Positions 1-64,000 of a stretch of 64,000 bases of DNA are shown here, one piece after another. The notes beneath the pieces were generated by a model, which saw nothing but the letters and a program-made list of their open reading frames with translations, had not been told where the DNA came from and searched no databases. The stretch lies in NCBI GenBank assembly GCA_049903315.1, contig JBNGBT010000001.1, positions 320,001-384,000 of the forward strand, written 5' to 3'. The position numbers and the translations under genes were made by a program. This stretch comes from Candidatus Cloacimonadota bacterium. GTDB taxonomy: Bacteria > Cloacimonadota > Cloacimonadia > JGIOTU-2. Positions within the stretch are counted from its first letter, which is position 1. Each line of letters begins with the position of its first letter.

Positions 1-412
1 CCATAAGATCGCCTGTTGCTACGGATATGGCTGCAGGAATCGGGTTGCCAGTACTGAGTACGGACACATCTGTTAGATTCCCGATTTCTGTAAGTCCGAA
101 GTATTCCTGCACTTCTCCTGTCACTTCGACCTCATCACCCTGGGATACAGAGTAGTCATAGCTAAAGACAAAAACACCATTCCATGCGCCGCCGGCTGGA
201 TCAGATACGAAAAATCTATTACTGTTGCCTGATGAGTAATAGCCCGTAGCTGTGACAATGCCTGTGAAGGTTACAGTCTGTCCAACGAGGAGTGAAGGAT
301 AGGTGCCGTCTCCAGCAATAGTTGTGTATTGTATGTCGTAGATCGTTGTTCCAATTAGCAGCGAGGTGGACATGCATACTACTAAAAATATAAGCGAAAA
401 TTTACTTTTCAT
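1..412 (-). CDS. Secreted protein, N-terminal part with OB-fold-like (YhcR-type) domain; runs off window edge
   Basis: Not in ORF track. ATG at 412 overlaps the lspA stop (ATGA). Translates MKSKFSLIFLVVCMSTSLLIGTTIYDIQY...GQTVTFTGIVTA...FFVSDPAGGAWNGVFVF...GDEVEVTGEVQEYFGLTEI, a signal peptide plus OB-fold pattern. Confidence 0.75.
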   Translation of the reverse strand, partial: MKSKFSLIFLVVCMSTSLLIGTTIYDIQYTTIAGDGTYPSLLVGQTVTFTGIVTATGYYSSGNSNRFFVSDPAGGAWNGVFVFSYDYSVSQGDEVEVTGEVQEYFGLTEIGNLTDVSVLSTGNPIPAAISVATGDLM

Positions 413-972
413 TCTTTCTCCAATATTTCTTCTTCTTTCGCAGAATTTTCTACAAAAAGATAATATATAATTAACAGGATAACACCGACAACTATGCATG
501 AGTCTGCAATGTTGAAGACGTACCATCGGTCAATGTACCATTTGCCTATAGTGAGATTTAAAAAATCAACGTCAAGAAAGTCGGTAACTTTACCTAAAAA
601 TATCCTATCTATAAGATTGCCGAATGCGCCACTCAGGATAAGCGTAAAGCTGAATCTTGGCAGTGAATGCTTATTCTTGATAAATAAATAAATGATTACT
701 ATTATAGCAATAATATGTAATATTAATAATATTATATTTGTAAGATTTCCTAGTTTGGGATCGATGCCGAAGACAGCACCTTGATTCTCTACAAAAGTAA
801 GCCGGAAGAAATTTCCCAGTACAGGAATCGAAGTAACATCTGTTTTTGTAAACAGATTTCGGATTGCCATTTTTGAGACCTGATCGAGTGCAAGAAAAAA
901 CAAAAACAGCAATATATATTTTTTATAAGCGGAGTTATTATCTGTGATTATTATTGCTGATCCTTTCCTCAT
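409..972 (-). CDS. lspA: Lipoprotein signal peptidase II
   Basis: DQVSK, NQGAVFG, GAFGNLIDR, VTDF, FNIADS motifs; exact start uncertain. Confidence 0.95.
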   Translation of the reverse strand: MRKGSAIIITDNNSAYKKYILLFLFFLALDQVSKMAIRNLFTKTDVTSIPVLGNFFRLTFVENQGAVFGIDPKLGNLTNIILLILHIIAIIVIIYLFIKNKHSLPRFSFTLILSGAFGNLIDRIFLGKVTDFLDVDFLNLTIGKWYIDRWYVFNIADSCIVVGVILLIIYYLFVENSAKEEEILEKE

Positions 973-1324
973 TCCTCTTACATTCGATGCAAAGCTCTGT
1001 ATAAGGGATTGCTTTCAGACGCTCTGATGAGATATCTTCGCCGCAATAGTTGCAGATTCCATAGGATTTATCATGAATTCGTTTGAGTGCGCTATCAATA
1101 TTTTTCAAGTTTTTCAATTCACGATCCAGCATATATGTCTCTTTTTCTCTTTCATTGGAATCAGTTCCAAGGTCAGCTATGTGCGTGGCATATGAGGAAA
1201 CATTACCCACTGCTTCACGAATATTTTTGCTCCAGCTTTCATCAATTCCCTCAATGATTTTTACAACTTTCTTTCGTTCACCCATAAGCAGGTCTCTGAA
1301 AAAATCCAACTTTTCGCGTTCCAT
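938..1324 (-). CDS. TraR/DksA C4 zinc-finger protein
   Basis: Coiled coil with HIADLGTD tip; YGICNYCGEDI..ERLKAIPYTELCIEC. Confidence 0.9.
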   Translation of the reverse strand: MEREKLDFFRDLLMGERKKVVKIIEGIDESWSKNIREAVGNVSSYATHIADLGTDSNEREKETYMLDRELKNLKNIDSALKRIHDKSYGICNYCGEDISSERLKAIPYTELCIECKRNEERISNNNHR

Positions 1325-1333
1325 ACAACTCTC

Positions 1334-2161
1334 CTAACTTACTATTTCCTTAAGAAAATTCTGTAAGAGCACTTTTAATTTTGCCTGTGCTTTTTTGGCA
1401 ACCTCTTCGATACTGGTCTGGGCATGTGTGTCAGAATGGAAGAGGTTTGATAAATTTGTTATCGTTGAAATTCCCAATATTTTAAGCCCGAGGTATACGC
1501 CAACTATTACTTCGTGCACAGTTGACATGCCGACCATATCACCGCCGATAGTCTTGAGCATCTGGCATTCAGCAGTCGTTTCCAAACTCGGTCCCAGCAG
1601 CCCGACGTACACACCTTCCTTGAAGGGAATTTCATTATCCATGTATACTTTTTTTATGATTTGTAGATATTTTTTGTAATAAGCATCATGCATGCTGGGA
1701 AAACGAGGTCCGAAGCTCGGGTCATTTTCTCCAACAAGAGGGTTCATGCCCGTCAAATTTATATGATCATTCATCACAACCAGGTCTCCAACCTTCAGAT
1801 TCTCATTGAGCGAACCAACGGCATTTGTCACGATCAGTGTTTTAATGCCGAGTTCTTTTAAGACGAAAACCGGATATGTTGTTTCCTGCGCAGTGTATCC
1901 TTCGTAGCAATGAAGCCGACCCTGCATGATGACAATATTTTTGTTATTGAAAGAACCGAAAAGCAATTTCCCTTGATGCGAGGGAGCTGTAGAAGTTTTG
2001 AAATGAGGAATGTCGTGATAGGGTATTTCAAAATCAATATCTATAATATGTATGAGTTCATTAAGACCTGTTCCCAAAATAATAGCAATCTCGGGTCGCC
2101 TTTTATAGCGTAATCGAATAAAATCTACAGATTCGGATATAAGAGAACTAATCTTCTTCAT
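1334..2161 (-). CDS. punA: Purine-nucleoside phosphorylase (trimeric family)
   Basis: IILGTGL, QGRLHCYEG, TNAVGSLN, GPSLET.AE, VGMSTV.E motifs. Confidence 0.92.
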   Translation of the reverse strand: MKKISSLISESVDFIRLRYKRRPEIAIILGTGLNELIHIIDIDFEIPYHDIPHFKTSTAPSHQGKLLFGSFNNKNIVIMQGRLHCYEGYTAQETTYPVFVLKELGIKTLIVTNAVGSLNENLKVGDLVVMNDHINLTGMNPLVGENDPSFGPRFPSMHDAYYKKYLQIIKKVYMDNEIPFKEGVYVGLLGPSLETTAECQMLKTIGGDMVGMSTVHEVIVGVYLGLKILGISTITNLSNLFHSDTHAQTSIEEVAKKAQAKLKVLLQNFLKEIVS

Positions 2162-2834
2162 GTTTTCCTAAATTAAAACTGATTTTCGGTTTAGTTTTTG
2201 GTTCTTGTGTTTCAATGTCCTCTGCAGGTTTTTCGAGAATATCTTCTTCTTTTTCCTGTGGAGCAATTTCTTCTTTTTTCTCAATTATTGGAGGTAATTC
2301 TATTTCTTTTTTAAAATCATGAGTTCTGAAGTCCGGTGGAGTGATGATCGGATTATCTTTTTTCTTCGCATCATCTTTATCTTTTTCAAATTCCTTTTGA
2401 ATGAGTTCGAGCATAGTATTTATCTGAGATTTAAATGTAAGCAGGAAGGTTTTTTTCTTATCCTTCAAGTTCACATAATCATGCTCCAGAATGCTCAGAT
2501 AATCTTTTGCTTTTTTGACACGTTCCCGAGACGATAACTCGGCATCTTTTATAATATTCTTTGCTTCTTTATCAGCGCTTTTAAGTGTATCTTCTTTGAG
2601 TTTTTCTGCAAGAATAAGTGTACGTTTGAGCAGGTCTTTTTGCTCCTCAATATTTTCGAGTTTTTGATCTCTATCTTCGATCTCTTTTTGAAGAGCTTTT
2701 ATTTTTCTTTCCAATCCTTCGATCTGATCTGCGAGCATTTCCAGGAAAGCTTCTACTTCGGGTTTATTGAAACCGCTGAAGGATTTTGTGAATTCTTTAC
2801 CTCTGATCTCCGAAGGGGATATAGTATGTTGCAT
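2148..2834 (-). CDS. DivIVA domain protein
   Basis: N-terminal ISPSEIRGKEFTKSFSGFNKPEVEAFL followed by a long coiled coil; next to yggT. Confidence 0.88.
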   Translation of the reverse strand: MQHTISPSEIRGKEFTKSFSGFNKPEVEAFLEMLADQIEGLERKIKALQKEIEDRDQKLENIEEQKDLLKRTLILAEKLKEDTLKSADKEAKNIIKDAELSSRERVKKAKDYLSILEHDYVNLKDKKKTFLLTFKSQINTMLELIQKEFEKDKDDAKKKDNPIITPPDFRTHDFKKEIELPPIIEKKEEIAPQEKEEDILEKPAEDIETQEPKTKPKISFNLGKHEED

Positions 2835-2843
2835 TGTCCCTCG

Positions 2844-3107
2844 CTAATATATTGTTAATCTGATTAACAGACTTCGTACTAATTCCAAGAGAAGAATTAC
2901 TACGATTGGTGAGATGTCGAAATTTTGTGAAGGGATGATGTTCCGAACGATCTTGCGTGCCGGTCCGAGAACCGGTTCTGTCACCTGCACGAGAAATTGT
3001 ATAAATGGATTTGCATAATTTGGATTGAACCACGACATGACTGCCCGAATGATAATGAGCCAGATGTAGATCATTATAACAAAATCAATAATGCGGATGA
3101 GGGTCAT
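2844..3107 (-). CDS. YggT family membrane protein
   Basis: IIRAVMSWF..NP..QFL..VTEPVL.P.R...DISPIV; start placed at ATG 3107, overlapping the tdk stop. Confidence 0.9.
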   Translation of the reverse strand: MTLIRIIDFVIMIYIWLIIIRAVMSWFNPNYANPFIQFLVQVTEPVLGPARKIVRNIIPSQNFDISPIVVILLLELVRSLLIRLTIY

Positions 3108-3673
3108 TTCGTTTCCTTTGGCGATTGAAAGCATCTTCTGCATCGCGCTTCATATATGTCTTTTTCTCCAACGAGAATCTCTTCATCGTTATCTACAAGA
3201 CGCTGGGTGCGGTTTGCCGGATTGCCGCACTGCATACATATCGCAAGTGTTTTTGTGATGTATTCTGCGGTTGCAAGAAGTTCGGGTATTGGATGGAATG
3301 GTTTGCCGCGATAGTCCTGATCGAGTCCGGCAACGACAACCCTTTTTCCTTCATTTGCAAGCTTCTGGCATACTTCGACAAGTCCTTCGTCAAAGAATTG
3401 AGCTTCATCGATGCCCACGACTTCAGTCTCTTTTTTGACCTGCTCATAAAGCTGCTGGGAATTATCGACCTGTTTGGAGTTAAGCTTTGATTTATTGTGT
3501 GAGACAATATATTGATGATGGTACCTGTTATCTATAGTTGGTTTAAATATTTGAAAGGGATGTTTAGCGATTTCGACACGTCGCATCCTGCGGATAAGCT
3601 CTTCGGTTTTGCCGCTGAACATGCTTCCGCAGATAACTTCTATCCAACCAGTTTGACCTTTAACAATATTCAT
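3104..3673 (-). CDS. tdk: Thymidine kinase
   Basis: GSMFSGKTEEL P-loop, IDEAQF, AGLDQD, CMQCG and YEARCRRC zinc site. Confidence 0.97.
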   Translation of the reverse strand: MNIVKGQTGWIEVICGSMFSGKTEELIRRMRRVEIAKHPFQIFKPTIDNRYHHQYIVSHNKSKLNSKQVDNSQQLYEQVKKETEVVGIDEAQFFDEGLVEVCQKLANEGKRVVVAGLDQDYRGKPFHPIPELLATAEYITKTLAICMQCGNPANRTQRLVDNDEEILVGEKDIYEARCRRCFQSPKETK

Positions 3674-3921
3674 ATGCTACTCCACGTTTGCGTAATTTGG
3701 AAGCGTGGTTTTTTATGTCAAATTTTATGATGATTGGAGAATTTCACATTGGCACGCAGATTTGGTTTATGAAAAATTTGAAGCATCGTTCGGAAGAATT
3801 ATTTAGAAAGTCTTTAATATAAAATGTATACATCTATTAAGCGTGATAACCAATCATTTATATTAACCAAATTAAATTTGACAAAAATATACTCTGAATC
3901 AAAAGAAAATGTGGAGTAACC

Positions 3922-3990
3922 ATGAATCAAAAAAATTGTTTGTGCGGAGTGTGTTTTTATAGAAATGAAATTGCTATCGATTTTTATTAA
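3922..3990 (+). CDS. Putative 22-aa Cys-rich micro-ORF (MNQKNCLCGVCFYRNEIAIDFY)
   Basis: GGAG 5 nt before ATG; ends 12 nt before the next gene; TTGACA at about 3878. Confidence 0.3.
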   Translation: MNQKNCLCGVCFYRNEIAIDFY

Positions 3991-4002
3991 TAGGGAAGCG
4001 AT

Positions 4003-6471
4003 ATGAGAAGAATAGTATTTTTAGGATTGATAATTTTCTTTGCTTTAGCAAATTTGTTATCTGCGAATGACAAGTACCTCACCTATACCCAAACCTTTCC
4101 CTGGATAGGACCCGAAGGCGAAGACCCGGAGGTTGTCTTTGCAGATTTAATTGAGCAGGATAGACTCATATCTGTTCTTCATTATGAAAGTCGGTTTTGG
4201 TATGACTGTTACAAATGGCATAACGATATTGGAAAAATTAGAAATGATTGTTTATACAAAATAAAAGTGTCCTGTTGTGTTTCGAATAATTATAAAAAAC
4301 ATGTTGTCCACACCCCTCCAAATAGAGATCCAACTACGATAATCGTCGATATCAACGGCACAGGTAATTATACTTCAATTCAAGAAGGTATAAACAATTC
4401 AGTAAATGGTGATACAATATTAGTATATCCCGGAACATACTTCGAGAATATAAACTATAATGGTAAAAACATAACGGTTGCGAGTTTATACATTACGACA
4501 CAAACAGACTCTTTTATTCATAAAACAATAATTGACGGTAACCAAAATGGGAGTGTGGTTACGTTTGAAAGCGGCGAAGATACAGCTGCTGTTCTTTGTG
4601 GGTTTACTATTCAAAATGGAAGTGGAACTGAACAAGGTAATTTTATCGTAGGGGGGGGGATCTTTTGTATTAATTCGCAATCCACAATAAGTAATTGTAG
4701 GATTAGAAATAATCTGAGTCAATTCGGGGGAGGAATTTGTTTATATAACACCTTTATTAATATTAGTGATGTTGATATATTTGATAATCATGCAATATCA
4801 TGGGCAGGCGGGATAGGTTTTTATAACTCTTTCGCTCTTTTTGATCCTATTAACCGATGTGATATATATTTAAATTATTCAGGGAATGGTTCGGATTTAA
4901 GAGCTTTTGTTAATACAACTTCTGTGTCTGTATTTGTTGATACTTTTACGGTAAGTAAACCAACAGACTATTATGTGTCTCCCTTAGATCAATTCACAAT
5001 TGATATTAAGAATTGCAAGGTTAACATTGTAGATAGTGATTTATACGTGAGTCCATCAGGAGACGATGCAAATAGTGGTTTTTCACAAACTGATCCTTTG
5101 AAAACACTATCCTATGCGATGACAAAGATTAGTTCCGACAGCACGAGCTGTAATAGGATATATTTATCGAATGGAACGTATTCGCCCTTCACGAATGGAG
5201 ACATATTTCCGATTAATTGTAAAGATTATGTTTCTCTTCAAGGGGAGAACAAGGATCAAACGATTCTTGATGGGAATAGTGAATATTATTTATTGTATTC
5301 ATACGAAGACGGCGATTATTCAATAAGAGATATTACATTTCAAAATGGCTTTAATGATATAACAGGGGGAGGTATAAGTATCCACTATGGTCATAATATT
5401 TTGGTAGAGAATGTAAATTTGCTCTCTAATAGAGCTGACATAGGCGGAGGGGGATTAAATATATTTGAGTCACAAGGAATATTCAAGAACTTAACAATAC
5501 GCAATAATTCATCCAATGGAGGGGGGGGGATAAGAATTTCTAATAATTCGAATCCTGTATTAATTAATTGTATTATTGATAGTAATTATATTCTTACACC
5601 TGGTTGGGGAACTACTGGAGGAGTAAGTTGTGTTGTTGACTGTAGTCCGGTTTTTATTAATACACGTGTTACCAATAACATCTCCGATGAATGTAGTGGT
5701 ATGGGTTTTGGAAGTAGCAATCCAATATTGATTAATTGTACAATTTGTGATAATTCAGACAATCCAGATGGTACAATTAATATAGGTGATAATACTATGA
5801 TTTTGAAAAATAATGTTATTCTACGTAATTATTCAGAATTTGAGATAACATATTGGGACACTTATCCACCCAGTGTAGCTGAAGTATATTATACAAATAT
5901 TAAAGACAGCATCAACGGCATCAATACCAATAACAACGGAACTATCATATGGGGAGACGGCAATATAGACGAAGACCCATTATTTGTTGGTGGCGATCCG
6001 TTTAGTTACGAGTTAACGAAATATTCACCCTGCATCGATGCAGGCACACCGGACACAACAGGACTACATCTTCCTGCAACGGATTTAGCGGGTAATCCAA
6101 GAATTTATAATGGCAGGATAGATATTGGAGCATACGAGTATCAAGGATATGGTATAGACGAACCTGATACAAGTTTTATTCATAATTTGTATTTATTTAA
6201 AAATGCACCAAATCCTTTTAAGGAATCCACCACAATATCTTTTATCTCAGCAGATTATGAAAGGATAAAAGAATATACACTTTCTATATACAATACTAAA
6301 GGCCAGCTTGTAAGAAGATATAATGGGAACGAGGAGAATTTTTGGGTAAAGACGGAGATCGTGTGGAATGGCACGGACGAACAGGGCAAGCAGGTCGCAC
6401 CCGGAACGTATTTGTACAAATTGGAATACAATGGACATGCAGTAGTTAGAAAAATGGTATTGCTTCGCTGA
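4003..6471 (+). CDS. Secreted parallel beta-helix (pectin-lyase-like/DUF1565-like) protein with FlgD-Ig/T9SS-type C-terminal domain
   Basis: Signal peptide; YTSIQEGIN..GDTILVYPGTY; GGGI repeats; YVSPSGDDANSG; SPCIDAG..DLAGNPRI..RIDIGAYE; CTD ending RKMVLLR. Confidence 0.85.
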   Translation: MRRIVFLGLIIFFALANLLSANDKYLTYTQTFPWIGPEGEDPEVVFADLIEQDRLISVLHYESRFWYDCYKWHNDIGKIRNDCLYKIKVSCCVSNNYKKHVVHTPPNRDPTTIIVDINGTGNYTSIQEGINNSVNGDTILVYPGTYFENINYNGKNITVASLYITTQTDSFIHKTIIDGNQNGSVVTFESGEDTAAVLCGFTIQNGSGTEQGNFIVGGGIFCINSQSTISNCRIRNNLSQFGGGICLYNTFINISDVDIFDNHAISWAGGIGFYNSFALFDPINRCDIYLNYSGNGSDLRAFVNTTSVSVFVDTFTVSKPTDYYVSPLDQFTIDIKNCKVNIVDSDLYVSPSGDDANSGFSQTDPLKTLSYAMTKISSDSTSCNRIYLSNGTYSPFTNGDIFPINCKDYVSLQGENKDQTILDGNSEYYLLYSYEDGDYSIRDITFQNGFNDITGGGISIHYGHNILVENVNLLSNRADIGGGGLNIFESQGIFKNLTIRNNSSNGGGGIRISNNSNPVLINCIIDSNYILTPGWGTTGGVSCVVDCSPVFINTRVTNNISDECSGMGFGSSNPILINCTICDNSDNPDGTINIGDNTMILKNNVILRNYSEFEITYWDTYPPSVAEVYYTNIKDSINGINTNNNGTIIWGDGNIDEDPLFVGGDPFSYELTKYSPCIDAGTPDTTGLHLPATDLAGNPRIYNGRIDIGAYEYQGYGIDEPDTSFIHNLYLFKNAPNPFKESTTISFISADYERIKEYTLSIYNTKGQLVRRYNGNEENFWVKTEIVWNGTDEQGKQVAPGTYLYKLEYNGHAVVRKMVLLR

Positions 6472-6479
6472 CGCTGTGC

Positions 6480-6614
6480 AATGTAAAATTTAAAATGGAA
6501 AATGTGGAATCGACGACTCTGCCGTCTTGAACCTTGCGAACGGTTAAAAACCTTCGCAAAGATTTTCCCTGCAAATCGCAAATCTAAAATCGTTAATCTA
6601 CAATCTTCAATCGC
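6480..6614. repeat. REP-like palindrome (6530-6564) flanked by degenerate heptamer arrays
   Basis: AACCTTGCGAA-cggttaaa-AACCTTCGCAAAGATT; 5 x AATNNNN at 6480-6514; 6 x NAATCNN at 6573-6614. Confidence 0.7.
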
Positions 6615-6716
6615 TATTTCGTACTGAACTCTATTCTCTCTTCGGGATTATGAAGTCCACCCCGAAAAAGTAACTTTTGCGAAAGTTCTATATCTTTTTT
6701 CATAATTACAATTCTT

Positions 6717-6747
6717 TTCGTGCACTTTCGTGATTTTCGTGGTTAAA
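6717..6747 (+). repeat. TTCGTG-N3/4 triplet repeat ending GGTTAA
   Basis: ttcgtgcactttcgtgattttcgtggttaaa; related copies at 10022, 24951 and 58976 (reverse). Confidence 0.65.
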
Positions 6748-6817
6748 ATTCTCTGTGTACTCTACGCTTCTTTGCTTGTTGCGGCGGAGTGCAACGAAGA
6801 CAAACGTTCTTTGCGTG

Positions 6818-6853
6818 AAAAAAAAGCCGTCACGTAATGGTCCATGACGACTC
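6818..6853 (-). terminator. Intrinsic terminator of the C10 peptidase gene
   Basis: Minus strand GTCGTCATG-loop-CGTGACGGC followed by T8. Confidence 0.7.
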
Positions 6854-6869
6854 TTCAAACAGCTCTCAT

Positions 6870-8630
6870 TTATCTCAATAGTAATATTTTTTCAAATCTT
6901 ATATTCTCGTCATATATAGAATACAAGTACACCCCGGAAAGAACATCTTGTCCCAAGGTATCTTGTCCGTCCCAGCTTGCTTCGACTATGCCTGAAGAAA
7001 TATCATGAGCAGTTAATTTTCTTACAAACTCACCTTTAATATTATAAATTTCAATGTGTGCATCGTGTGTTGTTTCCTGAGAATAAAACCTGATCGATGT
7101 GCTGCCGTCAGCCTGCGGATTAAATGGATTTGGAAAAGTGAAACTCGTGTAACCATCTATTATATGTGGATCGTCAATTGCAAAATACCAATCAATTATT
7201 ATTGTATTTGATGGATTTGATTCACCGATGTCATAGATCGCAGTCACATAATACTCATATTCAATTCCATAGATCGCAGTATCATCATGATAGGTTTGTG
7301 TATATACAGGTTCAGTATTCAATAAGACATCATCTCGATACACATTATATGAGATCACACCAGCTTGGACCGGTGCCTGCCATGATAGATCGATATATGC
7401 AGGAGTCTGATTGCTCGTGTATGCCAGACTTGCAGGAGGATCATAGTAAGGAACGGGATCGGAATAGATATCCAGGGTGACGCCATGAATGGTTGTGAGT
7501 GAATAGGGAAATTCATCTGGGAGAATGTACCAGCCATCATACGAACCATTCCAACCGAAATTCACATGATACTCATTCAAGGTGTTGTAACCGTCGACAA
7601 CGACGTTATGCCCTCCGCTGCCCCCTGTAACTAGAACTGTTAATTCTGCCGGCTGCGCATCCATCATATTCTGGCTTAGGCGTGTCCAGAAATTAGGAGC
7701 GCTGTCATCTATCGTATCTGTGCCGAAATACCCGAATTTCTCAAGCGCATCGACGACCTGGCTCAGATAGAACGTGCCGGAAACCGTAGAAGTATAAACT
7801 TGTGTAGCTGCAACCCCGCATGCAAAACAGAGTGCTGCCTTATCCACATCAGTGATTTCCTGGTGCAGCTTCTGATGTGCATCATAAGTATTGAGAAATG
7901 AGTTCAGATCAGGAAAAGAAGCAAATCCCCGGGTGAAATAATCATTATCGATCCAAAAATCCCTTCCTGCATAGGAATGATAATAATCGTCAGCATCCCC
8001 GAATAGAGCGCCGTTTATGTTTGAAAAATAATCAATGATCTGTGCAGTGGCAATCGCCGGGCATCCAGCCAGACTTCTTGCACTGGTCACCAGATCCCAC
8101 GGGCAGTAATTATAATATGGGGCTGTTTGACGCCATTGCATCTGTACCCATCCACCGGTCAGTGTGGAGTCCTGATCGGGCCAGTACATTTCCTCTTTTG
8201 CTTCTTTTTCGTTGAGAAGATCCGACCACGCATCATTTCTTTGCTGAATAATATTTTGTGGAAGTTTATCAAGCGCTGCATTACGATAGGAAATATCCAG
8301 TTCGATTGCTTGGTACGGCATTGAAATTTCATCTTGCGCATCTATATTATTTCTGAAACTGTAGCCAATAACAGGCGGGAGATCGGTGTCTGTAGTTGTA
8401 ATGATAAACCCTTTGGGGTCGAGTTCAAAAATATAGAAAAGCACTTCTTCCTTATCATTGATATGAGAAGTGATATTTGAAATGCTTGCCGCATCTTTCA
8501 TGCTGTGCTGCATGATCTTTGCTTCTGCGATTTTTATGCACAGGTCTTTATCAGCAGTAATACTAAAGAGGGGATGTGCACATGCTACAATAAAAATTAT
8601 TAATAATAGAGTTGTTTTGATTTTTAACAT
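6870..8630 (-). CDS. C10 family (streptopain-like) cysteine peptidase with pro-domain, FN3-like domain and FlgD-Ig/T9SS-type CTD
   Basis: WRQTAPYYNYCP, catalytic AGCPAIATAQI, GHNVVVDGY, HVNFGWNG; LPPVIGYS pro-domain; CTD ending KILLLR. Confidence 0.9.
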   Translation of the reverse strand: MLKIKTTLLLIIFIVACAHPLFSITADKDLCIKIAEAKIMQHSMKDAASISNITSHINDKEEVLFYIFELDPKGFIITTTDTDLPPVIGYSFRNNIDAQDEISMPYQAIELDISYRNAALDKLPQNIIQQRNDAWSDLLNEKEAKEEMYWPDQDSTLTGGWVQMQWRQTAPYYNYCPWDLVTSARSLAGCPAIATAQIIDYFSNINGALFGDADDYYHSYAGRDFWIDNDYFTRGFASFPDLNSFLNTYDAHQKLHQEITDVDKAALCFACGVAATQVYTSTVSGTFYLSQVVDALEKFGYFGTDTIDDSAPNFWTRLSQNMMDAQPAELTVLVTGGSGGHNVVVDGYNTLNEYHVNFGWNGSYDGWYILPDEFPYSLTTIHGVTLDIYSDPVPYYDPPASLAYTSNQTPAYIDLSWQAPVQAGVISYNVYRDDVLLNTEPVYTQTYHDDTAIYGIEYEYYVTAIYDIGESNPSNTIIIDWYFAIDDPHIIDGYTSFTFPNPFNPQADGSTSIRFYSQETTHDAHIEIYNIKGEFVRKLTAHDISSGIVEASWDGQDTLGQDVLSGVYLYSIYDENIRFEKILLLR

Positions 8631-8639
8631 CTAAGCTCC

Positions 8640-9485
8640 TTATTCGCAAAATATCGGGAATTCTTCCCATTCTTTTTTTGTATTTTTTAATAGTTCAAGA
8701 CTTTTTTCTTTATTCAATGCTGCTAAACTGTTCACGATAATATTTACCATAACCACAGGTGCTGCCTGGGATAAACTGTAGGTTGTACCTGTCACTGGAG
8801 TTACCAGCACATGATCGCACGCCAATGCAAGGGGACTGAATTCACTGTCTGTGATCGCAATCGTTGCCGCACCTTTTTCATGCGCAAACTGAGCAACATC
8901 TCGTACTTCTTTGAGAATTTTTTGAAAACTGATTGCAATAACCACATCATCAGGACCGATGTCCATAATTTCGATCTGTTTGGAAATACCGAATCCTTTG
9001 AGTTTGATGTAGTCCTTCCCCAAAGCTTCGAAGTAATAGTGAAAGATATCAACGCACACTTCACTCGAACCGATCGATGCAATAATGATTTTCTGCGCAT
9101 TATTTATCAGTTTAACTGCTTTTGTAAGGGTATCTTTATTCAGATAGGTGCGCACATTCATGATATTCTGAATGTCTTGCTCAATTGTTGCATCGAGCAC
9201 ATCTTTCTGCGTGGTATCAGAGATGAAATCTTGAAAAACCTCGTGTGGTGTTGTTGTTTTTCTGTAAAGTGTTTCGAGTTCTCTCTTTAATTGTGGAAAT
9301 CCTGAGTAGCCAAGTTTCTGAGCAAACCGCGTGATTGATGATGGAGCAACTTTGCAGGTTTCTGCGAGTTGTGGACCATTAAGAAAGGCATTTTTATGAA
9401 GATTGCGTGTAAGAGTATCTGCGATGAGTTTCTCTCGCTTTGTGAGTGATGTCTTCTTGAGTTTATCTTGTAGTTTATTTTTCAT
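8640..9485 (-). CDS. RpiR/MurR family transcriptional regulator (HTH + SIS)
   Basis: LAETCKVAPSSITRFAQKLGYSGFPQLK; DVVIAISF...GAATIAITDSEFSPLA. Confidence 0.93.
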   Translation of the reverse strand: MKNKLQDKLKKTSLTKREKLIADTLTRNLHKNAFLNGPQLAETCKVAPSSITRFAQKLGYSGFPQLKRELETLYRKTTTPHEVFQDFISDTTQKDVLDATIEQDIQNIMNVRTYLNKDTLTKAVKLINNAQKIIIASIGSSEVCVDIFHYYFEALGKDYIKLKGFGISKQIEIMDIGPDDVVIAISFQKILKEVRDVAQFAHEKGAATIAITDSEFSPLALACDHVLVTPVTGTTYSLSQAAPVVMVNIIVNSLAALNKEKSLELLKNTKKEWEEFPIFCE

Positions 9486-9587
9486 TTTGCAAAAACCTTT
9501 GCGTAAAATAAGTTAGTTGCAAAAATAATTGTCAAATAATAATGTGTAATGCATCTAAAATAGTGTATTCAATAATAATTTTTTGGG

Positions 9588-10045
9588 GTAGGTTCAGGTT
9601 TATCCTGAACCATTTTATGTAAGGAACCACATCTTCATTTTCTCCTTGATGAGAAAACGAAGCAAAAGAATCACCCACGATTAAGAAAATACTAAAATTT
9701 TATTCGTGAAGCTAAAAGAATAACAACTCGCTCCGCTCAGACAGTCATTCATTTGACTCGTCAAGGCGTAGTTCATCTCATACATAAATTCTATTTCCTT
9801 CAGCGATTATTTATGAACGAAGCCGGAACGCTTTACTCACAAAATTTCGATGCGCATTTTCTTAATATGCGGGAAAAATAGATATGATTTTCATCTCGTT
9901 CCTAAGTTGTACTTGGGAACGAATCTTATTGCCGAATTATATTTCATTCGAATATGGGTTACAAAGTCCAACTTTGTAACCAAAGAATTTTTTAAGCTTT
10001 TCTCTTCATTGCTTTTTTGAATTCTCTGTGTCCTCTGTGGTTAAA
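9588..10045. repeat. Cluster of several different palindromic/REP-like elements
   Basis: GTAGGTTCAGG-ttta-TCCTGAACC (9588-9611); long imperfect inverted repeat at about 9680-9866; CGTTCCTAAG..CTTGGGAACG (about 9897-9921); GGTTACAAAG-tccaa-CTTTGTAACC (about 9957-9981); ctctgtgtcctctgtggttaaa (10024-10045). Confidence 0.7.
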
Positions 10046-10122
10046 TTCTAATCCAAAAATATGTTTAATTCTAAATTTTTTGACAAAGAAATAACCCTCC
10101 AAAATTCTTTCACTCAATCTGT

Positions 10123-10199
<77 letters not shown>

Positions 10200-10220
10200 T
10201 TTTTATTGAAGGGGTTTGAT

Positions 10221-10730
10221 ATGCTTCACATATATACAGGCGACGGCAAAGGCAAGACAACTGCTTCTCTCGGGCTGGCAACGCGATTTCTCGGACACCA
10301 TAAAAAGGTTTGCCTTATTCAGTTCATGAAAAAGAATATTGAGTACGGTGAGATCACATTCTTTGAAAATATACCAAACATCGATATTTTCCAGTTCGGC
10401 ACACCCGATTTTGTTGATAAGAAAAATCCCAAACAGATAGACATCGAAGAAGCGGTGAAAGCTTTTAATAAAGCAAAAGAAGTTATCCTGAGCAAAGAAT
10501 ATGACTTGGTTATCCTGGACGAATTGAATGTTGCATTGGATTTTGATCTCGTGTCCTTCGAAAAAGTTCTTCCATTCATAAAAGATCACAAAGACGAGCT
10601 GGAAATAGTGATAACCGGCAGGTACGCTTCTGAAGAACTCATAGAAATTGCTGATCTGGTGACTGATATGGAAGAGATAAAGCACTATTATCATAAGGAT
10701 ATTTTTGCTCGCGAGGGGACGGAATATTAA
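10221..10730 (+). CDS. cobO: Cob(I)alamin adenosyltransferase (CobO/BtuR/CobA type)
   Basis: HIYTGDGKGKTTASLG, IQFMK, YDLVILDE, EIVITGR, ADLVTDM, AREGTEY; start placed at ATG 10221. Confidence 0.93.
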   Translation: MLHIYTGDGKGKTTASLGLATRFLGHHKKVCLIQFMKKNIEYGEITFFENIPNIDIFQFGTPDFVDKKNPKQIDIEEAVKAFNKAKEVILSKEYDLVILDELNVALDFDLVSFEKVLPFIKDHKDELEIVITGRYASEELIEIADLVTDMEEIKHYYHKDIFAREGTEY

Positions 10731-10834
10731 AAAAATATTCAAAGCATTTGACGTAAAAAAAATGAGCATCCCAAATTATACCATCCTGAAGATTAACTGC
10801 TAAAGGATGCTGAATCTAATCACGGAGGAATTCA

Positions 10835-13102
10835 ATGGAGCTTTCTGATAATGCTCGTGCAGTGCTGAAAAAAAGATATTTCAAAAAAGATCAGATGGGT
10901 GATATTATTGAGGACGAAAAAGCGATGCTCACACGAGTGAGTGAGAACATCGCAGGCGGAAATAAAGAGAAAGCAAAGCGTTATTTCAACATTATGAATA
11001 ACTGCTATTTCCTCCCAAATTCTCCCACTCTTATGAATGCAGGGAGCGATCTGCAGCAGCTTTCCGCGTGTTTTGTGCTTCCTATCAAAGACAGCATGCA
11101 CAGCATTTTTGATGCGGTCAAGAACGCAGCACTCATTCATAAAAGCGGTGGTGGGACAGGTTTTTCTTTTTCCAAACTCCGTGAACATAATGCACGAGTA
11201 GGATCTACCAGCGGTGTCTCCAGCGGCCCGATAACCTTCATGAAAGTTTTCAATTCAGCAACCGATGCAGTGAAGCAAGGGGGTACCCGCCGTGGTGCAA
11301 ATATGGCGATCCTCAATATTGACCATCCGGACATTATAGATTTTATCAAAGCAAAAGAAAAAAATACAGAACTGACCAATTTCAACATAAGTGTCGGGCT
11401 TACAGAAGCATTTATGGATGCAGTAAAGAATAATGAAGAATATGAGCTCATTGCACCTCATACCGGCAAGGTCAAAAGACGCCTGAAAGCTTTGGATGTG
11501 TTCGAACTAATTGTAGAAATGGCGCACAAGAACGGTGAGCCGGGCATCGTATTCCTTGATCGGCTTGATCGATATAATCCTACTCCAAAAGATGGAAAGA
11601 TTGAAGCTACAAATCCTTGCGGCGAGCAGCCCTTGCTTGCAAATGAAGCTTGCAATCTCGGATCGATCAATTTAGCGCTCATGGTGAAAGACGGAGGAAT
11701 TGACTGGGATCTTCTCAAGAAAACTGTTTATTCCGCAGTAGATTTTCTGGATGATGTCATCGACCGCTCTGCATTTCCACTTCCCGAGATCGAGAAGCAG
11801 GTTAAGAAAAATCGAAAGATAGGATTGGGTATCATGGGGTGGGCGGATCTGCTTCTTCAACTTGGCATTCCTTACTGTTCTGATGAAGCAACCGACACAG
11901 GCCGAGAGATCATGGAATTCATTGATTACTACTCGAAAGAGCGCTCAATGCAGCTCGCTGTCAAAAAAGGACCGTTTCCCAATTTTGATCAAAGCATCTA
12001 TAAAAAAGGCACTTTTTCACGGGAAGGTTATAAGCTGAACTGGGAGAGTTTAATTGAAGAGATCAAGGAGAAGGGGATCCGCAATGCTACGACCACGACG
12101 ATTGCTCCCACAGGGACGATCAGCATGATCGCAGATACATCAAGCGGTGTCGAACCGATCTTTTCATTAGTATATATAAAGAATGTGATGGACGGCGAGA
12201 AACTGCTTTATGTGAATAAATATTTTGAAGAAATAGCCCAAGAACAAAAATTTTATTCCAAAGAAATAATGGAGAAGATCTCCGAAAAGGGCTCGCTCCA
12301 GGAAATAGACGAAATTCCTGAAGATGTGAAAAGAGTATTTGTGACTGCTCATGACATCACTCCCGAATGGCATATCAGGATGCAGGCAGCATTTCAGGAG
12401 TTTGTTGATAATGCAGTTTCCAAAACAATCAATTTTCCGAATTATGCCACCAAAGAGGATATTTACACCTCCTACATGCTTGCTTATCAGCTTGGCTGCA
12501 AAGGCGTCACAGTCTATCGCGACGGCAGCCGGGACGAGCAGGTTCTCAATGTCGGTAAAAAGATGCGCGAGCATGACCGCACAAGAATTGAACCGCGGCA
12601 CCGTCCTGAAACAACAATCGGCGTGACGAAAAAAGTCAATACGGGATGTGGTCATCTTTATGTGACTATCAATATTGATGAGACCGGACCGTGCGAGGTC
12701 TTTACACAAATGGGCAAGGTCGGCGGCTGTGCTTCTGCTCAACTTGAAGCAATTGCACGTTTGATATCGCTTGCGCTTCGCTCGAATGTGAAAGTGGAAT
12801 CCATTGTAAAACAGCTTCGGCTTATCCGATGCCCTGCACCAATGTGGTCAAAGGGCAAAAAAATACATTCCTGTGCAGATGCCATAGCAAATGCAATTAT
12901 AGAATTTCTCGAACAGGACGGGAACGGGCTCAAACAGACAAAAGAAGGTAAGGGAAAAGATCAATTAAAAGTTATTGCAGAAAGCCCTTCCTTTGATGAA
13001 ACGACTCCAGTTGGCTCGATGTGTCCAGAATGCGGCGCAACTCTTGAATTCAAAGAAGGTTGTAAAACCTGTCCGATTTGTGGCTGGTCAAAATGCAGCT
13101 AA
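10835..13102 (+). CDS. nrdJ: Class II (adenosylcobalamin-dependent) ribonucleotide reductase with C-terminal TSCPD-like domain and Zn ribbon
   Basis: FLPNSPTLMNAG, LSACFV, QGGTRRGANM, TNPCGEQPL, ACNLGS, TIAPTGTIS, CKGVTVYRDGSR, CPECG..CPICGWSKC; GGAGG RBS. Confidence 0.96.
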   Translation: MELSDNARAVLKKRYFKKDQMGDIIEDEKAMLTRVSENIAGGNKEKAKRYFNIMNNCYFLPNSPTLMNAGSDLQQLSACFVLPIKDSMHSIFDAVKNAALIHKSGGGTGFSFSKLREHNARVGSTSGVSSGPITFMKVFNSATDAVKQGGTRRGANMAILNIDHPDIIDFIKAKEKNTELTNFNISVGLTEAFMDAVKNNEEYELIAPHTGKVKRRLKALDVFELIVEMAHKNGEPGIVFLDRLDRYNPTPKDGKIEATNPCGEQPLLANEACNLGSINLALMVKDGGIDWDLLKKTVYSAVDFLDDVIDRSAFPLPEIEKQVKKNRKIGLGIMGWADLLLQLGIPYCSDEATDTGREIMEFIDYYSKERSMQLAVKKGPFPNFDQSIYKKGTFSREGYKLNWESLIEEIKEKGIRNATTTTIAPTGTISMIADTSSGVEPIFSLVYIKNVMDGEKLLYVNKYFEEIAQEQKFYSKEIMEKISEKGSLQEIDEIPEDVKRVFVTAHDITPEWHIRMQAAFQEFVDNAVSKTINFPNYATKEDIYTSYMLAYQLGCKGVTVYRDGSRDEQVLNVGKKMREHDRTRIEPRHRPETTIGVTKKVNTGCGHLYVTINIDETGPCEVFTQMGKVGGCASAQLEAIARLISLALRSNVKVESIVKQLRLIRCPAPMWSKGKKIHSCADAIANAIIEFLEQDGNGLKQTKEGKGKDQLKVIAESPSFDETTPVGSMCPECGATLEFKEGCKTCPICGWSKCS

Positions 13103-13123
13103 AATATTATTAGGGGAGACTCC

Positions 13124-16100
13124 ATGAAAAAAATCATAGTACTGGTCACAATCATTTTAATGAGTACTTCGATCTGCGCACTTGAACCACATTTTATGCA
13201 ACAACCTGCGATTTCACCAGATGGGACGACGATTTGCTTTTCTTATATGTCGGATCTCTGGACTGTCCCATTCGACGGCGGAGAAGCAAAACGACTCACC
13301 GTCTCAAAAGGCAATGATAGGTATCCAGTTTTTTCTCCGGACGGAAAAACTATTGCATTTAACTCCAATCGTGAAGGTTTCTGGGGAACCTATCTCATTC
13401 CCGCAGAAGGCGGTGTCGCAAAGTGTATTTCCAAAGAAGGAGTCACCGTTATCGACTGGTTTTCCAACGGAAAGAAACTTCTCGCTACGGAGTATGAACT
13501 GCCCAATGGCTGGAATTTTATGGAAGTTCCTCTCGATGGCTCGCACCCGAAACTGATCACGGAAATAGGCAACAGTCTTGCAAAACTTACTCCGGATAAT
13601 AAGAAGATCATTTACAGCAGCAGAGGGGATGACACTCGTGAGAGATATAAAGGGAGTGTGAGTGGGCAAATATGGGAATATGATATACAAAATCAATCCT
13701 ATACTCAGCTTACTGACGCAGAATATACAGAAAAATATCCCGTGTGCTCTTATGTTAACAACCGCATATATTTTATCGGTGCGGATTTCGTGAATGAGAA
13801 TCAAGCAGTTTTCCAGATATATTACGCTGAAGGCATGGATTTCTCCCATCCTCAAAAACTCACGAAATTTGATTATTGGTCTGCCACACAACTCTCTATT
13901 GCTCGTGAAAATGATAATATGGTTTTCAAACGATTTGATGAGCTCTGGTCATATAATGCGAAGTCTGGGAAGATCAAAAAAATATCAATTGAGATCAAGC
14001 AGGATTTTCTTGAGAGCTTCGAGATCACGGAGAAGTATATTAATCAGGCAACAGATTTTTCGGTCTCATCAAATGGGAAAATGGTTGCTTTTACCTACAA
14101 ATTTGATCTTTTTGCAATGCCTGAAAAGGGGGGAGAGGTCAAGCAGTTGACAAAAGACCAAAAAGGGATCGAGAGCATTGCAATTGCCGATGACGATCAG
14201 ACGATCTATTTTACCACTTATGAAATGGGCAACATTCAGCTCTATAAAACCAATATTAAAGAGCCGAATACAATCCATAAACTGTCATGGTTCAAAGATA
14301 AATATGTGCAGGATATCCGTTTTGAAGAGGAGATGGGATTATTCGTGCAATACTCGGATGATAAAGCAAGAAATCAAATTGCTCTTGTAGATAAAGAAGA
14401 TGATAAAGTTCAGGAACTGATCACTGACCAGGTCGTGAATTCACAATTTTCAGTGAGTCCGGATAAGAAGTATGCGCTCTATTTCGTACTCACACCCGGC
14501 ACTTGGGATGAGATACTCTATCTTTATAATTTTGAAACAAAAGAAAAAACGACTCTTTATCCCTATCATGGAAATATGAATTCGCCGATCTGGGGTGAAC
14601 AGGGAGCGTATGTTTTCTTCAATAGAAATCAGGATATTTGCAGAATGGAACTTCATGCTAAAGAGGATTTTTGGGATTATAAGGATTACTGGGAAGATAT
14701 TCTAAATCCAAAAGATGAGAGCGAGGAAAAAAAGGATAAGGATAAAAAATCAAAGGACGAAGATAAGGACACTGATAAAGAGGATGACGAAAAGGATGAG
14801 GTTGAGGATGTCATTATTACGATCGATCTTGAAGATATCCATCGCAGAGTTTCTGTGATCACTTCCAAGCAGGGATACAACTCTCTTATTGCAACCGATA
14901 AAGATAGTACTCTTTATTATGTAAACAGCTCAGAAGATGATGTGTATACTTTGAGAAAAGTTGATTACGAAGGTAAAAAGGATGAGGAAATCACTACGTT
15001 TATATCCCGTCCGCGTCACATGACATATAATGATGAAAATGACTGTTTCTATTGCATCGAATCTGAATCTCTGAAAAAAATAACTACCAGCGGTGCAAAG
15101 GAAACTCTTGAAAATGAGTTTGAATATAAATTTAACACGCTTACTTTAAATAAGACTGTTTTTGAGCAGGCCTGGAAGGCTTTTCAACGGGGCTTTTATG
15201 ATCCTGATATGCATGATATTGATTGGGAAAAAGCATTCAAGAAGTACTATCCTTATATGGAATACGCCTACTCACCGGAAATCATGGATGAGATTTATTC
15301 TGAAATGATGGGTGAAGTAAATGCCTCACATACGGGATTTTATGCAAGAAATGATAATCCCGTAATCCAGCATAATATCGCATACGGCGGATTTATTCTC
15401 GATTATAAAGACATTCCTAAAAAAGGGATTAAATTCAAAAAGATCTTCCGTAAATCCAAGCTCAATAAACCTTATAATATCAAACCAGGAGATACTCTCT
15501 TGGAAGTTGATGGAGTGGAAATCACTGAAGATACACAGATCACACCGCTTTTCTTTAATAAGGTCGATGAAAAGATCACCATGAAAGTACAAACACCTGA
15601 CAGTATCGCAACGGTTGAATTCAAGGGACTTTCCTGGTGGCAAAATAGGATGATGAACTATGATACCTGGGTTGAAGAGCGAAAAGATATTGTTAATGAA
15701 CTGTCAGATGGTAAAATTGGCTATGCACACATCAGGCATATGGGATGGAGTTCTTATGAAGATTTTGTACAGGATGTTTTTGCTAATAACTGGCAAAAGA
15801 AAGCGCTCATAATAGATGTGCGGAATAATCCTGGCGGCTGGATCCATGACTGGCTTATCGAACTACTAACAAAAGAACCCTATGCCTATACTACGAACAG
15901 GATTTTCAATGTTGAAAAACAACCATTCCCGGGTGAAACCTGGACTAGACCAACCATTTTACTTATCAATCAAAACTCATTTTCCGATGCCGAGATATTC
16001 CCGAATATTTATAAGCATTTCGGGCTCGGGAAAGTTATAGGTATGCCCACAAGCGGATCTGTAATTGGGACCGGTCATGTTTATTTCATGGATGGATCGA

Positions 16101-16267
16101 GCATGCGGATGCCCGGCACAGGATGGTATATCTCAGAGGATATTAATATGGAAGGTACAGGTGCGAAACCTGATATATATCTGGATATAACAAATGAGCA
16201 AAAAATTGCCGATGATGATGTACAGTTGAAAAAAGCAATAGAAGAAATATTAAAGGAACTTCAATAA
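13124..16267 (+). CDS. Tricorn-like S41 peptidase (PD40 beta-propellers, PDZ, S41 domain)
   Basis: PAISPDG/PVFSPDGK repeats, FYDPDMHDIDW, GEVNASH, IDVRNNPGG, SFSDAEIF catalytic Ser, GAKPDI. Confidence 0.92.
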   Translation: MKKIIVLVTIILMSTSICALEPHFMQQPAISPDGTTICFSYMSDLWTVPFDGGEAKRLTVSKGNDRYPVFSPDGKTIAFNSNREGFWGTYLIPAEGGVAKCISKEGVTVIDWFSNGKKLLATEYELPNGWNFMEVPLDGSHPKLITEIGNSLAKLTPDNKKIIYSSRGDDTRERYKGSVSGQIWEYDIQNQSYTQLTDAEYTEKYPVCSYVNNRIYFIGADFVNENQAVFQIYYAEGMDFSHPQKLTKFDYWSATQLSIARENDNMVFKRFDELWSYNAKSGKIKKISIEIKQDFLESFEITEKYINQATDFSVSSNGKMVAFTYKFDLFAMPEKGGEVKQLTKDQKGIESIAIADDDQTIYFTTYEMGNIQLYKTNIKEPNTIHKLSWFKDKYVQDIRFEEEMGLFVQYSDDKARNQIALVDKEDDKVQELITDQVVNSQFSVSPDKKYALYFVLTPGTWDEILYLYNFETKEKTTLYPYHGNMNSPIWGEQGAYVFFNRNQDICRMELHAKEDFWDYKDYWEDILNPKDESEEKKDKDKKSKDEDKDTDKEDDEKDEVEDVIITIDLEDIHRRVSVITSKQGYNSLIATDKDSTLYYVNSSEDDVYTLRKVDYEGKKDEEITTFISRPRHMTYNDENDCFYCIESESLKKITTSGAKETLENEFEYKFNTLTLNKTVFEQAWKAFQRGFYDPDMHDIDWEKAFKKYYPYMEYAYSPEIMDEIYSEMMGEVNASHTGFYARNDNPVIQHNIAYGGFILDYKDIPKKGIKFKKIFRKSKLNKPYNIKPGDTLLEVDGVEITEDTQITPLFFNKVDEKITMKVQTPDSIATVEFKGLSWWQNRMMNYDTWVEERKDIVNELSDGKIGYAHIRHMGWSSYEDFVQDVFANNWQKKALIIDVRNNPGGWIHDWLIELLTKEPYAYTTNRIFNVEKQPFPGETWTRPTILLINQNSFSDAEIFPNIYKHFGLGKVIGMPTSGSVIGTGHVYFMDGSSMRMPGTGWYISEDINMEGTGAKPDIYLDITNEQKIADDDVQLKKAIEEILKELQ

Positions 16268-16279
16268 AACGGAGGATAC

Positions 16280-16861
16280 ATGAAAAATAAAGGATGTGTA
16301 ATCGCAATTATTATCGTTGCCGTTCTGGCAATTCTCGCAGTGTCCATATATGCCTATGTCAAAGGCAAATACAACTCTTTTGTACAGGAACAGCTCGATG
16401 TTGAAAATAATTGGGCTGAAGTGGAAAATCAGTTGAAAAGACGCTACGATCTTATTCCGAATTTGGTCGAAACTGTAAAGGGATATGCTTCGCACGAAAA
16501 AGAAGTATTTATTCAGGTGACAGAAGCTCGTGCCAGTGTCGGAAAAGCGGAGACCCGTCAGGAATCGATCGAAGCCAATAATCAGTTGACAGGTGCACTT
16601 TCCCGTTTGCTCGTGACTGTAGAAAGTTATCCGCAGCTTAAGGCAAATGAGAATTTTATCCGACTACAGGATGAGCTTGCAGGAACGGAAAATCGTATCG
16701 CTGTTGCCCGAAGGCGCTATAATGAAGCAGTCACTCTCTATAACAAAGACATTTCGATCTTCCCGAACAGTCTCTTTGCTGGCATGTTCAATTTTGAAAA
16801 AGAACCTCTCTACAAGATAGACGAAAGCGAAAAAGAAACTCCACAAGTAAAATTCGACTAA
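16280..16861 (+). CDS. lemA: LemA family protein
   Basis: WAEVENQLKRRYDLIPNLVETVKGYA, YPQLKANENF, GTENRIAVARRRYN. Confidence 0.96.
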   Translation: MKNKGCVIAIIIVAVLAILAVSIYAYVKGKYNSFVQEQLDVENNWAEVENQLKRRYDLIPNLVETVKGYASHEKEVFIQVTEARASVGKAETRQESIEANNQLTGALSRLLVTVESYPQLKANENFIRLQDELAGTENRIAVARRRYNEAVTLYNKDISIFPNSLFAGMFNFEKEPLYKIDESEKETPQVKFD

Positions 16862-16863
16862 CC

Positions 16864-17937
16864 ATGTCTTTTCACTCATTTATTGAGAAGCATTGGGTAA
16901 AGAGAAGCATTCTCTCATATCTCTTTTTACCCTTTGCTTTTCTTTTTTCTCTGATCCTGGTCTGTAGAAGATTACTCTACAAATTGAAAATATTTCGGCA
17001 ATATTACCCGCGCGTGTTTGTAATATCTGTCGGGAATCTCACAGTCGGAGGAAACGGGAAAACCCCCTTCACAATACTACTTGCAAAAGCTCTTAAGGAA
17101 GAAGGATTGAGTGTGGCAGTTTCTCATCGCGGTTACAAAGGTGCGTATGAAAATACTGTCAAACAGATCTCAGATAAAGAACAAATATTTGAGGATACCC
17201 ATCTAGCTGGAGACGAGCCCTTACTTCTTGCACAGAATCTGGAAGGAATTCCAGTTATTGTAGGAAAAAATAGAAAAGCTACGATAAAACTTCTGGTCGA
17301 AAAAAATCATCCGGATGTGGTAATTCTGGATGATTCCTATCAGCATATCAAGGTACACCATGATTTTGATTTTCTCCTTTTCAATGGGAAGAATCCAGTT
17401 GGTAACGGATTTATCACACCTGCTGGCATGCTTCGTGAATCCTCACGTATGATGAAATTTGCTCATTGCTTTGTGTTGAATGATATACAGGGAGAATGCG
17501 GAATACCCCAAATATTTAAAAAATATTCCATACCTATTATATCAACAACTTATCACATCAGATATTTTATTGATTTTATAAGTTCTCAAACACATGAAGG
17601 TAATCGATTTAAAGGCAAAAATGTATTCCTACTTTCAGGAATTGGTAATCCCAATTCTTTTGAGACAAGCATGAAGGAATGCGGATTACAATTTGTGCAA
17701 CATTACCAATTTAGTGATCATCATGAATTCTCAAAATCAGAAATTGCTCATATAATTAGTGTTGCGAAGGATCAGAGAATCGATGCTATCATAACAACTG
17801 AGAAGGATTTCGGAAAATTACGCAAGCTGAATTTAGATATGAAACAATTTTATTTTGCAAAACTCGAAGTTACAATCAATGAAATGGATATTTTCAATGG
17901 TATTGTGAGAAAAATTAAGAAAGAAATTGGCGCATGA
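16864..17937 (+). CDS. lpxK: Tetraacyldisaccharide 4'-kinase
   Basis: VISVGNLTVGGNGKTP, SHRGYKG, GDEPLL, ILDDSYQH, PAGMLRE, GIGNP, FSDHH, TTEKD. Confidence 0.95.
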   Translation: MSFHSFIEKHWVKRSILSYLFLPFAFLFSLILVCRRLLYKLKIFRQYYPRVFVISVGNLTVGGNGKTPFTILLAKALKEEGLSVAVSHRGYKGAYENTVKQISDKEQIFEDTHLAGDEPLLLAQNLEGIPVIVGKNRKATIKLLVEKNHPDVVILDDSYQHIKVHHDFDFLLFNGKNPVGNGFITPAGMLRESSRMMKFAHCFVLNDIQGECGIPQIFKKYSIPIISTTYHIRYFIDFISSQTHEGNRFKGKNVFLLSGIGNPNSFETSMKECGLQFVQHYQFSDHHEFSKSEIAHIISVAKDQRIDAIITTEKDFGKLRKLNLDMKQFYFAKLEVTINEMDIFNGIVRKIKKEIGA

Positions 17938-18698
17938 AATTCATAGACACACACGCTCATCTGCAATTTGATTCCTATGATAGAGACCGGGACGAAGTTA
18001 TACGGCAGGCATTCGCAAAAGGTATAAAAGCAATTATTAATGTAGGAATTGATGAAGCAACCTCAAAACAAGCGATAGGTATTGCCCGGAAATATAGAAA
18101 TCTCTTTGCAACTGCCGGCTGGCATCCGCATGATGCTACATCTTATAATGAAAAAACATTACTGGTATTATTAGAGGATACATCAGTTGTCGCTCTCGGG
18201 GAGATCGGGCTTGATTACTTCAGAAATCTGAGTCCGAAAGATGTGCAAAAAAAAGTATTCGAGGCTCAGCTTAAGATCGCAGTTGAAAAAAAAATACCCA
18301 CGATAATTCATGACAGGAATGCTCACGAAGATGTGTTCAATATGTTAAAAAAATATAAACCGGAGCGTGTGGACTTTCATTGCTTCTCTGGTGATTATAA
18401 TTTCGCCCGGGACGTTCTTGAGCAGGGATGGTTTATATCTTTTACTGGTTCCGTAACCTTTGACAAAGGACATTACCATGGCATCATCCGGGATGTGCCT
18501 GATGACAGATATTTTGTGGAAACCGATGCGCCATTCCTTACTCCATATCCATATCGCGGGAAGAGAAATAGACCGGAATACGTTGAGTATATTATTCAGC
18601 ATATCGCAGAAATCAAGGGTAAGAGTCCAAATGATATAGCCCGTCAAACCACAGAGAACGCAGAGAACTTTTTCTTATTACATAAAAAACTTGATTAG
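17934..18698 (+). CDS. tatD: TatD family hydrolase
   Basis: IDTHAHL, GWHPH, ALGEIGLDY, IHDR, FHCFSG, VETDAPFL. Confidence 0.95.
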   Translation: MKFIDTHAHLQFDSYDRDRDEVIRQAFAKGIKAIINVGIDEATSKQAIGIARKYRNLFATAGWHPHDATSYNEKTLLVLLEDTSVVALGEIGLDYFRNLSPKDVQKKVFEAQLKIAVEKKIPTIIHDRNAHEDVFNMLKKYKPERVDFHCFSGDYNFARDVLEQGWFISFTGSVTFDKGHYHGIIRDVPDDRYFVETDAPFLTPYPYRGKRNRPEYVEYIIQHIAEIKGKSPNDIARQTTENAENFFLLHKKLD

Positions 18699-18767
18699 AA
18701 TAAAACGAGTAAAATATTTCGAACAAAATATAGATATGAAATTTGAATAAAATTCGTGGAGGAAACA

Positions 18768-18938
18768 ATGGCAGTAAAAATCGATAAAGAAAAGTGTGTT
18801 GCTTGTGGTGTGTGCGTTGATGTATGTCCTACAGAAGCTCTTTCTGTGATAGGCGATTTCGCAGAGTGCGATGCCGATCTATGTGTTGATTGCGGTGCCT
18901 GTATTCCGGAATGCCCAACCGAAGCAATTTCAGAATAA
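18768..18938 (+). CDS. 2[4Fe-4S] ferredoxin
   Basis: Two CxxCxxCxxxCP motifs; GGAGG RBS before ATG 18768. Confidence 0.95.
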   Translation: MAVKIDKEKCVACGVCVDVCPTEALSVIGDFAECDADLCVDCGACIPECPTEAISE

Positions 18939-18958
18939 GTTGCCGAAACATTTGATTT

Positions 18959-18992
18959 GAGCCATTCGTGAAAAGCGGATGGCTTCCTTTTT
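18959..18992 (+). terminator. Probable intrinsic terminator after ferredoxin
   Basis: GAGCCATTCG-loop-CGGATGGCTT followed by CCTTTTT. Confidence 0.55.
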
Positions 18993-18995
18993 ATT

Positions 18996-20435
18996 ATGAA
19001 AAAATATTTTTTGATTTTTGCAATTATCATCACTGCATTGAGTTGTGCAACTACACCTGAGCCGCAGATCACACAAATTGTGCAGAGAGATAGCACTCAT
19101 TACGTGGATCAGATTGATAGCCTGAGGCAGAGGAATTATACTTATCAATTGAAAGTCGATTCTCTATATAAGGAAATTCTCATTCTTAAAGATTCACTCG
19201 CTTATCTGGGCAGCACCACCCGTATAAAAAAACAGATTGATTTTCCTGATACACTCTATTATGCAGGATATGCGTTTGATCTCACGAATGAGCGAATCTT
19301 CCAGAAATTTTATTACTGGTATAAGGCAGAGATCAAATTTGCTTATAAATACATACCTAGAACCACAAAATATTTTCCTGTTATTGAAGAGATTCTTGCC
19401 GAATACGGACTTGATGATGATATCAAATATCTTGCAGTAGCAGAGAGCTATCTGAGTCCGCTTGCTCAATCTTCAGCAGGGGCAACCGGATTCTGGCAGT
19501 TTATGAAGTCCACTGCGGAATATTATGATATTGAGATGAACCAGTTCGTTGACCAGCGCAGGGATATTTTTGCTTCCACAAAAGCAGCATGCGAGTATCT
19601 GAGCTGGAGCTTGAAAGCGCTTACAAAAAAAGGTGCGCCCGATATTCTCCTGGCGATCTGTGCATTTAACTCCGGCTTGAGTAACATCACAAAAGCCATT
19701 GATGAACAGGGTGGTAATGATTTTTTTAGCTTAATACAAAGAAAATCCGAAACTGATGACTATGTGTGGCGCACTCTTGCGATGAAATATATTATTGAAA
19801 ATGAGACTCAGATCTTCACCAAGCTATTTGATAAAGAGCCCAGTATCCATGAGACCTGCCGCATTGTTCCTTTAGTTTTAGAGGGACATTACAAACTCGA
19901 TGCCTGGGCACAAGCACAGGGAACAGTTATTCGAGAGGTATGGGAGCTGAATCCATGGCTAAAAATCTATAAGAGAAATAATTACACGCATTCACCAGTG
20001 AATGACGTGGTAGTAAGCCCGGGAGATTTTACAGTTCTTGTTCCGAAGAATTCAATTCCAAATAAAGATGAAGTCGCTCGTATTGAACGGCAGTTTTTGG
20101 AAGAGAATAATGGGTATTTTACTGAGCATGTGGTGAAAAGCGGTGAGAACCTTTGGGTAATTGCTTCCCGCTATAATACTTCTGTGTCGAATCTTATGAG
20201 TATAAATGGGTTAACATCTGCAACAATATATCCGGGGCAAAAATTAAATCTGATCTCTTTGAAGACCAACCCGGAAAAATATTATGTGGTGAAAAAAGGG
20301 GACACGCTTTCCTCGATCTCATCGAAGCTTGGTGTTGCATCGGAAAAATTGATCCAGATGAATGACCTCGAGTCAAAGATGAGTAATGGACAGAATATTG
20401 TGCTTATCTATCCGGGACAGAAATTGTATTATTAG
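18996..20435 (+). CDS. MltD-like lytic transglycosylase lipoprotein with two LysM domains
   Basis: ALSC lipobox; YLAVAES, SSAGATGFWQFM, DQRRD; LysM repeats HVVKSGENLW and YVVKKGDTLS. Confidence 0.9.
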   Translation: MKKYFLIFAIIITALSCATTPEPQITQIVQRDSTHYVDQIDSLRQRNYTYQLKVDSLYKEILILKDSLAYLGSTTRIKKQIDFPDTLYYAGYAFDLTNERIFQKFYYWYKAEIKFAYKYIPRTTKYFPVIEEILAEYGLDDDIKYLAVAESYLSPLAQSSAGATGFWQFMKSTAEYYDIEMNQFVDQRRDIFASTKAACEYLSWSLKALTKKGAPDILLAICAFNSGLSNITKAIDEQGGNDFFSLIQRKSETDDYVWRTLAMKYIIENETQIFTKLFDKEPSIHETCRIVPLVLEGHYKLDAWAQAQGTVIREVWELNPWLKIYKRNNYTHSPVNDVVVSPGDFTVLVPKNSIPNKDEVARIERQFLEENNGYFTEHVVKSGENLWVIASRYNTSVSNLMSINGLTSATIYPGQKLNLISLKTNPEKYYVVKKGDTLSSISSKLGVASEKLIQMNDLESKMSNGQNIVLIYPGQKLYY

Positions 20436-20507
20436 TTTTTTTTCTCTATGACCACTGTCGCTAGTGCAAAGCGAAAAGAAAACTGGTGGCTAATATTTAT
20501 TATCAAA

Positions 20508-21623
20508 CTACGAAATAGGCATCTCGTAAATTCTATATTTCTTATATAGCTTACCACCTACTTTTTCATCAAACTGGTTAATGAGATCATTATCTTCGAG
20601 ATTCCATGACATTTCACACCATTCATATCCACGCTTCAAACCTGCTTGCTCTGTTTCGTGATAGAGAAGTGCTGGCAGTCCGAATCTGCGGTATTTCTGT
20701 TTAAATCCAAAAACAATCGCACGAGTGCCTGTGATTTTACGTTTGTAGCGCAAAAACTTAATGATCCCAATCAAATCCAACTTTCCTTTCAGCTTTTGGA
20801 AAATAGGATTGTAGTCCGGCAGTGTAATAGATACCCCAGCCGGATCGTCACCATAATATGCAAACCATACAAGGTGGTCATCAGCGATCTTTTTGAGTTC
20901 ATCAACCATGAGGTCGAACTCTTTGTCCGTCATAGGAGAAAAACCCCAGTTCTTTTGCCAACTTTCGTTGTAAAGCTCCTTGATAATATGGGCTTCTTCT
21001 TTGATGCGCTTTATATTCACATGCCTTGTAGATATCTTGGGATTATTCTTCAGCCGATCAACTGCTGTCTGGATTTGAGGGGATGGCGGGGTTTTATTAG
21101 ATTTATGAAAAGCATAGAGGTCTTTTCCCTTTTTAAGACCATATTTCTCTGAAAGAGTAAGATAATAGGGGGGATTGTAGGGCATCATCATAACAGGCGG
21201 GGAATCATATCCTTCCAGAAGAAAAGCACATTCATCATTTTGCGAAGGGCTGAGCGGACCGCGCATATACTCCGCACCGTGCTCCTTGAGCCAGGTATAG
21301 GCTGCATCAAAAAGAGCTTTGGCTACATCGAAGTCATTAATTGATTCAAAGAAGCCAAAGGCGCCCATGTGTTCGTCCCAGAGTTCATTATAATTATAAT
21401 CAATGACTGCGCCGATCCTTCCGACAACTTCTCCATCCTTTTTGGCCAGAAATACTTCCCTGATTGCATGTTCCCAGAAAGGATGCTTCTCTGTATTGAG
21501 TTTAAAAAACATGTCTTTTTTCAGCGGTGGAACCCAATTTTTGTCATTCTTATATAACCTGAAAGGAAGGTCTATGAAATCCTTCCAATCTTTTTTTGTT
21601 GCGACCTTTGTTACTGTGATCAT
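20508..21623 (-). CDS. GNAT-fold acyltransferase, YghO/bacterial ceramide-synthase-like family
   Basis: FIDLPFRLYKNDKNWVPPL, HPFWEH, VVGRIGA, FGFFES, RGPLSPS, MPYNPPYY, NWGFSPMT, EMSWNLEDN, YKKYRIY; start placed at ATG 21623. Confidence 0.75.
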   Translation of the reverse strand: MITVTKVATKKDWKDFIDLPFRLYKNDKNWVPPLKKDMFFKLNTEKHPFWEHAIREVFLAKKDGEVVGRIGAVIDYNYNELWDEHMGAFGFFESINDFDVAKALFDAAYTWLKEHGAEYMRGPLSPSQNDECAFLLEGYDSPPVMMMPYNPPYYLTLSEKYGLKKGKDLYAFHKSNKTPPSPQIQTAVDRLKNNPKISTRHVNIKRIKEEAHIIKELYNESWQKNWGFSPMTDKEFDLMVDELKKIADDHLVWFAYYGDDPAGVSITLPDYNPIFQKLKGKLDLIGIIKFLRYKRKITGTRAIVFGFKQKYRRFGLPALLYHETEQAGLKRGYEWCEMSWNLEDNDLINQFDEKVGGKLYKKYRIYEMPIS

Positions 21624-21624
21624 A

Positions 21625-22836
21625 TTAGTTTCCTTGTGGTTCAATTGCTATCAGCACACCATACAGATCTTCGTGTACGAGTACTGGAATAAACATTATT
21701 CTTCCTTCACCTCCCTCAAATAAGGGAGCTTGAATGATATTCTCCTGCTTTGAGGTCATGACCTGTTCAAGCGCAGTGTCAAACGATTTATTCAGATTTT
21801 GAGAAGTGGAGTATCCGATTGAGGAATTGCATGGAGGCCAGCCGTTTATTATGGTTCCTGAAGTATCTGCTAGTTGGACGGAATATACATCAGGATTCTG
21901 CTCATAAATATGTTTCAGTAGTTTCTCGATCTCTTCGAATTGTTTATCGATGATAGGATCAATAAGCGTGTCCTGTATCGCATAACTGCGCAAAGTTGAA
22001 AGCAAGTACACATTTTCGGATCGCTTAATTGTGCTTTTAACGAGATTGCGGACGAGTGTGATATAAAATATTTCATTATATACCCGGATCGTATTCCATG
22101 CATAGATCTTCCTCAGAGAGCTCGATTCATCTTCAATGTTGGTTATAAAATAATCATTGGCATTTTCCGTCATTATATTATAAAGATTCTTCAATGCAAC
22201 ATCATATTCGTTCGAGTTCATTTTTGTGAGAAAATCCTTACCGATTCTCATCGGATCGGAATCATACACCACATCCTGTTGATCATTTATCACAATAAGC
22301 GAATAGGGGTAGGGTACGATATGTTCCTGTTCTATTTTTGAAAAGAGAATCGCAGTATTGACCAGAACGATCAATATATTTCGTTCATCTTGTACATCCG
22401 TGCTTGTCGGTAGAGTGATACAGATGTGGACATCAGTATTTTTATGAAGAGAGTGCCCGATAAAGGGTTCGGTAATTGCAGAGATATTTTTTCTGTTTTG
22501 ATTGGTAAGACAGTTCTCTGTAACATCATCAGTAGATACAGAAGCAGGATATTTTTTTATGAGCTCGAGGTCATTGTCATAAAGGAACAAAGCAGAAATT
22601 TCCGGATATTGTGCTGAGAGAAGCTGAAAATTTTGATTGGTTACTTCAGAAGATCTATGAACGGTCTCGAGCAGTGAGTTCATGAGAGATGTGATATATG
22701 ACGATATCTTTTCTGATACAGAAATGGTTACGGCTTCCTGTTTTTCTCTCTGTGCTTTTTCAAATTTCGAGGTACAACCCGAAAAGAGGATCAAGAAGCA
22801 GATCACAATAAAAAAATAACGAATAAATTTAACCAT
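21625..22836 (-). CDS. Lipoprotein with Cache/PAS-like sensor domains
   Basis: LFSGC lipobox; YPEISALFLYD, LIVINDQQDVVYDSDP..IG, VYSVQLADTSG, FIPVLVHEDLYGVL patterns; no second TM segment or output domain. Confidence 0.6.
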   Translation of the reverse strand: MVKFIRYFFIVICFLILFSGCTSKFEKAQREKQEAVTISVSEKISSYITSLMNSLLETVHRSSEVTNQNFQLLSAQYPEISALFLYDNDLELIKKYPASVSTDDVTENCLTNQNRKNISAITEPFIGHSLHKNTDVHICITLPTSTDVQDERNILIVLVNTAILFSKIEQEHIVPYPYSLIVINDQQDVVYDSDPMRIGKDFLTKMNSNEYDVALKNLYNIMTENANDYFITNIEDESSSLRKIYAWNTIRVYNEIFYITLVRNLVKSTIKRSENVYLLSTLRSYAIQDTLIDPIIDKQFEEIEKLLKHIYEQNPDVYSVQLADTSGTIINGWPPCNSSIGYSTSQNLNKSFDTALEQVMTSKQENIIQAPLFEGGEGRIMFIPVLVHEDLYGVLIAIEPQGN

Positions 22837-23704
22837 CTTCGTCACTCAAATTTTCATCATACGTGCTGTCAAACTTTCTGTTGCTGAATAGGCGCATGAT
22901 CTCGGTCGCTGCTTCTTCGATGGATTTTGACGTCACATCTACAATTTTCCACTTATGTTTGTTGTATATTTGCATACATTCTTTGAGTTCTTTTTTGATA
23001 AGTTCGAGATCAACATATTTTGAGAGCTGGATATGCTTATACCTGCTCGCCCGTACTTCTCTGATCGTTTTCAAACGGTTTGGAGATATTGTTAATCCGA
23101 CAACTTTATTATGATCTACCTGGAAGAGTTCATCAGGAAGATCAAGACCAAAGATCAAGGGAATATTTGCGATCTTGTAATCCCTGTATGCAAGATAGAT
23201 ACTGATCGGGGTTTTTGAAGTTCTGCTGGGACCGACAATTATAATATCTGCTTTGTACAGGTCAGTTAACTTCTTTCCGTCGTCGTGTTTTACTGCAAAA
23301 TCTATACACTCGATGCGTTGGTAATAGTTTTTATCCAGACTGCGGAACATGCCGGGAACAGCCATGGGGGATATCTCAAGATAATCTGTGAATCTGCTCA
23401 GAAGGGGACCCATCACATCGATCGCGGGAACAGCCCACTTTCTTCCTTCATCAAAAATAAGATCCCGTAGCTCGTTGGATACGAGTGTATACGCAATGAT
23501 GCCGTCAACTGCCATCACTTCCTGAACCACATCCCTGATTTCCTTTTCTGTTCTCACGTAGCGAACTCGATGAAGGTGTATGTCCGTTGTCCGGAATTGG
23601 CTGAGTGCTGCTTTGACCACCATTTCGCAGGTGGAGCCGGTCGCATCAGAGATAATAAAGATGTGCCGGATTTTTTTCGATTTACTGTTCTTGATTGAGA
23701 TCAT
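22829..23704 (-). CDS. Pyruvate,phosphate/water dikinase regulatory protein (PpsR/PDRP, DUF299)
   Basis: ISDATGST, YYQRIECIDFAVKHDDG, ADIIIVGPSRTSKTP.SIYLA, SIEEAA. Confidence 0.93.
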   Translation of the reverse strand: MISIKNSKSKKIRHIFIISDATGSTCEMVVKAALSQFRTTDIHLHRVRYVRTEKEIRDVVQEVMAVDGIIAYTLVSNELRDLIFDEGRKWAVPAIDVMGPLLSRFTDYLEISPMAVPGMFRSLDKNYYQRIECIDFAVKHDDGKKLTDLYKADIIIVGPSRTSKTPISIYLAYRDYKIANIPLIFGLDLPDELFQVDHNKVVGLTISPNRLKTIREVRASRYKHIQLSKYVDLELIKKELKECMQIYNKHKWKIVDVTSKSIEEAATEIMRLFSNRKFDSTYDENLSDEDG

Positions 23705-24350
23705 AATTATAAAACTTACATTTTTTTAATAAGACACACTTTAAACAGTGGGGATTTTTCTGGCAACTTTCTTTTGCGTGTCGCACAAGAAGTGCATGAA
23801 ATTCGTTATATAATTCTACAGTCTTTTGAAGATTATCCATGAAGAAATTTTGTGCTTCATCATACGAAATGTTCTCAAGGAAAAAACCCAATCTTTGGAA
23901 TATTCTTTTTGTGTAGGCATCGATAACAAAGACGGGTTTTCCAAAAGCATAAAGGAGTATTGAGTCCGCAGTTTCCGGACCGATTCCTTTCAGTCCCAGT
24001 AATTCTGCACGCATTTCATCTATGGTGAGAACGCAAAAACTCTGCATTCCGTTCTTGAGGAGGTGTTGAGCAATTTCTTGCAGGCGAAGCGCTTTTTGGT
24101 TGTAGTATCCGGAAGGACGTATGTTTTGGGCGATTTTTGGGACATCTGCTTTTGCTAAATTTTCAAGGGTGATCAGATTATTAATTTTGAGATTTTCGAT
24201 TGCTTTTTCGACGTTTTTCCAGTTCGTATTTTGGGTAAGGATCGCTCCGATGATGATCTCGTCCCGGGTTTCTCCGGGCCACCAATGCTGAGGTCCGTAA
24301 CGATCATACAAAAGATCGTAGATCTCGATCAACTCCCGCATAATGTTCAT
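23682..24350 (-). CDS. Endonuclease III-like HhH-GPD DNA glycosylase
   Basis: GPQHWWP, GAILTQNTNW, SGYYNQKA, LKGIGPETADSILLYA, VIDAYT, C..NPHCLKCVL..C cluster motif. Confidence 0.92.
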   Translation of the reverse strand: MNIMRELIEIYDLLYDRYGPQHWWPGETRDEIIIGAILTQNTNWKNVEKAIENLKINNLITLENLAKADVPKIAQNIRPSGYYNQKALRLQEIAQHLLKNGMQSFCVLTIDEMRAELLGLKGIGPETADSILLYAFGKPVFVIDAYTKRIFQRLGFFLENISYDEAQNFFMDNLQKTVELYNEFHALLVRHAKESCQKNPHCLKCVLLKKCKFYNYDLNQEQ

Positions 24351-24612
24351 TTAAGAATTTTCTTAAGATCCTCCATCGCTTCAATATACTCCTCTATCCC
24401 TGAACTGTGCTTGCCATTTGTGGTCTGTGATCCATTGATGATTAGTGCATTTTTATACATATGGATTGTCGTCAAATTGAATTCATTTTGTGTCAAGATT
24501 TAGCGCTTAGAGTATATTATGTCTCCATATTGTCCTCATTTGGAAGACAGGGAAGGACTTACTTTACAGCAATCATACTGAATCATGATGGACCACTCCA
24601 TGAAATGATTTC

Positions 24613-24716
24613 TTGATTTAAGGTTAGAGATTGCAGGTGTGAGATTTTTGAAGTGCAATCGTTGCGAAGGTTTAACTTGTACGCCTACTTGTGGAAAGAA
24701 ATCATTCGCAAGGTTT
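24613..24716. repeat. REP-like palindrome plus heptamer array, same family as 6530-6614 (reverse orientation)
   Basis: Minus strand AACCTTGCGAA...AAACCTTCGCAACGATT followed by NAATCNN-like 7-mers. Confidence 0.65.
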
Positions 24717-24723
24717 AGGTATA

Positions 24724-27114
24724 TTATCGTAACTTCACGACCTTCCCGAAATGTTCATCGTTATTATTTATTTTATAGAAATATACACCCGTGCCCAATT
24801 CGTTGCCATTAGCATCCTTTCCATCCCATGTTGCTTCGAGAAAGCGGGGAAGCGAAGAAGCGCCAGAAGAAATTTCTAAATCCGATCCGCCAGCTGGCGG
24901 ACTAATGTCTAATTCTCTGACAAGTTGTCCTTTTATATTATAAATTTTGATTCGTGCTAATTCGTGTAAATTCGTGGTTAATGAAAACGATAACGTTGTC
25001 GATGTAGAGAAGGGATTAGGGTAGGAGGATAATGAAATTTCATTATTGTATATATTTTCATCATCGATCGATGTATTTATATTGTAAGAATAGATTGAAG
25101 CACACTCTTTTTGCGTGCTGATAAAATATGTATTGTTGTCTTGTGCATAAAAATTTAAAAGAGGACCCCAACTATTAAAATTGATATATTCAAAACTTTC
25201 AAGGTAACCTGAAGGATTACCGGATACATCAAATAAACCTAAAGAAAACTCATATACTTGAAACAGAATATCATCATTAATAAAGCTTGAATACAGAAAT
25301 GAGTTTTCTGTCGAAAATTGTTCTGTTAACTGAAAAGGGGTTTCAAATATATAGAATTTATCAAAGTTATCTGTGATATATGCATTGGTGTGTAAATAAT
25401 TACCAACCTTATTCATCAAAATGTGATAATTGGGACCAAAATTAGAAATTGTTTGCGCGAGGTCGGGCTCATTGTCTTCAAATCCTCCATAGATATACAA
25501 ATTTTGATAAGGTGAAGCGCTATCAAGTACATAGAAATACCCATCGTTAAATAGACCCTTGCCATTTGAAATATATGTTAACGCGTAGTCAAATAGTATT
25601 TCCGGGGTTGCCGGATCGGACATATCGTATTTTACTATTTTTTGATATGGACCAAACCACCACCAATAAAAGCAATATAACATATCCGGCTCATCTTCAT
25701 TAATAATAAGAACAGGGATCCCGAATCCACCCTCTGCTTCAAAATCAGATTGCAAAATTGGCTCATGAGGATTTGAAATATTATATAAACAGACTTTTAT
25801 TTCATTATTTCTATTAACATACGCGCTATACATTCTGTTCCCAATAAACTTGCTCCCGTAGGTTCTGCAACTGTCCAATAGTATTTTTTTAAGTTTCGGC
25901 ATATCAGTATTGGACAAATCATAGACATAAATGCCATCATTTACCATAGGAATAAAAAGATAATCATCATAGATACTAATATATTTATATCCTAATTGGT
26001 GGTTTGGATGTGTTTGTTCGTTATTTATAAATACCATTGTGCCATCATAAAAAGAGTATTTGAAAATTCCGGAATCGGGTGTGCCCCAGTATAACAAATT
26101 ATTATAGTATTTGATATTTGAATTTGTAATATATGAGGTGAGTCCTGAAAAGTTTTGCTGTTCTTCGGAGAGAGGACAAAAGGAACTAAAACATGGATTT
26201 GTAATATCGGTAATATCCACTACTTCTATTCCATCTGGTGGTTGTGGAATGATAATATAATTATCAAATCTGGTAAAATCTGCCCATTTACCGTACGATG
26301 TATAGGTATAATAATCTGTAATAAAATACCAATTATGAATATCGGATATATCCCAAAGTGCTAATGCTTCATCGCCTAATATTCCAACCGTAGTGCTGTC
26401 GATTTGCTGAATATAATTATATGTTGTAATAACAGAAGGAGTGTTGGTAAGATTGATCGTTGCTTCTATGAAAATGTTATTAATATCTGTTATGTTATAT
26501 ATTTCATAAAGAAGACTTCCATTACGAGAGGTCATGAAAAGAGAATCATTAATAGGGTAGGTTTGACAGCATATAGGCAGAGAATTAATTTCCTCAAAAT
26601 TTTCATGGTCAAGAACCAATAATGTGCCTGAAAATGAATTCTCATTATATTCACGACACATTAAATTGTCATTATAGAAGCCCAATTGATAAATTACTGA
26701 GTCATCAAAAAACAGCGAATCAACAATTATGGGATTATCAGGAGTTGTGACATCGATCTTGTATAAATAGGATCCTAAGAACAGAGACCAGGTTTGACTT
26801 GTTGTCGATGCTATATACACGAAGTTATCCTTTTTAGTAATCATATCTGTCATTCCAATAAAACCAATCGTCGCAATTCTTTCCAGGTTGCCTGTTGCAT
26901 TATCTATGCTTTGTATTTCAAGCCCATATCTGTTAACAATATACATATATGAGGAATCAATAATGATTCTATCATCTCCGCAATAATTTCCTCCAATTGC
27001 AAAATCGTTGATCTTTTCATAATTGAATTCAATAGCATATAAAAATTCTGGTAATATAAGTATAAAGAGGGTAAAAATAATTAATAAATTTATTTGTTTA
27101 TAGTGTTTAATCAT
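24724..27114 (-). CDS. Secreted LVIVD-like repeat (beta-propeller) protein with FlgD-Ig/T9SS-type CTD
   Basis: Signal peptide; YKIDVTTPDNP, GIEVVDITDITNP, GIYVYDLSN, LYNISNPHEP repeats; YPNPF..IYNIKGQLVR..WDGKD..GVYFY..KVVKLR; AGGAG RBS. Confidence 0.82.
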   Translation of the reverse strand: MIKHYKQINLLIIFTLFILILPEFLYAIEFNYEKINDFAIGGNYCGDDRIIIDSSYMYIVNRYGLEIQSIDNATGNLERIATIGFIGMTDMITKKDNFVYIASTTSQTWSLFLGSYLYKIDVTTPDNPIIVDSLFFDDSVIYQLGFYNDNLMCREYNENSFSGTLLVLDHENFEEINSLPICCQTYPINDSLFMTSRNGSLLYEIYNITDINNIFIEATINLTNTPSVITTYNYIQQIDSTTVGILGDEALALWDISDIHNWYFITDYYTYTSYGKWADFTRFDNYIIIPQPPDGIEVVDITDITNPCFSSFCPLSEEQQNFSGLTSYITNSNIKYYNNLLYWGTPDSGIFKYSFYDGTMVFINNEQTHPNHQLGYKYISIYDDYLFIPMVNDGIYVYDLSNTDMPKLKKILLDSCRTYGSKFIGNRMYSAYVNRNNEIKVCLYNISNPHEPILQSDFEAEGGFGIPVLIINEDEPDMLYCFYWWWFGPYQKIVKYDMSDPATPEILFDYALTYISNGKGLFNDGYFYVLDSASPYQNLYIYGGFEDNEPDLAQTISNFGPNYHILMNKVGNYLHTNAYITDNFDKFYIFETPFQLTEQFSTENSFLYSSFINDDILFQVYEFSLGLFDVSGNPSGYLESFEYINFNSWGPLLNFYAQDNNTYFISTQKECASIYSYNINTSIDDENIYNNEISLSSYPNPFSTSTTLSFSLTTNLHELARIKIYNIKGQLVRELDISPPAGGSDLEISSGASSLPRFLEATWDGKDANGNELGTGVYFYKINNNDEHFGKVVKLR
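24886..24981. repeat. Intergenic-type repeats embedded in frame in the CTD coding region
   Basis: Perfect 16-bp palindrome TCCGCCAGCTGGCGGA (24886-24901) and TTCGTG x3 GGTTAA (24951-24981). Confidence 0.7.
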
Positions 27115-27140
27115 ATTATACTCCTAAAATGTAATATTAT

Positions 27141-27166
27141 GGGGCAGAAGCAAAAACTTCTGCCCC
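27141..27166 (-). terminator. GC-rich hairpin between the small and large secreted-protein genes
   Basis: GGGGCAGAAG-caaaaa-CTTCTGCCCC perfect 10-bp stem; no clear U-tract on the minus strand, so may be a stabiliser or partial terminator. Confidence 0.55.
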
Positions 27167-27175
27167 GAGGATATT

Positions 27176-27556
27176 TTATTGGTTAGGAGGTTCGGGCTCT
27201 CCCGGATCGGGCTCTTGACCAGTGGTTGGCAAATAGAGATGAACCGTGGTAAAAGGTGAAATGCCGCCAACTTCAGAATCTGAGCGATCACCTTGTTCTG
27301 CCGTTAATGACCATATTGGATACTCTTGAGAACAGTAAATATCTGGAAATGATTCTGTATAATAGCCAGTACCTGTTTCCGGAGTTTTTGAATCATATAG
27401 ATATGGTTGTTGTTCAGGGGTGTCTTGCCTGTATAGGTAAAGCGTTGGACCGCTCTTTAATACACCATGAACATATACATCTACTGATTGAGCCAATAAA
27501 TTTCCACCAATGAATAGTGTCGCTAATATCGCGAGTATCGCAATTTTTTTAAACAT
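27176..27556 (-). CDS. Small secreted hypothetical protein with Pro-rich tail
   Basis: Signal peptide MFKKIAILAILATLFIGGNLLA; GAGG RBS; ends EPDPGEPEPPNQ. Confidence 0.8.
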   Translation of the reverse strand: MFKKIAILAILATLFIGGNLLAQSVDVYVHGVLKSGPTLYLYRQDTPEQQPYLYDSKTPETGTGYYTESFPDIYCSQEYPIWSLTAEQGDRSDSEVGGISPFTTVHLYLPTTGQEPDPGEPEPPNQ

Positions 27557-27959
27557 CGTTTTTACCTCTTAATTATTTTATTCCTTTATTCTACGTTTCC
27601 CCCTTTACTACAAAGGTAATTCGTAAAGGAGTATTCCCGGCAGTCTCAATAATCCATTTCATAATTTCCTTTCTACCATGTTCGAATTTCTTGTCAATAA
27701 GAAAACCTATCTGTTTTGGGAAGAACGATAGATAGGTCTGGTCAGGTGAATTTAGTTTTATGTATACATGTATTCAGGAAATGTAAACATTCCATTTTTA
27801 TTATTTTGCCCTTGCTTAATAATTTCATGCTACTATCCCCAAACCATGGTATTTCATGGCATACCTCAATTACTACGAACCAACTAAGTTGGATTCTGCT
27901 GCAGAACATCATTATCAAAATCTTCAACGTTTCATGGAGCCGGAGAAAACTCCCGCTAA

Positions 27960-28442
27960 TCATTCTTCTGGACGAAGAATGAATCGCGGGAGAGCCATGA
28001 TTGGGGTCTCTAAAATACCTCCGTACTCCTTGGTACTCATATTTTGCACCTCGTAACTTGCTGAAAATTGGACCTCTTTATCCAAGATTGAAGTCAGTGT
28101 TGTCTCAACTGCACGAGCATAAATAGGTTTTGTCAGATATCCTGCCGGATTCGTTTGCTTTGCTTCTTCCATGGTTTCTTCATCGTTGTAAGCAGACACG
28201 AATACTACAGGGACATCCTTACTGGTGCGAATCTGTCTCGCGGCTTCGATACCGTTGATCTGCCCGGCCAGGTTAATATCCATAAATATAAGATGCGGGT
28301 CAAAAGTTTTCGAAAGCTCGACAGCATGCTCGCCGCTTGCAGCAGTAACACATTCGTATGGTCCGAAACGTTGTATAAGATTTTTCAGATGCAGTGCGAT
28401 AATTGCTTCATCTTCAACGATCAATATTTTTTGTTTATTCAT
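27960..28442 (-). CDS. Single-domain response regulator (receiver) with short C-terminal tail
   Basis: KILIVEDE, IFMDINL (phospho-Asp), VFVSAY, YLTKP; start placed at ATG 28442. Confidence 0.88.
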   Translation of the reverse strand: MNKQKILIVEDEAIIALHLKNLIQRFGPYECVTAASGEHAVELSKTFDPHLIFMDINLAGQINGIEAARQIRTSKDVPVVFVSAYNDEETMEEAKQTNPAGYLTKPIYARAVETTLTSILDKEVQFSASYEVQNMSTKEYGGILETPIMALPRFILRPEE

Positions 28443-28464
28443 TATCTTATGATGTTTTTTATCC

Positions 28465-28575
28465 TTACGCTTTTCCCTCGACTGATTTCCTTTCATGTCC
28501 GAGGAAAACTTTTCCATCAGAGATTATTACTATATATTCTCCGCCATTGCCGTCATGTATTCTTTTAATAGTCAT
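28465..28575 (-). CDS. Micropeptide copy 1, 36 aa (MTIKRIHDGNGGEYIVIISDGKVFLGHERKSVEGKA)
   Basis: Below ORF-track cutoff; AAGGAGA RBS; paralogous to 29099 and 29399 copies with mainly synonymous differences. Confidence 0.8.
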   Translation of the reverse strand: MTIKRIHDGNGGEYIVIISDGKVFLGHERKSVEGKA

Positions 28576-28589
28576 GTTATTCTCCTTTA

Positions 28590-28874
28590 TTATGCTTTCA
28601 TTACGTGAACAGTACCATTCACTACGATCACAATGTACTTTTCACCATTTGGTCCAATTATAGTCGCATCGAATATAATTTCATCATTGCTATCAAATAC
28701 AAGCCCTATTACAACTGGATAGTCTGTGTTTTCATCTAAATATTGAGAGATGAATTCAGCATCATCCAGGTTGCATAAAGAACGCAATTCACTTGCTGTC
28801 ATTGCAAAAGCTACCGAATTAATTAATAACAAAAATACAAGTACACCTACTAACACTAATGTTTTCTTTTTCAT
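28590..28874 (-). CDS. Small secreted protein (94 aa) with C-terminal NGxxYIVIxxxGxV motif
   Basis: Signal peptide MKKKTLVLVGVLVFLLLINSVAFA; AGGTGG RBS before ATG 28874. Confidence 0.82.
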   Translation of the reverse strand: MKKKTLVLVGVLVFLLLINSVAFAMTASELRSLCNLDDAEFISQYLDENTDYPVVIGLVFDSNDEIIFDATIIGPNGEKYIVIVVNGTVHVMKA

Positions 28875-28898
28875 TTTACTTACCACCTTTCAGGTTAT

Positions 28899-29099
28899 TT
28901 ATTTATATATCATAAAAAGTGCCGATTTGTGACGACACCACTCAAAAAAGTTGAAAAAAAGTGAAAAAAATTCATTTGAGGTGACAGAATCCTTATGAAT
29001 TATCACATTTTTCTTCTCATGTCCGAGGAATACTTTTCCTTCAGAGATAATCACGATGTACTCTCCACCGTTTCCGTCATGAATTCTTTTAATAGTCAT
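28899..29099 (-). CDS. Micropeptide copy 2 (core 30 aa; reads through to 66 aa)
   Basis: AGGAGA RBS; MTIKRIHDGNGGEYIVIISEGKVFLGHEKK core. Confidence 0.75.
   Translation of the reverse strand: MTIKRIHDGNGGEYIVIISEGKVFLGHEKKNVIIHKDSVTSNEFFSLFFNFFEWCRHKSALFMIYK
28903..28985 (-). promoter_or_regulatory. Conserved promoter-like element, copy A (GTCACA-N16-GATATATA with three 10-bp-phased A-tracts upstream)
   Basis: Near-identical to 29202-29285; GTCACA at 28933-28928; lies about 30 nt upstream of the 28874 start. Confidence 0.6.
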
Positions 29100-29201
29100 T
29101 TTATTCTCCTATTATTTTTTTAATTTGCTAAGTTCCAAATTATTGCCAGCCATTTTCATGTAATTTTTTATAATCACAAGAATCATTTCTCTAATTTTTA
29201 C

Positions 29202-29285
29202 TTATATATCATGAAAAGTGCCGATTTGTGACGACACCACTCAAAAAAGTTGAAAAAAAATGAAAAAAGTTACATATGAGGTGAC
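29202..29285 (-). promoter_or_regulatory. Conserved promoter-like element, copy B
   Basis: GTCACA at 29232-29227, same spacing to GATATATA and same A-tracts as copy A. Confidence 0.6.
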
Positions 29286-29294
29286 TAAACCTTA

Positions 29295-29399
29295 TTAATT
29301 TTTATTATTTTTCTTCTCATGTCCGAGAAATACTTTTCCTTCAGAGACAATAACAGTGTATTCTCCGCCATTGCCGTCAGGAAATCTTTTTATGGTCAT
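29295..29399 (-). CDS. Micropeptide copy 3, 34 aa (MTIKRFPDGNGGEYTVIVSEGKVFLGHEKKNNKN)
   Basis: Below ORF-track cutoff; AAGGAGA RBS; tandem TAA TAA stops. Confidence 0.8.
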   Translation of the reverse strand: MTIKRFPDGNGGEYTVIVSEGKVFLGHEKKNNKN

Positions 29400-29654
29400 G
29401 GTGTTCTCCTTATCGTATTTTTGGGATTCATTTTGTATAATAGCCCTAAAATATTGACAGTTATTTTTAACTTTTCTTGGTACACATAAATTATAGATTT
29501 TATAATCTTATGATTTAAAAACATCGGTAACGCTCAAAAAAGTAAGAATGAGAATAGGCATTGAGGTCTTTTTTCTTGATCATCAAAAATTTCTTTCAAG
29601 TTAATTATTTCTTTAATGAATTGTGCAGATTGAGGTGAGATTGCTAAACATAAG

Positions 29655-30635
29655 ATGAAAAAAAAAGCTGATAATGATGCTGTTGTTCTGAAGAATTATC
29701 ATACTCTTGCCTACAATTATGCATTATACAAAGTTGGAAGTCTCGATGCAGCAGAGGATATAGCATCTCAGACGATTTATTCATATTTATTGAAAAGGGA
29801 AAAGATTGAAGAAAACAATGATGAGGGTTGGATTGTTAATACTAGTAAAAATTATTGTAATCAGTATTTTGATAGATTGAAGGCTGAAAAGAAATTGCAG
29901 AACGATATGGTTGGGAATATGGCAAGAGAACTGCAAACAAAAATATATGAGAGCCTTGATTTTGTTGATAATGAAAAAAACGAGCTCTTAGATGCCGTAA
30001 AAAATGCTAAAGAGACACTCACTTCCAAGGAACTTCAAACCTATATCTTATACCTTCAATGTGAAGCAAATGTACAGAGGATGGAAAAAATAATTGGTGA
30101 GTCCAATGAGGTTATCCGACAAAGGATCTCCAGGATCAATAGGAAAATAAAGGCAGAAACCTACAAAAAGCTTGGGGTAATAACCACCAAGAAAATATTA
30201 AGTCCTCAGATCAATGATATAATAAAAAAATTTCTTTTGCGATTTAAAAAGCATTTGGAAAATAATACACTGAATAAGATGTTTTATTATTTTTCGAAAA
30301 AAGATATTAGTAATTATAATCCCCAATTTAATATAAAAAAAGTATTGGATTATGAGGTAGTACTAGACGATGCAATATATACAATTCATGTAGTTTTTAC
30401 TAATACACAAGATGAGGATGAATCCTTCTATTTTTCGTTTACAGTGGAAAATAATTTTCTAAAAGTTCTTCAACCTCCCACACCTCACAGAGAACATTAT
30501 CAATTAAGCGGTGAAGATGCAGAAATACTTCTTACCTTATTAAAAAAATATCCCGAAGATAGTACAGGAGCACATCGTGTTCCCGATGAAGAACTTGTGC
30601 TTCTAAGAAGAATTCTTGGGGAAGAGGATGAATGA
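29655..30635 (+). CDS. ECF-type sigma-70 factor with about 150-aa C-terminal extension
   Basis: Region 2-like LAYNYALYKVGSLDAAEDIASQT...WIVNTSKNYC; region 4-like LTSKELQTYILY...MEKIIGESNEVIRQRISRINRKIK. Confidence 0.75.
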   Translation: MKKKADNDAVVLKNYHTLAYNYALYKVGSLDAAEDIASQTIYSYLLKREKIEENNDEGWIVNTSKNYCNQYFDRLKAEKKLQNDMVGNMARELQTKIYESLDFVDNEKNELLDAVKNAKETLTSKELQTYILYLQCEANVQRMEKIIGESNEVIRQRISRINRKIKAETYKKLGVITTKKILSPQINDIIKKFLLRFKKHLENNTLNKMFYYFSKKDISNYNPQFNIKKVLDYEVVLDDAIYTIHVVFTNTQDEDESFYFSFTVENNFLKVLQPPTPHREHYQLSGEDAEILLTLLKKYPEDSTGAHRVPDEELVLLRRILGEEDE

Positions 30636-30647
30636 GTTGTAATTACT

Positions 30648-33284
30648 TTAAAGCTTTTCTTTTAATCTTGAGAGGAAAGTAAGGGCTTCGATAGGGGTAA
30701 GTGCATTCACATCCAGATCTTTTAATTCTTCAATAAGAGCTCTTTCTTTACTTGTTTTCTGAGAGAGCACTTCGATAAAAGACGTTTGTTTGATCTCGGC
30801 TTTTTTTCTTTTTGTCTTCTCAAGAATGCTGGATTCGTTGAATTCACTTTTTTCGAGTTCTTCAAGGATTTCCTGCGCACGCTCAATGACCTTTTGAGGT
30901 ATACCTGCGAGTTTAGCGACCTGGATACCGTAACTCTGGTCCGCACTGCCGGGCACAACTTTTCTCAAAAAGATGATCCTGTCCTGATATTCTTTTGCAG
31001 TAATATTATAATTCTTCACACCTTTATACACATTGGAAAGCTCTGTAAGTTCATGATAATGCGTTGCAAAGAGCGTTTTTGCTGAGATCTTATTATTCTC
31101 ATGGAGGTATTCTACTACAGCCCAAGCAATGCTCAGTCCGTCAAAAGTGCTCGTACCTCGCCCGATTTCATCGAGGAGGACAACGCTGCGGGGAGTTGCA
31201 TTATGAAGTATATTAGCAGTTTCGATCATCTCTACCAGAAATGTACTCTGTCCAAGAGCCAGGTTGTCAGAAGCGCCCACACGGGTAAATATTTTATCAA
31301 CAATACCTATCTTTGCAGAAGCAGCAGGAATGAACGAGCCCATCTGTGCCATGATTATGATCAGACCGATCTGCCTTAAGTAAGTAGATTTTCCTGCCAT
31401 ATTCGGACCCGTGATAAGCAGTATGCGATCTGAAGAATTATTCAGAAATGTGTCATTAGGAATGAACTCGTTTCCTACAGAAAGTTTTTCTATGACCGGA
31501 TGCCGTCCTTCTTCGACATTTATCTCATGACCGTCATGAATTTCTGGTCGGATATAATGATTATAATATGCGATCTGAGAAAGGTTTGTGAGTACATCGA
31601 GAGTAGAGATAACCTCCGAAAATTGCTGAAATCGGGGAATGAAATTTTTCAGATTTTCCCGGATTTCAATGAAAAGTGCATATTCCAATTGTGTGCTGCG
31701 TTCTTCAGCACCGAGAACCTGATTCTCAAATTCCTTGAGCTCAGGAGTGATATATCGTTCCGCATTTACCAGTGTCTGCTTGCGAATATAATCTTCAGGG
31801 ACCTTATCGAGATATGATTTAGTAATCTCGATGTAATATCCGAATACACTATTATAACGCACTTTCAGCTTAGGAATATTCGTCTTTTCGATTTCTTTCT
31901 GTTCAAGTTCCGCAATCCATTTTTTGCCGGTTTTGCTCTTGCTCCTCAACTCATCCAGTTCTTGATTATAGCCTTCTTTGATTATTCCGCCGTCCTGCAA
32001 CGTGACCGGAGCATCATCTTTCAAAGCATTCTCGATAATAAGTATCACTTCATCAAAATTTTGGATGGAAACGAATAAACATTTGAGCAATTCGGAGTCA
32101 CAACCCGAAATATGTTCCGACATGGGCTGTGCCAATGAGAGATAATTTTTTAGTGCGATCAGGTCGCGGGGGTATGCTTTATTTGTTCCCAGCTTGCTTA
32201 TAATACGCTCGATGTCACCAATTTCAGAGAGTATTTCTATGATGCTATTGCGTGTGCGGCTTTTATCGAGAAGTTCCTCAACACTATTGTGACGCTGGAT
32301 GATGAGTTCCTTTTTCATCAGGGGATTAAGCATCCAGTTGACCAGTTTTCGTCCACCCATAGGAGTTTTCGTCTCATCCATCACATCAAGAAGAGTGCCA
32401 TGCTGGGAACGTGTGCGCATAGATTCTGTGAGTTCGAGATTATGTCTGGAAAGTGCATCCACCTGCATGAATTGTCCTTCAGAATAGAAGCTGAGTGTGT
32501 TGATGTGAGAAAGATCACTATCTTTCAAGTCTTTTATGTAAGAAAGAATTGCTGCTGAAGCACAGACCGCAGTGTTTTTTCCCGAAAGTCCGAATCCTTC
32601 GATAGAGAGTATATTAAAATGGCTTTTCAAGATATCTTCAGCTTCAGGAAATTCGTAACGCCAGGTTTCATATTCCGTAAATGCAGGATTATAAAAGAGG
32701 TTGATCTTTTGCTTAAAATCAGATTCTATTGTTTCTGGAATAAGAATTTCCGTAGGATGAATTCTGGCAATCTCATCGACAACTCTATCGGGGGGAACTT
32801 CTGTACAGGAAAATTCACCAGTAGAAATATCTATAGATGCAATGCCGCAGTTTGTTTTTCCTTCATACACGGCACTGAGGTAATTATTTCCTTTTCCCTG
32901 AAGAAAATTTTCTTCAAGAATAGTGCCCGGAGTGATCACTTCTACGATTTTTCTTTTAACAAGTTTCTTTGCTTTTTTCGGATCTTCAACCTGCTCACAG
33001 ATCGCAACTTTGACACCATTGTCTAATAACTTTTTTAGATAGTTTTCGAGTGCATGATAGGGGAATCCTGCAAGTGGAACAGGATTTTTCTTTTTTTTAT
33101 CTCTTGTTGTGAGTGTTATGCCCAACAGTTTTGAAGCTGTTTTTGCATCTTCAAAAAAAGTTTCATAAAAATCTCCCATCCTGAAAAGCAGGAGTGCATC
33201 CGGCTGCTCCTTCTTTATTGAAAGGAACTGCTGAATGAGAGGTGTGTGTTCGTGAGGAAGGTCAGGAGATTTCTTTTTTGTCAT
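30648..33284 (-). CDS. mutS: DNA mismatch repair protein MutS
   Basis: FRMGDFYETF, GRHPVIE, ITGPNMAGKSTYLRQ, STFLVEM, DEIGRGTST, ATHYHEL, SYGIQVA. Confidence 0.98.
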   Translation of the reverse strand: MTKKKSPDLPHEHTPLIQQFLSIKKEQPDALLLFRMGDFYETFFEDAKTASKLLGITLTTRDKKKKNPVPLAGFPYHALENYLKKLLDNGVKVAICEQVEDPKKAKKLVKRKIVEVITPGTILEENFLQGKGNNYLSAVYEGKTNCGIASIDISTGEFSCTEVPPDRVVDEIARIHPTEILIPETIESDFKQKINLFYNPAFTEYETWRYEFPEAEDILKSHFNILSIEGFGLSGKNTAVCASAAILSYIKDLKDSDLSHINTLSFYSEGQFMQVDALSRHNLELTESMRTRSQHGTLLDVMDETKTPMGGRKLVNWMLNPLMKKELIIQRHNSVEELLDKSRTRNSIIEILSEIGDIERIISKLGTNKAYPRDLIALKNYLSLAQPMSEHISGCDSELLKCLFVSIQNFDEVILIIENALKDDAPVTLQDGGIIKEGYNQELDELRSKSKTGKKWIAELEQKEIEKTNIPKLKVRYNSVFGYYIEITKSYLDKVPEDYIRKQTLVNAERYITPELKEFENQVLGAEERSTQLEYALFIEIRENLKNFIPRFQQFSEVISTLDVLTNLSQIAYYNHYIRPEIHDGHEINVEEGRHPVIEKLSVGNEFIPNDTFLNNSSDRILLITGPNMAGKSTYLRQIGLIIIMAQMGSFIPAASAKIGIVDKIFTRVGASDNLALGQSTFLVEMIETANILHNATPRSVVLLDEIGRGTSTFDGLSIAWAVVEYLHENNKISAKTLFATHYHELTELSNVYKGVKNYNITAKEYQDRIIFLRKVVPGSADQSYGIQVAKLAGIPQKVIERAQEILEELEKSEFNESSILEKTKRKKAEIKQTSFIEVLSQKTSKERALIEELKDLDVNALTPIEALTFLSRLKEKL

Positions 33285-34315
33285 GGTTTTTTATATACAT
33301 ATGAACTGATGTTTTCTTCTGCAAGCCGTTTTTTTTTATAGAGTGCTTCTTCTTCAGTGGAATAGGGACCGACACCAACAGCATAATAAATTTTTCCGTT
33401 CACGGATTTTGTAAAGACAAACGTGTTTTTCACTCCCATTTTCTTATACTCCTCCTCTGCTTCATGAGCTTGAGTTGAGTTTTCCAGTGCAGCAAGCTGA
33501 ACGATATAATTCTTCTCGAGAAGGTCATCGATCTGTGGTAAAGTTGTGAGAGATGATGAATAGTGCCCCTGCTCGATCAAAGAAACAAGCTGCTGTTCTG
33601 CAAGAGGTGAATACTGTGAATATGGATAGTCATTTGTGAGTGTTTTGTAATGCGTGATCGCATCAGTATATTTTGCTCTTTTTTCATAACTCAATCCCAT
33701 CAAATAAAGTAAGTAGGGATTAAAGTTGCTGTTTGGATTTTCTTCCTGCATTTGTGAGAACTGATCGATAGCTTTCGAATACTGCTTAAGTTCATAATAA
33801 GCAGTACCGCAATTGAGCATTGCCAGTTCCCTCTGAGAGGAATCAAGAGATATATTTATAAATTCTTTATATGAAGTGATCGCAGGAAAGTACTCCGCAC
33901 TACAGTAAAGTGCTTGGGCTTTCATGAAGAGGGCTTCTGAGTAATACAAAGAAAAGGTTTTTGTGAGCAATTTTCCAGAATACTGCTTTGCTGCTTTCCA
34001 GTCTTCATGTGTGAGGTTTATTTTCGCAAGATTGATGATTGCCCTGTCAGTGTATGCGTTTTCTTTTTCTTCCAATATTTCTTTATAATAAAAGGAAGCA
34101 TCATTTGCATTGTCAGCACATTGTCCTAAAAGATAGAGTATTTCGACTTTTTCTTCGTCAACCATACACTGTGGGAGCATAGATTTCAACTTTTGAAAGG
34201 CAGTGGCGTACTCGTTCTTTGAGATATGATTATATATAACAGAAAGGGACTGCCCCCATAAGGACATCATACATAGGGAGAAAAAGACTATAACCAGGCA
34301 GATAGTTTTTTTCAT
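33281..34315 (-). CDS. Secreted TPR protein with C-terminal SPOR domain
   Basis: Signal peptide; TPR helices (YPYSQYS); YIVQLAAL...YYAVGVGPYST.EEA. Confidence 0.8.
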   Translation of the reverse strand: MKKTICLVIVFFSLCMMSLWGQSLSVIYNHISKNEYATAFQKLKSMLPQCMVDEEKVEILYLLGQCADNANDASFYYKEILEEKENAYTDRAIINLAKINLTHEDWKAAKQYSGKLLTKTFSLYYSEALFMKAQALYCSAEYFPAITSYKEFINISLDSSQRELAMLNCGTAYYELKQYSKAIDQFSQMQEENPNSNFNPYLLYLMGLSYEKRAKYTDAITHYKTLTNDYPYSQYSPLAEQQLVSLIEQGHYSSSLTTLPQIDDLLEKNYIVQLAALENSTQAHEAEEEYKKMGVKNTFVFTKSVNGKIYYAVGVGPYSTEEEALYKKKRLAEENISSYVYKKP

Positions 34316-34325
34316 AACCAAAATA

Positions 34326-35594
34326 TTAGCTGCTCATTAATTTCAGGAATTCCTGATTATTCTTGGTTCCTTTCATCTTGTTCTTAAGAAGTTCAATCGC
34401 ATCATATGGGCTTTGATTTTTCAATATTTTACGAAGAATAAATACACGATTTCTCACCTCTTCAGGAAGAAGTAATTCTTCACGGCGTGTGCCGGAAGTG
34501 ATAAGATCGATTGCCGGAAACATTCGCAAGTCGCTGATGGAACGGTCGAGAACAAGCTCCATATTACCGGTGCCCTTAAACTCTTCGAATATAACAGTAT
34601 CCATTTTACTTCCAGTATGAATTAGTGCGGTTGCCATTATAGTCAAACTTCCGCTTTCTTCTGTATTACGCGCAGCTCCGAAGAAGCGTTTCGGTTTGTG
34701 AAGTGCATTTGCATCGACACCACCGGAAAGCACTTTTCCGCTTGCAGGCATGAGTGTGTTATATGCCCGGGCAAGACGGGTAATACTATCAAGCAGTATG
34801 ACCACATCGCGTCCGTATTCAACCATTCTCTTTGCTTTTGCCATGACCATTTCTGCAAGGCGCACATGATGATGTGCGGTTTCATCAAAAGTGGAGCTCA
34901 CAACTTCTGAGTTTTCAGGTTTGACGATGCGCTTCATTTCAGTCACTTCTTCCGGTCGCTCATCAACAAGAAGGATAATCACATATACTTCCGGGTGGTT
35001 TGTGAGGATTGCATTTGCCAGCTTTTGAAGCAACACTGTTTTTCCGGTGCGGGGTGCAGCAACAATAAGTCCTCTTTGTCCTTTTCCGATCGGTGTAAAG
35101 AGGTCGATTATCCGGGTAGAAAGTTCGTCCTGGTCAGTTTCCAGATTGAGTTTTTCTTCGGGATAGAGCGGTGTCAGATGATCAAAATTCGGGGTTTCAT
35201 ACGCGCGTAAAGCCGGTTCGTTATTGATCGCATCAATTCTAATGAGAGCGAAGTATTTTTCATCTTCTTTTGGCGAACGTACAGGTCCGGAAATGATATT
35301 TCCCTGTTTGATATGAAATTTTTTCACCTGGGCTTTGGATACATAGATGTCGCTGGGTCCGCTTATATAATTTGCTTTTGGTGAACGCAGAAAGCCATAT
35401 CCTTCCGGAGTAAGATCTATCACGCCTGTGGTGAAGACCAATCCTTCATTTGCTGCCTGAGCATCGAGAATCGCGAACATTAAAGCTTCTTTATTCATAG
35501 TCTTAAAGTTCTTTATTTCATAACCTTTTGCGATCTTGTGAAGTTCAGGTAAGGTCATTTTTTGCATTTCTTTTAGATCAATTAAATCTTCCAT
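34326..35594 (-). CDS. rho: Transcription termination factor Rho
   Basis: [61 protein letters not shown]. Confidence 0.98.
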
Positions 35595-35609
35595 AATACT
35601 CCTAAATAT

Positions 35610-36317
35610 TTATGATTTTTCATTTTTATTTTTTCTATGTTTTACTTTAAAATTTTCTTCAGCTGCTGATTTTCTAACGTATAAGGGTTCTACCTTCGAA
35701 ATATTATCAACTTCATATATGTCACAACCCTTATTGTTTTCAATGATGTCGATCAGAGATGTTGCCTTCGGAAAACAGTCAATATCTCTTGCAAAGTTCA
35801 GGATGGCATCAGTATCAAACAATGCTTGTTTTATTTTTGATTTGACGGGTCCAATAATCAGAGTTTCAGTATCTACAATTTTCATAATTTGTTCAAGCTT
35901 CGCAAAAGCAGGTGCGTGAATTTCAGCAAGATCCGATGAATATACAGCAAAGTAATATTCTTTCCTTCCTGCATCCATGAGTGCACAGATATTTTCTGAA
36001 ACTGCTGATGTGTTGTTGGCAAGAGATCTCAGTGTCGAAGTTACGTAAAGCGGTATTTTCAAACCGAAACAGAGTCCTTTGGCAGTAGAGAGCCCGATGC
36101 GCAGTCCTGTAAAAGAACCCGGTCCGATCGAAAGCGCTATTGCTGAGATGTTTTCAAGTTTCATATCTGTTTGAGCAAGCAGGTTTTCAACTGTGGGCAA
36201 GAGACGTTCCGAATGAGTCCTTTTTGCTTTGGTAGTCACATCTGCAATGATCTGACCATTACTGGAGAGAGCAATACTTTCGTAAGCTGTTGAGGTCTCA
36301 AGAGCGAGAATATTCAT
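35610..36317 (-). CDS. tsaB: t6A biosynthesis protein TsaB
   Basis: MNILALETS, HSERLLP, GPGSFTGLRIG, DAGRKE, EPLYVR; start placed at ATG 36317. Confidence 0.93.
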   Translation of the reverse strand: MNILALETSTAYESIALSSNGQIIADVTTKAKRTHSERLLPTVENLLAQTDMKLENISAIALSIGPGSFTGLRIGLSTAKGLCFGLKIPLYVTSTLRSLANNTSAVSENICALMDAGRKEYYFAVYSSDLAEIHAPAFAKLEQIMKIVDTETLIIGPVKSKIKQALFDTDAILNFARDIDCFPKATSLIDIIENNKGCDIYEVDNISKVEPLYVRKSAAEENFKVKHRKNKNEKS

Positions 36318-36318
36318 A

Positions 36319-36714
36319 TCAGCAGTTATTTGCTGGTTTGTCTCCAAGGGGATTTCTGGAAACCTTTGCGGATTGGTTGGGATGAGGAACGACACAGAGA
36401 AAACGTAAAAGGGTATCATCAGTATTCTTGAATTGATGTTTTAAATGTGGTTCTACATAGATGACATCCCATTGCTGGAAGGGTTTTTCTCCTTCTTCTG
36501 TAACTAAAGTTCCTGTGCCCTGAAGTACAAAAACTTCATGTTCCCAGTCATGTGAATGAAAAGGTGTATGTCCACCTGCTTCGACCTCAAACATACGCAT
36601 GGCAAAATGAGGAGCGTTATCCTTTTGAGAAATAAGCCATCTTATCTTTGTTCTGTCTGCACCCTCTATATTAACATCTTCCAGAAGGACATCGTTGAAA
36701 TGGGTGATTTTCAT
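36319..36714 (-). CDS. Cupin domain protein
   Basis: FAMRMFEVEAGGHTPFHSHDWEHEVFVLQG...HQF; GGAGG RBS before ATG 36714. Confidence 0.9.
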   Translation of the reverse strand: MKITHFNDVLLEDVNIEGADRTKIRWLISQKDNAPHFAMRMFEVEAGGHTPFHSHDWEHEVFVLQGTGTLVTEEGEKPFQQWDVIYVEPHLKHQFKNTDDTLLRFLCVVPHPNQSAKVSRNPLGDKPANNC

Positions 36715-36833
36715 GGTTACCTCCAGATTTCTGAGCACCATTTAATTGTGATGTATTTATTAACTTTATTATTTCGAAGCAAAATCTACAAACCGTGTGC
36801 CTAAACGTCAATTTTTTTTATGATTTCACAAAA

Positions 36834-37565
36834 CTAATATGTAACTTCCAAAAGATAGAGTCCTTGAGGTGATGCTGTCATACCAAGGAGTTTATAATCC
36901 TGAGTGGAAAATATTTTATCTACAAATTTTGGTTCGAGCTCTTCATGGGAAATATGTAAAAGAGTGCCGACAATCCTTCGAACCATATTATGCATGAACC
37001 TGTTTGCAGATATTGTAAAAATGAAATGAGTATCAGTCTCGCTCCAATCTGCGCGATCAACAGTACATAGTGTTGAGGGAAGCTGAGATGTGTCATGTGC
37101 AAAAACATTAAAGTCATGTGTGCCGAGTAAATATTTAGACGCTTGTTGCAAAAGAGGTAACGAGAATTTTTTATAAGGAAAATATGAGGCATAGAATCGC
37201 TCAAAAGGAGAGAATTCTTTCATGATCTTATACATATACGTTCTTTTTTTTGCAGAAAATCTCGCATGAAAAGTGTCATCCACAAATGAACATTCCTTGA
37301 TATAAATAGCTTTATTGATGATACTGTTGACCGCAGCAACAATGTTCTCTGGCTTCATTTTCGTTCCTGCTTCAAAATGGGCATACTGATTAAGTGCATG
37401 CACACCCGCATCAGTCCTGCCAGACACAGTAAGGGGAGTAGCGGTTTTAAAAATTCGAAAAAGAACCTCTTCCATGACCTGCTGGATTGTAAGCGCTTCT
37501 TTCTGTATCTGCCATCCATGAAAAGGATGTCCGTCATAACTGAACCGGAGTAAAAATTTTGTCAT
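36834..37565 (-). CDS. truA: tRNA pseudouridine(38-40) synthase
   Basis: YDGHPFHGWQIQ, SGRTDAGVHA, FHARFSA, GTHDF, FMHNMVRRIVG, QGLYL; start at ATG 37565. Confidence 0.96.
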   Translation of the reverse strand: MTKFLLRFSYDGHPFHGWQIQKEALTIQQVMEEVLFRIFKTATPLTVSGRTDAGVHALNQYAHFEAGTKMKPENIVAAVNSIINKAIYIKECSFVDDTFHARFSAKKRTYMYKIMKEFSPFERFYASYFPYKKFSLPLLQQASKYLLGTHDFNVFAHDTSQLPSTLCTVDRADWSETDTHFIFTISANRFMHNMVRRIVGTLLHISHEELEPKFVDKIFSTQDYKLLGMTASPQGLYLLEVTY

Positions 37566-38203
37566 AAAATGATAAGTACGATTTGTATGAGAAATAGAAC
37601 GGGCAGAAGGAGATCCCATGCATGAAAAGAGTGTGAAAATTCGCTATTGAGAAAGCTTTCCGCAGGAGCAGAATAAATATGTACTTTTTTAAGTGATCTG
37701 TTAACAATAACTGGAAAAAGCTCAGATATATCACTCAACCCAATTCTTCTTTTTATATGATACTTATACAACTTTATCGTACGAGAATATTCACGATAAA
37801 TTATGGGAAGAAATCGAATAATGCCATAGATAAAAACTATTGATGAATTGCGTATTTTATGAGGGATAACAGTGCGCATTTGCGCAATGAATGAGAATGC
37901 CGAAGTTGATCTCACAAGCACAACAGTATAACATATCATAATAGAGATCGAACCAATTATCATTAAATCCTTGTGCCAGGGATTTCCAAATACATAGCCA
38001 ATGAGAAAGATCGAAAGTAAGAGCGGAGAAATACGCATGAGAGTATTTACGGCAGTTATAAGATTTGCGGGAAATATTATCAATGACAGACCCAGAATAG
38101 TGAGTATAGAAATCAATATAAAATTATTATGAAACATGAAGAGAAAAACGATCTGTGACATTATAAATAAAATTTTTAGAAGTGGATTAAGATGGTTAAG
38201 CAT
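37562..38203 (-). CDS. Divergent ECF-transporter T component (EcfT/CbiQ-like) membrane protein
   Basis: LNPLLKI start, multiple TM segments, STS, IRFLPIIYRE; directly upstream of truA. Confidence 0.55.
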   Translation of the reverse strand: MLNHLNPLLKILFIMSQIVFLFMFHNNFILISILTILGLSLIIFPANLITAVNTLMRISPLLLSIFLIGYVFGNPWHKDLMIIGSISIMICYTVVLVRSTSAFSFIAQMRTVIPHKIRNSSIVFIYGIIRFLPIIYREYSRTIKLYKYHIKRRIGLSDISELFPVIVNRSLKKVHIYSAPAESFLNSEFSHSFHAWDLLLPVLFLIQIVLIIL

Positions 38204-38212
38204 GAGATGATA

Positions 38213-40447
38213 TTATTGTTTGGGAACCTCCATATTTTTTTCTGGTTCAGGAATTATGAGAACACTATCTTCTTCAATCGAAACCTGAATTGAGTCAATA
38301 ATCGAGAGAGTATCCTGAATTGTATATAAAGAATCCGTAAAGGCTGTGCTATCCTGTACGACGACCAATGAATCAATTATCACTGTGGTATCTTTTTCTA
38401 CTTCAAAAGGAATGAAATGTACCCCATCAAAGAAATCAGAGAGCTCGGATTTCAGCTGGTGTTCAGGATATTTCGTGAAAAACTCTACTAAATATGGTCT
38501 GGCAGAGGTAGTATCTTTGCTCTCTTCTACATAGAGATAGGATTTCAAATATAATGCCTGCGGATAGACTTCCGTGGAATCATAATTTAATAAAATTGTA
38601 TCTAAATATGCATGGCTTTGTTCGAGTGATACAGAATCAAAATAAAAGTCCAATGCTTTTTTCAAATACTGCTGTGCATAGTGTTCATCGGGATCTACCA
38701 GCTCATATGGTTCATTGTTGATAAGTTTTTTTGCTGCGATCGTATATTTTGATTTCGGATAACCAGTTTCAAGAAGCATGTAAATTTCTGAAGCTTGATC
38801 CGCATCCTGAAGTTTCTTCTGATATGTCCAGAGTTTCATAAAAAGTGCTTTTGCAATGATCTCTCTCTCGAATTCCCGAATAGTATTATTAAGATTTTCT
38901 ATTTTCACAAGGAGCTGCTGTTTGGGAGGAACAAGAATTTCCTCTACCTCCGCAAGGGTGGTGTCTGCCATCGTAGTATCAACAAACACGCTGTCTGTAA
39001 AAGATGTATCAAAAACCGCTATTTCTCTGATACTATCAGTAAGTGCTGTGTCGGGTATGGCAGTGAGGATCGAGTCATTTTCGATCTCTGCCATTGTCAT
39101 GGAATCAATAATTGTAACGACAGAATCTTGTTTATGAACTATGAACTCCACTTCAAGGGAATCAGTGACAGAAAGGGTGTCTAAGCCAGTTTCGATCGAG
39201 TCCTGTTCGGGGTAGTAGAGCATCAAAACTTTGTTAAGTGAATCAAGCTCGAGCTTGAGAAGAGGGAGGCGTTCAAGGATCTCGTTGTACATTGCAAGTG
39301 CAGAATCCGGCTGGTTCAGGTCGAAATTATAGTACTCAGCGAGTTGAAATTGGAACTCAACGATCTCTTTTATCTGGCTGCTGCTTTGGATAGTCTGATA
39401 GCTGATGAGCTCCTGAGCTATTTTCAATTTATTATTAGCTTGATCGACCAGTCTCTCACTAAGTTGCTTTATGGTAATAGCCTTAAATTTTTCCACAGCA
39501 AGTTCATAATCCTGTAGTACACTAAAATAAATATCAGCCCAGTAATAATAGATTTCGGATACTATTTTATTTCCCTTATTGTTTTCTATGATAGTCTCAA
39601 ATAATTTGAATGCTTTTTCCGTATTTCCAAGATGGGCTTCACAGAGAGCTATATACATTCTTATTTCAGGAAGTCTGGAATAATCAACTTCAGTTTCATT
39701 TAACCTTTCAAATACTGGCAGCGCTTCTGCATAATTTCCGGTTTCCAAAAAAATATTCCCGATGTAGAATAAGGCATCAAGTTGATATCTTTTGGTTGGT
39801 TTTTCTGCAAGAAAATTTCGAAATGCAAGCTCCGCATTGCGATATTCTCCATTTATATACACTATTTCTGCGTAGAGGAACATTGCTCTGAGATGGGATT
39901 TCCTTTTTAGATCGGTGTTGAGCAGTTCCAAAATTGTATCCTTAGCATCATTAAATTTATTCTTCTTAATGTAATAATCAGCCAGATCGAAGTATGCGTC
40001 TGTGCGAACTTCCTGAAATCTCGGATTTGTGAAGATCGCTGAGAATTGTTTCATGGCTTCATCATATTCTTTCATTCCAAGATAGGTTTTGGCAAGATAG
40101 AGTTTTGCGATCGGATAAAGTTCATATTTGTTATAATACTTTTCATACTCCTGGAATTTTCGAAGAGCTTTTATATAGTATTCTTGCTCATAATAGCATT
40201 GTCCCATCAGCAGAATTGCATTGTCGACCCATTTATTCGTGGGATATTCCTGTATGATGTAAGCGCACTTGCCAATTGAGGTTTCGAATTTCGTGTCGAT
40301 GCCAGGGGATACTTTTCCGTCATTCTTTTCTTTCGCATCCATTGCTTCTGCATAGTATTTTTGCGCATTATAAAAGGTATTATAATAGACGCAACCTGCG
40401 AGTAAAAACAGGACTGATAGAATTAGAAGAAATAAACGGATTTTCAT
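38213..40447 (-). CDS. TPR lipoprotein (SprE/PorW-like N-terminus)
   Basis: LLAGC lipobox, YYNTFYNA, YPTNKWVDNAILLMG, many TPR helices. Confidence 0.7.
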   Translation of the reverse strand: MKIRLFLLILSVLFLLAGCVYYNTFYNAQKYYAEAMDAKEKNDGKVSPGIDTKFETSIGKCAYIIQEYPTNKWVDNAILLMGQCYYEQEYYIKALRKFQEYEKYYNKYELYPIAKLYLAKTYLGMKEYDEAMKQFSAIFTNPRFQEVRTDAYFDLADYYIKKNKFNDAKDTILELLNTDLKRKSHLRAMFLYAEIVYINGEYRNAELAFRNFLAEKPTKRYQLDALFYIGNIFLETGNYAEALPVFERLNETEVDYSRLPEIRMYIALCEAHLGNTEKAFKLFETIIENNKGNKIVSEIYYYWADIYFSVLQDYELAVEKFKAITIKQLSERLVDQANNKLKIAQELISYQTIQSSSQIKEIVEFQFQLAEYYNFDLNQPDSALAMYNEILERLPLLKLELDSLNKVLMLYYPEQDSIETGLDTLSVTDSLEVEFIVHKQDSVVTIIDSMTMAEIENDSILTAIPDTALTDSIREIAVFDTSFTDSVFVDTTMADTTLAEVEEILVPPKQQLLVKIENLNNTIREFEREIIAKALFMKLWTYQKKLQDADQASEIYMLLETGYPKSKYTIAAKKLINNEPYELVDPDEHYAQQYLKKALDFYFDSVSLEQSHAYLDTILLNYDSTEVYPQALYLKSYLYVEESKDTTSARPYLVEFFTKYPEHQLKSELSDFFDGVHFIPFEVEKDTTVIIDSLVVVQDSTAFTDSLYTIQDTLSIIDSIQVSIEEDSVLIIPEPEKNMEVPKQ

Positions 40448-40452
40448 GTATC

Positions 40453-41982
40453 TTATTCTAAGCTGCCCACCACTTTTTCTACTTCTTCAAGAATTTCGCA
40501 TGATCTTACGAGTTCTTTCATTGTTGTATGGTCGGGATAAAGAGGTCTGTCAATGTCGAGGAATTCAACATATTTTCGTATGACTTCTTTTGCTTTTGTA
40601 ACACCAGCGCCAAATTTATATTCTTCTTCGCGAAAATCAAGTGCTTGTGTTGCAGCCATGAACTCGATGCCAAGAATGCCATATGCATTGTCCATGATCT
40701 GGAAATTCTTTATCGCAGTATTCATTCCCATTGAGACAAAGTCCTCCTGATCGGCAGCAGCGGGTATGGACTGAACTGAAGCAGGTGCCGAGAGAATTCT
40801 TTGTTCAACTATCTGCATATCCGCAGTATATTGGCTGAGCATCATACCGGAGAACATACCTGCCCCTTTTGTAAGAAATGCAGGTAAACCCACGCTTAAT
40901 GCCGGATTGTTCAGTCTGTTCATGCGACGTTCTGACATGACAGAAACCATGGTGATCGCTGCACTTATCATATCCATAGGAAGCGAGACAGGAGAGCCCT
41001 GAAAATTTGCGCCGGAAAGTTGAATCTTTTTATCCGGGAAGAAAACCGGATTGTCTCCCACACCATTGAGTTCTATTTCAACTTGTGAGCGAGCATATAC
41101 AATGGCGTCGTGTGCAGCGCCAATAACCTGCGGAGTTGAGCGCATAGAATAGGCATCCTGTACTTTGCATTTAACTCTGCCTTCTGCAAGATCCCCACCT
41201 TTGACAAGTTTACCAATCGATTTTGCACAGCGTATTGCGCCTTTGAATCCACGAGCTTCGTGCAACAACGGAGTATATGGCTTCATGTTTGCTTTAAGTG
41301 CTTCGAGGGACATTGCTGCTGCTATTTCTGCCTGTTTGAGCCATCGGTTGGCATCGTACAGCATTATAGCACTCATCGCAGTTAAAAGGTTTGAGCCATT
41401 GATCGCAGAAAGTCCGTCACGGGCTTTCAAACCTGGAACTGGTATTCCGGCTCTATCCATAGCTTCTTTGCCTTCAAGAAGCTCACCCTTATAATACGCT
41501 TTACCTTCTCCGAGAAGAAGGAGAGCGATCTGGGACATCGGAGCAAGGTCTCCACATGCACCGACAGAACCTTTCTGGCATACAAAAGGTGTAACACCTT
41601 TATTGAGCATCGCTGCCAATGTGAGAGGAATTTCCGGACGGCATCCAGAGTTGCCTTTCACAAGCACATTAATTCTCCCTGCCATAGCACCGCGAACATA
41701 TTCAATAGGAGCTGGATCACCGATCCCAGCAGCATGATTGTATACTAAATAACGTTGAAAATCTTCCATCTGTTCGTCGCTGAGTACAACTTCCGAGAAT
41801 TCTCCAATGCCTGTGTTCACGCCATACATGATTTCATGAGTTTTTATTTTTTCTTCCAGCATTGCACGGCATTTGTTGATGCGGTCGATACTTTCCTGTG
41901 GGATCTCAACTTGTTCATTTTCCCGTGCGATCTTCACGACCTTTTCAATAGTTAAATTATACCCATTCAAAACTATAGCCAT
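40453..41982 (-). CDS. HAL/PAL/TAL family ammonia-lyase, Ala-Cys-Gly variant
   Basis: YGVNTGIG, GSVGACGDLAP, VQDAYSMR, DNP, GANFQG, SERR, QEDFVSMG. Confidence 0.88.
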   Translation of the reverse strand: MAIVLNGYNLTIEKVVKIARENEQVEIPQESIDRINKCRAMLEEKIKTHEIMYGVNTGIGEFSEVVLSDEQMEDFQRYLVYNHAAGIGDPAPIEYVRGAMAGRINVLVKGNSGCRPEIPLTLAAMLNKGVTPFVCQKGSVGACGDLAPMSQIALLLLGEGKAYYKGELLEGKEAMDRAGIPVPGLKARDGLSAINGSNLLTAMSAIMLYDANRWLKQAEIAAAMSLEALKANMKPYTPLLHEARGFKGAIRCAKSIGKLVKGGDLAEGRVKCKVQDAYSMRSTPQVIGAAHDAIVYARSQVEIELNGVGDNPVFFPDKKIQLSGANFQGSPVSLPMDMISAAITMVSVMSERRMNRLNNPALSVGLPAFLTKGAGMFSGMMLSQYTADMQIVEQRILSAPASVQSIPAAADQEDFVSMGMNTAIKNFQIMDNAYGILGIEFMAATQALDFREEEYKFGAGVTKAKEVIRKYVEFLDIDRPLYPDHTTMKELVRSCEILEEVEKVVGSLE

Positions 41983-41999
41983 AGTGAGCTCCTTTTATG

Positions 42000-43586
42000 T
42001 TATAATTCGGTTGTAATTAGTCGGAGTGTTTTTTCTATGTCAATATATGCAACTTTATCCCGATCCCAGAAACTCACTCCTGCATTACGCAGCTTAGTAT
42101 AGATTCCCAAAGTTTTCTTCCCAAAGGTATGCTCTGGTGTTTTATTTTCGAAGTCGGGATCGATTCGTAGTCTCAAATCAAGTGCCTGGCATGCAGTGAT
42201 GTATTCGATAGCGATTATTTTTCGCACATTTTCCAGAATTTCTCTGAACTGCCTGGCAGCGATCGTGCCCATGGACACGTGGTCTTCGACATCTTCACTC
42301 GTTGGAATGGAATCCACGCTCGCAGGATGCGCAAGCACTTTATTTTCGGAAACCAAAGCTGCTGCCGTATATTGAAGGATCATAATGCCACTTTGCAAGC
42401 CCGGGTCTGTAGTGAGCATGCTGGGAAGTCCGTGACTCAAAAACTGAGAAGTAAGTTTAAAAATTCTTCTCTCCGATATATTTCCAAGTTCAGCAATAGC
42501 AATTTTTAAAAAATCACAGACCTGTGCAATAGGCTCACCATGAAAATTTCCACCCGAGAATGCTTTGATAGGTCTGTCTGCTTCGGGAATGATAAGTGGA
42601 TTATCCGTAACTGCATTAGCTTCGCGCTCAATGATATTGGCTGCAAAATCGAATGTTTCTTTGATTGGACCAACAACTTGCGGAAAGCATCGCAAAGAGT
42701 AGCTGTCCTGCACTTCGGATTTTCTCGAGTCTATCAGTGCACTGCCTTCGATAAATTCCATAACTTTTCTTGCGATTTCAATCTGACCTTTTTGTCTGCG
42801 GAGTTGATGAATTTTTGGTTGGAATGCATCGGATACGCCTCGCAATCCCTCGAGAGAAGCAGTGAAAATCTTTATTGCATTTTCAAGGAGAATCTGTGCT
42901 TCGACAAGCGCAAGCGCAGCGATCGCAGTCATGACATTAGTGCCGTTGTTCAGTGCGAGTCCTTCTTTTGCATCAAGTACTACACGATCGATACCTGCAT
43001 CGTGCATAGCTTTTAGTCCGGAAATTGTTTTTATGGAACAGTTATCCCGGTCAGTATTCTCTTCAATTATTACCCGACCGCTATATTCTTCAAGTTCCTG
43101 TTCTTCACCGCGGGATAGTACTAGGATGATATGTGAAATCGGTGCTAAATCTCCGCTTGCACCCACAGAACCTTGTGCAGGTACTGCCGGGTGAACTCCT
43201 TTGTTCAACATCTCAATAAGCGTTTCAAGAGTATTTAGTTTGATACCGGAGTATCCACTAGCAAGAGAATTGATTCTGAGGAGCATACTCGCTCTCACGG
43301 TTTTTACAGGAAGATAATTTCCTACTCCCGTGGAATGGCTGATGATGAGATTTCTTTGCAGTTCTTTCAATTTTTCAGGAGCAATACGCTTATCTTTAAA
43401 AGCCCCAAAACCTGTATTCACACCATACACGACATAATTTTTCTTTATAATTTCATCGATACAATCACGGCATTTCTGAATCTTTCTCTTCGCTTCCTCA
43501 GTAAGAGCAACCTTTGCTTTTTGTTCGGCTACTGAGTAAATCTGCTCAAGAGTTAAGGATGTGCCGTCTAAGTAAATCGTGTCCAT
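42000..43586 (-). CDS. hutH: Histidine ammonia-lyase
   Basis: YGVNTGFG, LIISHSTG (Ser-His), GSVGASGDLAP, QDSYSLRC, GGNFHGEP, EDHVSMG; start at ATG 43586. Confidence 0.88.
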   Translation of the reverse strand: MDTIYLDGTSLTLEQIYSVAEQKAKVALTEEAKRKIQKCRDCIDEIIKKNYVVYGVNTGFGAFKDKRIAPEKLKELQRNLIISHSTGVGNYLPVKTVRASMLLRINSLASGYSGIKLNTLETLIEMLNKGVHPAVPAQGSVGASGDLAPISHIILVLSRGEEQELEEYSGRVIIEENTDRDNCSIKTISGLKAMHDAGIDRVVLDAKEGLALNNGTNVMTAIAALALVEAQILLENAIKIFTASLEGLRGVSDAFQPKIHQLRRQKGQIEIARKVMEFIEGSALIDSRKSEVQDSYSLRCFPQVVGPIKETFDFAANIIEREANAVTDNPLIIPEADRPIKAFSGGNFHGEPIAQVCDFLKIAIAELGNISERRIFKLTSQFLSHGLPSMLTTDPGLQSGIMILQYTAAALVSENKVLAHPASVDSIPTSEDVEDHVSMGTIAARQFREILENVRKIIAIEYITACQALDLRLRIDPDFENKTPEHTFGKKTLGIYTKLRNAGVSFWDRDKVAYIDIEKTLRLITTEL

Positions 43587-43587
43587 A

Positions 43588-44280
43588 TCAGAAGTGTTTC
43601 TCAAGGGAGAGTGTAAATCTCTGAAGAATGTGGTCGTAACCGCAATTCAGCGAGACAGTATTTTCCTTGGTAATTCCTTTATTGTAACGATGCACAGATT
43701 GCACTGCCTTGACCATACTCACCAATCTGTTTACAAGCATTCCCGCAATTGTAAATTTAGAGATGATCTTATATTTATTTTTCTCGCGCCGAAGTTCGCC
43801 GTATTTATACCACACATCCGTCGAACCCCAATCCCATGCTTGATCTCCTATATAAAGATATTCTTCGAGGAATTGATCGAACTCCTCTTGTGTCCAATCA
43901 CCGTAATATAAACCATTACGTGCATAAAGGCGAACATGATTATTGTATTCCTCACTTGAATAGTAATCCTGAAGAAGTTCATAATAAAGATCATCAGCAT
44001 TCGTGATTTGTGTTCCGGATTTAGCATCTGCGTATTTCTTGTAATCGTTCTCCGCCCATTTTGCCTGTTGCAAAAAGTTGAAATAACCCAGCCACAACAA
44101 TGTCTCAGTCGCAAGACTTGCAATTCCCGATGCGGTGTTTTTTGCATATAATTCACCTGTTCCTGGAATGGCAAAGGACATCAACGCTGCCAGTGCTTTT
44201 GATTTGGGTTTTTGAGCATGAAGTATTGAAGTGCTCAGTACGATAATAATAAGTGCGATGATTAAAAATTTATATTTCAT
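43588..44280 (-). CDS. Secreted/membrane hypothetical protein (A.xxSxxxPGxGxLY motif)
   Basis: Signal peptide; KSKALAALMSFAIPGTGELY; C-terminal Phe. Confidence 0.7.
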   Translation of the reverse strand: MKYKFLIIALIIIVLSTSILHAQKPKSKALAALMSFAIPGTGELYAKNTASGIASLATETLLWLGYFNFLQQAKWAENDYKKYADAKSGTQITNADDLYYELLQDYYSSEEYNNHVRLYARNGLYYGDWTQEEFDQFLEEYLYIGDQAWDWGSTDVWYKYGELRREKNKYKIISKFTIAGMLVNRLVSMVKAVQSVHRYNKGITKENTVSLNCGYDHILQRFTLSLEKHF

Positions 44281-47200
44281 TTTGTGATTCCAATCTTAAC
44301 TAATTCGCTTTTTCCGCCAACTTTGACCATTGCGAAATATACTCCTGATGCAACATTGTCAATCGGCCATACATATTCATTATTAATATATGCAGTGATC
44401 TGCTGTTCATCATTGAATAGAATGTCCGCTGCAAGGTTGTAGATTTTGATTGATGATTTTGCATCCTGGTTTGAACGTATTCTTATTCTGACCTGTCCTG
44501 ATTCTGCAGGATTGGGATATGTGAGAATAGTGAATGTCGCAGTCGAATCGGGATTTCCTTCTGAGAGGGCTGTAACACAAGCAGTTCTTTGGGGTCCGTT
44601 TTTATATCCGTTCCAGTAGACCTCAGCAGTAGAATTTTCAGGGGGAGGGAAGGAATACATCTGAATAAGAGAATCAGAAATCGGCAAATACAACATCGAT
44701 GATGTACCGTTCTGAGAGATCAAGGGAGATGCAAGTGCCAGACCGTTCGCAAAGCTATACATTTTCTGAATCGTGCAATTGTTGTCGATCGCCTGAGTCC
44801 AGTTCGAGGAAGTGGGCAGATAGAGCGAAATATTTTCAGCCAAAAAGTCCTGCCCGATTATCGGTGAAACAGATGCTGAATAGGACACATCATAAGGCAT
44901 AACAGGAGTTTTGTTTAAAAATGAGCCATTTGGCTGAAGGATGAATATCATATTGTCCGCAGTAAAGACAACATCATGAATGCCGTCATCATTCACATCT
45001 CCAAGAGAAATGTTGGAAAAATTTGCAACAGGATAGGTGGCAGAGTCAAATATCTGGGTAACAACACCGTCAGCAATGACATATATAGAACCGAAATTAT
45101 CCTGAATATAAATTCTCTGCTGATGAACAAAGTCTTTCATCACGCTCTCTATAAGCGGATAGTGATTTCCGATTTGAGTTCGTATAGGAAATTCTTCAAG
45201 CAGCGTTAATGCTGTGTCATAAATGGCAACAGTATTTTCATGTGTAATTGCAATGAGTTCATCGATAATTGGGTCAAAAGCGATTTTTTCGATATGTGTA
45301 TTTTCCTGTGCAATGACAGTGAGAGCGTCTCCATTAAATCTCAATTTTTTTAAACCAAGATCAGTTGGAACGATGATATCATTTACAGAAACCTGGATTG
45401 GAGAATCGGTGATCCATCTATCGAGTTTGATCCCGGATACTGTGATCGGCGGGTAATGCATGATATCAAAGTGAATGAATGCAATCGAATCCTCCATACT
45501 TGCAATGATGTATTTCTTTTGTGAAATTTCCGCAAGTGAAAGTGGGTGGGTGACCGGTTTGTGGAGTGAAAGAGAATATTCTCCAAAGAGATCGTCAGAT
45601 ATCATCAGCAAGGAATCCGAAGCAGTAACGAGAAGATTGGAGTTGAAAAGGTTATTTTTATAATGAATAAGCTCGTGTGCCGGATTGAATTTCTGCACCG
45701 GTTTGTAGGATGTGATCTGATCATAGGTTTGATACTGAAAAGCAAAGGACATCTCAACACCATAATTGCTTATATCAGTTATCTCAAGCAGAGAATTTAT
45801 ACTTTCGTTGCTGAACGAGTTCGGTCGCGTATTTGGTGCAAGTTTATAATTATGATATCGATTTGTGTCACCGGGAGTCCATGTGCCTGGTTTCGTTTTG
45901 AAAAATGGCTCATAGCAAGTGCCGTATGGAAAATATGAATAAGGATTGCCAATGTCTTCGATGCCATCTGCTTCGACGAGTTTGACTCCGCGACGGGAGG
46001 ATTGAGTGTTCACCATATTCGCATCAAAGCGGTTGTACCAATCATCATCGACTTCAACGAGTTCGTCATAGATCACATAATCATCGATGTGCCAGATGCA
46101 CAATCCGCCGTTCGTTTCAGCATCAAGATATGTGTCATACGTAGGAAGGAAATAGTCAAATTCGTAATTGTTTCGGTCAGTTTCAGGATTCATAGGATAG
46201 AGGGGTACGCGTCCTGTGATGTCATCAACTTTGATGACCGGAGCTCCTTGATTATCCAACTCGACTTCCCGGTTTTCTATCAAAAAATATTCTTTATTAT
46301 TAATAGGAATTTTAACAAATTGAGGAAGAAGCGCATCTGGAAGTTCAGCAGCAAGAACAGTGATTTCCGATGGTGAATCCACAGTGATAAATTTTCCGGA
46401 AGCTTCTAACTCCTTACCCCATATCAAAATGCGGGACCACGCAGATGGTAGCGTCGGAAGAACTGCTTCTATCACAAGGGAATCCGGGGGTGTCTGCATT
46501 GTGTCTATCAGAACTGCGGAGCCAAAACCACCACTGTCCATAATGTCCCAGTACCCAACTGCGGGATACATGTTTGATGTATTATACAAGTCCACAAAAC
46601 CAAGTCCGTGACCGAATTCATGAAAAACTTCAGCATTTATGGAACCAAATCCGTAGATGAAGTGATCATTCTTATAAAAATCCTGAGAAATAGTTTCCGG
46701 GGAGTTACCTCCGGATTTCACAAAATAAGTGCTGTCATTCACTGCAATAGAATCATCTCTCAGATGAAAATAGCAGGATGGAATATCACTGGGTGTGTCA
46801 TAGAAGACATCATGCTGCCAGTCCGAACCGGCATGGATTATCATAATATGATTATACTCAGAAAAGATGATGTCTGGAGTGAGCACAAATTCTGTAGTAT
46901 CCGCAGTAGTAATTGCATCTTTGAAATATTGAATTAATCTGTCTGATTTTAGATCGTAATCTTCTGTATCAGGCCAGTAATATGCCATCTGTTGCGGCAT
47001 TTGATATGCTGTGTCAGCCTGATGAGGGAATATCTTGAAATGGAAATTTTTCTCTTGGAGTGGATTGAAGGTGTTCAGCTCTCCGAGACTCGCAGTTTGG
47101 TAGTAGTATTGCATTGCTTTCACAGTTTGATGAAAGAATGTTGAGTCGTGTGGTGGAGAACCTATAGTACTTATCGAATCCATAACACCATCCACTTCAA

Positions 47201-47519
47201 AGTAATCCCAATGTCCAAAATCAAATGTGCCATTTCCTGTAGTGTTCGGATCATCATCAGGAATGAAATCAACAAGTATGACCAGCAGATTCACTCCTTC
47301 AAAGCCATCTTTTGTGAGACTGGTGAATTTATCAGATAATCCCTGTGTAGAGTATATTTTGTGATGCACTTCAGAAGGAAGCTTTTTTAGTTTCTCATAT
47401 CTCTTCTGCACTTCCTGGGCCGGCAGTTTTTTGAATGTGTAGGAGGGAGATTTGGCATAAAGGAAGAGAGGGAGCATAAGAAAAAGAAATATATATGTGA
47501 GAATTTTTGAAATTTTCAT
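44277..47519 (-). CDS. M6 (immune inhibitor A-like) metallopeptidase with FG-GAP-like region and T9SS-type CTD
   Basis: LLVILVDF, IIHAG, HEFGHGLGFVDLY, WDIMDSG, EYFLIENR, GLCIWHID, LVEADG; GDVNDDGIHDVV; YPNP..IYNLA..SGVYF. Confidence 0.85.
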   Translation of the reverse strand: MKISKILTYIFLFLMLPLFLYAKSPSYTFKKLPAQEVQKRYEKLKKLPSEVHHKIYSTQGLSDKFTSLTKDGFEGVNLLVILVDFIPDDDPNTTGNGTFDFGHWDYFEVDGVMDSISTIGSPPHDSTFFHQTVKAMQYYYQTASLGELNTFNPLQEKNFHFKIFPHQADTAYQMPQQMAYYWPDTEDYDLKSDRLIQYFKDAITTADTTEFVLTPDIIFSEYNHIMIIHAGSDWQHDVFYDTPSDIPSCYFHLRDDSIAVNDSTYFVKSGGNSPETISQDFYKNDHFIYGFGSINAEVFHEFGHGLGFVDLYNTSNMYPAVGYWDIMDSGGFGSAVLIDTMQTPPDSLVIEAVLPTLPSAWSRILIWGKELEASGKFITVDSPSEITVLAAELPDALLPQFVKIPINNKEYFLIENREVELDNQGAPVIKVDDITGRVPLYPMNPETDRNNYEFDYFLPTYDTYLDAETNGGLCIWHIDDYVIYDELVEVDDDWYNRFDANMVNTQSSRRGVKLVEADGIEDIGNPYSYFPYGTCYEPFFKTKPGTWTPGDTNRYHNYKLAPNTRPNSFSNESINSLLEITDISNYGVEMSFAFQYQTYDQITSYKPVQKFNPAHELIHYKNNLFNSNLLVTASDSLLMISDDLFGEYSLSLHKPVTHPLSLAEISQKKYIIASMEDSIAFIHFDIMHYPPITVSGIKLDRWITDSPIQVSVNDIIVPTDLGLKKLRFNGDALTVIAQENTHIEKIAFDPIIDELIAITHENTVAIYDTALTLLEEFPIRTQIGNHYPLIESVMKDFVHQQRIYIQDNFGSIYVIADGVVTQIFDSATYPVANFSNISLGDVNDDGIHDVVFTADNMIFILQPNGSFLNKTPVMPYDVSYSASVSPIIGQDFLAENISLYLPTSSNWTQAIDNNCTIQKMYSFANGLALASPLISQNGTSSMLYLPISDSLIQMYSFPPPENSTAEVYWNGYKNGPQRTACVTALSEGNPDSTATFTILTYPNPAESGQVRIRIRSNQDAKSSIKIYNLAADILFNDEQQITAYINNEYVWPIDNVASGVYFAMVKVGGKSELVKIGITK

Positions 47520-47591
47520 ACGTAACGTTCCGCTATTATTTCTACTCTGTGATGTAGAATCAATTTATATTTTATGTAGATAATACTTAGT

Positions 47592-48644
47592 TTAGAATGT
47601 AACACCTAATGAGAAGGTTTTATTATTAGTGGTCAACTCACCAGCAGGTTGAAGAGCAAAGTCAAAATAGAGTTCTTTTCCTTTTGAGAATTCATAACTG
47701 ATACCACCGCCAAAGGAGAGACCCTGAATATGACCGGCAACATCATTCACATACCCGACGCGAAGAGAGATAAGGTTGTAGTACTTGTATTCAACACCGA
47801 TATTTTCAATCATAGAATCAAGTTCATTTTTAAATCCATCATCACCCCAGGACGTAAAAATTCGTTTCCAGAGTGGATCATTGTTGACCATCATCTTATT
47901 AATGTCACCTGTTACAGTGAGTTTATTGTATTTGTTATCGAATATTCTGTAGGATAAACCAAGCTTGAGATTGAGAGGCATTGGCTGTTTTGATTCTGAG
48001 TTTGCATAACTCATATCTGGACCGAAATTCTGAATGTTCACACCAAAGTCGAGCTTGGGAATGAAGAAATTCTTCTTGAGAAGTCCAAGGTCAACAACAA
48101 AGGTGTAACCCGTTCCTTCAGCATCCATAAGCTCTTCGATAAGAGGTGCAAGACCGCTGATAACGCCTTTTAAATTGATGCCAACTCCGAGATTATCTGT
48201 TAGCTTAGTTCCATAGGAACCGCCAACAGCGATTTCATAACTGGTGAATTTTTGCAGAGGGTGACCTTCGGCATCATATGCTTCCTGTTCTCCATACGTC
48301 ATATAGGTAATATTGAGTCCAACCGTACCGATGCCTTCGAAATATTGAGAATATCCAAGGTATTCATAATACATGTCATCAATGATGTCACCAAACCAGT
48401 TTGAGTGCATAAGACCGAGTTCTGAATTGTCCTGGAAAGCCAGTCCGCCCGGGTTCCACCAGGATGCAAAACCTCCATCTGCAATTGAGACAAAGGAATG
48501 ACCGAGTCCGTTTGGACGTGAGCCCGGTTCAATAAGAAGGAAAATACATGTTGCTTCCGAACCTGCAAAAGCAAACTGTGTGAAAATTACTGTAAAAGCA
48601 ACGATTAAAAGAAGCGAAATGCTGAGTTTATTTTTTATTTTCAT
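47592..48644 (-). CDS. PorV/PorQ family outer-membrane beta-barrel
   Basis: FLLIEPGSRPNGLG, WWNPGGLAF, DLGLL, NIQNFGP, PLNLKLG, LRVGY, C-terminal F. Confidence 0.85.
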   Translation of the reverse strand: MKIKNKLSISLLLIVAFTVIFTQFAFAGSEATCIFLLIEPGSRPNGLGHSFVSIADGGFASWWNPGGLAFQDNSELGLMHSNWFGDIIDDMYYEYLGYSQYFEGIGTVGLNITYMTYGEQEAYDAEGHPLQKFTSYEIAVGGSYGTKLTDNLGVGINLKGVISGLAPLIEELMDAEGTGYTFVVDLGLLKKNFFIPKLDFGVNIQNFGPDMSYANSESKQPMPLNLKLGLSYRIFDNKYNKLTVTGDINKMMVNNDPLWKRIFTSWGDDGFKNELDSMIENIGVEYKYYNLISLRVGYVNDVAGHIQGLSFGGGISYEFSKGKELYFDFALQPAGELTTNNKTFSLGVTF

Positions 48645-48781
48645 GATAAAAACTCCTTTTCATATTTTGAAATTTCATGGGAAAATACCTCAAAACGCGG
48701 TATGTCCGTGTGAGGTGCACGCGATATGTTATTAACTAACAAATAACAATATATGTCACTCCTTTTATAAATATTTTTATC

Positions 48782-48868
48782 TGGTGCCGAAGGCCGGACT
48801 CGAACCGGCACGAACCTAAGTTCGCTGGATTTTGAGTCCAGTGCGTCTACCAATTTCGCCACTTCGGC
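48782..48868 (-). tRNA. tRNA-Leu(CAA)
   Basis: GCCGAAG/CTTCGGC acceptor stem, CTGGA-CTCAAAA-TCCAG anticodon arm, long variable arm, GGTTCGAGTCC, CCA. Confidence 0.97.
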
Positions 48869-48876
48869 ATGGCTAA

Positions 48877-48904
48877 AAGCTACGATGGTCATAATTGATG
48901 TCAA
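48877..48904 (-). promoter_or_regulatory. Putative sigma-70 promoter for tRNA-Leu/porV
   Basis: TTGACA-N16-TAGCTT, 8 nt before the tRNA 5' end. Confidence 0.45.
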
Positions 48905-48914
48905 ATTATTTCTC

Positions 48915-49994
48915 TCAATCCAGTTCGTTATCGATTGGTTTTAGAGTGTCTTCACCGGTTCCTGTTTTTGCTTTGATCAATTCAAGCTTCAAGCGTAATA
49001 ATGCAGCGGTCTCTACATCTGTTTCATTATCGATCATAATTTGATATATATAAACAAGCTCTTTGTTCAGTCCGAGCTCTTCATATATTTTTGCAAGCAG
49101 TTGATAGTACTCATTTTTCTCTTCTTGAGGAGTGGTTTCAATAATATAGTTAAGCGTATCTATTGCTTGAAGAAATTGATGATTTGCCACCAAGCCATTA
49201 ATAAACAACTCATAAGAATCCGACTTCAATTCCGAATGCGGGAATCGATTAAGAAGGGCGATGGTCGTCTCAACTGTTTTATCCCAATTATTTTGTGATT
49301 TATATACAATTGAAAGGTTATAATAAACAGAATCAAGCCATGTACAGTGGGGATACGTATCAATAAGGAAAGTATATTCTCTTATTGCTTCATCAAAATT
49401 GCGAACAGTTACATAGTAATTTGCGAGCTCAAATTGCAGCTTTGGCACCTTTGAACTCAGTGGGAATTTTTTTATAAATTGAGTGTATATTTCCGTAGGA
49501 TTTTTGTAAATTCCAAGATAATAATTACATTTTTCAACCTGAAGAAATGCATGATCCTTGTCTTTTAAAGGGCTATTAAAATATATAAATTGTGTGTAGT
49601 AATGCTTTGCCTTTTCGTAATTCTTTTGAGAAAAATATATGTTTCCTATTTCCCTTAATGATAAAATTCCAAAATCATCAAGCGGATAGTCTTTATAGTT
49701 TTTCTCCAATACAGAAAGCGCAGTGTTTGTGCTATCAAGTGCGGCATAAGATTTTCCGACCAGGTACATCGCTTCAGCAAAAAAGAGTCCATTCGGATTG
49801 TCATGCACATACTCTTTAAGCTCAGTAATTGCTTGAGCATATAATTCATTTTCAAAATCAAATTTTCCGGTGAAGAAAACGATCAGGGAATCCTGATTTT
49901 GTACTTCCTTATTCACTACAGTATGTAACTCGACTTGAGCACAAAGTGATGCAGTTGATATTAGAAAAATAAGGATAAATAAGATTTTTTTCAT
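48915..49994 (-). CDS. Secreted TPR protein (BamD/YfiO-like repeats)
   Basis: Signal peptide from ATG 49994; repeated Y/FP.S TPR motifs. Confidence 0.75.
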   Translation of the reverse strand: MKKILFILIFLISTASLCAQVELHTVVNKEVQNQDSLIVFFTGKFDFENELYAQAITELKEYVHDNPNGLFFAEAMYLVGKSYAALDSTNTALSVLEKNYKDYPLDDFGILSLREIGNIYFSQKNYEKAKHYYTQFIYFNSPLKDKDHAFLQVEKCNYYLGIYKNPTEIYTQFIKKFPLSSKVPKLQFELANYYVTVRNFDEAIREYTFLIDTYPHCTWLDSVYYNLSIVYKSQNNWDKTVETTIALLNRFPHSELKSDSYELFINGLVANHQFLQAIDTLNYIIETTPQEEKNEYYQLLAKIYEELGLNKELVYIYQIMIDNETDVETAALLRLKLELIKAKTGTGEDTLKPIDNELD

Positions 49995-49998
49995 TGAA

Positions 49999-52900
49999 TT
50001 AATCGAGTTTGACAGACACAATCTTCGAGACACCCTCTTCTTCCATTGTAATGCCATACAAATAATCCACAGCTTCAATAGTACGTTTGTTGTGCGTAAT
50101 GATAAGGAATTGTGTGTCGGATGAAAATTTATTTACCAACTGAAGAAATCTGCCCACATTTGAATCATCAAGAGGGGCATCGATCTCATCGAGGATACAG
50201 AAAGGACTCGGCTTTACAAGATAAATAGAGAAAAGGAGCGCTATTGCAGTGAGAGCTTTCTCTCCGCTTGAAAGAAGGCTGATATTCGTTATTTTCTTTC
50301 CTTTGGGATTTGAATATATCTCAATTTTTGAGTTAAGAGGATCCGAGGGATTTTCCAGCTTGAGTACACCCTTTCCACCGTTAAAGATTTCTTTGTAGAT
50401 TGAATCAAAGTTCTTTTGAATGATGGTAAAAGTGTTCATGAACATTTTTTCGGCAGTCTCGTTGAGTTGGGATATCGCTTCCTGAAGATTAGTTTTGGAA
50501 TCAACAAGGTCTGTTCTCTGTTCATTGAGAAATTCCAACCGCTTTTTTTGCGTTTCATAATCATTAATTGCAGCAAGGTTTATTGGTCCCAGATTTTCAA
50601 GACGTTTCTCCTGCTTTTCTCTGTCTGTTTGCAACTCAACCGTATTAAGTTCTTCATAATCCTCTGCTCTATCGTGAGATAGATCATGGTGATAATGCTG
50701 TATCACATCATCTTTCAAATGTTCGATCTTCAGTTTCGTTTCCTGGATTTTGAGTTCGATCTCGTTCTTATCTCTTGAGAATACTTCCTTTTTATATTCG
50801 AGATCATGCAATGTCATCTTGAGGGTATCGAGCTTTTTCCTGAGTTCGTGGAATTCGTTTTCTATACTTACGTTTTTTTCTTTGAAAGTATGCAGTTCAT
50901 CGACTTTTTTCTTAAAGGAAATCTCATACTTTTCAGTTTCTTCTAGCAGGTCTTCTATCTCTTTTTTCAATGGTTCGATCGAATTCTGTAATTTCTCCAG
51001 TTCCTGTTCATTTGCCAGCGCAGTTTCTTTGATACGAATTATGTTCTGATTTATATATGCGATATCTTTATCGAGTTTGGTGACTTCGATTTTTTGGTCA
51101 TTAACCAATTCTTCATAGCGGTATTGCTCTTTGCGGGTTACTTTCAGTGATGCCTGAACAGATTCCAGCTTTTGCTGAAGAGCTTTTTCTTCTTGTACCG
51201 GAATTTCACCGAGTTTTACTTCAACAGCGTCCAATCCTTCCAGGATTTCGGATTGCTGCGTTTCTATCTCTGAGAGTTGCTGTTTATTATCTCTCACCAA
51301 CTCCTGAAAATTATCCCTCTGAATAGTAATATTGATGAGCTGTTTTTGATCTTTTTCAAGTTGATCTGATGTGAGAGCAATGTCTTTTGTCAGAATTTTT
51401 ATTTGTTCATTAATTTGTGATTTTTTAGCGATTATTTCTTCAATGGATCGCAGTATTTTGGCATTTTCACCTTGTAAGCCTGATATTTTTTTATCGATAT
51501 TATGCAATTCTGCTTTACGGCTGAGAAGTCCTTTTGAAGATGAATCAATCCAGTGGGTGGTGACCATTCCGCGGTTTGAATATATCTCACCAGTTCTCGT
51601 AATAAAGTAGAGAATTTTATCATCATTTTGATATTGATTAGTAAGAGTAAGTGCGATATCACGATTTTCAACAATATAATAATTCTCAAGCAACTTTGGA
51701 TGGACGATTTCAGTCTTGAAGGTGAGTATCTCAATAAGCGGGACTGCATTTTCAATCTTGATCATCTGCGGGTTTTTTTTCTGACCTGTATTCTTGATTA
51801 TAAGCTGGGATGTGAGCTTCTCTTTCTGTAAGTAGGAAACGAGTTCTTGAATATCCTGCTCTTCACAAATGGCAGAAAGAAGTATGTTCCGTAATGCCTG
51901 TTCGATAAGACCGGCATACTCGTCTTTCACAGAAATATTTTCAGCAAGGGTTGTGAGTTTTCTATCTTTGAATTTTTCCAGAAGCGCTTTGGTGCCGTCC
52001 GAATATCCTGCAAAATTCCTTTCCCATTCCTTAAGTTGCTGCTTTTCATTTTCAAGAGCCTTAATTCTGAAAAGAAAATCATGAGATTCATCACGCAACT
52101 TTAGTTCTTTTTTATTGAGATCTTCAAGACTTTTTTCATGAGAGATACTCTTGTCACGAATTGCCTGGAGTGATTGTGTGCTTTGCTGCTGTTTCTTTTC
52201 ATGTTCTGTTACCAGCTCGCAGAATTTCTCATATTTGTTTTGATAATCATTAATTTTCTCTGCAATACGGTTAACCTGTTCTGTGATAAGCCGCTGTCTG
52301 GTTTCAAGCTCATTTTGTTCATTCAACAACTTCTGTTTTTTGGATTGGAACTCATTTATTTTACTATAGATATCATCATTTTCTTTATAAAGTTCTTGAA
52401 CATTTTCTTTGATCTCAGCGAGTTTTTTTTCTAATTTTTCAGCTTGTTCTTTTTGGAAGATAAGGGATTCTTGAGCTTCTTTGATTTTTTTATATTCTTG
52501 ATCTAGAACATCAGAACCGGACTCTTTTTGCAGTTTTATTACTTTTATGCGCTCTTGGTTGTCCTCGAGTTTGTTTTTATTATTTGTTATCTGTTGCTTG
52601 TTGAGAAGAATCTGTTTTTCAAAGGAATTTATAGCTTCTTCAATCTCGCGCTGCTTTGCCTGTTCTTGTTTCAGCTTATCTTCAATCGCAAGATGTTCCC
52701 TTTCTTTTGTGGTAAACTCAGCTTCACATTTGGAAAGATCTTTGCTGTTCAGAGTGATCTTCTCTTCAAGCTCCAGGAACTTTTCATTCATTGGTGCTAG
52801 CTGTTTATGCATTTTAAAAAAATCAATACCTGCAATTTGTATTTTGATCGTATTGATCGAGTTATTTATGTTTTGATATCGTTTTGCCTTGCCAACCTGG

Positions 52901-53520
52901 TGTCGGAGCGAACCGACCTGATATTTTACTTCGGAGATAATGTCATCGAGACGTATAAGGTCATTCTGCACAGAACTTAATTTATTTTCACATGTGCGCT
53001 GGCTTTGGTTATATTTCATTATGCCGGCAGCTTCTTCGAACAGATAGCGTTTTTCTTCATCAGAGCTGTTCAGCAGATCGTCGATCATTTTTTGCTCTAT
53101 AAAAGAGTATGCTCGACGTCCCATGCCCGTGTCGTAAAAGAGATTAAGGATATCTTTCAGACGGCAGGATTGTCCATTTATCATATATTCACTTTCACCA
53201 TCAACATAGAGCTTGCGTGTTATTTTTACTTCTTCATATTCAACAGGGAGGATTTTCTTATCATTTTCAATAATAATGGAAACTTCTGTAAAACTGTGCG
53301 CACTTCGCTTTCTTGTTCCTTTGAAAATAACATCACGCATTGTGCCGCCGCGAAGTCTTCTGGCATTCTGCTCACCCAGAACCCAGTGGATTGCATCAGA
53401 AATATTTGATTTTCCACATCCATTTGGGCCGACAATCCCAGTTAGTCCTTTAGAAAAACTAAATTTTATTGGTTCGCCAAAGGATTTGAATCCGACAATT
53501 TCAAGTTGAGATAATTTCAA
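49999..53520 (-). CDS. smc: Chromosome segregation protein SMC
   Basis: GFKSF, VGPNGCGKSN, coiled coils with hinge, LSSGEKAL, PFCILDEIDAPLD, ITHN; TTG start with AGGAG. Confidence 0.97.
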   Translation of the reverse strand: MKLSQLEIVGFKSFGEPIKFSFSKGLTGIVGPNGCGKSNISDAIHWVLGEQNARRLRGGTMRDVIFKGTRKRSAHSFTEVSIIIENDKKILPVEYEEVKITRKLYVDGESEYMINGQSCRLKDILNLFYDTGMGRRAYSFIEQKMIDDLLNSSDEEKRYLFEEAAGIMKYNQSQRTCENKLSSVQNDLIRLDDIISEVKYQVGSLRHQVGKAKRYQNINNSINTIKIQIAGIDFFKMHKQLAPMNEKFLELEEKITLNSKDLSKCEAEFTTKEREHLAIEDKLKQEQAKQREIEEAINSFEKQILLNKQQITNNKNKLEDNQERIKVIKLQKESGSDVLDQEYKKIKEAQESLIFQKEQAEKLEKKLAEIKENVQELYKENDDIYSKINEFQSKKQKLLNEQNELETRQRLITEQVNRIAEKINDYQNKYEKFCELVTEHEKKQQQSTQSLQAIRDKSISHEKSLEDLNKKELKLRDESHDFLFRIKALENEKQQLKEWERNFAGYSDGTKALLEKFKDRKLTTLAENISVKDEYAGLIEQALRNILLSAICEEQDIQELVSYLQKEKLTSQLIIKNTGQKKNPQMIKIENAVPLIEILTFKTEIVHPKLLENYYIVENRDIALTLTNQYQNDDKILYFITRTGEIYSNRGMVTTHWIDSSSKGLLSRKAELHNIDKKISGLQGENAKILRSIEEIIAKKSQINEQIKILTKDIALTSDQLEKDQKQLINITIQRDNFQELVRDNKQQLSEIETQQSEILEGLDAVEVKLGEIPVQEEKALQQKLESVQASLKVTRKEQYRYEELVNDQKIEVTKLDKDIAYINQNIIRIKETALANEQELEKLQNSIEPLKKEIEDLLEETEKYEISFKKKVDELHTFKEKNVSIENEFHELRKKLDTLKMTLHDLEYKKEVFSRDKNEIELKIQETKLKIEHLKDDVIQHYHHDLSHDRAEDYEELNTVELQTDREKQEKRLENLGPINLAAINDYETQKKRLEFLNEQRTDLVDSKTNLQEAISQLNETAEKMFMNTFTIIQKNFDSIYKEIFNGGKGVLKLENPSDPLNSKIEIYSNPKGKKITNISLLSSGEKALTAIALLFSIYLVKPSPFCILDEIDAPLDDSNVGRFLQLVNKFSSDTQFLIITHNKRTIEAVDYLYGITMEEEGVSKIVSVKLD

Positions 53521-53540
53521 TGAAACTCCTAAACAATAAT

Positions 53541-55226
53541 TTAAAAACCTGTTTCCAGTCCAAAATGCACTGTGCCCTGCAAGGGACTTGTCCAGACGCC
53601 GTCCTGATAACCGATTCCGTAATCTATTTTTATAATGCCGATCTTGCTTTTGAGACGAACTCCCAGACCAACACCAATCAGACTTTTATATTCTTTGCAA
53701 TAACCATAATCAACAAAAACAAACGCACGTGAATCACGTGATAGCAGGTATCTGTACTCAAAACTGATGATGCCGAATTTGGCAGCAGTGAATTGATTGT
53801 CAACAAATCCTCTTAAGCTTTCATATCCCCCAAATGAGTATTTATCGTAATTTGAAAGGATGTCATTTTTTGTGAAGATGAGTTTGGTGAGCCCTTTTAA
53901 ATAAAAAACATTATAATAATTCAAGGGAATTATACATTCGATTTCTTCAGAAATAAATTGGTCATAGGATTTTTTAGAGCGCCATCGTATCGTGTAGTGA
54001 GTCGAATTTTTATATCCATTTCTCGGATTGACCGGATAGTCGAATTTGTTGATCTCGAGCATTGCGCCCACTCCATTTCTGTCTATACTTACTGTGTCTT
54101 CAATGGAGCTGCTGTAGGTATATTGGAGCCCGATCCTGCTGTAATTTTTCATAGTAAAGAATGATGCTATCTGAAGATCGGTGTTCACATAGGTCGTGTC
54201 CACTGTTTTTCTTCGGAGGGATCCCTCTGCTGAGATTTGTTGAGCTAGAATAAATGGCTCACGATAGGATATATAAAATTCTGAAGATTTGGAAGTCAGT
54301 TTGTTCCATTTGAGCTGCACTTCTCTGTCGGTTCCAAGAATGTTGAGAAATGAAAAATCAATAAATCCGGTAAGACGTTCCATAAAAGGGATATCTTCTT
54401 TTGAAGAAGCAAGTCCGAGCACACCCTGAAAGTGATTCATGCTTTTTTCTTTGATGGTGACCATTATCTGCCAGTTATTCAAGGGTATGATCACTGCTGA
54501 TTCAATATATTTTTTTTGTATCAGGTTATACTTTGCCCGTGCTATTTTTCTTGAGTCGTATATTTCATTTTCTTGAAAATTCAGAATAAGCTTGAGTGTT
54601 TTTTCTTTCGTGATCGTATTACCTTTGAAAATGATGTCAGAGATACGCACGAGTTCATTTTCCTTGATATTATAATTGAGAAAAAGAGAATCCTCTGAAA
54701 TTCTTAGACTATCCAGAGTCACTTTGCAGAACGGATACCCTTTCTCGGAATATATAGTTGCGATCATCTTCATGTCATAATTTGCTTTTTGGATGCTGAA
54801 TGGGGAATCCTTGTGCATAGAAAGGTAGGTCTGGAGTTTTTCCTGAGTGAAATATTTATTTCCATTAAAGGTTATATCTGCGACAAGAAGTCTTAGACCT
54901 TCATCAATGTTCAGTTTGATCGTGACGCCTTTTCCGTCATGGGAGGGAATTACTTCAGGAGGGGATATTGTTGTGAGATAAAATCCCCGCGAGAAATAGA
55001 GCTGAAGTATATTTGCGAGGTTTTGATTTAATATCTCATAGGAAAATTGTTCCTCAGTTTGAAGATCAAGAGCTTGTATGATCTCGGCATCAGTAAAATG
55101 TGTATTACCGGAGACTTCAATTGATTTGATGAGCAATTCGTTTGCGAATAGAGTAAATTTTGTAAATAAAAGAGATAAACTTATTATGAAAAAATAGAAA
55201 ATTGTTTTATTTATTTTTCTTTTCAT
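53541..55226 (-). CDS. Omp85 (BamA/TamA) family protein with POTRA domains
   Basis: Three I.F.GN POTRA-like repeats; PVNPRNG, GGYESLRGF, EYRY, FVDYG, C-terminal GF. Confidence 0.88.
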   Translation of the reverse strand: MKRKINKTIFYFFIISLSLLFTKFTLFANELLIKSIEVSGNTHFTDAEIIQALDLQTEEQFSYEILNQNLANILQLYFSRGFYLTTISPPEVIPSHDGKGVTIKLNIDEGLRLLVADITFNGNKYFTQEKLQTYLSMHKDSPFSIQKANYDMKMIATIYSEKGYPFCKVTLDSLRISEDSLFLNYNIKENELVRISDIIFKGNTITKEKTLKLILNFQENEIYDSRKIARAKYNLIQKKYIESAVIIPLNNWQIMVTIKEKSMNHFQGVLGLASSKEDIPFMERLTGFIDFSFLNILGTDREVQLKWNKLTSKSSEFYISYREPFILAQQISAEGSLRRKTVDTTYVNTDLQIASFFTMKNYSRIGLQYTYSSSIEDTVSIDRNGVGAMLEINKFDYPVNPRNGYKNSTHYTIRWRSKKSYDQFISEEIECIIPLNYYNVFYLKGLTKLIFTKNDILSNYDKYSFGGYESLRGFVDNQFTAAKFGIISFEYRYLLSRDSRAFVFVDYGYCKEYKSLIGVGLGVRLKSKIGIIKIDYGIGYQDGVWTSPLQGTVHFGLETGF

Positions 55227-55260
55227 AAAATATTTACCAATTCCTCACAACCTGAAACCG

Positions 55261-55291
55261 TTGTCATTCCCGAGTGTTATCCGAAATCCAG
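55261..55291. repeat. Degenerate GTCATTCCCG...AATCCAG REP-like element
   Basis: ttgtcattcccgagtgttatccgaaatccag in an intergenic gap. Confidence 0.35.
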
Positions 55292-55313
55292 TAATCACAA
55301 ATTATCTGGAAAA

Positions 55314-56666
55314 TCAATACTTATACAATACCGTAAACTTAAAATTAACCTTATCCTCAGCAGGTACGTACACCTGGAATTCTAATGTATAGGCATCTTT
55401 TTTTGTGTAGGCAATATCCGATTTTGTGATCGTCCAGTTTGTACCAAGACTTCGAGTCACTTCAATGGTGACCGGTTCTTTTTTCTGATTGCGGATCTCA
55501 CACTCATATATTTCTTCGCGGGATTTCTGGCTTGGCCGGGTGCTTTCTAAAAGTATGCATTCACCTTTAATATCGAAGGCAGTGCCAATCGTGATCTCGA
55601 CCTCTTCATTGCGAGGAGTATGTTCGATAAAATCCTCACCAACAAATTCTGCTGCATCATTATCCTGAGTTTTAAAAATACGCAATTTCCCCATTGGCAG
55701 TGGGATTCCAAGACCTGATTTCTCATCATTCTTGAAGCTGATTAGCACAGAAATATCATTTCCATAGTTTGCATTATAGCGATATATTTTTATAACGTTC
55801 ACATCGGTAGGATCGAAAAGAGAGAGCTGCTTCTGCTGGTTGTTATTGATATCTACAGTTTTGTTTTCCAGCGTATAAAGGTGATATTCAAAGAATTCCT
55901 TTTCAGTTATCTGTGGTTCTTCAAAACCTCCATATCCCTCTGCTTTCATAACCATGTCACGAGGCATATTCGGATACTCGGGAGCGAGATTCACATCACC
56001 AGCCATCAGCTTCAGGGTCACATCCTGGAATGCTTTTCCTGAATTATTGTTGAGAGAAATCCATGATGAAAGATTGAGATGTTCATCATCATTATCAAGA
56101 ATGCCGACATACTGAGCATCCCATGAAATACCATTGGTAATGTAGCTGAGTTTACAGGGTGTATCACCGGATTTATTGGATAACAATTCCCAGTTCAAGG
56201 TGGGTTTTGTATAGAAATTTTTGGGCATTTCCGCAAGATCAATGGTTTGGATTTCATCTCGATTTACCATATGAATGCCGCTCATTGAATTCTCTATCAC
56301 AATTGTATCATAGTCAAAGGACTTAAGGATACCGCTGTAGAGGTCGCCGCTTTTTACAACAATAGAAATACTTTTATCCAGATATTTATTTAAAATTTTA
56401 TTTGTATTCGCTAGATCATACTCGAAGTTTTGCTGTGTAATGATGACCTTATCAGAAGCTTTAATCGGTTCAAGATGAACGGATGTTGTTTGTATCGCTG
56501 CGGGAATATCATCATAGTTATAGAGGTTCAATCCCTTTTGAAGCATGATTGAAATCTCACTCCGTACTGTGGCAAAGTTCTGATTGTACACGGTCATATC
56601 TGTTGCAGTCAATGTGGCTGTACAGATAATAAAAATTCCAGTTATAGTTATGATATATTTTTTCAT
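55314..56666 (-). CDS. DUF4139-type secreted protein
   Basis: TVYNQNFATVR, QQNFEYDL, LSYITNGISWDAQY, NNSG, LMAGDVN, EYHLY, LGIPLPMG, FVGED.IEHTP. Confidence 0.85.
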   Translation of the reverse strand: MKKYIITITGIFIICTATLTATDMTVYNQNFATVRSEISIMLQKGLNLYNYDDIPAAIQTTSVHLEPIKASDKVIITQQNFEYDLANTNKILNKYLDKSISIVVKSGDLYSGILKSFDYDTIVIENSMSGIHMVNRDEIQTIDLAEMPKNFYTKPTLNWELLSNKSGDTPCKLSYITNGISWDAQYVGILDNDDEHLNLSSWISLNNNSGKAFQDVTLKLMAGDVNLAPEYPNMPRDMVMKAEGYGGFEEPQITEKEFFEYHLYTLENKTVDINNNQQKQLSLFDPTDVNVIKIYRYNANYGNDISVLISFKNDEKSGLGIPLPMGKLRIFKTQDNDAAEFVGEDFIEHTPRNEEVEITIGTAFDIKGECILLESTRPSQKSREEIYECEIRNQKKEPVTIEVTRSLGTNWTITKSDIAYTKKDAYTLEFQVYVPAEDKVNFKFTVLYKY

Positions 56667-57295
56667 TCTTCCTCGCTTTCTTGTAAGATTTGTTTTATTT
56701 TAGATACGATCATATCAATTGCAATTGCATTCATGCCACCTTCGGGCACAATTATATCAGCAAATCTTTTTGATGGTTCCACAAACTCAAGATGCATCGG
56801 ACGCACGGTTTTCATATATTGATTGTACACAGACTCGAAGGTGCGCCCGCGATCTTTAATATCTCGTTTGATCCTTCTCAGAATGCGTACATCAGCATCA
56901 GTATCAACAAATATTTTGATGTCCAGCAGATTGCGCAGCTCCTTGTTTTCAAAGACGAGAATTCCCTCAAGCATGATTACTTTGTGGGGTGAAATAGGAA
57001 TGGTTTGCTTCATTCTCAAGTGAGTGGCAAAATCATACTGGGGCATTTCGACAGGGACATCATTTTTAAGGTTGCTCAGGTGCTTCATGAGAAGTTGAGT
57101 GTCAAAAGCATCAGGATGGTCAAAATTGATGTTTTTGCGTTCATCAAAACTCAGTTCTTTATGAGATTTGTAATACGCGTCCTGTTTGATAATGAGTACA
57201 TTCGGCTCATTAAGCTCTTCAATGATCCTCTCTGCCAGAGTTGTTTTTCCCGATCCTGTACCGCCTGCGATTCCAATAATAATATTCTTGCTCAT
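56663..57295 (-). CDS. udk: Uridine kinase
   Basis: IGIAGGTGSGKTT, QDAYY, NFDHPDAFD, EGIL, RRIKRD...RGR, FVEPSKRFAD. Confidence 0.97.
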   Translation of the reverse strand: MSKNIIIGIAGGTGSGKTTLAERIIEELNEPNVLIIKQDAYYKSHKELSFDERKNINFDHPDAFDTQLLMKHLSNLKNDVPVEMPQYDFATHLRMKQTIPISPHKVIMLEGILVFENKELRNLLDIKIFVDTDADVRILRRIKRDIKDRGRTFESVYNQYMKTVRPMHLEFVEPSKRFADIIVPEGGMNAIAIDMIVSKIKQILQESEEE

Positions 57296-57343
57296 AGTAC
57301 CTTCATGTTTCGAGTTTATGTGAGTATTTTGTCAATTTTCAAG

Positions 57344-58243
57344 TTATTTTCTGTCACCATGCGGGTGAGCTGTTTTATATACTTCTTTTAATTTCTGCAT
57401 GGAAGTATGGGTATATACTTCGGTCGATGTCAAGCTGCTGTGCCCGAGAAGTTCCTGCACGGAGCGCAAGTCAGCGCCGTGATCCAGCATATGCGTGGCA
57501 AAGGTGTGCCGCAGTGTGTGAGGACTGTAATTTTTTGATTTTTCAATTACTTTCAAATATTTATTCACAATATATCTGAGTTCGTCAGCAGAAAGGGGAT
57601 TTCCGTTTTTTGAAAGAAAAAATTCGGGAACATCCACAGTTTTGATAAAAGAATCTCTAATTTTCAGATATTTTTCTAGAGCTGCAATCGCATAGCTTCC
57701 CATCGGAATGATCCTGGTTTTAGAACGTTTCCCAAGTACTTTGATCTGATTTTGCCTGAAATCCACATCTTTGATCTTGAGACCTGCAAGCTCTCCGATA
57801 CGGATGCCCGTGCTGTACAGCAGCTCAAGAATTGCAAGGTTTCGAATGCCATATATGTCTTCCTGATCAGGAATCTGCAGCACGAAGCGCATATCATTTT
57901 CCGTAAGAAAGGTGGCAGCATGTTTCTCAAATTTGGGGATTTTAATTTCAATGAGAGGATTGTGCGCTGTAAATCTATTCTGTATCATGTAAGAAAAAAA
58001 TGCTTTGATCGAGATAACCTTCCGCGCGAGAGTTCTGTTGCCATCCTTTTGTTCACTCAGATTCTGTAGAAAATCACGAAACATTGATTTATTTATCTCT
58101 TCGATAATGACATTTTCATCCGGGAAAAATTTCTTTATGAATTCAAAAAATTGTTCCACATCTCCGAGATATGCACGAAGTGTATGTTTTGAGTAATTTT
58201 GTGATATGAGGTATTCTTTGTATTTCTTAATTATTTTTTCCAT
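57344..58243 (-). CDS. xerC: Tyrosine recombinase XerC/XerD
   Basis: S.HTLRAY..D, LELLYSTGIRIGEL, GKRSKTR, SPHTLRHTFATHML..GADLRSVQELLGHSSL.STEVYTH. Confidence 0.88.
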   Translation of the reverse strand: MEKIIKKYKEYLISQNYSKHTLRAYLGDVEQFFEFIKKFFPDENVIIEEINKSMFRDFLQNLSEQKDGNRTLARKVISIKAFFSYMIQNRFTAHNPLIEIKIPKFEKHAATFLTENDMRFVLQIPDQEDIYGIRNLAILELLYSTGIRIGELAGLKIKDVDFRQNQIKVLGKRSKTRIIPMGSYAIAALEKYLKIRDSFIKTVDVPEFFLSKNGNPLSADELRYIVNKYLKVIEKSKNYSPHTLRHTFATHMLDHGADLRSVQELLGHSSLTSTEVYTHTSMQKLKEVYKTAHPHGDRK

Positions 58244-58917
58244 GTGATTGGTATCGCATAGGGGATTGGGTCGGGGTAACCAACTTTCTGGAATGCAGTA
58301 ATACGCAAAGTGCAGCTTTCACATACTCCGCACGCCTTTTCCTCATTTTGGTAGCAGGACCATGTCAGATGGAGTGGTGCATGTAATTCCAAGCCAATCT
58401 TTACAACTTCTGCTTTTGTATTGTGCAGAACGGGCGTTTCAATTTCGATATGCGTGTCAGGTTTTGTGCCCTGCTCGATCGTTTTATTGAAACTTGTGAA
58501 GAAACTTTCCCTGCAATCTGGGTAACCGCTGCTGTCCTCCTCCATCGCACCAATAAATATTTTTTTTGCACCTATAACCTCTGCCCAGGACGTTGCAATT
58601 GAGAGCAGATTTGCATTCCGGAAAGGAACATAGGTCGAAGGAATGTCATTATTGCTGCTTTTTTCTGGAATCGTGAGAGCTTCATCGGTCAAACTCGAAC
58701 CACCAATTTTTTGAAGATAGCCAATATCCACATTCAGAAAGTCTTTGACTTTATAATATTCTGCAATATCCTTAAATGCCTTCTCTTCCCGCTTATCGGT
58801 TAGCTGCCCGTAATTCACATGCAATAGGCATACATAATAATTTTCCTGTGCAATTGCTGTGACTACACAACTGTCCAATCCTCCGCTGAGGAGTACGATC
58901 GCTTTTTCTTTTTTCAT
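58231..58917 (-). CDS. queC: 7-cyano-7-deazaguanine synthase
   Basis: LLSGGLDS, YGQ, STYVPFRNA, GYPDCR, TWSCY...CGVCESC..R; start at ATG 58917. Confidence 0.96.
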   Translation of the reverse strand: MKKEKAIVLLSGGLDSCVVTAIAQENYYVCLLHVNYGQLTDKREEKAFKDIAEYYKVKDFLNVDIGYLQKIGGSSLTDEALTIPEKSSNNDIPSTYVPFRNANLLSIATSWAEVIGAKKIFIGAMEEDSSGYPDCRESFFTSFNKTIEQGTKPDTHIEIETPVLHNTKAEVVKIGLELHAPLHLTWSCYQNEEKACGVCESCTLRITAFQKVGYPDPIPYAIPITWKK

Positions 58918-58975
58918 GATGTCCAACTGTTTGGATGCATTCAGGATTGACAAGAAATTTATGAAAGGAAAAAGA

Positions 58976-59070
58976 GTTAACCACGAAAACACGAAAGAGC
59001 AAGAAAAGTTTTGAAGTATGGATTATGACATTTCATTAGTAATTAGAAATTAGGATTTAGGATTTTTATT
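58976..59070. repeat. TTCGTG-family repeat (reverse) plus ATTAGNA heptamers in the queC/dusB divergent gap
   Basis: gttaaccacgaaaacacgaaa; attagta-attagaa-attagga-tttagga. Confidence 0.5.
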
Positions 59071-59118
59071 TATCGAAATAGTTGCCACACAAGCATGATC
59101 TATTACTATATATGAAAA

Positions 59119-60084
59119 ATGAAAACAACAGATATTTTTCATGGAAAACTTTGGCTTGCACCCCTTGCAGGATATACTGATTACGTATATCGTAAAATAT
59201 GCAAACGGTTCGGTGCAGAGGTCGTGCTCTCCGAAATGATCAGTGCAGATGCACTTATTCACAGAAACCGAAAAACGGAAAAACTGGCTGAGTTCGATGA
59301 AACAGACAGACCGATCGGATTGCAGGTATTCAGTAATACTGCTGATAAAATTGTGAAAGGGATTCAACTGCTTCAAAAATTTGAGCCGGATTTCTTTGAT
59401 ATAAATATGGGCTGCCCCATTAAAAAAGTTGTGAAGAACGGTTCCGGCGCTGCACTTCTGAAAAATCCCAAAGAAGTCACCTTAATAGTGCGAAAGACAC
59501 GACAATTATTAAAAGATTTCCTCTTCACAGTCAAAATCAGGATCGGCTGGAATTCCGATGAGCATTTTGATGAAATCGTGAAAATTATTGAAGATGAAGG
59601 AGCGTCTGCAGTTATTATCCATCCCCGCACACGGAGTCAGTTGTTTTCCGGTAAAAGCGACTGGGGTTATATACAGAGAGCAACAGAATTAGTGAAAATT
59701 CCAGTGATCGGAAACGGCGATATACTTACTTCTAAGGACGGAATCCGTATGTTCAAAGAAACCGGTTGTGACTCTGTTATGATTGGGCGGGGAGCACTCG
59801 GGAATCCATGGCTGTTTTCTCAGATCAAAGAAGAAATGGGAAATAAAAAAAGTATTCAACCTGGAATAACAGAGCTAATGAATTTGATGAAAGAGCACCT
59901 GCTGGCAAGTGTGGAATTTTATGGAGAATCAACTGCGATCAAATTGTTCAGAAAGTTTGTTCCCTTTTATACTAAGGGATTGCGCGGCTCATCCCATCTT
60001 CGGGATCAGGTAAACCATCTTCTCTCAAAAAACAAGATTATTGACGTGATAAATTCATTTGAACAGAGTGTATTCAATGGATAA
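59119..60084 (+). CDS. dusB: tRNA-dihydrouridine synthase B
   Basis: LAPLAGYTD, SEMIS, DINMGCP, GSGAALL, TVKIRIGW, HPRT, IGNGDI, VMIGRG..GNPW. Confidence 0.94.
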   Translation: MKTTDIFHGKLWLAPLAGYTDYVYRKICKRFGAEVVLSEMISADALIHRNRKTEKLAEFDETDRPIGLQVFSNTADKIVKGIQLLQKFEPDFFDINMGCPIKKVVKNGSGAALLKNPKEVTLIVRKTRQLLKDFLFTVKIRIGWNSDEHFDEIVKIIEDEGASAVIIHPRTRSQLFSGKSDWGYIQRATELVKIPVIGNGDILTSKDGIRMFKETGCDSVMIGRGALGNPWLFSQIKEEMGNKKSIQPGITELMNLMKEHLLASVEFYGESTAIKLFRKFVPFYTKGLRGSSHLRDQVNHLLSKNKIIDVINSFEQSVFNG

Positions 60085-60958
60085 TCTAATTAAAGCAAAG
60101 CTCCTTGAAGCAGAGCATCATGGCAAAAAAAACTGGCTTCTTGCAGAAGAGATACTGCATGAACTTATTGCTGATCATCCGAACACATTCAAAGCATATG
60201 AGATATTGTATCTCATCTATATGCAGCACGGATTATTCAAAAAAGCAGAAAAGATACTCGTAAAAGGACTTGTTGTTTTTCCGAATAATAATCAATTAAA
60301 TTTTTTGATGGGAAATGTCTATCTCACTCAAAAAGGCAAAGCACATAAAGCATTGGAGTGGTACTTAAAAATTCATATTGAAACTCCAGAAATGCTTTTT
60401 AATAAATCCGTTGCACTTGTGTATCTGGACAGGAGAAAAGAAGCGGTTACCTATTTTAAAGAGATCATGCCGTACTTCAACAACCTTGTTTCAAGTTATA
60501 CATTCCTTGCAGAGCAATATGTAGCGCTCAAAGAATGGGATAATGCAATCTCAGTACTGATAAGTGCAGAAAATAAATTCCCCACAAGTAAAGAAGTAGC
60601 CCTCCTCATCGCAAAATGTTATGATAATAAAAAAAACTGGATCCAGGCATTTATTTATTTCGACAAAGCTGCCCGTTTGGGATATGAAAGTGCGGAGTTT
60701 TTCAATGAATTTGCACATTGCTGCTATAACATGGGTGATATAAAAAAGGCGATCGAACACTATAAAGCAAGCATTCAGAAAAACATATTTTTTATTAAAT
60801 CCTACATCGATCTGAGCAAGATTTATATTGCAGAGAAAGATTTCAACAGCGCGAAGAAATACCTTCATATCGCCCAAAAGATCGATCCGCTCAACATATA
60901 CATCACTCTCGCTTCAGAGCGCTTGCGTAGGATCTTTAACAAGGATGAAAAAAAATAA
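60077..60958 (+). CDS. TPR protein
   Basis: Repeated TPR helix pairs; start placed at ATG 60077. Confidence 0.8.
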   Translation: MDNLIKAKLLEAEHHGKKNWLLAEEILHELIADHPNTFKAYEILYLIYMQHGLFKKAEKILVKGLVVFPNNNQLNFLMGNVYLTQKGKAHKALEWYLKIHIETPEMLFNKSVALVYLDRRKEAVTYFKEIMPYFNNLVSSYTFLAEQYVALKEWDNAISVLISAENKFPTSKEVALLIAKCYDNKKNWIQAFIYFDKAARLGYESAEFFNEFAHCCYNMGDIKKAIEHYKASIQKNIFFIKSYIDLSKIYIAEKDFNSAKKYLHIAQKIDPLNIYITLASERLRRIFNKDEKK

Positions 60959-61854
60959 TGAACAAGAGAATATTAATATTAATTCTTGCACTTTTACTCT
61001 CCGCTTTTATATGGTTTGAGATCAATCTTACAAAAGTACAGAAGGTAGATATACAATTGCCGATTACGATTTCCAATGCTCCTTCCGCGCTGGTGCCCAT
61101 CACAATAGAGCCGGAAACGATAGATTTCACAGTTGAAGGCAGAGGGCAGGATATCATGGGATACAATCTGAAAAAATTTGTGTATCATATTGATCTTAAG
61201 GACGTGCATTACGGAAGAAACTACCTGCCCATTGCCTATGATGCTCTCGAGGGTATTGAGGAATTCAATCTCAATATTTTATACAAACCGCCCTCTAAAG
61301 ATATTCTCATAGTCATGGACAATATGAATACGATGATAATTCCAGTTGTAATGGCGTTTGCGGATGAAGAGAGCCAGCAGTATTTTTTAGAAAACGAACT
61401 TGAGATAAAACCTGAAGAAATTCAAGTAACAGGTCCACAGTCTATTATTACTCAGATCGAAGCGATCGTGACAACACCTTATAATATGATGGATCATGTC
61501 AATGACCCGCATCTGAGTGTTATCCAGCCGCAAGCCCCGATGGTTTCCTATGATACTTATACGTTAGACATCACAAAGATGGAGCCGAAGATCATCCAGA
61601 AGACGATCTCGCTTATCCCGATTGATACATCAGACGGTATCGAGATCTTTCCTTCTTCTGTGAGTATAAAAGTTTCGGGAGAGCAGGAGTTCGTGAGCAT
61701 TCTCGAAGAGAAGGATATATTTGCAAAAGTAGAATTGCCGGACTCTTTCAAAGTTGATGACGTCATACCAGTTACTGTGGAATTACCGGCAGGGATCGAT
61801 CTGCTTGGACAGACTCCCACGCAAGTTCGCATCAAATCGATTCCAAATAAGTAA
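60958..61854 (+). CDS. YbbR/CdaR-like membrane-anchored protein
   Basis: N-terminal TM ending WF; repeats P..I..T/V.G (PETIDFTVEG, PEEIQVTGP, PSSVSIKVSG); VELPAG. Confidence 0.7.
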   Translation: MNKRILILILALLLSAFIWFEINLTKVQKVDIQLPITISNAPSALVPITIEPETIDFTVEGRGQDIMGYNLKKFVYHIDLKDVHYGRNYLPIAYDALEGIEEFNLNILYKPPSKDILIVMDNMNTMIIPVVMAFADEESQQYFLENELEIKPEEIQVTGPQSIITQIEAIVTTPYNMMDHVNDPHLSVIQPQAPMVSYDTYTLDITKMEPKIIQKTISLIPIDTSDGIEIFPSSVSIKVSGEQEFVSILEEKDIFAKVELPDSFKVDDVIPVTVELPAGIDLLGQTPTQVRIKSIPNK

Positions 61855-62870
61855 TGAAAAAGCCCCTTATTCTTGCAATTGAAACGTCATGCGACGATAC
61901 ATCTGCAGCACTTGTCGATGGAAATTGTGATGTACTCTCCAATGTGATATCTTCGCAGGAAGAAGTGCATCTGAAGTATGGGGGAATTGTCCCGGAACTT
62001 GCCTCGCGCGAGCATATCCGCACTCTTATCCCGATCGTGGAAATGGCTCTTGAAAAAGCGAATGTAAATTTACAACAAATAGATGCAATCGCAGTGTCTG
62101 CAAATCCCGGGCTTATCGGCTCTCTGCTTGTGGGGGTTTCATTTGCAAAGGGATTGGCTTTCAGCATGAAGAAACCTCTTATTGCAGTAAATCATATTTT
62201 CGGTCATGTGTTCGCTAATTTTCTGGAGCACAAAGATATTGAATTTCCTTTTTTATCTCTCATTGTATCTGGCGGGCATACGGAGTTGGTGATTTTCTCT
62301 TCACCAGTAGAATACACAATTCTTGGTAAAACTGTGGATGATGCCGCAGGTGAAGCTTTTGATAAGATCGGAAAATTACTTGGACTTCCATACCCGGGAG
62401 GTCCTCATATTGATGCGCTGGCTCGTGATGGCAATAAATCTGCAATTGCATTTCCTCTGCCCATGCTCAGGCACGATAATTTTGATTTCAGTTTCAGTGG
62501 TCTAAAAACCGCTGGCATGCTCTACCTCAAAGACAAGGGTGATTTGGACGACGCTCAAACACATGATTTTACTGCAAGCTTTCAGTATGCGATCGTTGAG
62601 GTACTTCTCCGCAAAACTATCAAAGCACTTGAGGAACATTCATTAAAAACACTCCTGCTCGCAGGTGGAGTTGCTGCAAATTCCGAATTGAGAAGTACTT
62701 TTACAGAGTATTGTAAAGAGCATGACATCAAACTTTTTTATCCATCCGCAGAATATTGTACAGATAATGCAGCTATGATCGGAGCTGCCGCACAGTTCAA
62801 ATATAAAAATAAAAAATTCTCATCCCTCGAACTGAATGCCTCAGCAGTAAAAGGCATGAAAATGTTATGA
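61854..62870 (+). CDS. tsaD: t6A threonylcarbamoyltransferase TsaD
   Basis: LAIETSCDDT, GGIVPELASREH, PGLIGSL, SGGHT, DDAAGEAFDK, FSFSGLKT, GGVAAN, CTDNAAMI. Confidence 0.98.
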   Translation: MKKPLILAIETSCDDTSAALVDGNCDVLSNVISSQEEVHLKYGGIVPELASREHIRTLIPIVEMALEKANVNLQQIDAIAVSANPGLIGSLLVGVSFAKGLAFSMKKPLIAVNHIFGHVFANFLEHKDIEFPFLSLIVSGGHTELVIFSSPVEYTILGKTVDDAAGEAFDKIGKLLGLPYPGGPHIDALARDGNKSAIAFPLPMLRHDNFDFSFSGLKTAGMLYLKDKGDLDDAQTHDFTASFQYAIVEVLLRKTIKALEEHSLKTLLLAGGVAANSELRSTFTEYCKEHDIKLFYPSAEYCTDNAAMIGAAAQFKYKNKKFSSLELNASAVKGMKML

Positions 62871-63991
62871 TATTTTTCTCTGTGCTGTATGGGCTGACAG
62901 CTCTGTATTGCTTGTTCCTTTTATTCCTTATTGTGGGAACCTTCAGAGTCAACGGGAAAATTTCTTCGAGAAAAAAAAATCATTTTATCTCAGTAATTAT
63001 TGCAGCCCGGAATGAAGCCAAGCATTTGTCATCTCTGCTGAAAAATTTACTTAAGCAGGAATATCCTCAAGACAAATATGAGATCATCATTGTGAATGAC
63101 CGCTCCACAGATAAGACAGAGTATATTCTTGAGAATTTTTCTAAAAAATATTCCCGTATTAAATACATTTCTATTAAAGATGAGATTCCCGGACTTGTCG
63201 GGAAGAAGCGCGCTCTTACCGAAGGAATTAACAATGCGCAGGGAGAAATTCTTCTCTTTACAGATGCCGATTGCAGACCAGGGAAATTCTGGCTGAGTTC
63301 TATGAATAAAGTATTTTCACGCGGATTTGATGTAGTGGTTGGGTACTCTCCATTGGTTTGTAAAAATAAAGGTTTCATGAAAAAGCTCATCTGCATGTTA
63401 AAAAAACTCGAACGGCTTGCCATGTTCACCTTATCTGCAGGCAGCATCGGGTGGAATTGGGGTATTACTGCGACCGGCAGGAACTTTGCTTACAAAAAGA
63501 ATGTGTTTGAATCACTCGGAGGATTTGAAGGAATCGGGCATATACCCTCCGGCGACGACGACCTCTTTCTGCAGAAGATAAGCAAAAGCCATTCGCACAA
63601 ACTCGGATTTGCTACTCATGCGGAAAGCTTCATGCCTTCCATCGAACAAAAGTCCGGTTCACAAACCTTCCAGCAGGAAAAAAGACGCGGCTCTAAGTGG
63701 CGATATTATCCCGCACTTATTAAATTCGTTTCACTCCTTGCCTTTATTTTTCTTTTTTCTCTAGTCGTATTTTTCATTCTTGCCTGCACCAGTATTTTGC
63801 CATGGAGAGTGTTTCTCATTGCCTTTCTCTCAAAAAGTGCATTTGATTTGCTTATACTTCTGCGGGGTACCACGATCTTCAGGGAATATGGCTCATTGCT
63901 TGTTTTTCCGTTTGTAGAAGTGCTGTATGCGCCGTATTTTGTCGTGTTCGGGCTGCTTGGCACCTTTGGGAAATATAAGTGGAAAATGTGA
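62867..63991 (+). CDS. Family 2 glycosyltransferase, membrane-bound
   Basis: SVIIAARNE, VNDRSTD, GKKRAL, TDADC, SGDDDL, QEKRRG; flanking TM segments. Confidence 0.92.
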   Translation: MIFFSVLYGLTALYCLFLLFLIVGTFRVNGKISSRKKNHFISVIIAARNEAKHLSSLLKNLLKQEYPQDKYEIIIVNDRSTDKTEYILENFSKKYSRIKYISIKDEIPGLVGKKRALTEGINNAQGEILLFTDADCRPGKFWLSSMNKVFSRGFDVVVGYSPLVCKNKGFMKKLICMLKKLERLAMFTLSAGSIGWNWGITATGRNFAYKKNVFESLGGFEGIGHIPSGDDDLFLQKISKSHSHKLGFATHAESFMPSIEQKSGSQTFQQEKRRGSKWRYYPALIKFVSLLAFIFLFSLVVFFILACTSILPWRVFLIAFLSKSAFDLLILLRGTTIFREYGSLLVFPFVEVLYAPYFVVFGLLGTFGKYKWKM

Positions 63992-64000
63992 AATTCAAAG

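Follow-up and report, generated by a model that had tools for sequence, protein, structure and literature searches.

The described system closest to the locus reported here is ECF41 (M. tuberculosis SigJ/SigI), with which it shares (PMC3426412) a sigma2-sigma4 pair followed by a SnoaL/NTF2-like extension, the absence of a classical anti-sigma and an adjacent gene as (here predicted) first target. In that study (Wecke et al. 2012) the gene neighbouring the ECF41 sigma serves as a target alone and plays no part in signalling, and the sigma2-sigma4 linker carries a WLPEP motif. The SnoaL/NTF2-like domain of ECF41 has been described as an inhibitory built-in regulator, and the regulatory functions of several SnoaL-extended ECF groups remain to be elucidated according to the same 2022 review (PMC8999054). 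As for ECF56, SigG1 likewise carries a SnoaL-like extension and is bound by a small neighbouring protein, RsfG (PMC7730460), and ECF205, ECF294 and ECF295 are similarly extended (PMC7826278). Among peptide-signalling systems, the likeness is to Rgg/SHP with RaS-RiPP operons (PMC8092268): there as here, the regulator has as its neighbour a gene for a small exported peptide, in divergent or tandem arrangement, several paralogous pairs occur per genome, and secreted proteases and radical SAM operons are among the (here predicted) outputs. In the literature searched, we found no published description of the system considered here.

We analysed a 64,000-nt stretch of DNA from a Cloacimonadota genome, hereafter the window, in which a first-pass annotation had placed a sigma gene divergent from a minus-strand array of peptides, boxes, a secreted protein and a receiver; all the parts were found as it had placed them. 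The sigma factor (326 aa, 29655..30635, plus strand; ORF, profile and fold evidence) consists of sigma2 (~4-88), a helical linker, sigma4 (~115-172), an NTF2/SnoaL-like C-terminal domain (~180-280) and a short helical tail and, having sigma2 and sigma4 without sigma3, is of the ECF (group 4) type. NCBIfam ECF models matched it below their cut-offs only (TIGR02937, E 1e-6), and TIGR02937 was matched at E<=0.01 by 39 of the 44 family members. The AF2 model had a pLDDT of 73 and a pTM of 0.36, and the ESM Atlas score was 0.92. ECF sigmas were the top Foldseek and VIA matches to residues 1-176, and residues 180-280 aligned in VIA to NTF2-like chains over 93-99 residues, at Z 9.4-9.7 and an rmsd of 2.5-2.9 A; Pfam gave no SnoaL match to this domain, and the SnoaL assignment is one of fold likeness only.

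As regards its class, TIGR02957, which we take to be the ECF41 model, scored 27.7 bits where 323 are required, with the match confined to the N-terminal half, and neither this model nor that of SigJ (NF007214) assigns the sigma to ECF41. No ECF56 model matched at its cut-off; the ECF56 structure 7qh5 could be aligned with each half of the model (Z 8.2 in VIA, but with an rmsd of 24 A over 171 residues), and when the profile of the sigma was run against PDB sequences it returned only a BldN-type sigma2 (E 0.016). Besides the secreted hairpin gene, the sigma has as neighbour a gene that is presumably MutS-like, a name given from its sequence. The first-pass annotation had reported neither an anti-sigma nor a histidine kinase; in the ORF lists no anti-sigma-like gene was seen beside the sigma, and HisKA domains numbered 0 on its contig, though 18 on other contigs. 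Unlike the ECF41 sigmas (PMC3426412), all 88 sigmas of the present family (88/88) lack WLPEP in the sigma2-sigma4 linker, and the neighbour is a secreted hairpin gene, with no COE gene, where ECF41 has one for a carboxymuconolactone decarboxylase, an oxidoreductase or an epimerase. The sigma is a divergent ECF whose C-terminal domain is NTF2/SnoaL-like; it resembles ECF41 and ECF56 but is no ECF41 sigma and probably no ECF56 sigma.

The secreted 94-aa protein (28590..28874, minus strand) has a signal-peptide-like N-terminus, an acidic mature part and a C-terminal beta-meander with a hairpin at its end, of which a conserved part of ~30-35 aa is predicted to fold. Its family spans the phylum and has no counterpart in Pfam; the mature protein gave no usable match in the ESM Atlas, and its fold search was uninformative (best Z 3.3). 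Among 46 rows of the family, which had been selected for a hydrophobic start, the N-terminus was basic in 46, had a hydrophobic core in 45 and a lipobox in 1. The array ends with a stand-alone receiver of 160 aa (27960..28442, minus strand; PF00072, E 8e-23, 81 bits against a cut-off of 30), in which the key residues E10-D11 (acidic pocket), D55 (phospho-Asp), S83 (the Ser/Thr position) and K105 (the Lys) are present. At the end of this gene there is an inverted repeat (27950..27992, 19-nt arms, 89% complementary), a possible terminator that the terminator scan did not call.

Three further products share with the secreted protein a motif, seen in all four as the first-pass annotation had it: NGGEYIVIISDGKV, NGGEYIVIISEGKV, NGGEYTVIVSEGKV and NGEKYIVIVVNGTV. 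Peptide 1 (36 aa, 28465..28575, minus strand) is a signal-less ORF whose place, after the secreted gene and before the receiver, is conserved, and peptide 3 (34 aa, 29295..29399, minus strand; ORF and ribosome site) is an upstream signal-less hairpin copy with a near-identical counterpart on the same side in the genome G221. For peptide 2 (28899..29099, minus strand) the earlier picture needs a correction: its first 30 residues are conserved, but the stop expected after ~34 codons is lost and the ORF runs for 66 aa through box A. A GGAG ribosome site is present at every peptide start, Pfam matched none of the peptides, and signal-less copies in this clade are 24-36 aa long. The coding test on 12 copies from the genus (66 pairs, non-independent) gave a pooled pS of 0.66, a pN of 0.10 and a dN/dS of 0.067; three matches from G218 were dropped, as they contain stops. 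Judged from these sequences, the peptides are coding, under purifying selection and without signal peptide. A reading of the repeats as non-coding RNA was rejected because the changes are synonymous and Rfam gave only one sub-threshold chance match.

A profile built from the peptides alone recovered the C-termini of secreted proteins, and in 16 of 21 cases the peptide was closer to the secreted hairpin of its own locus than to those of other genera (group permutation p 0.0006, kin non-independent). Of the peptides, the conserved one is that flanked by the secreted gene and the receiver. A locus has from 0 to 2 further copies upstream, some of them decayed: in the window one reads through for 66 aa, in G221 one is fused to a receiver tail (63 aa) and in G220 one is truncated. 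Homologs of the peptides standing apart from this sigma family would speak against a common module, and what we found is that they are linked to it in two families of the phylum, with position and ribosome site conserved.

The two boxes of the array are 95% identical over 75 nt. Box A (28898..28972, minus strand, 59.5 bits), with GTCACA at 28933-28928 and TGATAT at 28912-28907, immediately precedes the secreted gene and is predicted to be its promoter; box B (29197..29271, minus strand, 58.8 bits), likewise a predicted promoter, reads GAGTGG..GTCACA (29232-29227), 15 nt, TGATAT. The consensus is GTCACA-n15/16-(T/G)GATAT, and across the clade the same motif stands before the secreted gene. In the ECF41 promoter TGTCACA-n16-CGTC (PMC3426412) the -35 TGTCACA is nearly identical to the (C/T)GTCACA of the box, and the -10 differs, the predicted one being (T/G)GATAT here versus CGTC/TGTT. 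The box weight matrix found 4 sites in the genome versus 0 in the reversed control, and the exact pattern occurred in 7 of 232 genomes, all 7 with a close-clade sigma; it was absent from two sigma-bearing genomes of the genus and from most of one family (f15). A relaxed short core was unspecific (11 matches versus 12 in the control), and a sigma-70 consensus scan gave 16 sites versus 16.8 expected. The promoter motif varies with the sigma clade, although co-inheritance alone could make both promoter and hairpin follow the sigma tree. Box A was flagged as an intrinsic terminator, a reading that we disfavour because the clade consensus keeps the end motifs and the T-tract and the middle varies.

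By motif, co-occurrence and clade tracking the boxes are predicted ECF-like promoters of this sigma family. To this extent the earlier proposal that the sigma drives the array from the boxes is supported; the array is, however, probably not the whole regulon. Copies of the box lying far away stand ahead of operons for large secreted proteins (all 11 of those fetched are followed by a signal-peptide-like ORF, judged by eye), so that the predicted regulon exceeds the array, a difference from ECF41 (PMC3426412). Genes downstream of the cassettes code for C25 peptidases, for FlgD/T9SS-tail proteins and for radical SAM enzymes, of which the radical SAM genes mostly have short ORFs next to them; SHP/Rgg controls outputs of this kind (PMC8092268). 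In the window, two probable downstream targets follow on the minus strand: a 126-aa secreted protein (27176..27556) without Pfam match, whose G221 homolog lies directly under its own box (locus L142), and a 796-aa secreted protein with a FlgD_ig/Por_Secre_tail C-terminus (24724..27114), a homolog of which is under a box in L142. A conserved leader element with a covarying hairpin (27683..27774, minus strand) is found ahead of operons for secreted proteins, whether or not these have a box.

The module is conserved and sigma-linked. We fetched 40 held-out loci by secreted-protein match, outside both training sets; in 31 of them the sigma lies <=400 bp from the secreted gene and always 5' of it (13 pairs divergent, 18 tandem), so that an adjacent small exported-peptide gene, as looked for in RRNPP systems, is present in 31/40. 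As for the 9 loci without sigma, 3 end <=300 bp from a contig edge, and 5 secreted genes have no sigma despite ample upstream DNA. Conversely, the secreted gene was <=1.5 kb from 58 of 71 sigma matches, a set that is partly the training set; the other 13 include about 8 away from contig edges, and two have a secreted gene 3-6 kb off. In metagenome contigs with >=450 bp upstream, the cassette partner was present in 16 of 18, several of which repeat genomes already counted. Adjacency of the secreted gene holds across sigmas 13-25% identical to that of the window. The signal-less peptide was found in 23 of 29 loci of one sigma clade (in a quick version of the sigma tree) versus 0 of 65 elsewhere, a count that excludes L062; the receiver is likewise present in 23 of those 29 loci, and the two mostly co-occur. 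For the comparison outside the clade we used only the peptide count, because the receiver pattern missed receivers of other clades (L064 and the second L062 cassette have one). Precisely, the conserved core is the sigma and the secreted hairpin protein, phylum-wide, to which a single clade has added the peptide and the receiver.

The first-pass annotation had also proposed that the peptides act as ligands, modulators or outputs of the sigma. The ESMFold2 prediction of the sigma with peptide 1 scored 0.48, the best control 0.01, with at least 80% of contacts common to the runs and a partner pLDDT of at least 68. The mark applied was reached by 116 of 157 solved pairs and by 2 of 215 mismatched pairs; the pass is a weak one, because passes scoring <=0.60 comprise only 18 solved pairs and both mismatches. 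The predicted complex thus weakly supports binding of the peptide to the sigma.

We tentatively rank first, as a possible reading, a self-contained sigma/peptide circuit controlling secreted proteins, with the hairpin tip as a pheromone-like signal. Very probably, the sigma would read the GTCACA-n15/16-(T/G)GATAT boxes and transcribe the secreted-hairpin gene and the distant operons of large exported proteins. With a somewhat better than even chance, the sigma would have the C-terminal hairpin as its ligand, and the NTF2/SnoaL-like domain would be the most plausible place for it to bind. The exported protein would then be a signal precursor whose tip re-enters the cytoplasm, in the producing cell or in its neighbours, and lifts the inhibition by the C-terminal domain, giving positive feedback as in Rgg/SHP or in PlcR/PapR, an RRNPP peptide-signalling system with such feedback. 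In the peptide clade, the signal-less copies may offer the same surface inside the cell, as agonist or competitor, the co-transcribed receiver would tie the output to kinases encoded elsewhere, and upstream copies 2 and 3 would be local duplicates, variable in number and one partly decayed. The circuit differs from RRNPP systems in that their regulator is HTH-TPR and here a predicted sigma2-sigma4-NTF2, and in its conserved 30-35-aa beta-meander, with peptide import and binding as candidates. Several points weigh against the pheromone-like signal: re-entry would need the crossing of two membranes, if Cloacimonadota have, as we assume, an envelope of that type; no conserved protease or importer was seen beside the cassette in the ORF lists; and typical linear pheromones are shorter than the ~30-35-aa part predicted to fold. 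Against the circuit stand also the 13 of 71 sigmas without a nearby secreted gene, the 5 secreted genes without a sigma and the ECF41 neighbour, which is only a target (PMC3426412).

That precedent of an adjacent gene that is sole target without signalling role (PMC3426412) favours instead a reading that we place next, also as possible and with slightly more reserve, in which the sigma would regulate itself through its fused domain, the secreted hairpin protein would be no more than its main target, assisting, for instance, the large exported proteins in the periplasm or at the surface, and the peptides would act elsewhere than on the sigma. The secreted gene is directly under the box and heads further operons without sigma (L101, L094, L099, L104, L108 and L116), some sigmas have no secreted gene, and hairpin and C-terminal domain were not clearly tied to each other when 88 pairs were compared by mirror tree (partial correlation 0.18, versus 0.16 for the signal peptide). 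Such an output-only role leaves unexplained, however, the purifying selection on the signal-less copies, the tight adjacency across sigmas of 13-25% identity and the weak complex pass.

This last result would fit equally an anti-sigma coupled to export, the other form that a hairpin ligand of the sigma could take, which by itself we consider unlikely. FlgM, the partner of sigma28, is exported by type III secretion, and here too a small exported protein might make the activity of the sigma depend on secretion, with the differences of a signal-peptide route, a beta-hairpin partner and an ECF sigma. The cytoplasmic precursor would inhibit the sigma and export would remove it, so that the secreted-protein regulon would be on only when secretion works, and the signal-less peptides would set a constant threshold. 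The gene is placed as anti-sigma genes are, directly after the sigma in 18 of the 31 held-out pairs, and under the sigma's own predicted promoter; the targets are export cargo, and no re-import is necessary. However, precursors destined for export are normally folded only briefly in the cytoplasm, and an inhibitor produced all the time in the cytoplasm would make the sensor less sharp. An ECF56 SnoaL sigma does have a neighbouring soluble anti-sigma, the 17-kDa RsfG (PMC7730460), whereas the partner here has a signal peptide and signal-less peptide copies.

It is still less probable that the peptides are duplication remnants of the tip of the secreted gene, or act on the receiver, and are unrelated to the sigma: upstream copies do number 0-2 per locus and decay (window, G221 and G220), and peptide and receiver are mostly together (23 and 23 of 29), once (L159) under a box without secreted gene, but the dN/dS of 0.067, the position and ribosome site kept in two families and a receiver without peptide in G163 speak against it.

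To return to the sigma/peptide circuit, its wider form is a phylum-wide signalling class in which the sigma would be the receptor for a genome-encoded beta-hairpin peptide, as exported precursor and cytoplasmic mini-copies, and would control secreted enzymes and modified-peptide operons; to this we give a little less than an even chance. In any case a candidate ligand for a SnoaL-like-extended ECF sigma is encoded next to the sigma itself, and there are many natural sigma/promoter/peptide sets of a system small enough to be rebuilt in E. coli, the clade-specific promoters of which could serve as orthogonal switches. If true, it would give a first ligand for a SnoaL/NTF2 sigma extension, with either quorum sensing via a sigma or an export-monitoring anti-sigma, and a tip that binds and regulates the sigma would amount to peptide signalling of a new kind. 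If binding holds, a peptide-responsive sigma would be added to bacterial signalling, and a regulator of secreted proteins would be in hand for a mostly uncultured phylum.

The sigma gene (29655-30635, plus strand) is divergent from a minus-strand array comprising peptide 3 (29295-29399), box B (29197-29271), peptide 2 (from 29099), box A (28898-28972), a 94-aa signal-peptide protein (28590-28874), peptide 1 (28465-28575) and a receiver (27960-28442), the gene order that the first-pass annotation had proposed. Its peptide 2 is present, not as a short peptide: the stop is lost and a 66-aa ORF reads through box A. The absence of a histidine kinase was borne out on the contig (no HisKA domain, 18 on the rest of the genome). 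Between the three window copies of the peptide, 9-11 of about 19 synonymous sites are changed vs 2-6.5 of about 68 non-synonymous ones, and dN/dS was 0.067 over 12 copies within the genus; because synonymous changes prevail, the window peptides are genuine genes. Elsewhere on the minus strand, at 21625-23704, a kinase/pyrophosphorylase gene adjoins one for a Cache-like protein of 406 aa (dCache_1 E 0.0015) that lacks a kinase domain.

The sigma is strongly diverged (Pfam Sigma70_r2 E 0.03; NCBIfam ECF models under cut-off). Its AF2 model had pLDDT 73 and pTM 0.36, the latter leaving domain packing unsure; in structure comparisons the N-terminal half resembled ECF sigmas, and residues 180-280 resembled NTF2/SnoaL-like folds (Z 9.4-9.7). 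The sigma would work like the SnoaL-extension ECFs, yet it falls outside ECF41: the WLPEP motif is missing (absent from all 88 sigmas examined), the family score is far under cut-off and the neighbour gene is different. Relatives were found by profile search in 98 of 232 phylum genomes at E<=1e-5, the weakest matches spanning the N-terminal part only, and the window's own genome carries one full-length member. All organism names available for homologs, most of which are nameless, were Cloacimonadota, the genomes searched being those of the phylum. Another neighbour of the sigma is a MutS-like gene.

Nearly all loci around sigma matches held a gene for a protein of 60-95 aa that begins like a signal peptide and carries a YxIVxxDGxxYI hairpin at its C-terminus. 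The profile of this secreted protein matched 171 clusters (50% identity) among 1.84 billion proteins. At E<=1e-3 it also matched 147 of the 232 genomes, a figure to be read as a maximum, since matches near 1e-4 may rest on signal peptides alone. For a held-out test, 40 loci were picked among the 150 secreted-protein matches listed, none from either training set. The sigma was <=400 bp away in 31 of them, always 5' of the secreted gene (13 divergent, 18 tandem); three of the 9 misses stop at a contig edge, five are true orphans and one (L101) carries another secreted copy next to a sigma. Conversely, in a set overlapping the training set, 58 of 71 sigma matches had a secreted gene within 1.5 kb; about 8 of the misses have ample flanking DNA, and in 2 of these the secreted gene lies 3-6 kb off, beyond inserted cargo genes. 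Pairing was also found in 16 of the 18 metagenome contigs with at least 450 bp upstream (28 fetched, several duplicating known genomes). At single loci, one secreted gene is common to two tandem sigma paralogs (L057 4054-6029, L058 1367-3370), the box core is deleted before the secreted gene in genome G214 (L002/L023, 320-400) with sigma and secreted gene intact, and a presumably phage-lysozyme-like fragment adjoins the cassette (L095, L096, L102, ~1850-2030), which hints at mobile DNA.

A close clade of sigmas spanning families f1 and f15 (36 rows, SH-aLRT 100, in a quick tree of 105 rows) has the usual order box, secreted gene, peptide, receiver. Of 29 close-clade loci, largely the profile's training set, 23 had the peptide, vs 0 of 65 in other clades; beyond that set it occurs in G135, G133 and G184, with diverged copies in L181 and L182. 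In f15 it measures 23-27 aa. Homology between peptides and the C-termini of secreted proteins is confirmed at the sequence level, because a profile built from peptides only recovers those C-termini in other families. The peptide was closer to its own locus's secreted hairpin than to those of other genera in 16 of 21 cases (group permutation p 0.0006; 8 groups, mutually related, with 1 or 2 windows anchored off by one). Extra upstream copies, which decay, occur in G217 (two), G221 (one) and G145 (one), and L159 is a box-peptide-receiver unit without secreted gene. In G221 a second cassette lies 3' of the sigma (L001/L021/L157), with a 63-aa peptide fused to part of the receiver's C-terminal region; the fusion is a deletion product.

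A motif search across 81 upstream regions gave GAGTGG..GTCACA..T-tract..GATA (log-likelihood 566 vs 93-100 in letter shuffles). Its -35 part matches the ECF41 -35, TGTCACA (PMC3426412), whereas the -10 differs. Other sigma clades have other versions (CGTCCC..GTCT/GTAT; GGTAACA..ACTAAT), as would be expected of cognate promoters, and co-inheritance alone would give the same. A weight matrix built on 20 sites taken from other genomes found 4 sites in the window's genome and none in a reversed control: boxes A and B, C33:266711(+) and C4:36113(-), all facing secreted-protein genes and none the sigma. The short promoter core alone showed no specificity in the genome-versus-control scan. The exact pattern occurred in 7 of 232 genomes, each of them carrying a close-clade sigma, and not in the 3 genus genomes without sigma match (89-96% complete); this strict pattern missed 2 sigma-bearing genus genomes and most of f15. 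The 11 matches outside the module in other genomes each stand ahead of an ORF whose start, on visual inspection, resembles a signal peptide; one of these distant boxes, in L142, is followed by homologs of two window genes, those for the 126-aa and 796-aa proteins (27176..27556 and 24724..27114, minus strand). Of 35 proteins picked by hand, non-randomly, 27 were encoded near cassettes; among these 27 were 13 with FlgD/T9SS-type tails, 5 radical SAM enzymes, 2 C25 peptidases and 2 hybrid kinases, these categories overlapping little. In the window's genome, well over a hundred tblastn matches among those listed have the FlgD/T9SS-type tail, few of these genes being under a box, and the C4 box is followed by a small secreted gene (~35300-35660; L006 7327-7662) that seems to carry a frameshift close to its start. 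In L081, L082, L083, L085, L110, L113, L114, L063, L067 and L069, the sigma/secreted pair is followed by short candidate RiPP precursors, several of them next to radical SAM enzymes and others ahead of C25 peptidases; these clusters appear to be unexplored.

A conserved leader element (window 27683-27774, minus strand) lies ~100-125 nt upstream of secreted-protein genes in all 8 matches of the window's genome, and occurs also at L138-L140, L142, L144-L147 and L135, with or without a box. In 13 related sequences, 96.6% of the cells in its 9-bp hairpin were paired, 3 base pairs showed changes on both sides, and 0 of 500 shuffles equalled the score; it is possibly an antitermination or translation-control element. 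Four box-less leaders of the same genome (C44:~271400, C69:~55650, C3:~69560, C66:~173900; L152-L155) have in common a site resembling TTGACA/TTGACC, a short frame that opens with ATG, and a poly-C tract, differing in length, before the hairpin; the secreted-protein operons may be subject to phase variation or to control by a leader peptide.

What was observed is the set of genes, the selection acting on them, the way they are linked, and the motif with its targets; beyond this, we consider that the sigma very probably transcribes from the boxes. On the earlier proposal that peptides bind the sigma, peptide 1 passed weakly: with each partner given its own alignment, the full complex scored 0.48 (runs 0.48, 0.53, 0.48) vs 0.01 for the best control, with at least 80% of contacts in common and partner pLDDT >=68. 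Of the solved pairs, 116 of 157 reached the mark in the tool's calibration, as did 2 of the 215 mismatched ones; at <=0.60 it was reached by only 18 solved pairs and both mismatches, so that the predicted association has weak support. In a mirror-tree comparison of 88 pairs, partial correlation with the C-terminal domain was 0.18 for the hairpin and 0.16 for the signal peptide, showing no clear tie. The hairpin is somewhat more probably a ligand of the sigma than otherwise. FlgM and PlcR/PapR serve as comparison systems. As a ligand, it might first of all be a pheromone-like signal in a positive loop on the sigma, a tentative reading ranked first because gene layouts, paralogous pairs and outputs parallel Rgg/SHP (PMC8092268). 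Nearly as likely, the hairpin gene would merely be a target of the sigma, for which ECF41 offers a precedent. An export-coupled anti-sigma, second among the ligand readings, would require no import and is rather unlikely, and it is quite improbable that the peptides, in which synonymous changes prevail, are remnants or directed at the receiver.

In the literature searched, with subscription journals mostly outside its coverage, no description of the sigma/hairpin/peptide system was found, and 'Cloacimon' has 0 occurrences in the main text of PMC7826278, whose supplements may list such sigmas. The module is real and conserved and, as established, belongs with the extension-bearing ECF sigmas as a variant; should the hairpin turn out to be a ligand of the sigma, the module would be a categorically new system.

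What the first reader, a model, noticed from the sequence alone, without database searches (positions are those of the whole stretch)
28465..29399. Three paralogous 30-aa-core micropeptides under apparent purifying selection; two are missed by the ORF track
Seen: ORFs at 28575, 29099 and 29399, each with an AGGAGA RBS. Over the first 30 codons, copies 1 and 2 differ at 13 codons. Eleven changes are synonymous and two are conservative (D/E, R/K). Copy 3 adds IH>FP, I>T and I>V. This pattern is strong evidence that they are translated and constrained. The C-terminal tails are unconstrained. No signal peptide, Cys or nearby modifying enzyme is present.
Basis: seen in the sequence. Interest (0 to 1): 0.8.

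Follow-up and report, generated by a model that had tools for sequence, protein, structure and literature searches.

The report
Micropeptide twins of a sigma partner
Three tiny, strongly conserved genes in an uncultured Cloacimonadota bacterium are signal-less copies of the tail of a small exported protein that sits beside an unusual sigma factor, and they probably tune that sigma factor, which appears to switch on genes for exported surface proteins.

Summary
The three minus-strand ORFs are real. Copies 1 and 2 differ at 11 synonymous and 2 conservative codons; across 27 distinct homologous cores dN/dS is about 0.09.

They are not orphans. Each matches the C-terminal beta-meander of the neighbouring 94-aa signal-peptide protein (hhalign 90-92%). 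They belong to a Cloacimonadota module: a divergent ECF-type sigma with an NTF2/SnoaL-like C-terminal domain, a promoter-like motif (GTGGTGKCGTCACA-N16-GATAT), the small exported protein, the micropeptide and a lone receiver (REC) protein.

In 23 of 30 exported-gene loci a 23-36-aa micropeptide starts 1-17 nt after the stop. Elsewhere the motif precedes exported-protein genes. ORF1, next to REC, was intact in every copy seen. ORF2 and ORF3 are later duplicates, broken in three genomes.

Best guess (0.4): the peptides are non-exportable copies of a sigma-binding regulator, most likely inhibitory feedback. A complex prediction gave only weak support (0.45 against control 0.00). Translation, binding and the sign of regulation are unproven. 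This is a new variant of ECFs with fused regulatory domains; an earlier unchecked AI note saw the module in another genome.

The parts
28465..28575 (-). Micropeptide ORF1 (36 aa), the core copy between the exported gene and REC
   Evidence: starts 14 nt after the exported gene's stop, ends 22 nt before the REC ATG
28899..29099 (-). Micropeptide ORF2 (about 30-aa core; 66 aa by read-through into the promoter-like element)
   Evidence: ORF2-like copies omega 0.11 (3 sequences)
29295..29399 (-). Micropeptide ORF3 (34 aa)
   Evidence: ORF3-like copies omega 0.21 (4 sequences)
28590..28874 (-). 94-aa exported protein: signal-peptide-like N-terminus, acidic mature part, C-terminal 3-strand meander homologous to the micropeptide
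   Evidence: Kyte-Doolittle 19-residue max 2.78 at residue 6
28898..28972 (-). Promoter-like element P, copy 1 (core 28907-28941), upstream of the exported gene
29197..29271 (-). Promoter-like element P, copy 2 (core 29206-29240), between ORF3 and ORF2
29655..30635 (+). Divergent 326-aa ECF-type sigma factor with NTF2/SnoaL-like domain (about aa 183-282) and a short C-terminal tail
27960..28442 (-). Stand-alone receiver (REC) protein, 160 aa
   Evidence: Pfam Response_reg E 1e-22; best NCBIfam hit is the REC part of the PhyR model, below its cutoff
27176..27556 (-). 126-aa signal-peptide-like protein, downstream candidate regulon gene
   Evidence: a homolog follows a P site in G004
24724..27114 (-). 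796-aa exported protein with Por_Secre_tail/FlgD-Ig C-terminal domain, candidate regulon gene

Best explanation
The micropeptides are cytoplasmic, non-exportable copies of the business end of a small exported protein that is the cognate regulator of the divergently encoded ECF-type sigma. SHOWN (computationally): constrained coding, homology to the exported protein's C-terminal meander, conserved gene order, and a conserved bipartite motif upstream of the module and of exported-protein genes. INFERRED: the sigma reads that motif and so transcribes the exported protein, ORF1, REC and exported surface-protein genes. The beta-meander binds the sigma and most likely damps it, closing a feedback loop (inhibitor about 60%, activator about 40% within this model). 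The signal-bearing version would act only while it lingers in the cytoplasm, coupling output to export capacity (FlgM-like logic). The signal-less micropeptide would set a standing level that the REC protein may relieve. ORF2 and ORF3 are later peptide-plus-promoter duplicates that add dosage and are dispensable in some lineages.
For: Homology: hhalign peptide vs mature exported domain, prob 92%, E 6e-7 (70% and 90%). An HMM built from exported proteins only scores 27 of 29 distinct micropeptides above all 50 of their shuffles, and the other 2 above 49 of 50; the 36-aa type scores only 4-9 bits. Order: in 23 of 30 exported-gene loci (own genome included) a micropeptide starts 1-17 nt after the stop; 1 is cut by a contig end and 6 lack it. 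REC follows 21 of the 23 and 1 of the 6 (kin are not independent). Sigma linkage: of the 30 sigma-selected loci, 23 have the small exported gene within 1.3 kb, 2 within 2.7-6 kb, 3 are cut by contig ends and 2 lack it (hand tally); some lie directly downstream of the sigma, as anti-sigma genes do. Signal-less 76-aa versions sit beside a sigma in G138 and G199, and versions with a shortened hydrophobic region in L036, L037, L039 and L040, so the domain need not be exported. ORF1 has lower dN than every module gene compared in all 5 ortholog comparisons. Same-genus G001, G005 and G007 show no peptide, sigma or P match. Complex prediction sigma + ORF1: 'weak support', score 0.45 (runs 0.45, 0.44, 0.51), best of 3 controls 0.00, at least 79% contact agreement, partner pLDDT at least 69. 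The mark was reached by 116 of 157 solved and 2 of 215 mismatched pairs, but at 0.60 or under by only 18 of 157 solved and by both mismatches.
Against: The complex pass lies in the range the tool calls more often wrong than right unless the guess was likely beforehand, and no interface was given. Only the sigma was tested as partner. The sigma model is mediocre (pLDDT 68, pTM 0.33). Micropeptide presence tracks REC more tightly than it tracks the sigma, which also fits a cis role or REC binding. Six of 30 loci work without a micropeptide. A Sec-exported anti-sigma has no precedent in the papers I searched. The promoter assignment rests on position and ECF41-like -35 similarity only, and the pattern was designed on these loci. 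Promoter-proximal copies are broken in G002, G008 and G009, and no intact copy was found in G002 (87% complete).
Confidence: 0.4

Rival explanations
1. The micropeptide binds the REC protein (or one of the genome's HisKA_2 kinases) rather than the sigma, acting as a small connector or modulator of phosphorylation.
For: REC follows 21 of 23 peptide loci but only 1 of 6 peptide-less loci; the genome has 10 HisKA_2 matches; one copy is fused to a REC-tail remnant in G004.
Against: The homologous exported domain is linked to the sigma even where no REC is nearby. The fusion looks like a simple deletion. Peptide-REC binding was not modelled.
Confidence: 0.17
2. Cis-acting leader: translation of the peptide (coupling, or ribosome stalling as in TnaC or SpeFL, recalled from memory) controls expression of the downstream REC gene.
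For: Fixed 36-aa length and 14-22 nt spacing to a REC start with a weak SD in 20 of 20 rows; GC-rich inverted repeats between peptide and REC in several family-f8 loci (seen by eye); sizes of 24 and 36 aa are typical of leader peptides (recalled).
Against: Copies far from any coupled gene stay under selection (omega 0.11-0.21). The homologous segment folds as a confident globular meander (pLDDT 86-89). Two loci have a peptide but no REC (one has only 267 nt of downstream sequence).
Confidence: 0.14
3. Export-side role: the meander self-assembles or chaperones the exported T9SS-tail proteins, and the cytoplasmic copy caps or modulates it; the genes are simply regulon members.
For: Both faces of the strands are hydrophobic; the regulon consists of exported proteins.
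Against: The gene stays next to the sigma across families, whereas target genes are scattered; signal-less versions sit beside a sigma.
Confidence: 0.12
4. Phr-like pheromone system: the exported protein is processed, its C-terminal peptide is re-imported and activates the sigma; the micropeptide is an internal mimic or antagonist.
For: Signal peptide + variable acidic spacer + conserved C-terminus; an NTF2-like fold can hold ligands; the gene sits under the sigma's apparent promoter.
Against: No PF00496 oligopeptide-binding protein in G000 (96% complete; control 11 of 14 genomes positive). The mature part is predicted to fold as a domain. Own-locus peptide/C-terminus pairs score no higher than cross-locus pairs in this genus (39.2 vs 39.3) and only slightly higher in family f8 (43.2 vs 40.5), so there is no clear pherotype matching.
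Confidence: 0.1
5. Vestigial duplicates without function.
For: 5 broken copies among 40 hits.
Against: Omega 0.06-0.11 at dS 0.8-0.95; micropeptides also kept in a second family; the neighbouring 27-codon pseudo-ORF, as a contrast, shows 13 synonymous vs 77 non-synonymous differences.
Confidence: 0.03

Closest known systems
ECF41 sigma factors (Wecke et al. 2012, PMC3426412; passages read)
   Same: ECF core with a large fused C-terminal extension (SnoaL-like per PMC8999054 passages); -35 element TGTCACA with a 16-bp spacer vs (C/T)GTCACA with 16 here; no membrane anti-sigma seen here.
   Different: The -10 element is GATAT/GACAT, not CGTC; there is an extended GTGGTG block; no COE enzyme neighbour; targets are exported proteins; a dedicated exported partner, micropeptide and REC are present; the score is far below the SigJ family cutoff (14.7 vs 271 bits).
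ECF56 SigG1-RsfG (Oliveira et al. 2020, PMC7730460; abstract and section on RsfG read)
   Same: Sigma with a SnoaL domain controlled by a protein from the adjacent gene; SigG1 structure 7qh5 appears among the fold hits.
   Different: RsfG is about 17 kDa. The partner here is a roughly 45-aa domain, usually with a signal peptide, plus a 23-36-aa twin. Homology to RsfG was not tested.
FlgM-sigma28 (passages in PMC13344023)
   Same: Logic only: a small exported negative regulator would couple transcription of exported substrates to export.
   Different: FlgM leaves by the flagellar type III route; here there is a Sec-type signal, a beta-rich domain and an ECF sigma, and the inhibition is unproven.
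PhyR-NepR-ECF15 partner switch (passage in PMC7826278; details recalled)
   Same: Sigma + small protein + receiver; the REC's best NCBIfam hit is the PhyR receiver region.
   Different: The REC lacks the sigma-like domain; the peptide is beta, whereas NepR is helical (recalled).
PorA-PorXY-SigP of Porphyromonas (abstract of PMC12152298; passage in PMC7826278)
   Same: A small exported protein, a response regulator and an ECF sigma feed back on T9SS-related genes.
   Different: PorA signals through a membrane kinase from the periplasm; here no kinase lies in the module and the exported protein has a cytoplasmic twin.

Membership tests
ECF41/ECF56-type sigma | ECF sigma2-sigma4 core | tested here: met
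   VIA Z 10.0 (rmsd 3.4, 81 aligned) to SigW, with many ECF sigma2 hits; TIGR02937 E 1e-6 over aa 12-167, below its curated cutoff
ECF41/ECF56-type sigma | C-terminal SnoaL/NTF2-like domain | tested here: met
   Fold level only: Z 8.0 (rmsd 6.6, 107 aligned) to 3en8, Z 7.3 (rmsd 3.0, 90 aligned) to 4q53, and further NTF2 rows over aa 183-282; Foldseek rows all E>0.001
ECF41 | Promoter TGTCACA-N16-CGTC | tested here: not met
   -35 and spacer match; the -10 block is GATAT/GACAT
ECF41 | Adjacent carboxymuconolactone decarboxylase/oxidoreductase/epimerase gene; family HMM cutoff | tested here: not met
   Neighbours are the exported gene, micropeptide, REC and mutS-like gene; SigJ NF007214 14.7 vs 271 bits
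PhyR-NepR | Response regulator with fused sigma-like domain | tested here: not met
   Match covers only positions 137-250 of the 258-position model; 93 vs 240 bits
Anti-sigma factor (any class) | Direct binding to the sigma | tested here: inconclusive
   Weak predicted support, 0.45 vs control 0.00
Anti-sigma factor (any class) | Inhibition of sigma-dependent transcription | not testable with these tools
   Needs a reporter or in vitro transcription
Phr/RRNPP peptide signalling | Signal-bearing propeptide next to the regulator | tested here: met
   94-aa protein
Phr/RRNPP peptide signalling | Opp-type re-import | tested here: not met
   No PF00496 match in G000, 96% complete; other importers not tested
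Phr/RRNPP peptide signalling | TPR-type receptor | tested here: not met
   The linked regulator is sigma + NTF2-like
RiPP precursor | Adjacent modifying enzyme | tested here: inconclusive
   None among the flanking genes scanned or recognised by eye among other window ORFs; the whole window was not HMM-scanned
Ribosome-arrest leader peptide | Sequence-dependent stalling controlling the next gene | not testable with these tools
   Needs toeprinting or Ribo-seq
Known Pfam/NCBIfam/PDB family for the peptide or domain | Significant profile or structure match | tested here: inconclusive
   No hit passing a cutoff; best structural Z 3.6; Atlas PepSY lead scored only 0.79

The most novel reading that the evidence does not exclude
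A new class of ECF control in which one small beta-domain is made in two forms: a Sec-exported form that binds the sigma only when export lags (an export gauge for a regulon of exported surface proteins), and a 23-36-aa signal-less twin, whose dosage is tuned by peptide-promoter duplications and which is released by a lone receiver protein.
Probability: 0.2. Interest if true: 0.85.

Novelty: new variant of a known kind. Interest (0 to 1): 0.6.

Why it matters
It gives a family of unannotated 23-36-aa genes a lineage-wide context and a testable partner. The protein inputs to ECF sigmas with SnoaL/NTF2 extensions are mostly unknown: the 2022 review passage read says the regulatory function of several such groups remains to be elucidated. 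A synthetic 24-36-mer, one sigma and a short promoter make a minimal system for asking whether a peptide controls such a sigma. It also defines a candidate regulon for the T9SS-tail exported proteins of an uncultured phylum, and shows how micropeptide genes can arise by duplicating a domain's tail.

Tried and rejected
Fragment of a larger gene: the profile search of 1.84 billion representatives gave 16 hits, of which 5 are short stand-alone homologs (36-63 aa) and 11 are long proteins matching through many short repeats (6 of the 11 inspected). A longer-forms search with the exported domain gave 36 hits of 82-148 aa and no large fusion (weak evidence). P0135, listed in a peptide's cluster, is an unrelated sigma54 activator.

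Programmed frameshift peptide-to-REC: frame offsets of 0, 1 and 2 all occur. Read-through exported gene-to-peptide: spacing of 1-17 nt is not kept in frame.

Sigma tail or NTF2 domain homologous to the exported domain or peptide: hhalign prob <1%.

A 27-codon ORF at 27662 as a fourth paralog: not protein-constrained.

Structured RNA: Rfam gave only a sub-threshold miRNA hit. Phage homologs: none by tblastn. Fold of the exported protein: no clear match. Atlas search for the sigma CTD: no usable hit. Expression: no RNA holder listed. The sigma70 promoter scan was at chance level, 11 found vs 9.6 expected. The core tree is mostly unresolved (17 of 29 inner branches open), so the order of duplication is not established.

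Literature: five full-text searches listed no paper on this module; 'Cloacimon' occurs 0 times in the main text of PMC7826278 and 'sigma' 0 times in PMC8542988. Supplements were not read; the ECF group descriptions in the PMC7826278 supplement could bear on novelty.

Full report
OBSERVATION. The three minus-strand ORFs exist at the stated starts, each with AGGAGA 4 nt upstream. Copies 1 and 2 differ at 13 of 30 codons (11 synonymous, D20E, R29K); copy 3 adds I6F, H7P, I15T and I18V. Pairwise omega is 0.03-0.14 (Fisher p at most 2e-4), and no other frame shows a comparable bias. The window is G000:C11:320001-384000; tblastn finds no further copy in the genome. Source names on homologs place the lineage in Cloacimonadota.

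HOMOLOGS. Six of 10 same-genus genomes match the peptide, a seventh has its start at a contig end, and 13 metagenome loci were added. A DNA profile over the window and 22 loci gave 40 hits: 35 intact (27 distinct) and 5 broken. Omega is 0.064 for 16 distinct REC-adjacent cores and 0.112 for 9 promoter-proximal cores, at dS 0.8-0.95. The broken copies (G002 three, G008 one, G009 one) lack the SD; three precede the promoter motif and two end at contig ends in the same sequence context. All 20 REC-adjacent rows are intact and 36 aa long. In five ortholog comparisons ORF1 has lower dN than each module gene compared, e.g. 0.024 vs 0.07-0.16 against G004; its omega is not lowest against G006, and its dS also tends to be lower than its neighbours', so some nucleotide-level constraint or conversion is possible.

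ANATOMY. On the minus strand: ORF3, element P, ORF2, element P, a 94-aa signal-peptide protein, ORF1, a lone REC protein, then a 126-aa exported protein and a 796-aa protein with a Por_Secre_tail/FlgD-Ig end. A 326-aa sigma is divergent. ORF2's 66-aa length is read-through into P. The sigma model has ECF sigma2 matches (Z 8-10) and an NTF2/SnoaL-like domain at about aa 183-282 (Z 6-8); model confidence is moderate.

THE KEY LINK. The peptide aligns with the last strands of the 94-aa protein (hhalign 70%, 90% and 92% as alignments deepened), a segment predicted as a three-strand meander at pLDDT 86-89. In a second family of the class the same order recurs with 23-27-aa peptides. Of the 30 best exported-gene loci from a 232-genome search, 23 have a micropeptide 1-17 nt after the stop, 1 is cut and 6 lack one; REC follows 21 of 23 and 1 of 6. 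An HMM from exported proteins alone ranks 27 of 29 peptides above all 50 shuffles; the window's type scores low (4-9 bits) but above nearly all its shuffles. One f8 genome also has an extra micropeptide upstream of the promoter motif, the position of ORF2/3 (G138).

SIGMA LINKAGE. Among the 30 loci chosen by the sigma search, 23 have the small exported gene within 1.3 kb, 2 further off in the same cluster, 3 are cut and 2 lack it (hand tally). In some the gene lies directly downstream of the sigma; in G138 and G199 a 76-aa version has no signal peptide. Same-genus G001, G005 and G007 (89-96% complete) show no peptide, sigma or P match.

PROMOTER AND REGULON. The motif GTGGYKKYGTHACA-N15-18-GAYAT occurs exactly in 21 of 232 genomes, with no reversed-pattern control hits. 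It was designed on these loci, so on-module sites are circular. Of the 14 positive genomes also tested for the sigma, 13 have it. G000 has 4 strong sites; the reversed genome has none. I fetched 20 loci with 21 off-module sites. One (G062, no sigma match) is not upstream of such genes. The other 20 precede genes with signal-peptide-like starts, 13 with a T9SS-type tail visible in the first or second gene (judged by eye). The -35 part and 16-bp spacer match the ECF41 promoter (TGTCACA, 16 +/- 1 bp) but the -10 does not (PMC3426412 passages).

MECHANISM. A small gene that travels with one sigma family and sits under its apparent promoter is most simply its cognate regulator; the micropeptide is that regulator's conserved end without a signal. 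A sigma-ORF1 complex prediction gave weak support: 0.45 against best control 0.00, at least 79% contact agreement, partner pLDDT at least 69. The mark was reached by 116 of 157 solved and 2 of 215 mismatched pairs, but at 0.60 or under by only 18 of 157 solved and by both mismatches, so this shifts the odds little. I favour inhibitory feedback, with the exported form gauging export and REC possibly relieving the cytoplasmic form; these steps are inference. Re-import as a pheromone is weakened by the lack of an Opp-type binding protein and of locus-specific matching. REC binding and a cis leader role remain open because the peptide tracks REC.

COMPARISON AND NOVELTY. The sigma works like ECF41/ECF56 in architecture but fails the ECF41 promoter, neighbour and HMM tests. 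The REC is not a PhyR. FlgM and PorA-PorXY-SigP are analogies of logic. Papers seen: PMC3426412, PMC7826278, PMC8999054, PMC13344023 and PMC8542988 as passages; PMC7730460 abstract plus one section; PMC12152298 abstract; others as listings only; no supplements. Five searches listed nothing on this module. An earlier unchecked AI note, e1-5249943, found after my analysis, describes the same module in another genome; it agrees but is not independent support, and the lines shown do not mention the peptide-exported protein homology.

VERDICT. Real, constrained micropeptides; a new small-protein family within a new variant of a known sigma type; mechanism plausible but unproven. Interest 0.6.

Noticed in passing
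window 27580-27745 (minus strand; ATG at 27662): Conserved non-coding element upstream of exported-protein genes: an inverted repeat, TTGACA, then an invariant GGGAATACTCCTTTACGAATTACCTTT. It reads as a 23-34-codon ORF, but 6 copies show 13 synonymous vs 77 non-synonymous differences and a shifted end in the window, so it is probably a promoter/leader RNA or DNA element.
   Followed up: partly
L026:62-151, L027:8930-9019, L028:3898-3987 (G002): A broken-peptide cassette is copied nearly identically to three places behind T9SS-tail genes, all near contig ends; in L027 it is followed by P. It may be a mobile promoter cassette.
   Followed up: partly
G000 C33:266719-266753 (+) and C4:36071-36105 (-): Two further P sites in the own genome, each upstream of exported T9SS-tail gene clusters.
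   Followed up: yes
L037:297-3275 and L036:1443-3995: The exported gene-peptide-REC cassette is duplicated on both sides of the sigma; the second copy has a shortened signal region, and in G004 the peptide is fused to a REC-tail remnant.
   Followed up: partly
L069 and L070/L091 (G044, G024): In family f5 the small exported gene is followed by a 442-aa protein that by eye resembles a radical-SAM peptide-modifying enzyme (recalled resemblance, not scanned).
   Followed up: no
L086:4535-4760 and L071 downstream of the exported gene: A different conserved 74-aa-type ORF follows the exported gene in two loci that lack the micropeptide.
   Followed up: no
L021:7340 and L024 near 16980: In G003 and G009 a P-like site lies antisense across the sigma's own start region; it is degenerate in the window near 29600-29660.
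   Followed up: partly
L052, L075, L077, L080, L081, L083 downstream of the peptide stop: GC-rich inverted repeats follow the family-f8 micropeptides, usually before REC; none is evident in the window's genus.
   Followed up: no
window 27950-27992: 19-nt inverted repeat at the REC stop, terminator-like.
   Followed up: no

Follow-up and report, generated by a model that had tools for sequence, protein, structure and literature searches.

At one locus of a Candidatus Cloacimonadota genome (here G000), a small secreted protein and several micropeptides without a signal sequence appear to end in the same motif. Is this resemblance homology or chance, and if the copies are kept, what would a cell do with a module that it makes in both exported and non-exported forms? 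These questions were addressed in a 64,000-nt stretch of the genome (G000:C11:320001-384000), called the window here, and across 232 genomes of the phylum.

Layout of the locus

On the minus strand the order is pepA, promoter-like site 1, pepB, promoter-like site 2, the 94-aa protein, pepC and a receiver (REC) protein with an inverted repeat at the end of its gene, followed by a small protein of 126 aa and a protein of 796 aa that carries a type IX secretion system (T9SS) sorting domain. The features, with the grounds for each, are as follows.

29655..30635, plus strand: divergent ECF-like sigma factor, 326 aa, with a predicted NTF2/SnoaL-like C-terminal domain at about residues 177-284 (profiles and structure model)
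29295..29399, minus strand: pepA, peptide copy of 34 aa, located upstream of sites 1 and 2 (ORF list, alignment, promoter matrix)
29201..29246, minus strand: ECF-type promoter-like site 1, consisting of a GTGG box, GTCACA, 16 nt and GATA (PWM score 54.7; shuffled maximum 11.9)
28899..29099, minus strand: pepB, peptide copy whose frame extends to 66 aa through the second promoter site (ORF list, alignment, tblastn)
28902..28947, minus strand: ECF-type promoter-like site 2, in repeat D2 and 27 nt ahead of the secreted gene (PWM score 56.3)
28590..28874, minus strand: secreted 94-aa protein (ORF; ATG at 28874 chosen from homologues)
28602..28661, minus strand: shared motif, residues 72-91, last strands of the predicted beta-meander (alignment, hhalign, HMM ranks)
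28465..28575, minus strand: pepC, 36-aa signal-less peptide directly 3′ of the secreted gene, the conserved copy (RBS and alignment; orthologues in 6 same-genus genomes)
27960..28439, minus strand: stand-alone REC protein (PF00072, E 1.2e-22; the listed ORF starts at 28517, a later ATG being favoured by homologues)
27950..27992, no strand assigned: inverted repeat I2 at the REC gene end, a possible terminator (repeat search; absent from terminator scan output)
27176..27556, minus strand: 126-aa small protein with a likely signal peptide, downstream (ORF; no Pfam or NCBIfam match)
24724..27114, minus strand: 796-aa likely T9SS cargo, its C-terminal sorting domain recognized by PF18962 and TIGR04183, both over cut-off

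A repeat search of the window found 300-nt repeats, each holding a promoter with pepA or pepB. The sigma-70 promoter scan returned 11 sites versus 10.2 expected, and the single below-threshold miRNA match of the Rfam scan was taken as chance.

Common origin of the secreted tail and the micropeptides

Residues 72-91 of the secreted protein align without gaps to all three peptides, with 9/20 identities to pepC, 9/20 to pepB and 8/20 to pepA, and shuffled peptides reached the observed scores in 0, 1 and 7 of 2000 trials, respectively. A tblastn search with pepC hit the secreted tail at E 4.4 only, so that the single pair is weak alone and the homology case is carried by the families. The profile-profile comparison proposed in an earlier note on this DNA was run with hhalign; 26 peptides against 52 secreted proteins gave a probability of 96.0 and an E of 3.8e-9, and 11 own-genus peptide rows against 41 non-genus tails gave 60.5 and 8.4e-5.

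Among the 25,112 ORFs of G000, a tail HMM ranked the secreted protein first and the peptides 2, 3 and 4. When built without own-genus rows, it ranked pepC first (E 0.21), pepA ninth and pepB 32nd. Conversely, a peptide HMM placed the secreted protein at rank 4, just behind the three peptides. The gapless match of the secreted C-terminus to the micropeptide motif, as first described in the earlier note, was thus borne out by the family alignment and the reciprocal ranks. Chance similarity had been expected to reveal itself by homologues that do not conserve the motif, but all six other proteins and the six strongest same-genus homologues retain it. An exception is a divergent copy in G004:C315, which has neither the turn glycine nor the hydrophobic N-terminal core. 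On these comparisons, the tail of the secreted protein is homologous to the micropeptides, all being copies of a single small predicted beta module.

It had also been claimed that one operon encodes an exported and a signal-less version of one beta-hairpin. Both versions do occur at one locus, in an arrangement conserved in two families, but the unit is more than a hairpin, being a three-strand meander of a folded domain of ~42 residues in the model. Moreover, because pepA is upstream of both ECF-type promoter sites and thus outside them, the locus is not simply one operon.

A family of small signal-bearing proteins

The 94-aa protein has a basic start, a hydrophobic core and an A-x-A site, followed by an acidic mature part and a C-terminal beta domain. 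Residues 1-24 are likely a Sec signal peptide, as called from sequence pattern and hydropathy. In the AlphaFold model (pLDDT 82), four strands span residues 51-55, 66-73, 79-85 and 88-93, the peptides correspond to the last three of them, and this meander ends a small C-terminal folded domain of ~42 residues. The turn glycine in the conserved C-terminal 42 residues is present in 91% (69/76). Family members are about 60-96 aa long with an acidic mature part (median net charge -7), and a hydrophobic N-terminus (KD10 at least 2.47) occurs in 52/52 aligned members, rows that had been picked as full-length, signal-bearing ORFs.

At 50% identity and E<=0.001, the family falls into 149 clusters, of which a few are spurious. 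Secreted-profile matches with E above about 1e-5 were discounted because signal peptides alone can score. By its profile matches the signal-bearing protein is an unannotated family, for which no convincing Pfam, NCBIfam, PHROG or PDB match was found. The Pfam scan of 52 members listed 18 weak families, each in at most 2/52 members and none of them Por_Secre_tail or FlgD_ig, and PHROGs gave 5 weak single-member matches only. The domain profile had 0 matches at E<=1 among solved structures, and a fold search of the secreted model against 48,161 chains had no clear match at a best Z of 3.3, which does not establish a new fold. PepSY (PF03413) was an Atlas lead at only 0.79 and appears neither in the Pfam listing nor in the fold-search rows.

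Mimicry of the T9SS C-terminal sorting domain was rejected, as hhalign against the 50 CTD-like tails of the genome gave probabilities of 0.17-0.63. That sorting domain is described as a seven-stranded Ig-like sandwich (PMC11285876), whereas the small-protein model has four strands. Fusions to sigma, REC or cargo were absent among 31 matches of 79-94 aa, which is weak evidence. The long family-profile matches inspected were repeats or unrelated, one 164-aa protein being apparently a chance join, and a single member, P0010, has two tandem domains. Outside the genomes, 7 of 13 loci on metagenome contigs had >500 nt upstream; the secreted gene was found in 7/7 of these and the peptide in 3, by an RBS filter known to miss some peptides. 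On viral contigs, none of 4 pattern matches from one single-protein query was confirmed.

Signal-less forms are retained

Besides the own genus, a second family was found to have signal-less peptide ORFs, in the layout of a signal-bearing protein, a 23-27-aa tail copy and REC. The peptide profile matches in 33/232 phylum genomes, and matches placed in other families fall on secreted-gene tails, except one unrelated ORF. The peptide lies directly 3′ of the secreted gene in 25 pairs, with REC next in 23/25 (one without REC, one at a contig edge). All 25 post-secreted copies are intact, the pairs having been selected for intactness. By simple Nei-Gojobori counts over non-independent pairs, pN/pS was 0.17 for 6 pepC orthologues from same-genus genomes, 0.29 for 16 second-family 24-aa peptides and 0.15 for 5 upstream peptide copies, ratios that indicate purifying selection on the peptides.

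Mean BLOSUM scores of the peptides against secreted tails of their own lineage were 34.5 and 33.8, versus 23.0 and 28.4 against tails of the other lineage and 20.3 against its peptides. Inside the second family the cognate excess was slight (p 0.03, with one row misregistered). This lineage-wise likeness of peptide and tail sequences would fit either separate origins by duplication or shared constraint. In a 112-row sigma tree, every peptide locus falls in one subclade. A double-glycine leader was considered for the own-genus peptides and rejected, as the second family and one upstream copy lack it.

Stops or frameshifts have disrupted the upstream peptide copies of G002, G008 and G009, whose promoter sites are still in place. 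G002 has three scattered decayed-peptide cassettes beside large cargo-like genes (L021, L026, L030), L026 also with the promoter motif; these cassettes suggest that duplication spreads the promoter and carries the peptide gene along with it. In the divergent G004:C315 copy (L013:435-901, a second locus copy), the peptide runs into an apparent REC tail, the REC body being deleted.

A longer signal-less form also exists. In G175 and G176, a 76-aa full-domain form with a polar N-terminus is divergent from sigma and is the only family gene found at those two loci; P0065, P0160 and P0161 are related proteins. Its KD10 values are 0.62 and 0.84, versus the minimum of 2.47 given above for signal-bearing members. 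Thus, the module can be kept without export.

An ECF sigma factor is the constant partner

The sigma profile gave 277 matches in 146/232 phylum genomes. Neighbourhoods were taken around the best-scoring of the 150 matches listed among the 277, and the tree consisted of 112 sigma rows, whose layout labels were assigned by hand. A family gene is near sigma in 83 of the 112 rows: divergent in 35, divergent with a peptide in 22, and directly downstream on the same strand in 26, the usual position of an anti-sigma gene (bioRxiv 2019.12.11.873521). Among the 83 are L142 with a frameshifted gene, L064 and L027 with the gene 2.8 and 6 kb away, L097 with a signal-less form, and two rows that are the second sigma of a tandem pair. 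The remaining 29/112 have no family gene nearby, some of them at contig edges. Genes beyond the pair vary widely between loci, and the adjacent ECF sigma, to which the earlier note draws no connection, is the constant partner of the small-protein family across the phylum. No membrane anti-sigma was seen in the sigma loci read.

Close homologues of the sigma (63-85% identity) come from Cloacimonadota, Ca. Cloacimonas sp. and Ca. Celaenobacter. In two further searches all named matches were Cloacimonadota. The ECF core was recognized as Sigma70_r2 in 57/89 sigma members and by a profile match to SigW (E 3.2e-11); the window sigma itself scores below NCBIfam cut-offs. In its structure model (pLDDT 87), residues ~177-284 match 4ec6 with Z 10.0, rmsd 2.4 and 99 aligned residues, and many NTF2-like chains match with Z 8-10. 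By sequence, the sigma members have no SnoaL Pfam match, and an Atlas search gave nothing usable for the extension. No TPR is among the best 25 of 49 families listed for the 89 members, and the model shows ECF and NTF2-like domains.

In a mirror-tree comparison of 76 pairs, tail divergence had a partial r of 0.29 with the sigma core and 0.15 with the NTF2 domain, hence no signal of domain-specific co-evolution. At L063 and at L077 (G052, G196), two tandem sigma paralogues have one divergent secreted gene in common. In a sigma subclade of L044-L046 and relatives, the protein carries a 60-70-aa N-terminal extension, and the family gene, where found, is downstream.

A promoter motif and its putative regulon

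By pattern match, the motif TTTTGAGTGGTGTC-GTCACA-16 nt-GATA lies upstream of 25/29 secreted genes in this subclade. Of the four other genes, two have GTCCCA-type variants, one has no GTGG box and one lies at a contig edge. After GTCACA-16, the -10 element in this subclade is GATA, CATA or GACT, and it is CGTC-like at some other loci.

In G000, the promoter matrix found only 4 sites, with scores of 45-56 against at most 11.9 for shuffles. Two are at this locus and two ahead of T9SS-type cargo loci (G000:C33:266713 on the plus strand and G000:C4:36111 on the minus strand), which are likely the rest of the regulon. The genome has SprA and PorV; 14 matches are PorV-like, 6 of them over cut-off, and about 50 proteins are CTD-like.

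Relation to known systems

The arrangement resembles ECF41 and other SnoaL-extended ECFs (ECF56, 205, 294, 295; M. tuberculosis SigJ) in its ECF core and modelled NTF2/SnoaL-like C-terminal domain. The -35 GTCACA and 16-nt spacer of the motif also resemble the ECF41 promoter, reported as TGTCACA-16-CGTC (PMC3426412). Unlike ECF41, the -10 here is mostly GATA or CATA, and there is an upstream GTGG box. By pattern, the ECF41 linker motif WxPEP (WLPEP) occurs in 0/112 sigma rows and NPxKL (NPDKL) in 1/112, as these motifs are given in PMC7730460. The sigma neighbour in loci read by eye is a small signal-bearing protein rather than a decarboxylase, oxidoreductase or epimerase (COE), again unlike ECF41.

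SigG1-RsfG of Streptomyces tsukubaensis (ECF56) is likewise a SnoaL-extended ECF with an adjacent separate controller of no Pfam family (PMC7730460). This likeness is one of layout; RsfG is described as a co-transcribed anti-sigma, and the available text of that paper does not mention exported and signal-less duplicates. FliA-FlgM is similar in logic only, in that the sigma transcribes its own regulator and export takes the latter away (PMC5809477). FlgM has no sequence link to the present family and differs in its flagellar export apparatus and proven binding, with no signal-less paralogues described in the accessible part of the same source.

RRNPP pairs (Rap-Phr, Rgg-SHP, PrgX-PrgQ) share with this locus an adjacent regulator and small Sec-type protein, a conserved C-terminus, and divergent or tandem order. 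The adjacent proteins of 94 and 326 aa fall within the RRNPP size ranges (10-100 and 250-500 aa), the signal being called from pattern. They differ from RRNPP in that no TPR and no Opp were found, the regulator is a sigma factor, the small partner is a folded domain, and the host is a diderm. Thus, the system resembles a SnoaL-extended ECF with a small cognate regulator and belongs, on the features compared, to neither ECF41 nor RRNPP.

The phylum is described as largely uncultured, polymer-degrading and found in anoxic habitats (PMC8542988). A literature search found nothing on Cloacimonadota ECF sigma factors or, by title and start of abstract, on this module. The string 'Cloacimon' is absent from the main text of the ECF reclassification preprint, whose per-group supplements may bear on novelty.

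Possible targets of the module

Because selection keeps forms that Sec cannot export, a target in the cytoplasm is most likely for the module. The sigma is favoured as that target because it is the sole cytoplasmic protein linked phylum-wide and because such NTF2/SnoaL-like extensions are regulatory in ECF41 (PMC3426412, PMC8999054). We consider it quite possible, although short of probable, that the meander acts on sigma in the cytoplasm, that export drains it, and that signal-less copies set the level. More tentative is the wider proposal of a phylum-wide one-component system, in which a sigma-transcribed beta-domain protein controls the NTF2-like domain as a Sec-export-coupled anti-sigma tuned by signal-less peptides.

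In such a scheme, sigma would read the GTCACA-16-GATA promoter and thereby drive T9SS cargo genes along with pepB/pepC, REC and the small protein. The meander would bind sigma, most simply its NTF2-like regulatory domain. The effect would most likely be inhibitory, a feedback like that of FlgM on FliA, by which cargo genes would be expressed in step with the capacity for export; of all the steps, whether the effect is positive or negative is the least certain. Export would remove the signal-bearing form, leaving the signal-less copies to set the level: pepA, outside the promoter, might provide a basal threshold, and pepC might damp the induced state. If true, the meander would be, to our knowledge, the first protein ligand of a SnoaL-type ECF extension.

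Several points count against regulation of sigma by export drain. Sec may export a small precursor too quickly for it to serve in regulation, the divergence of the tail follows the sigma core no less closely than the NTF2 domain, 29/112 sigma rows have no nearby family gene, and upstream copies have decayed in three genomes. REC next to the peptide in 23/25 loci offers an alternative cytoplasmic partner. Furthermore, the conserved neighbour of ECF41 is simply a target gene (PMC3426412), so that linkage and promoter need not mean feedback.

In a rather unlikely alternative, the small protein is a target of sigma only. Its open beta edge, in the periplasm or at the surface, would chaperone, plug or assemble with T9SS cargo or itself, and signal-less copies would bind the same edge on cytoplasmic precursors or cap assembly, close to the assembly idea of the earlier note. 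The two further G000 motif sites preceding T9SS-cargo loci, SprA and PorV in the genome, the very beta-prone tail in AlphaFold, the tandem domains of P0010 and the occurrence of the signal-bearing form alone at most loci all fit this reading. Yet the downstream genes are diverse and only in part secreted cargo, profile likeness to the 50 CTD-like tails is lacking, and the signal-less full-domain form is hard to accommodate in either helper or assembly. If the peptides instead regulated the downstream REC or its kinase, with the exported form signalling via an unlinked membrane sensor, the 23/25 REC neighbours and the kinase-like ORFs that come next at some loci (judged by eye) would be explained. 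We regard this as distinctly unlikely: at 3 loci REC comes after the secreted gene and no peptide was detected, most family loci are devoid of REC, and the peptide/REC loci form one sigma subclade and hence are not independent.

Unlikely, too, is the pro-peptide or pheromone reading put forward earlier, by which the exported protein is cut and its C-terminal fragment returns to bind sigma in an RRNPP-like manner, with micropeptides as built-in agonists or antagonists. Four of the five RRNPP_detector features are found (a small protein, a likely Sec signal, a receptor of 250-500 aa, adjacency; PMC10075063), both divergent and tandem layouts exist, conservation sits at the C-terminus, and there are several cognate pairs per genome. 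This reading is weakened, however, because no importer of the SBP_bac_5 (Opp), SbmA, PTR2 (POT) or OPT family was found in G000, which is 96% complete; SBP_bac_5 is in 27/232 phylum genomes and in 0/20 others of the family. The conserved unit is also a folded domain of ~42 aa rather than 4-10 residues, the families listed for the 89 sigma members include no TPR, and the host is a diderm. As no return route is visible for a processed fragment, action of the unexported precursor and the signal-less copies is favoured. The view that the peptides are duplication remnants, carried along with a duplicated promoter cassette, draws on pepA and pepB lying inside the 300-nt promoter repeats and on the stops or frameshifts of such copies in G002, G008 and G009. 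It is nevertheless very improbable in light of pN/pS of 0.15-0.29 at high synonymous divergence, length and RBS conserved in two families, and the intact post-secreted copy in 25/25 pairs, selected for intactness as they were.

The sigma-directed reading bears on a wider question, as the regulatory role of the extensions in ECF56, 205, 294 and 295 is still to be elucidated (PMC8999054). A candidate regulator of SnoaL-extended ECFs exists naturally here as exported, full signal-less and 24-36-aa forms. All of them can readily be obtained by synthesis, or by expression with a defined promoter, making the question of the ECF switch directly testable. For this phylum, the locus also brings to light a family of small proteins that lacks annotation and a likely regulator of T9SS cargo.

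Other small ORFs at the loci

At L110 (~1317-1385), L117 and L125, the secreted gene is followed by a conserved 23-aa ORF of a different kind, which did not score against the family profile. At L065, L070 and L078, a 54-56-aa ORF with a conserved cysteine-containing tail is in that place. The own genome is without a detectable Opp-type binding protein although the bacterium is a presumed peptide fermenter. A second small signal-bearing type of 105-132 aa, with an acidic proline-rich tail (window 27176-27556, L035:319-639, L060, L110, L125), often precedes a large T9SS cargo gene.
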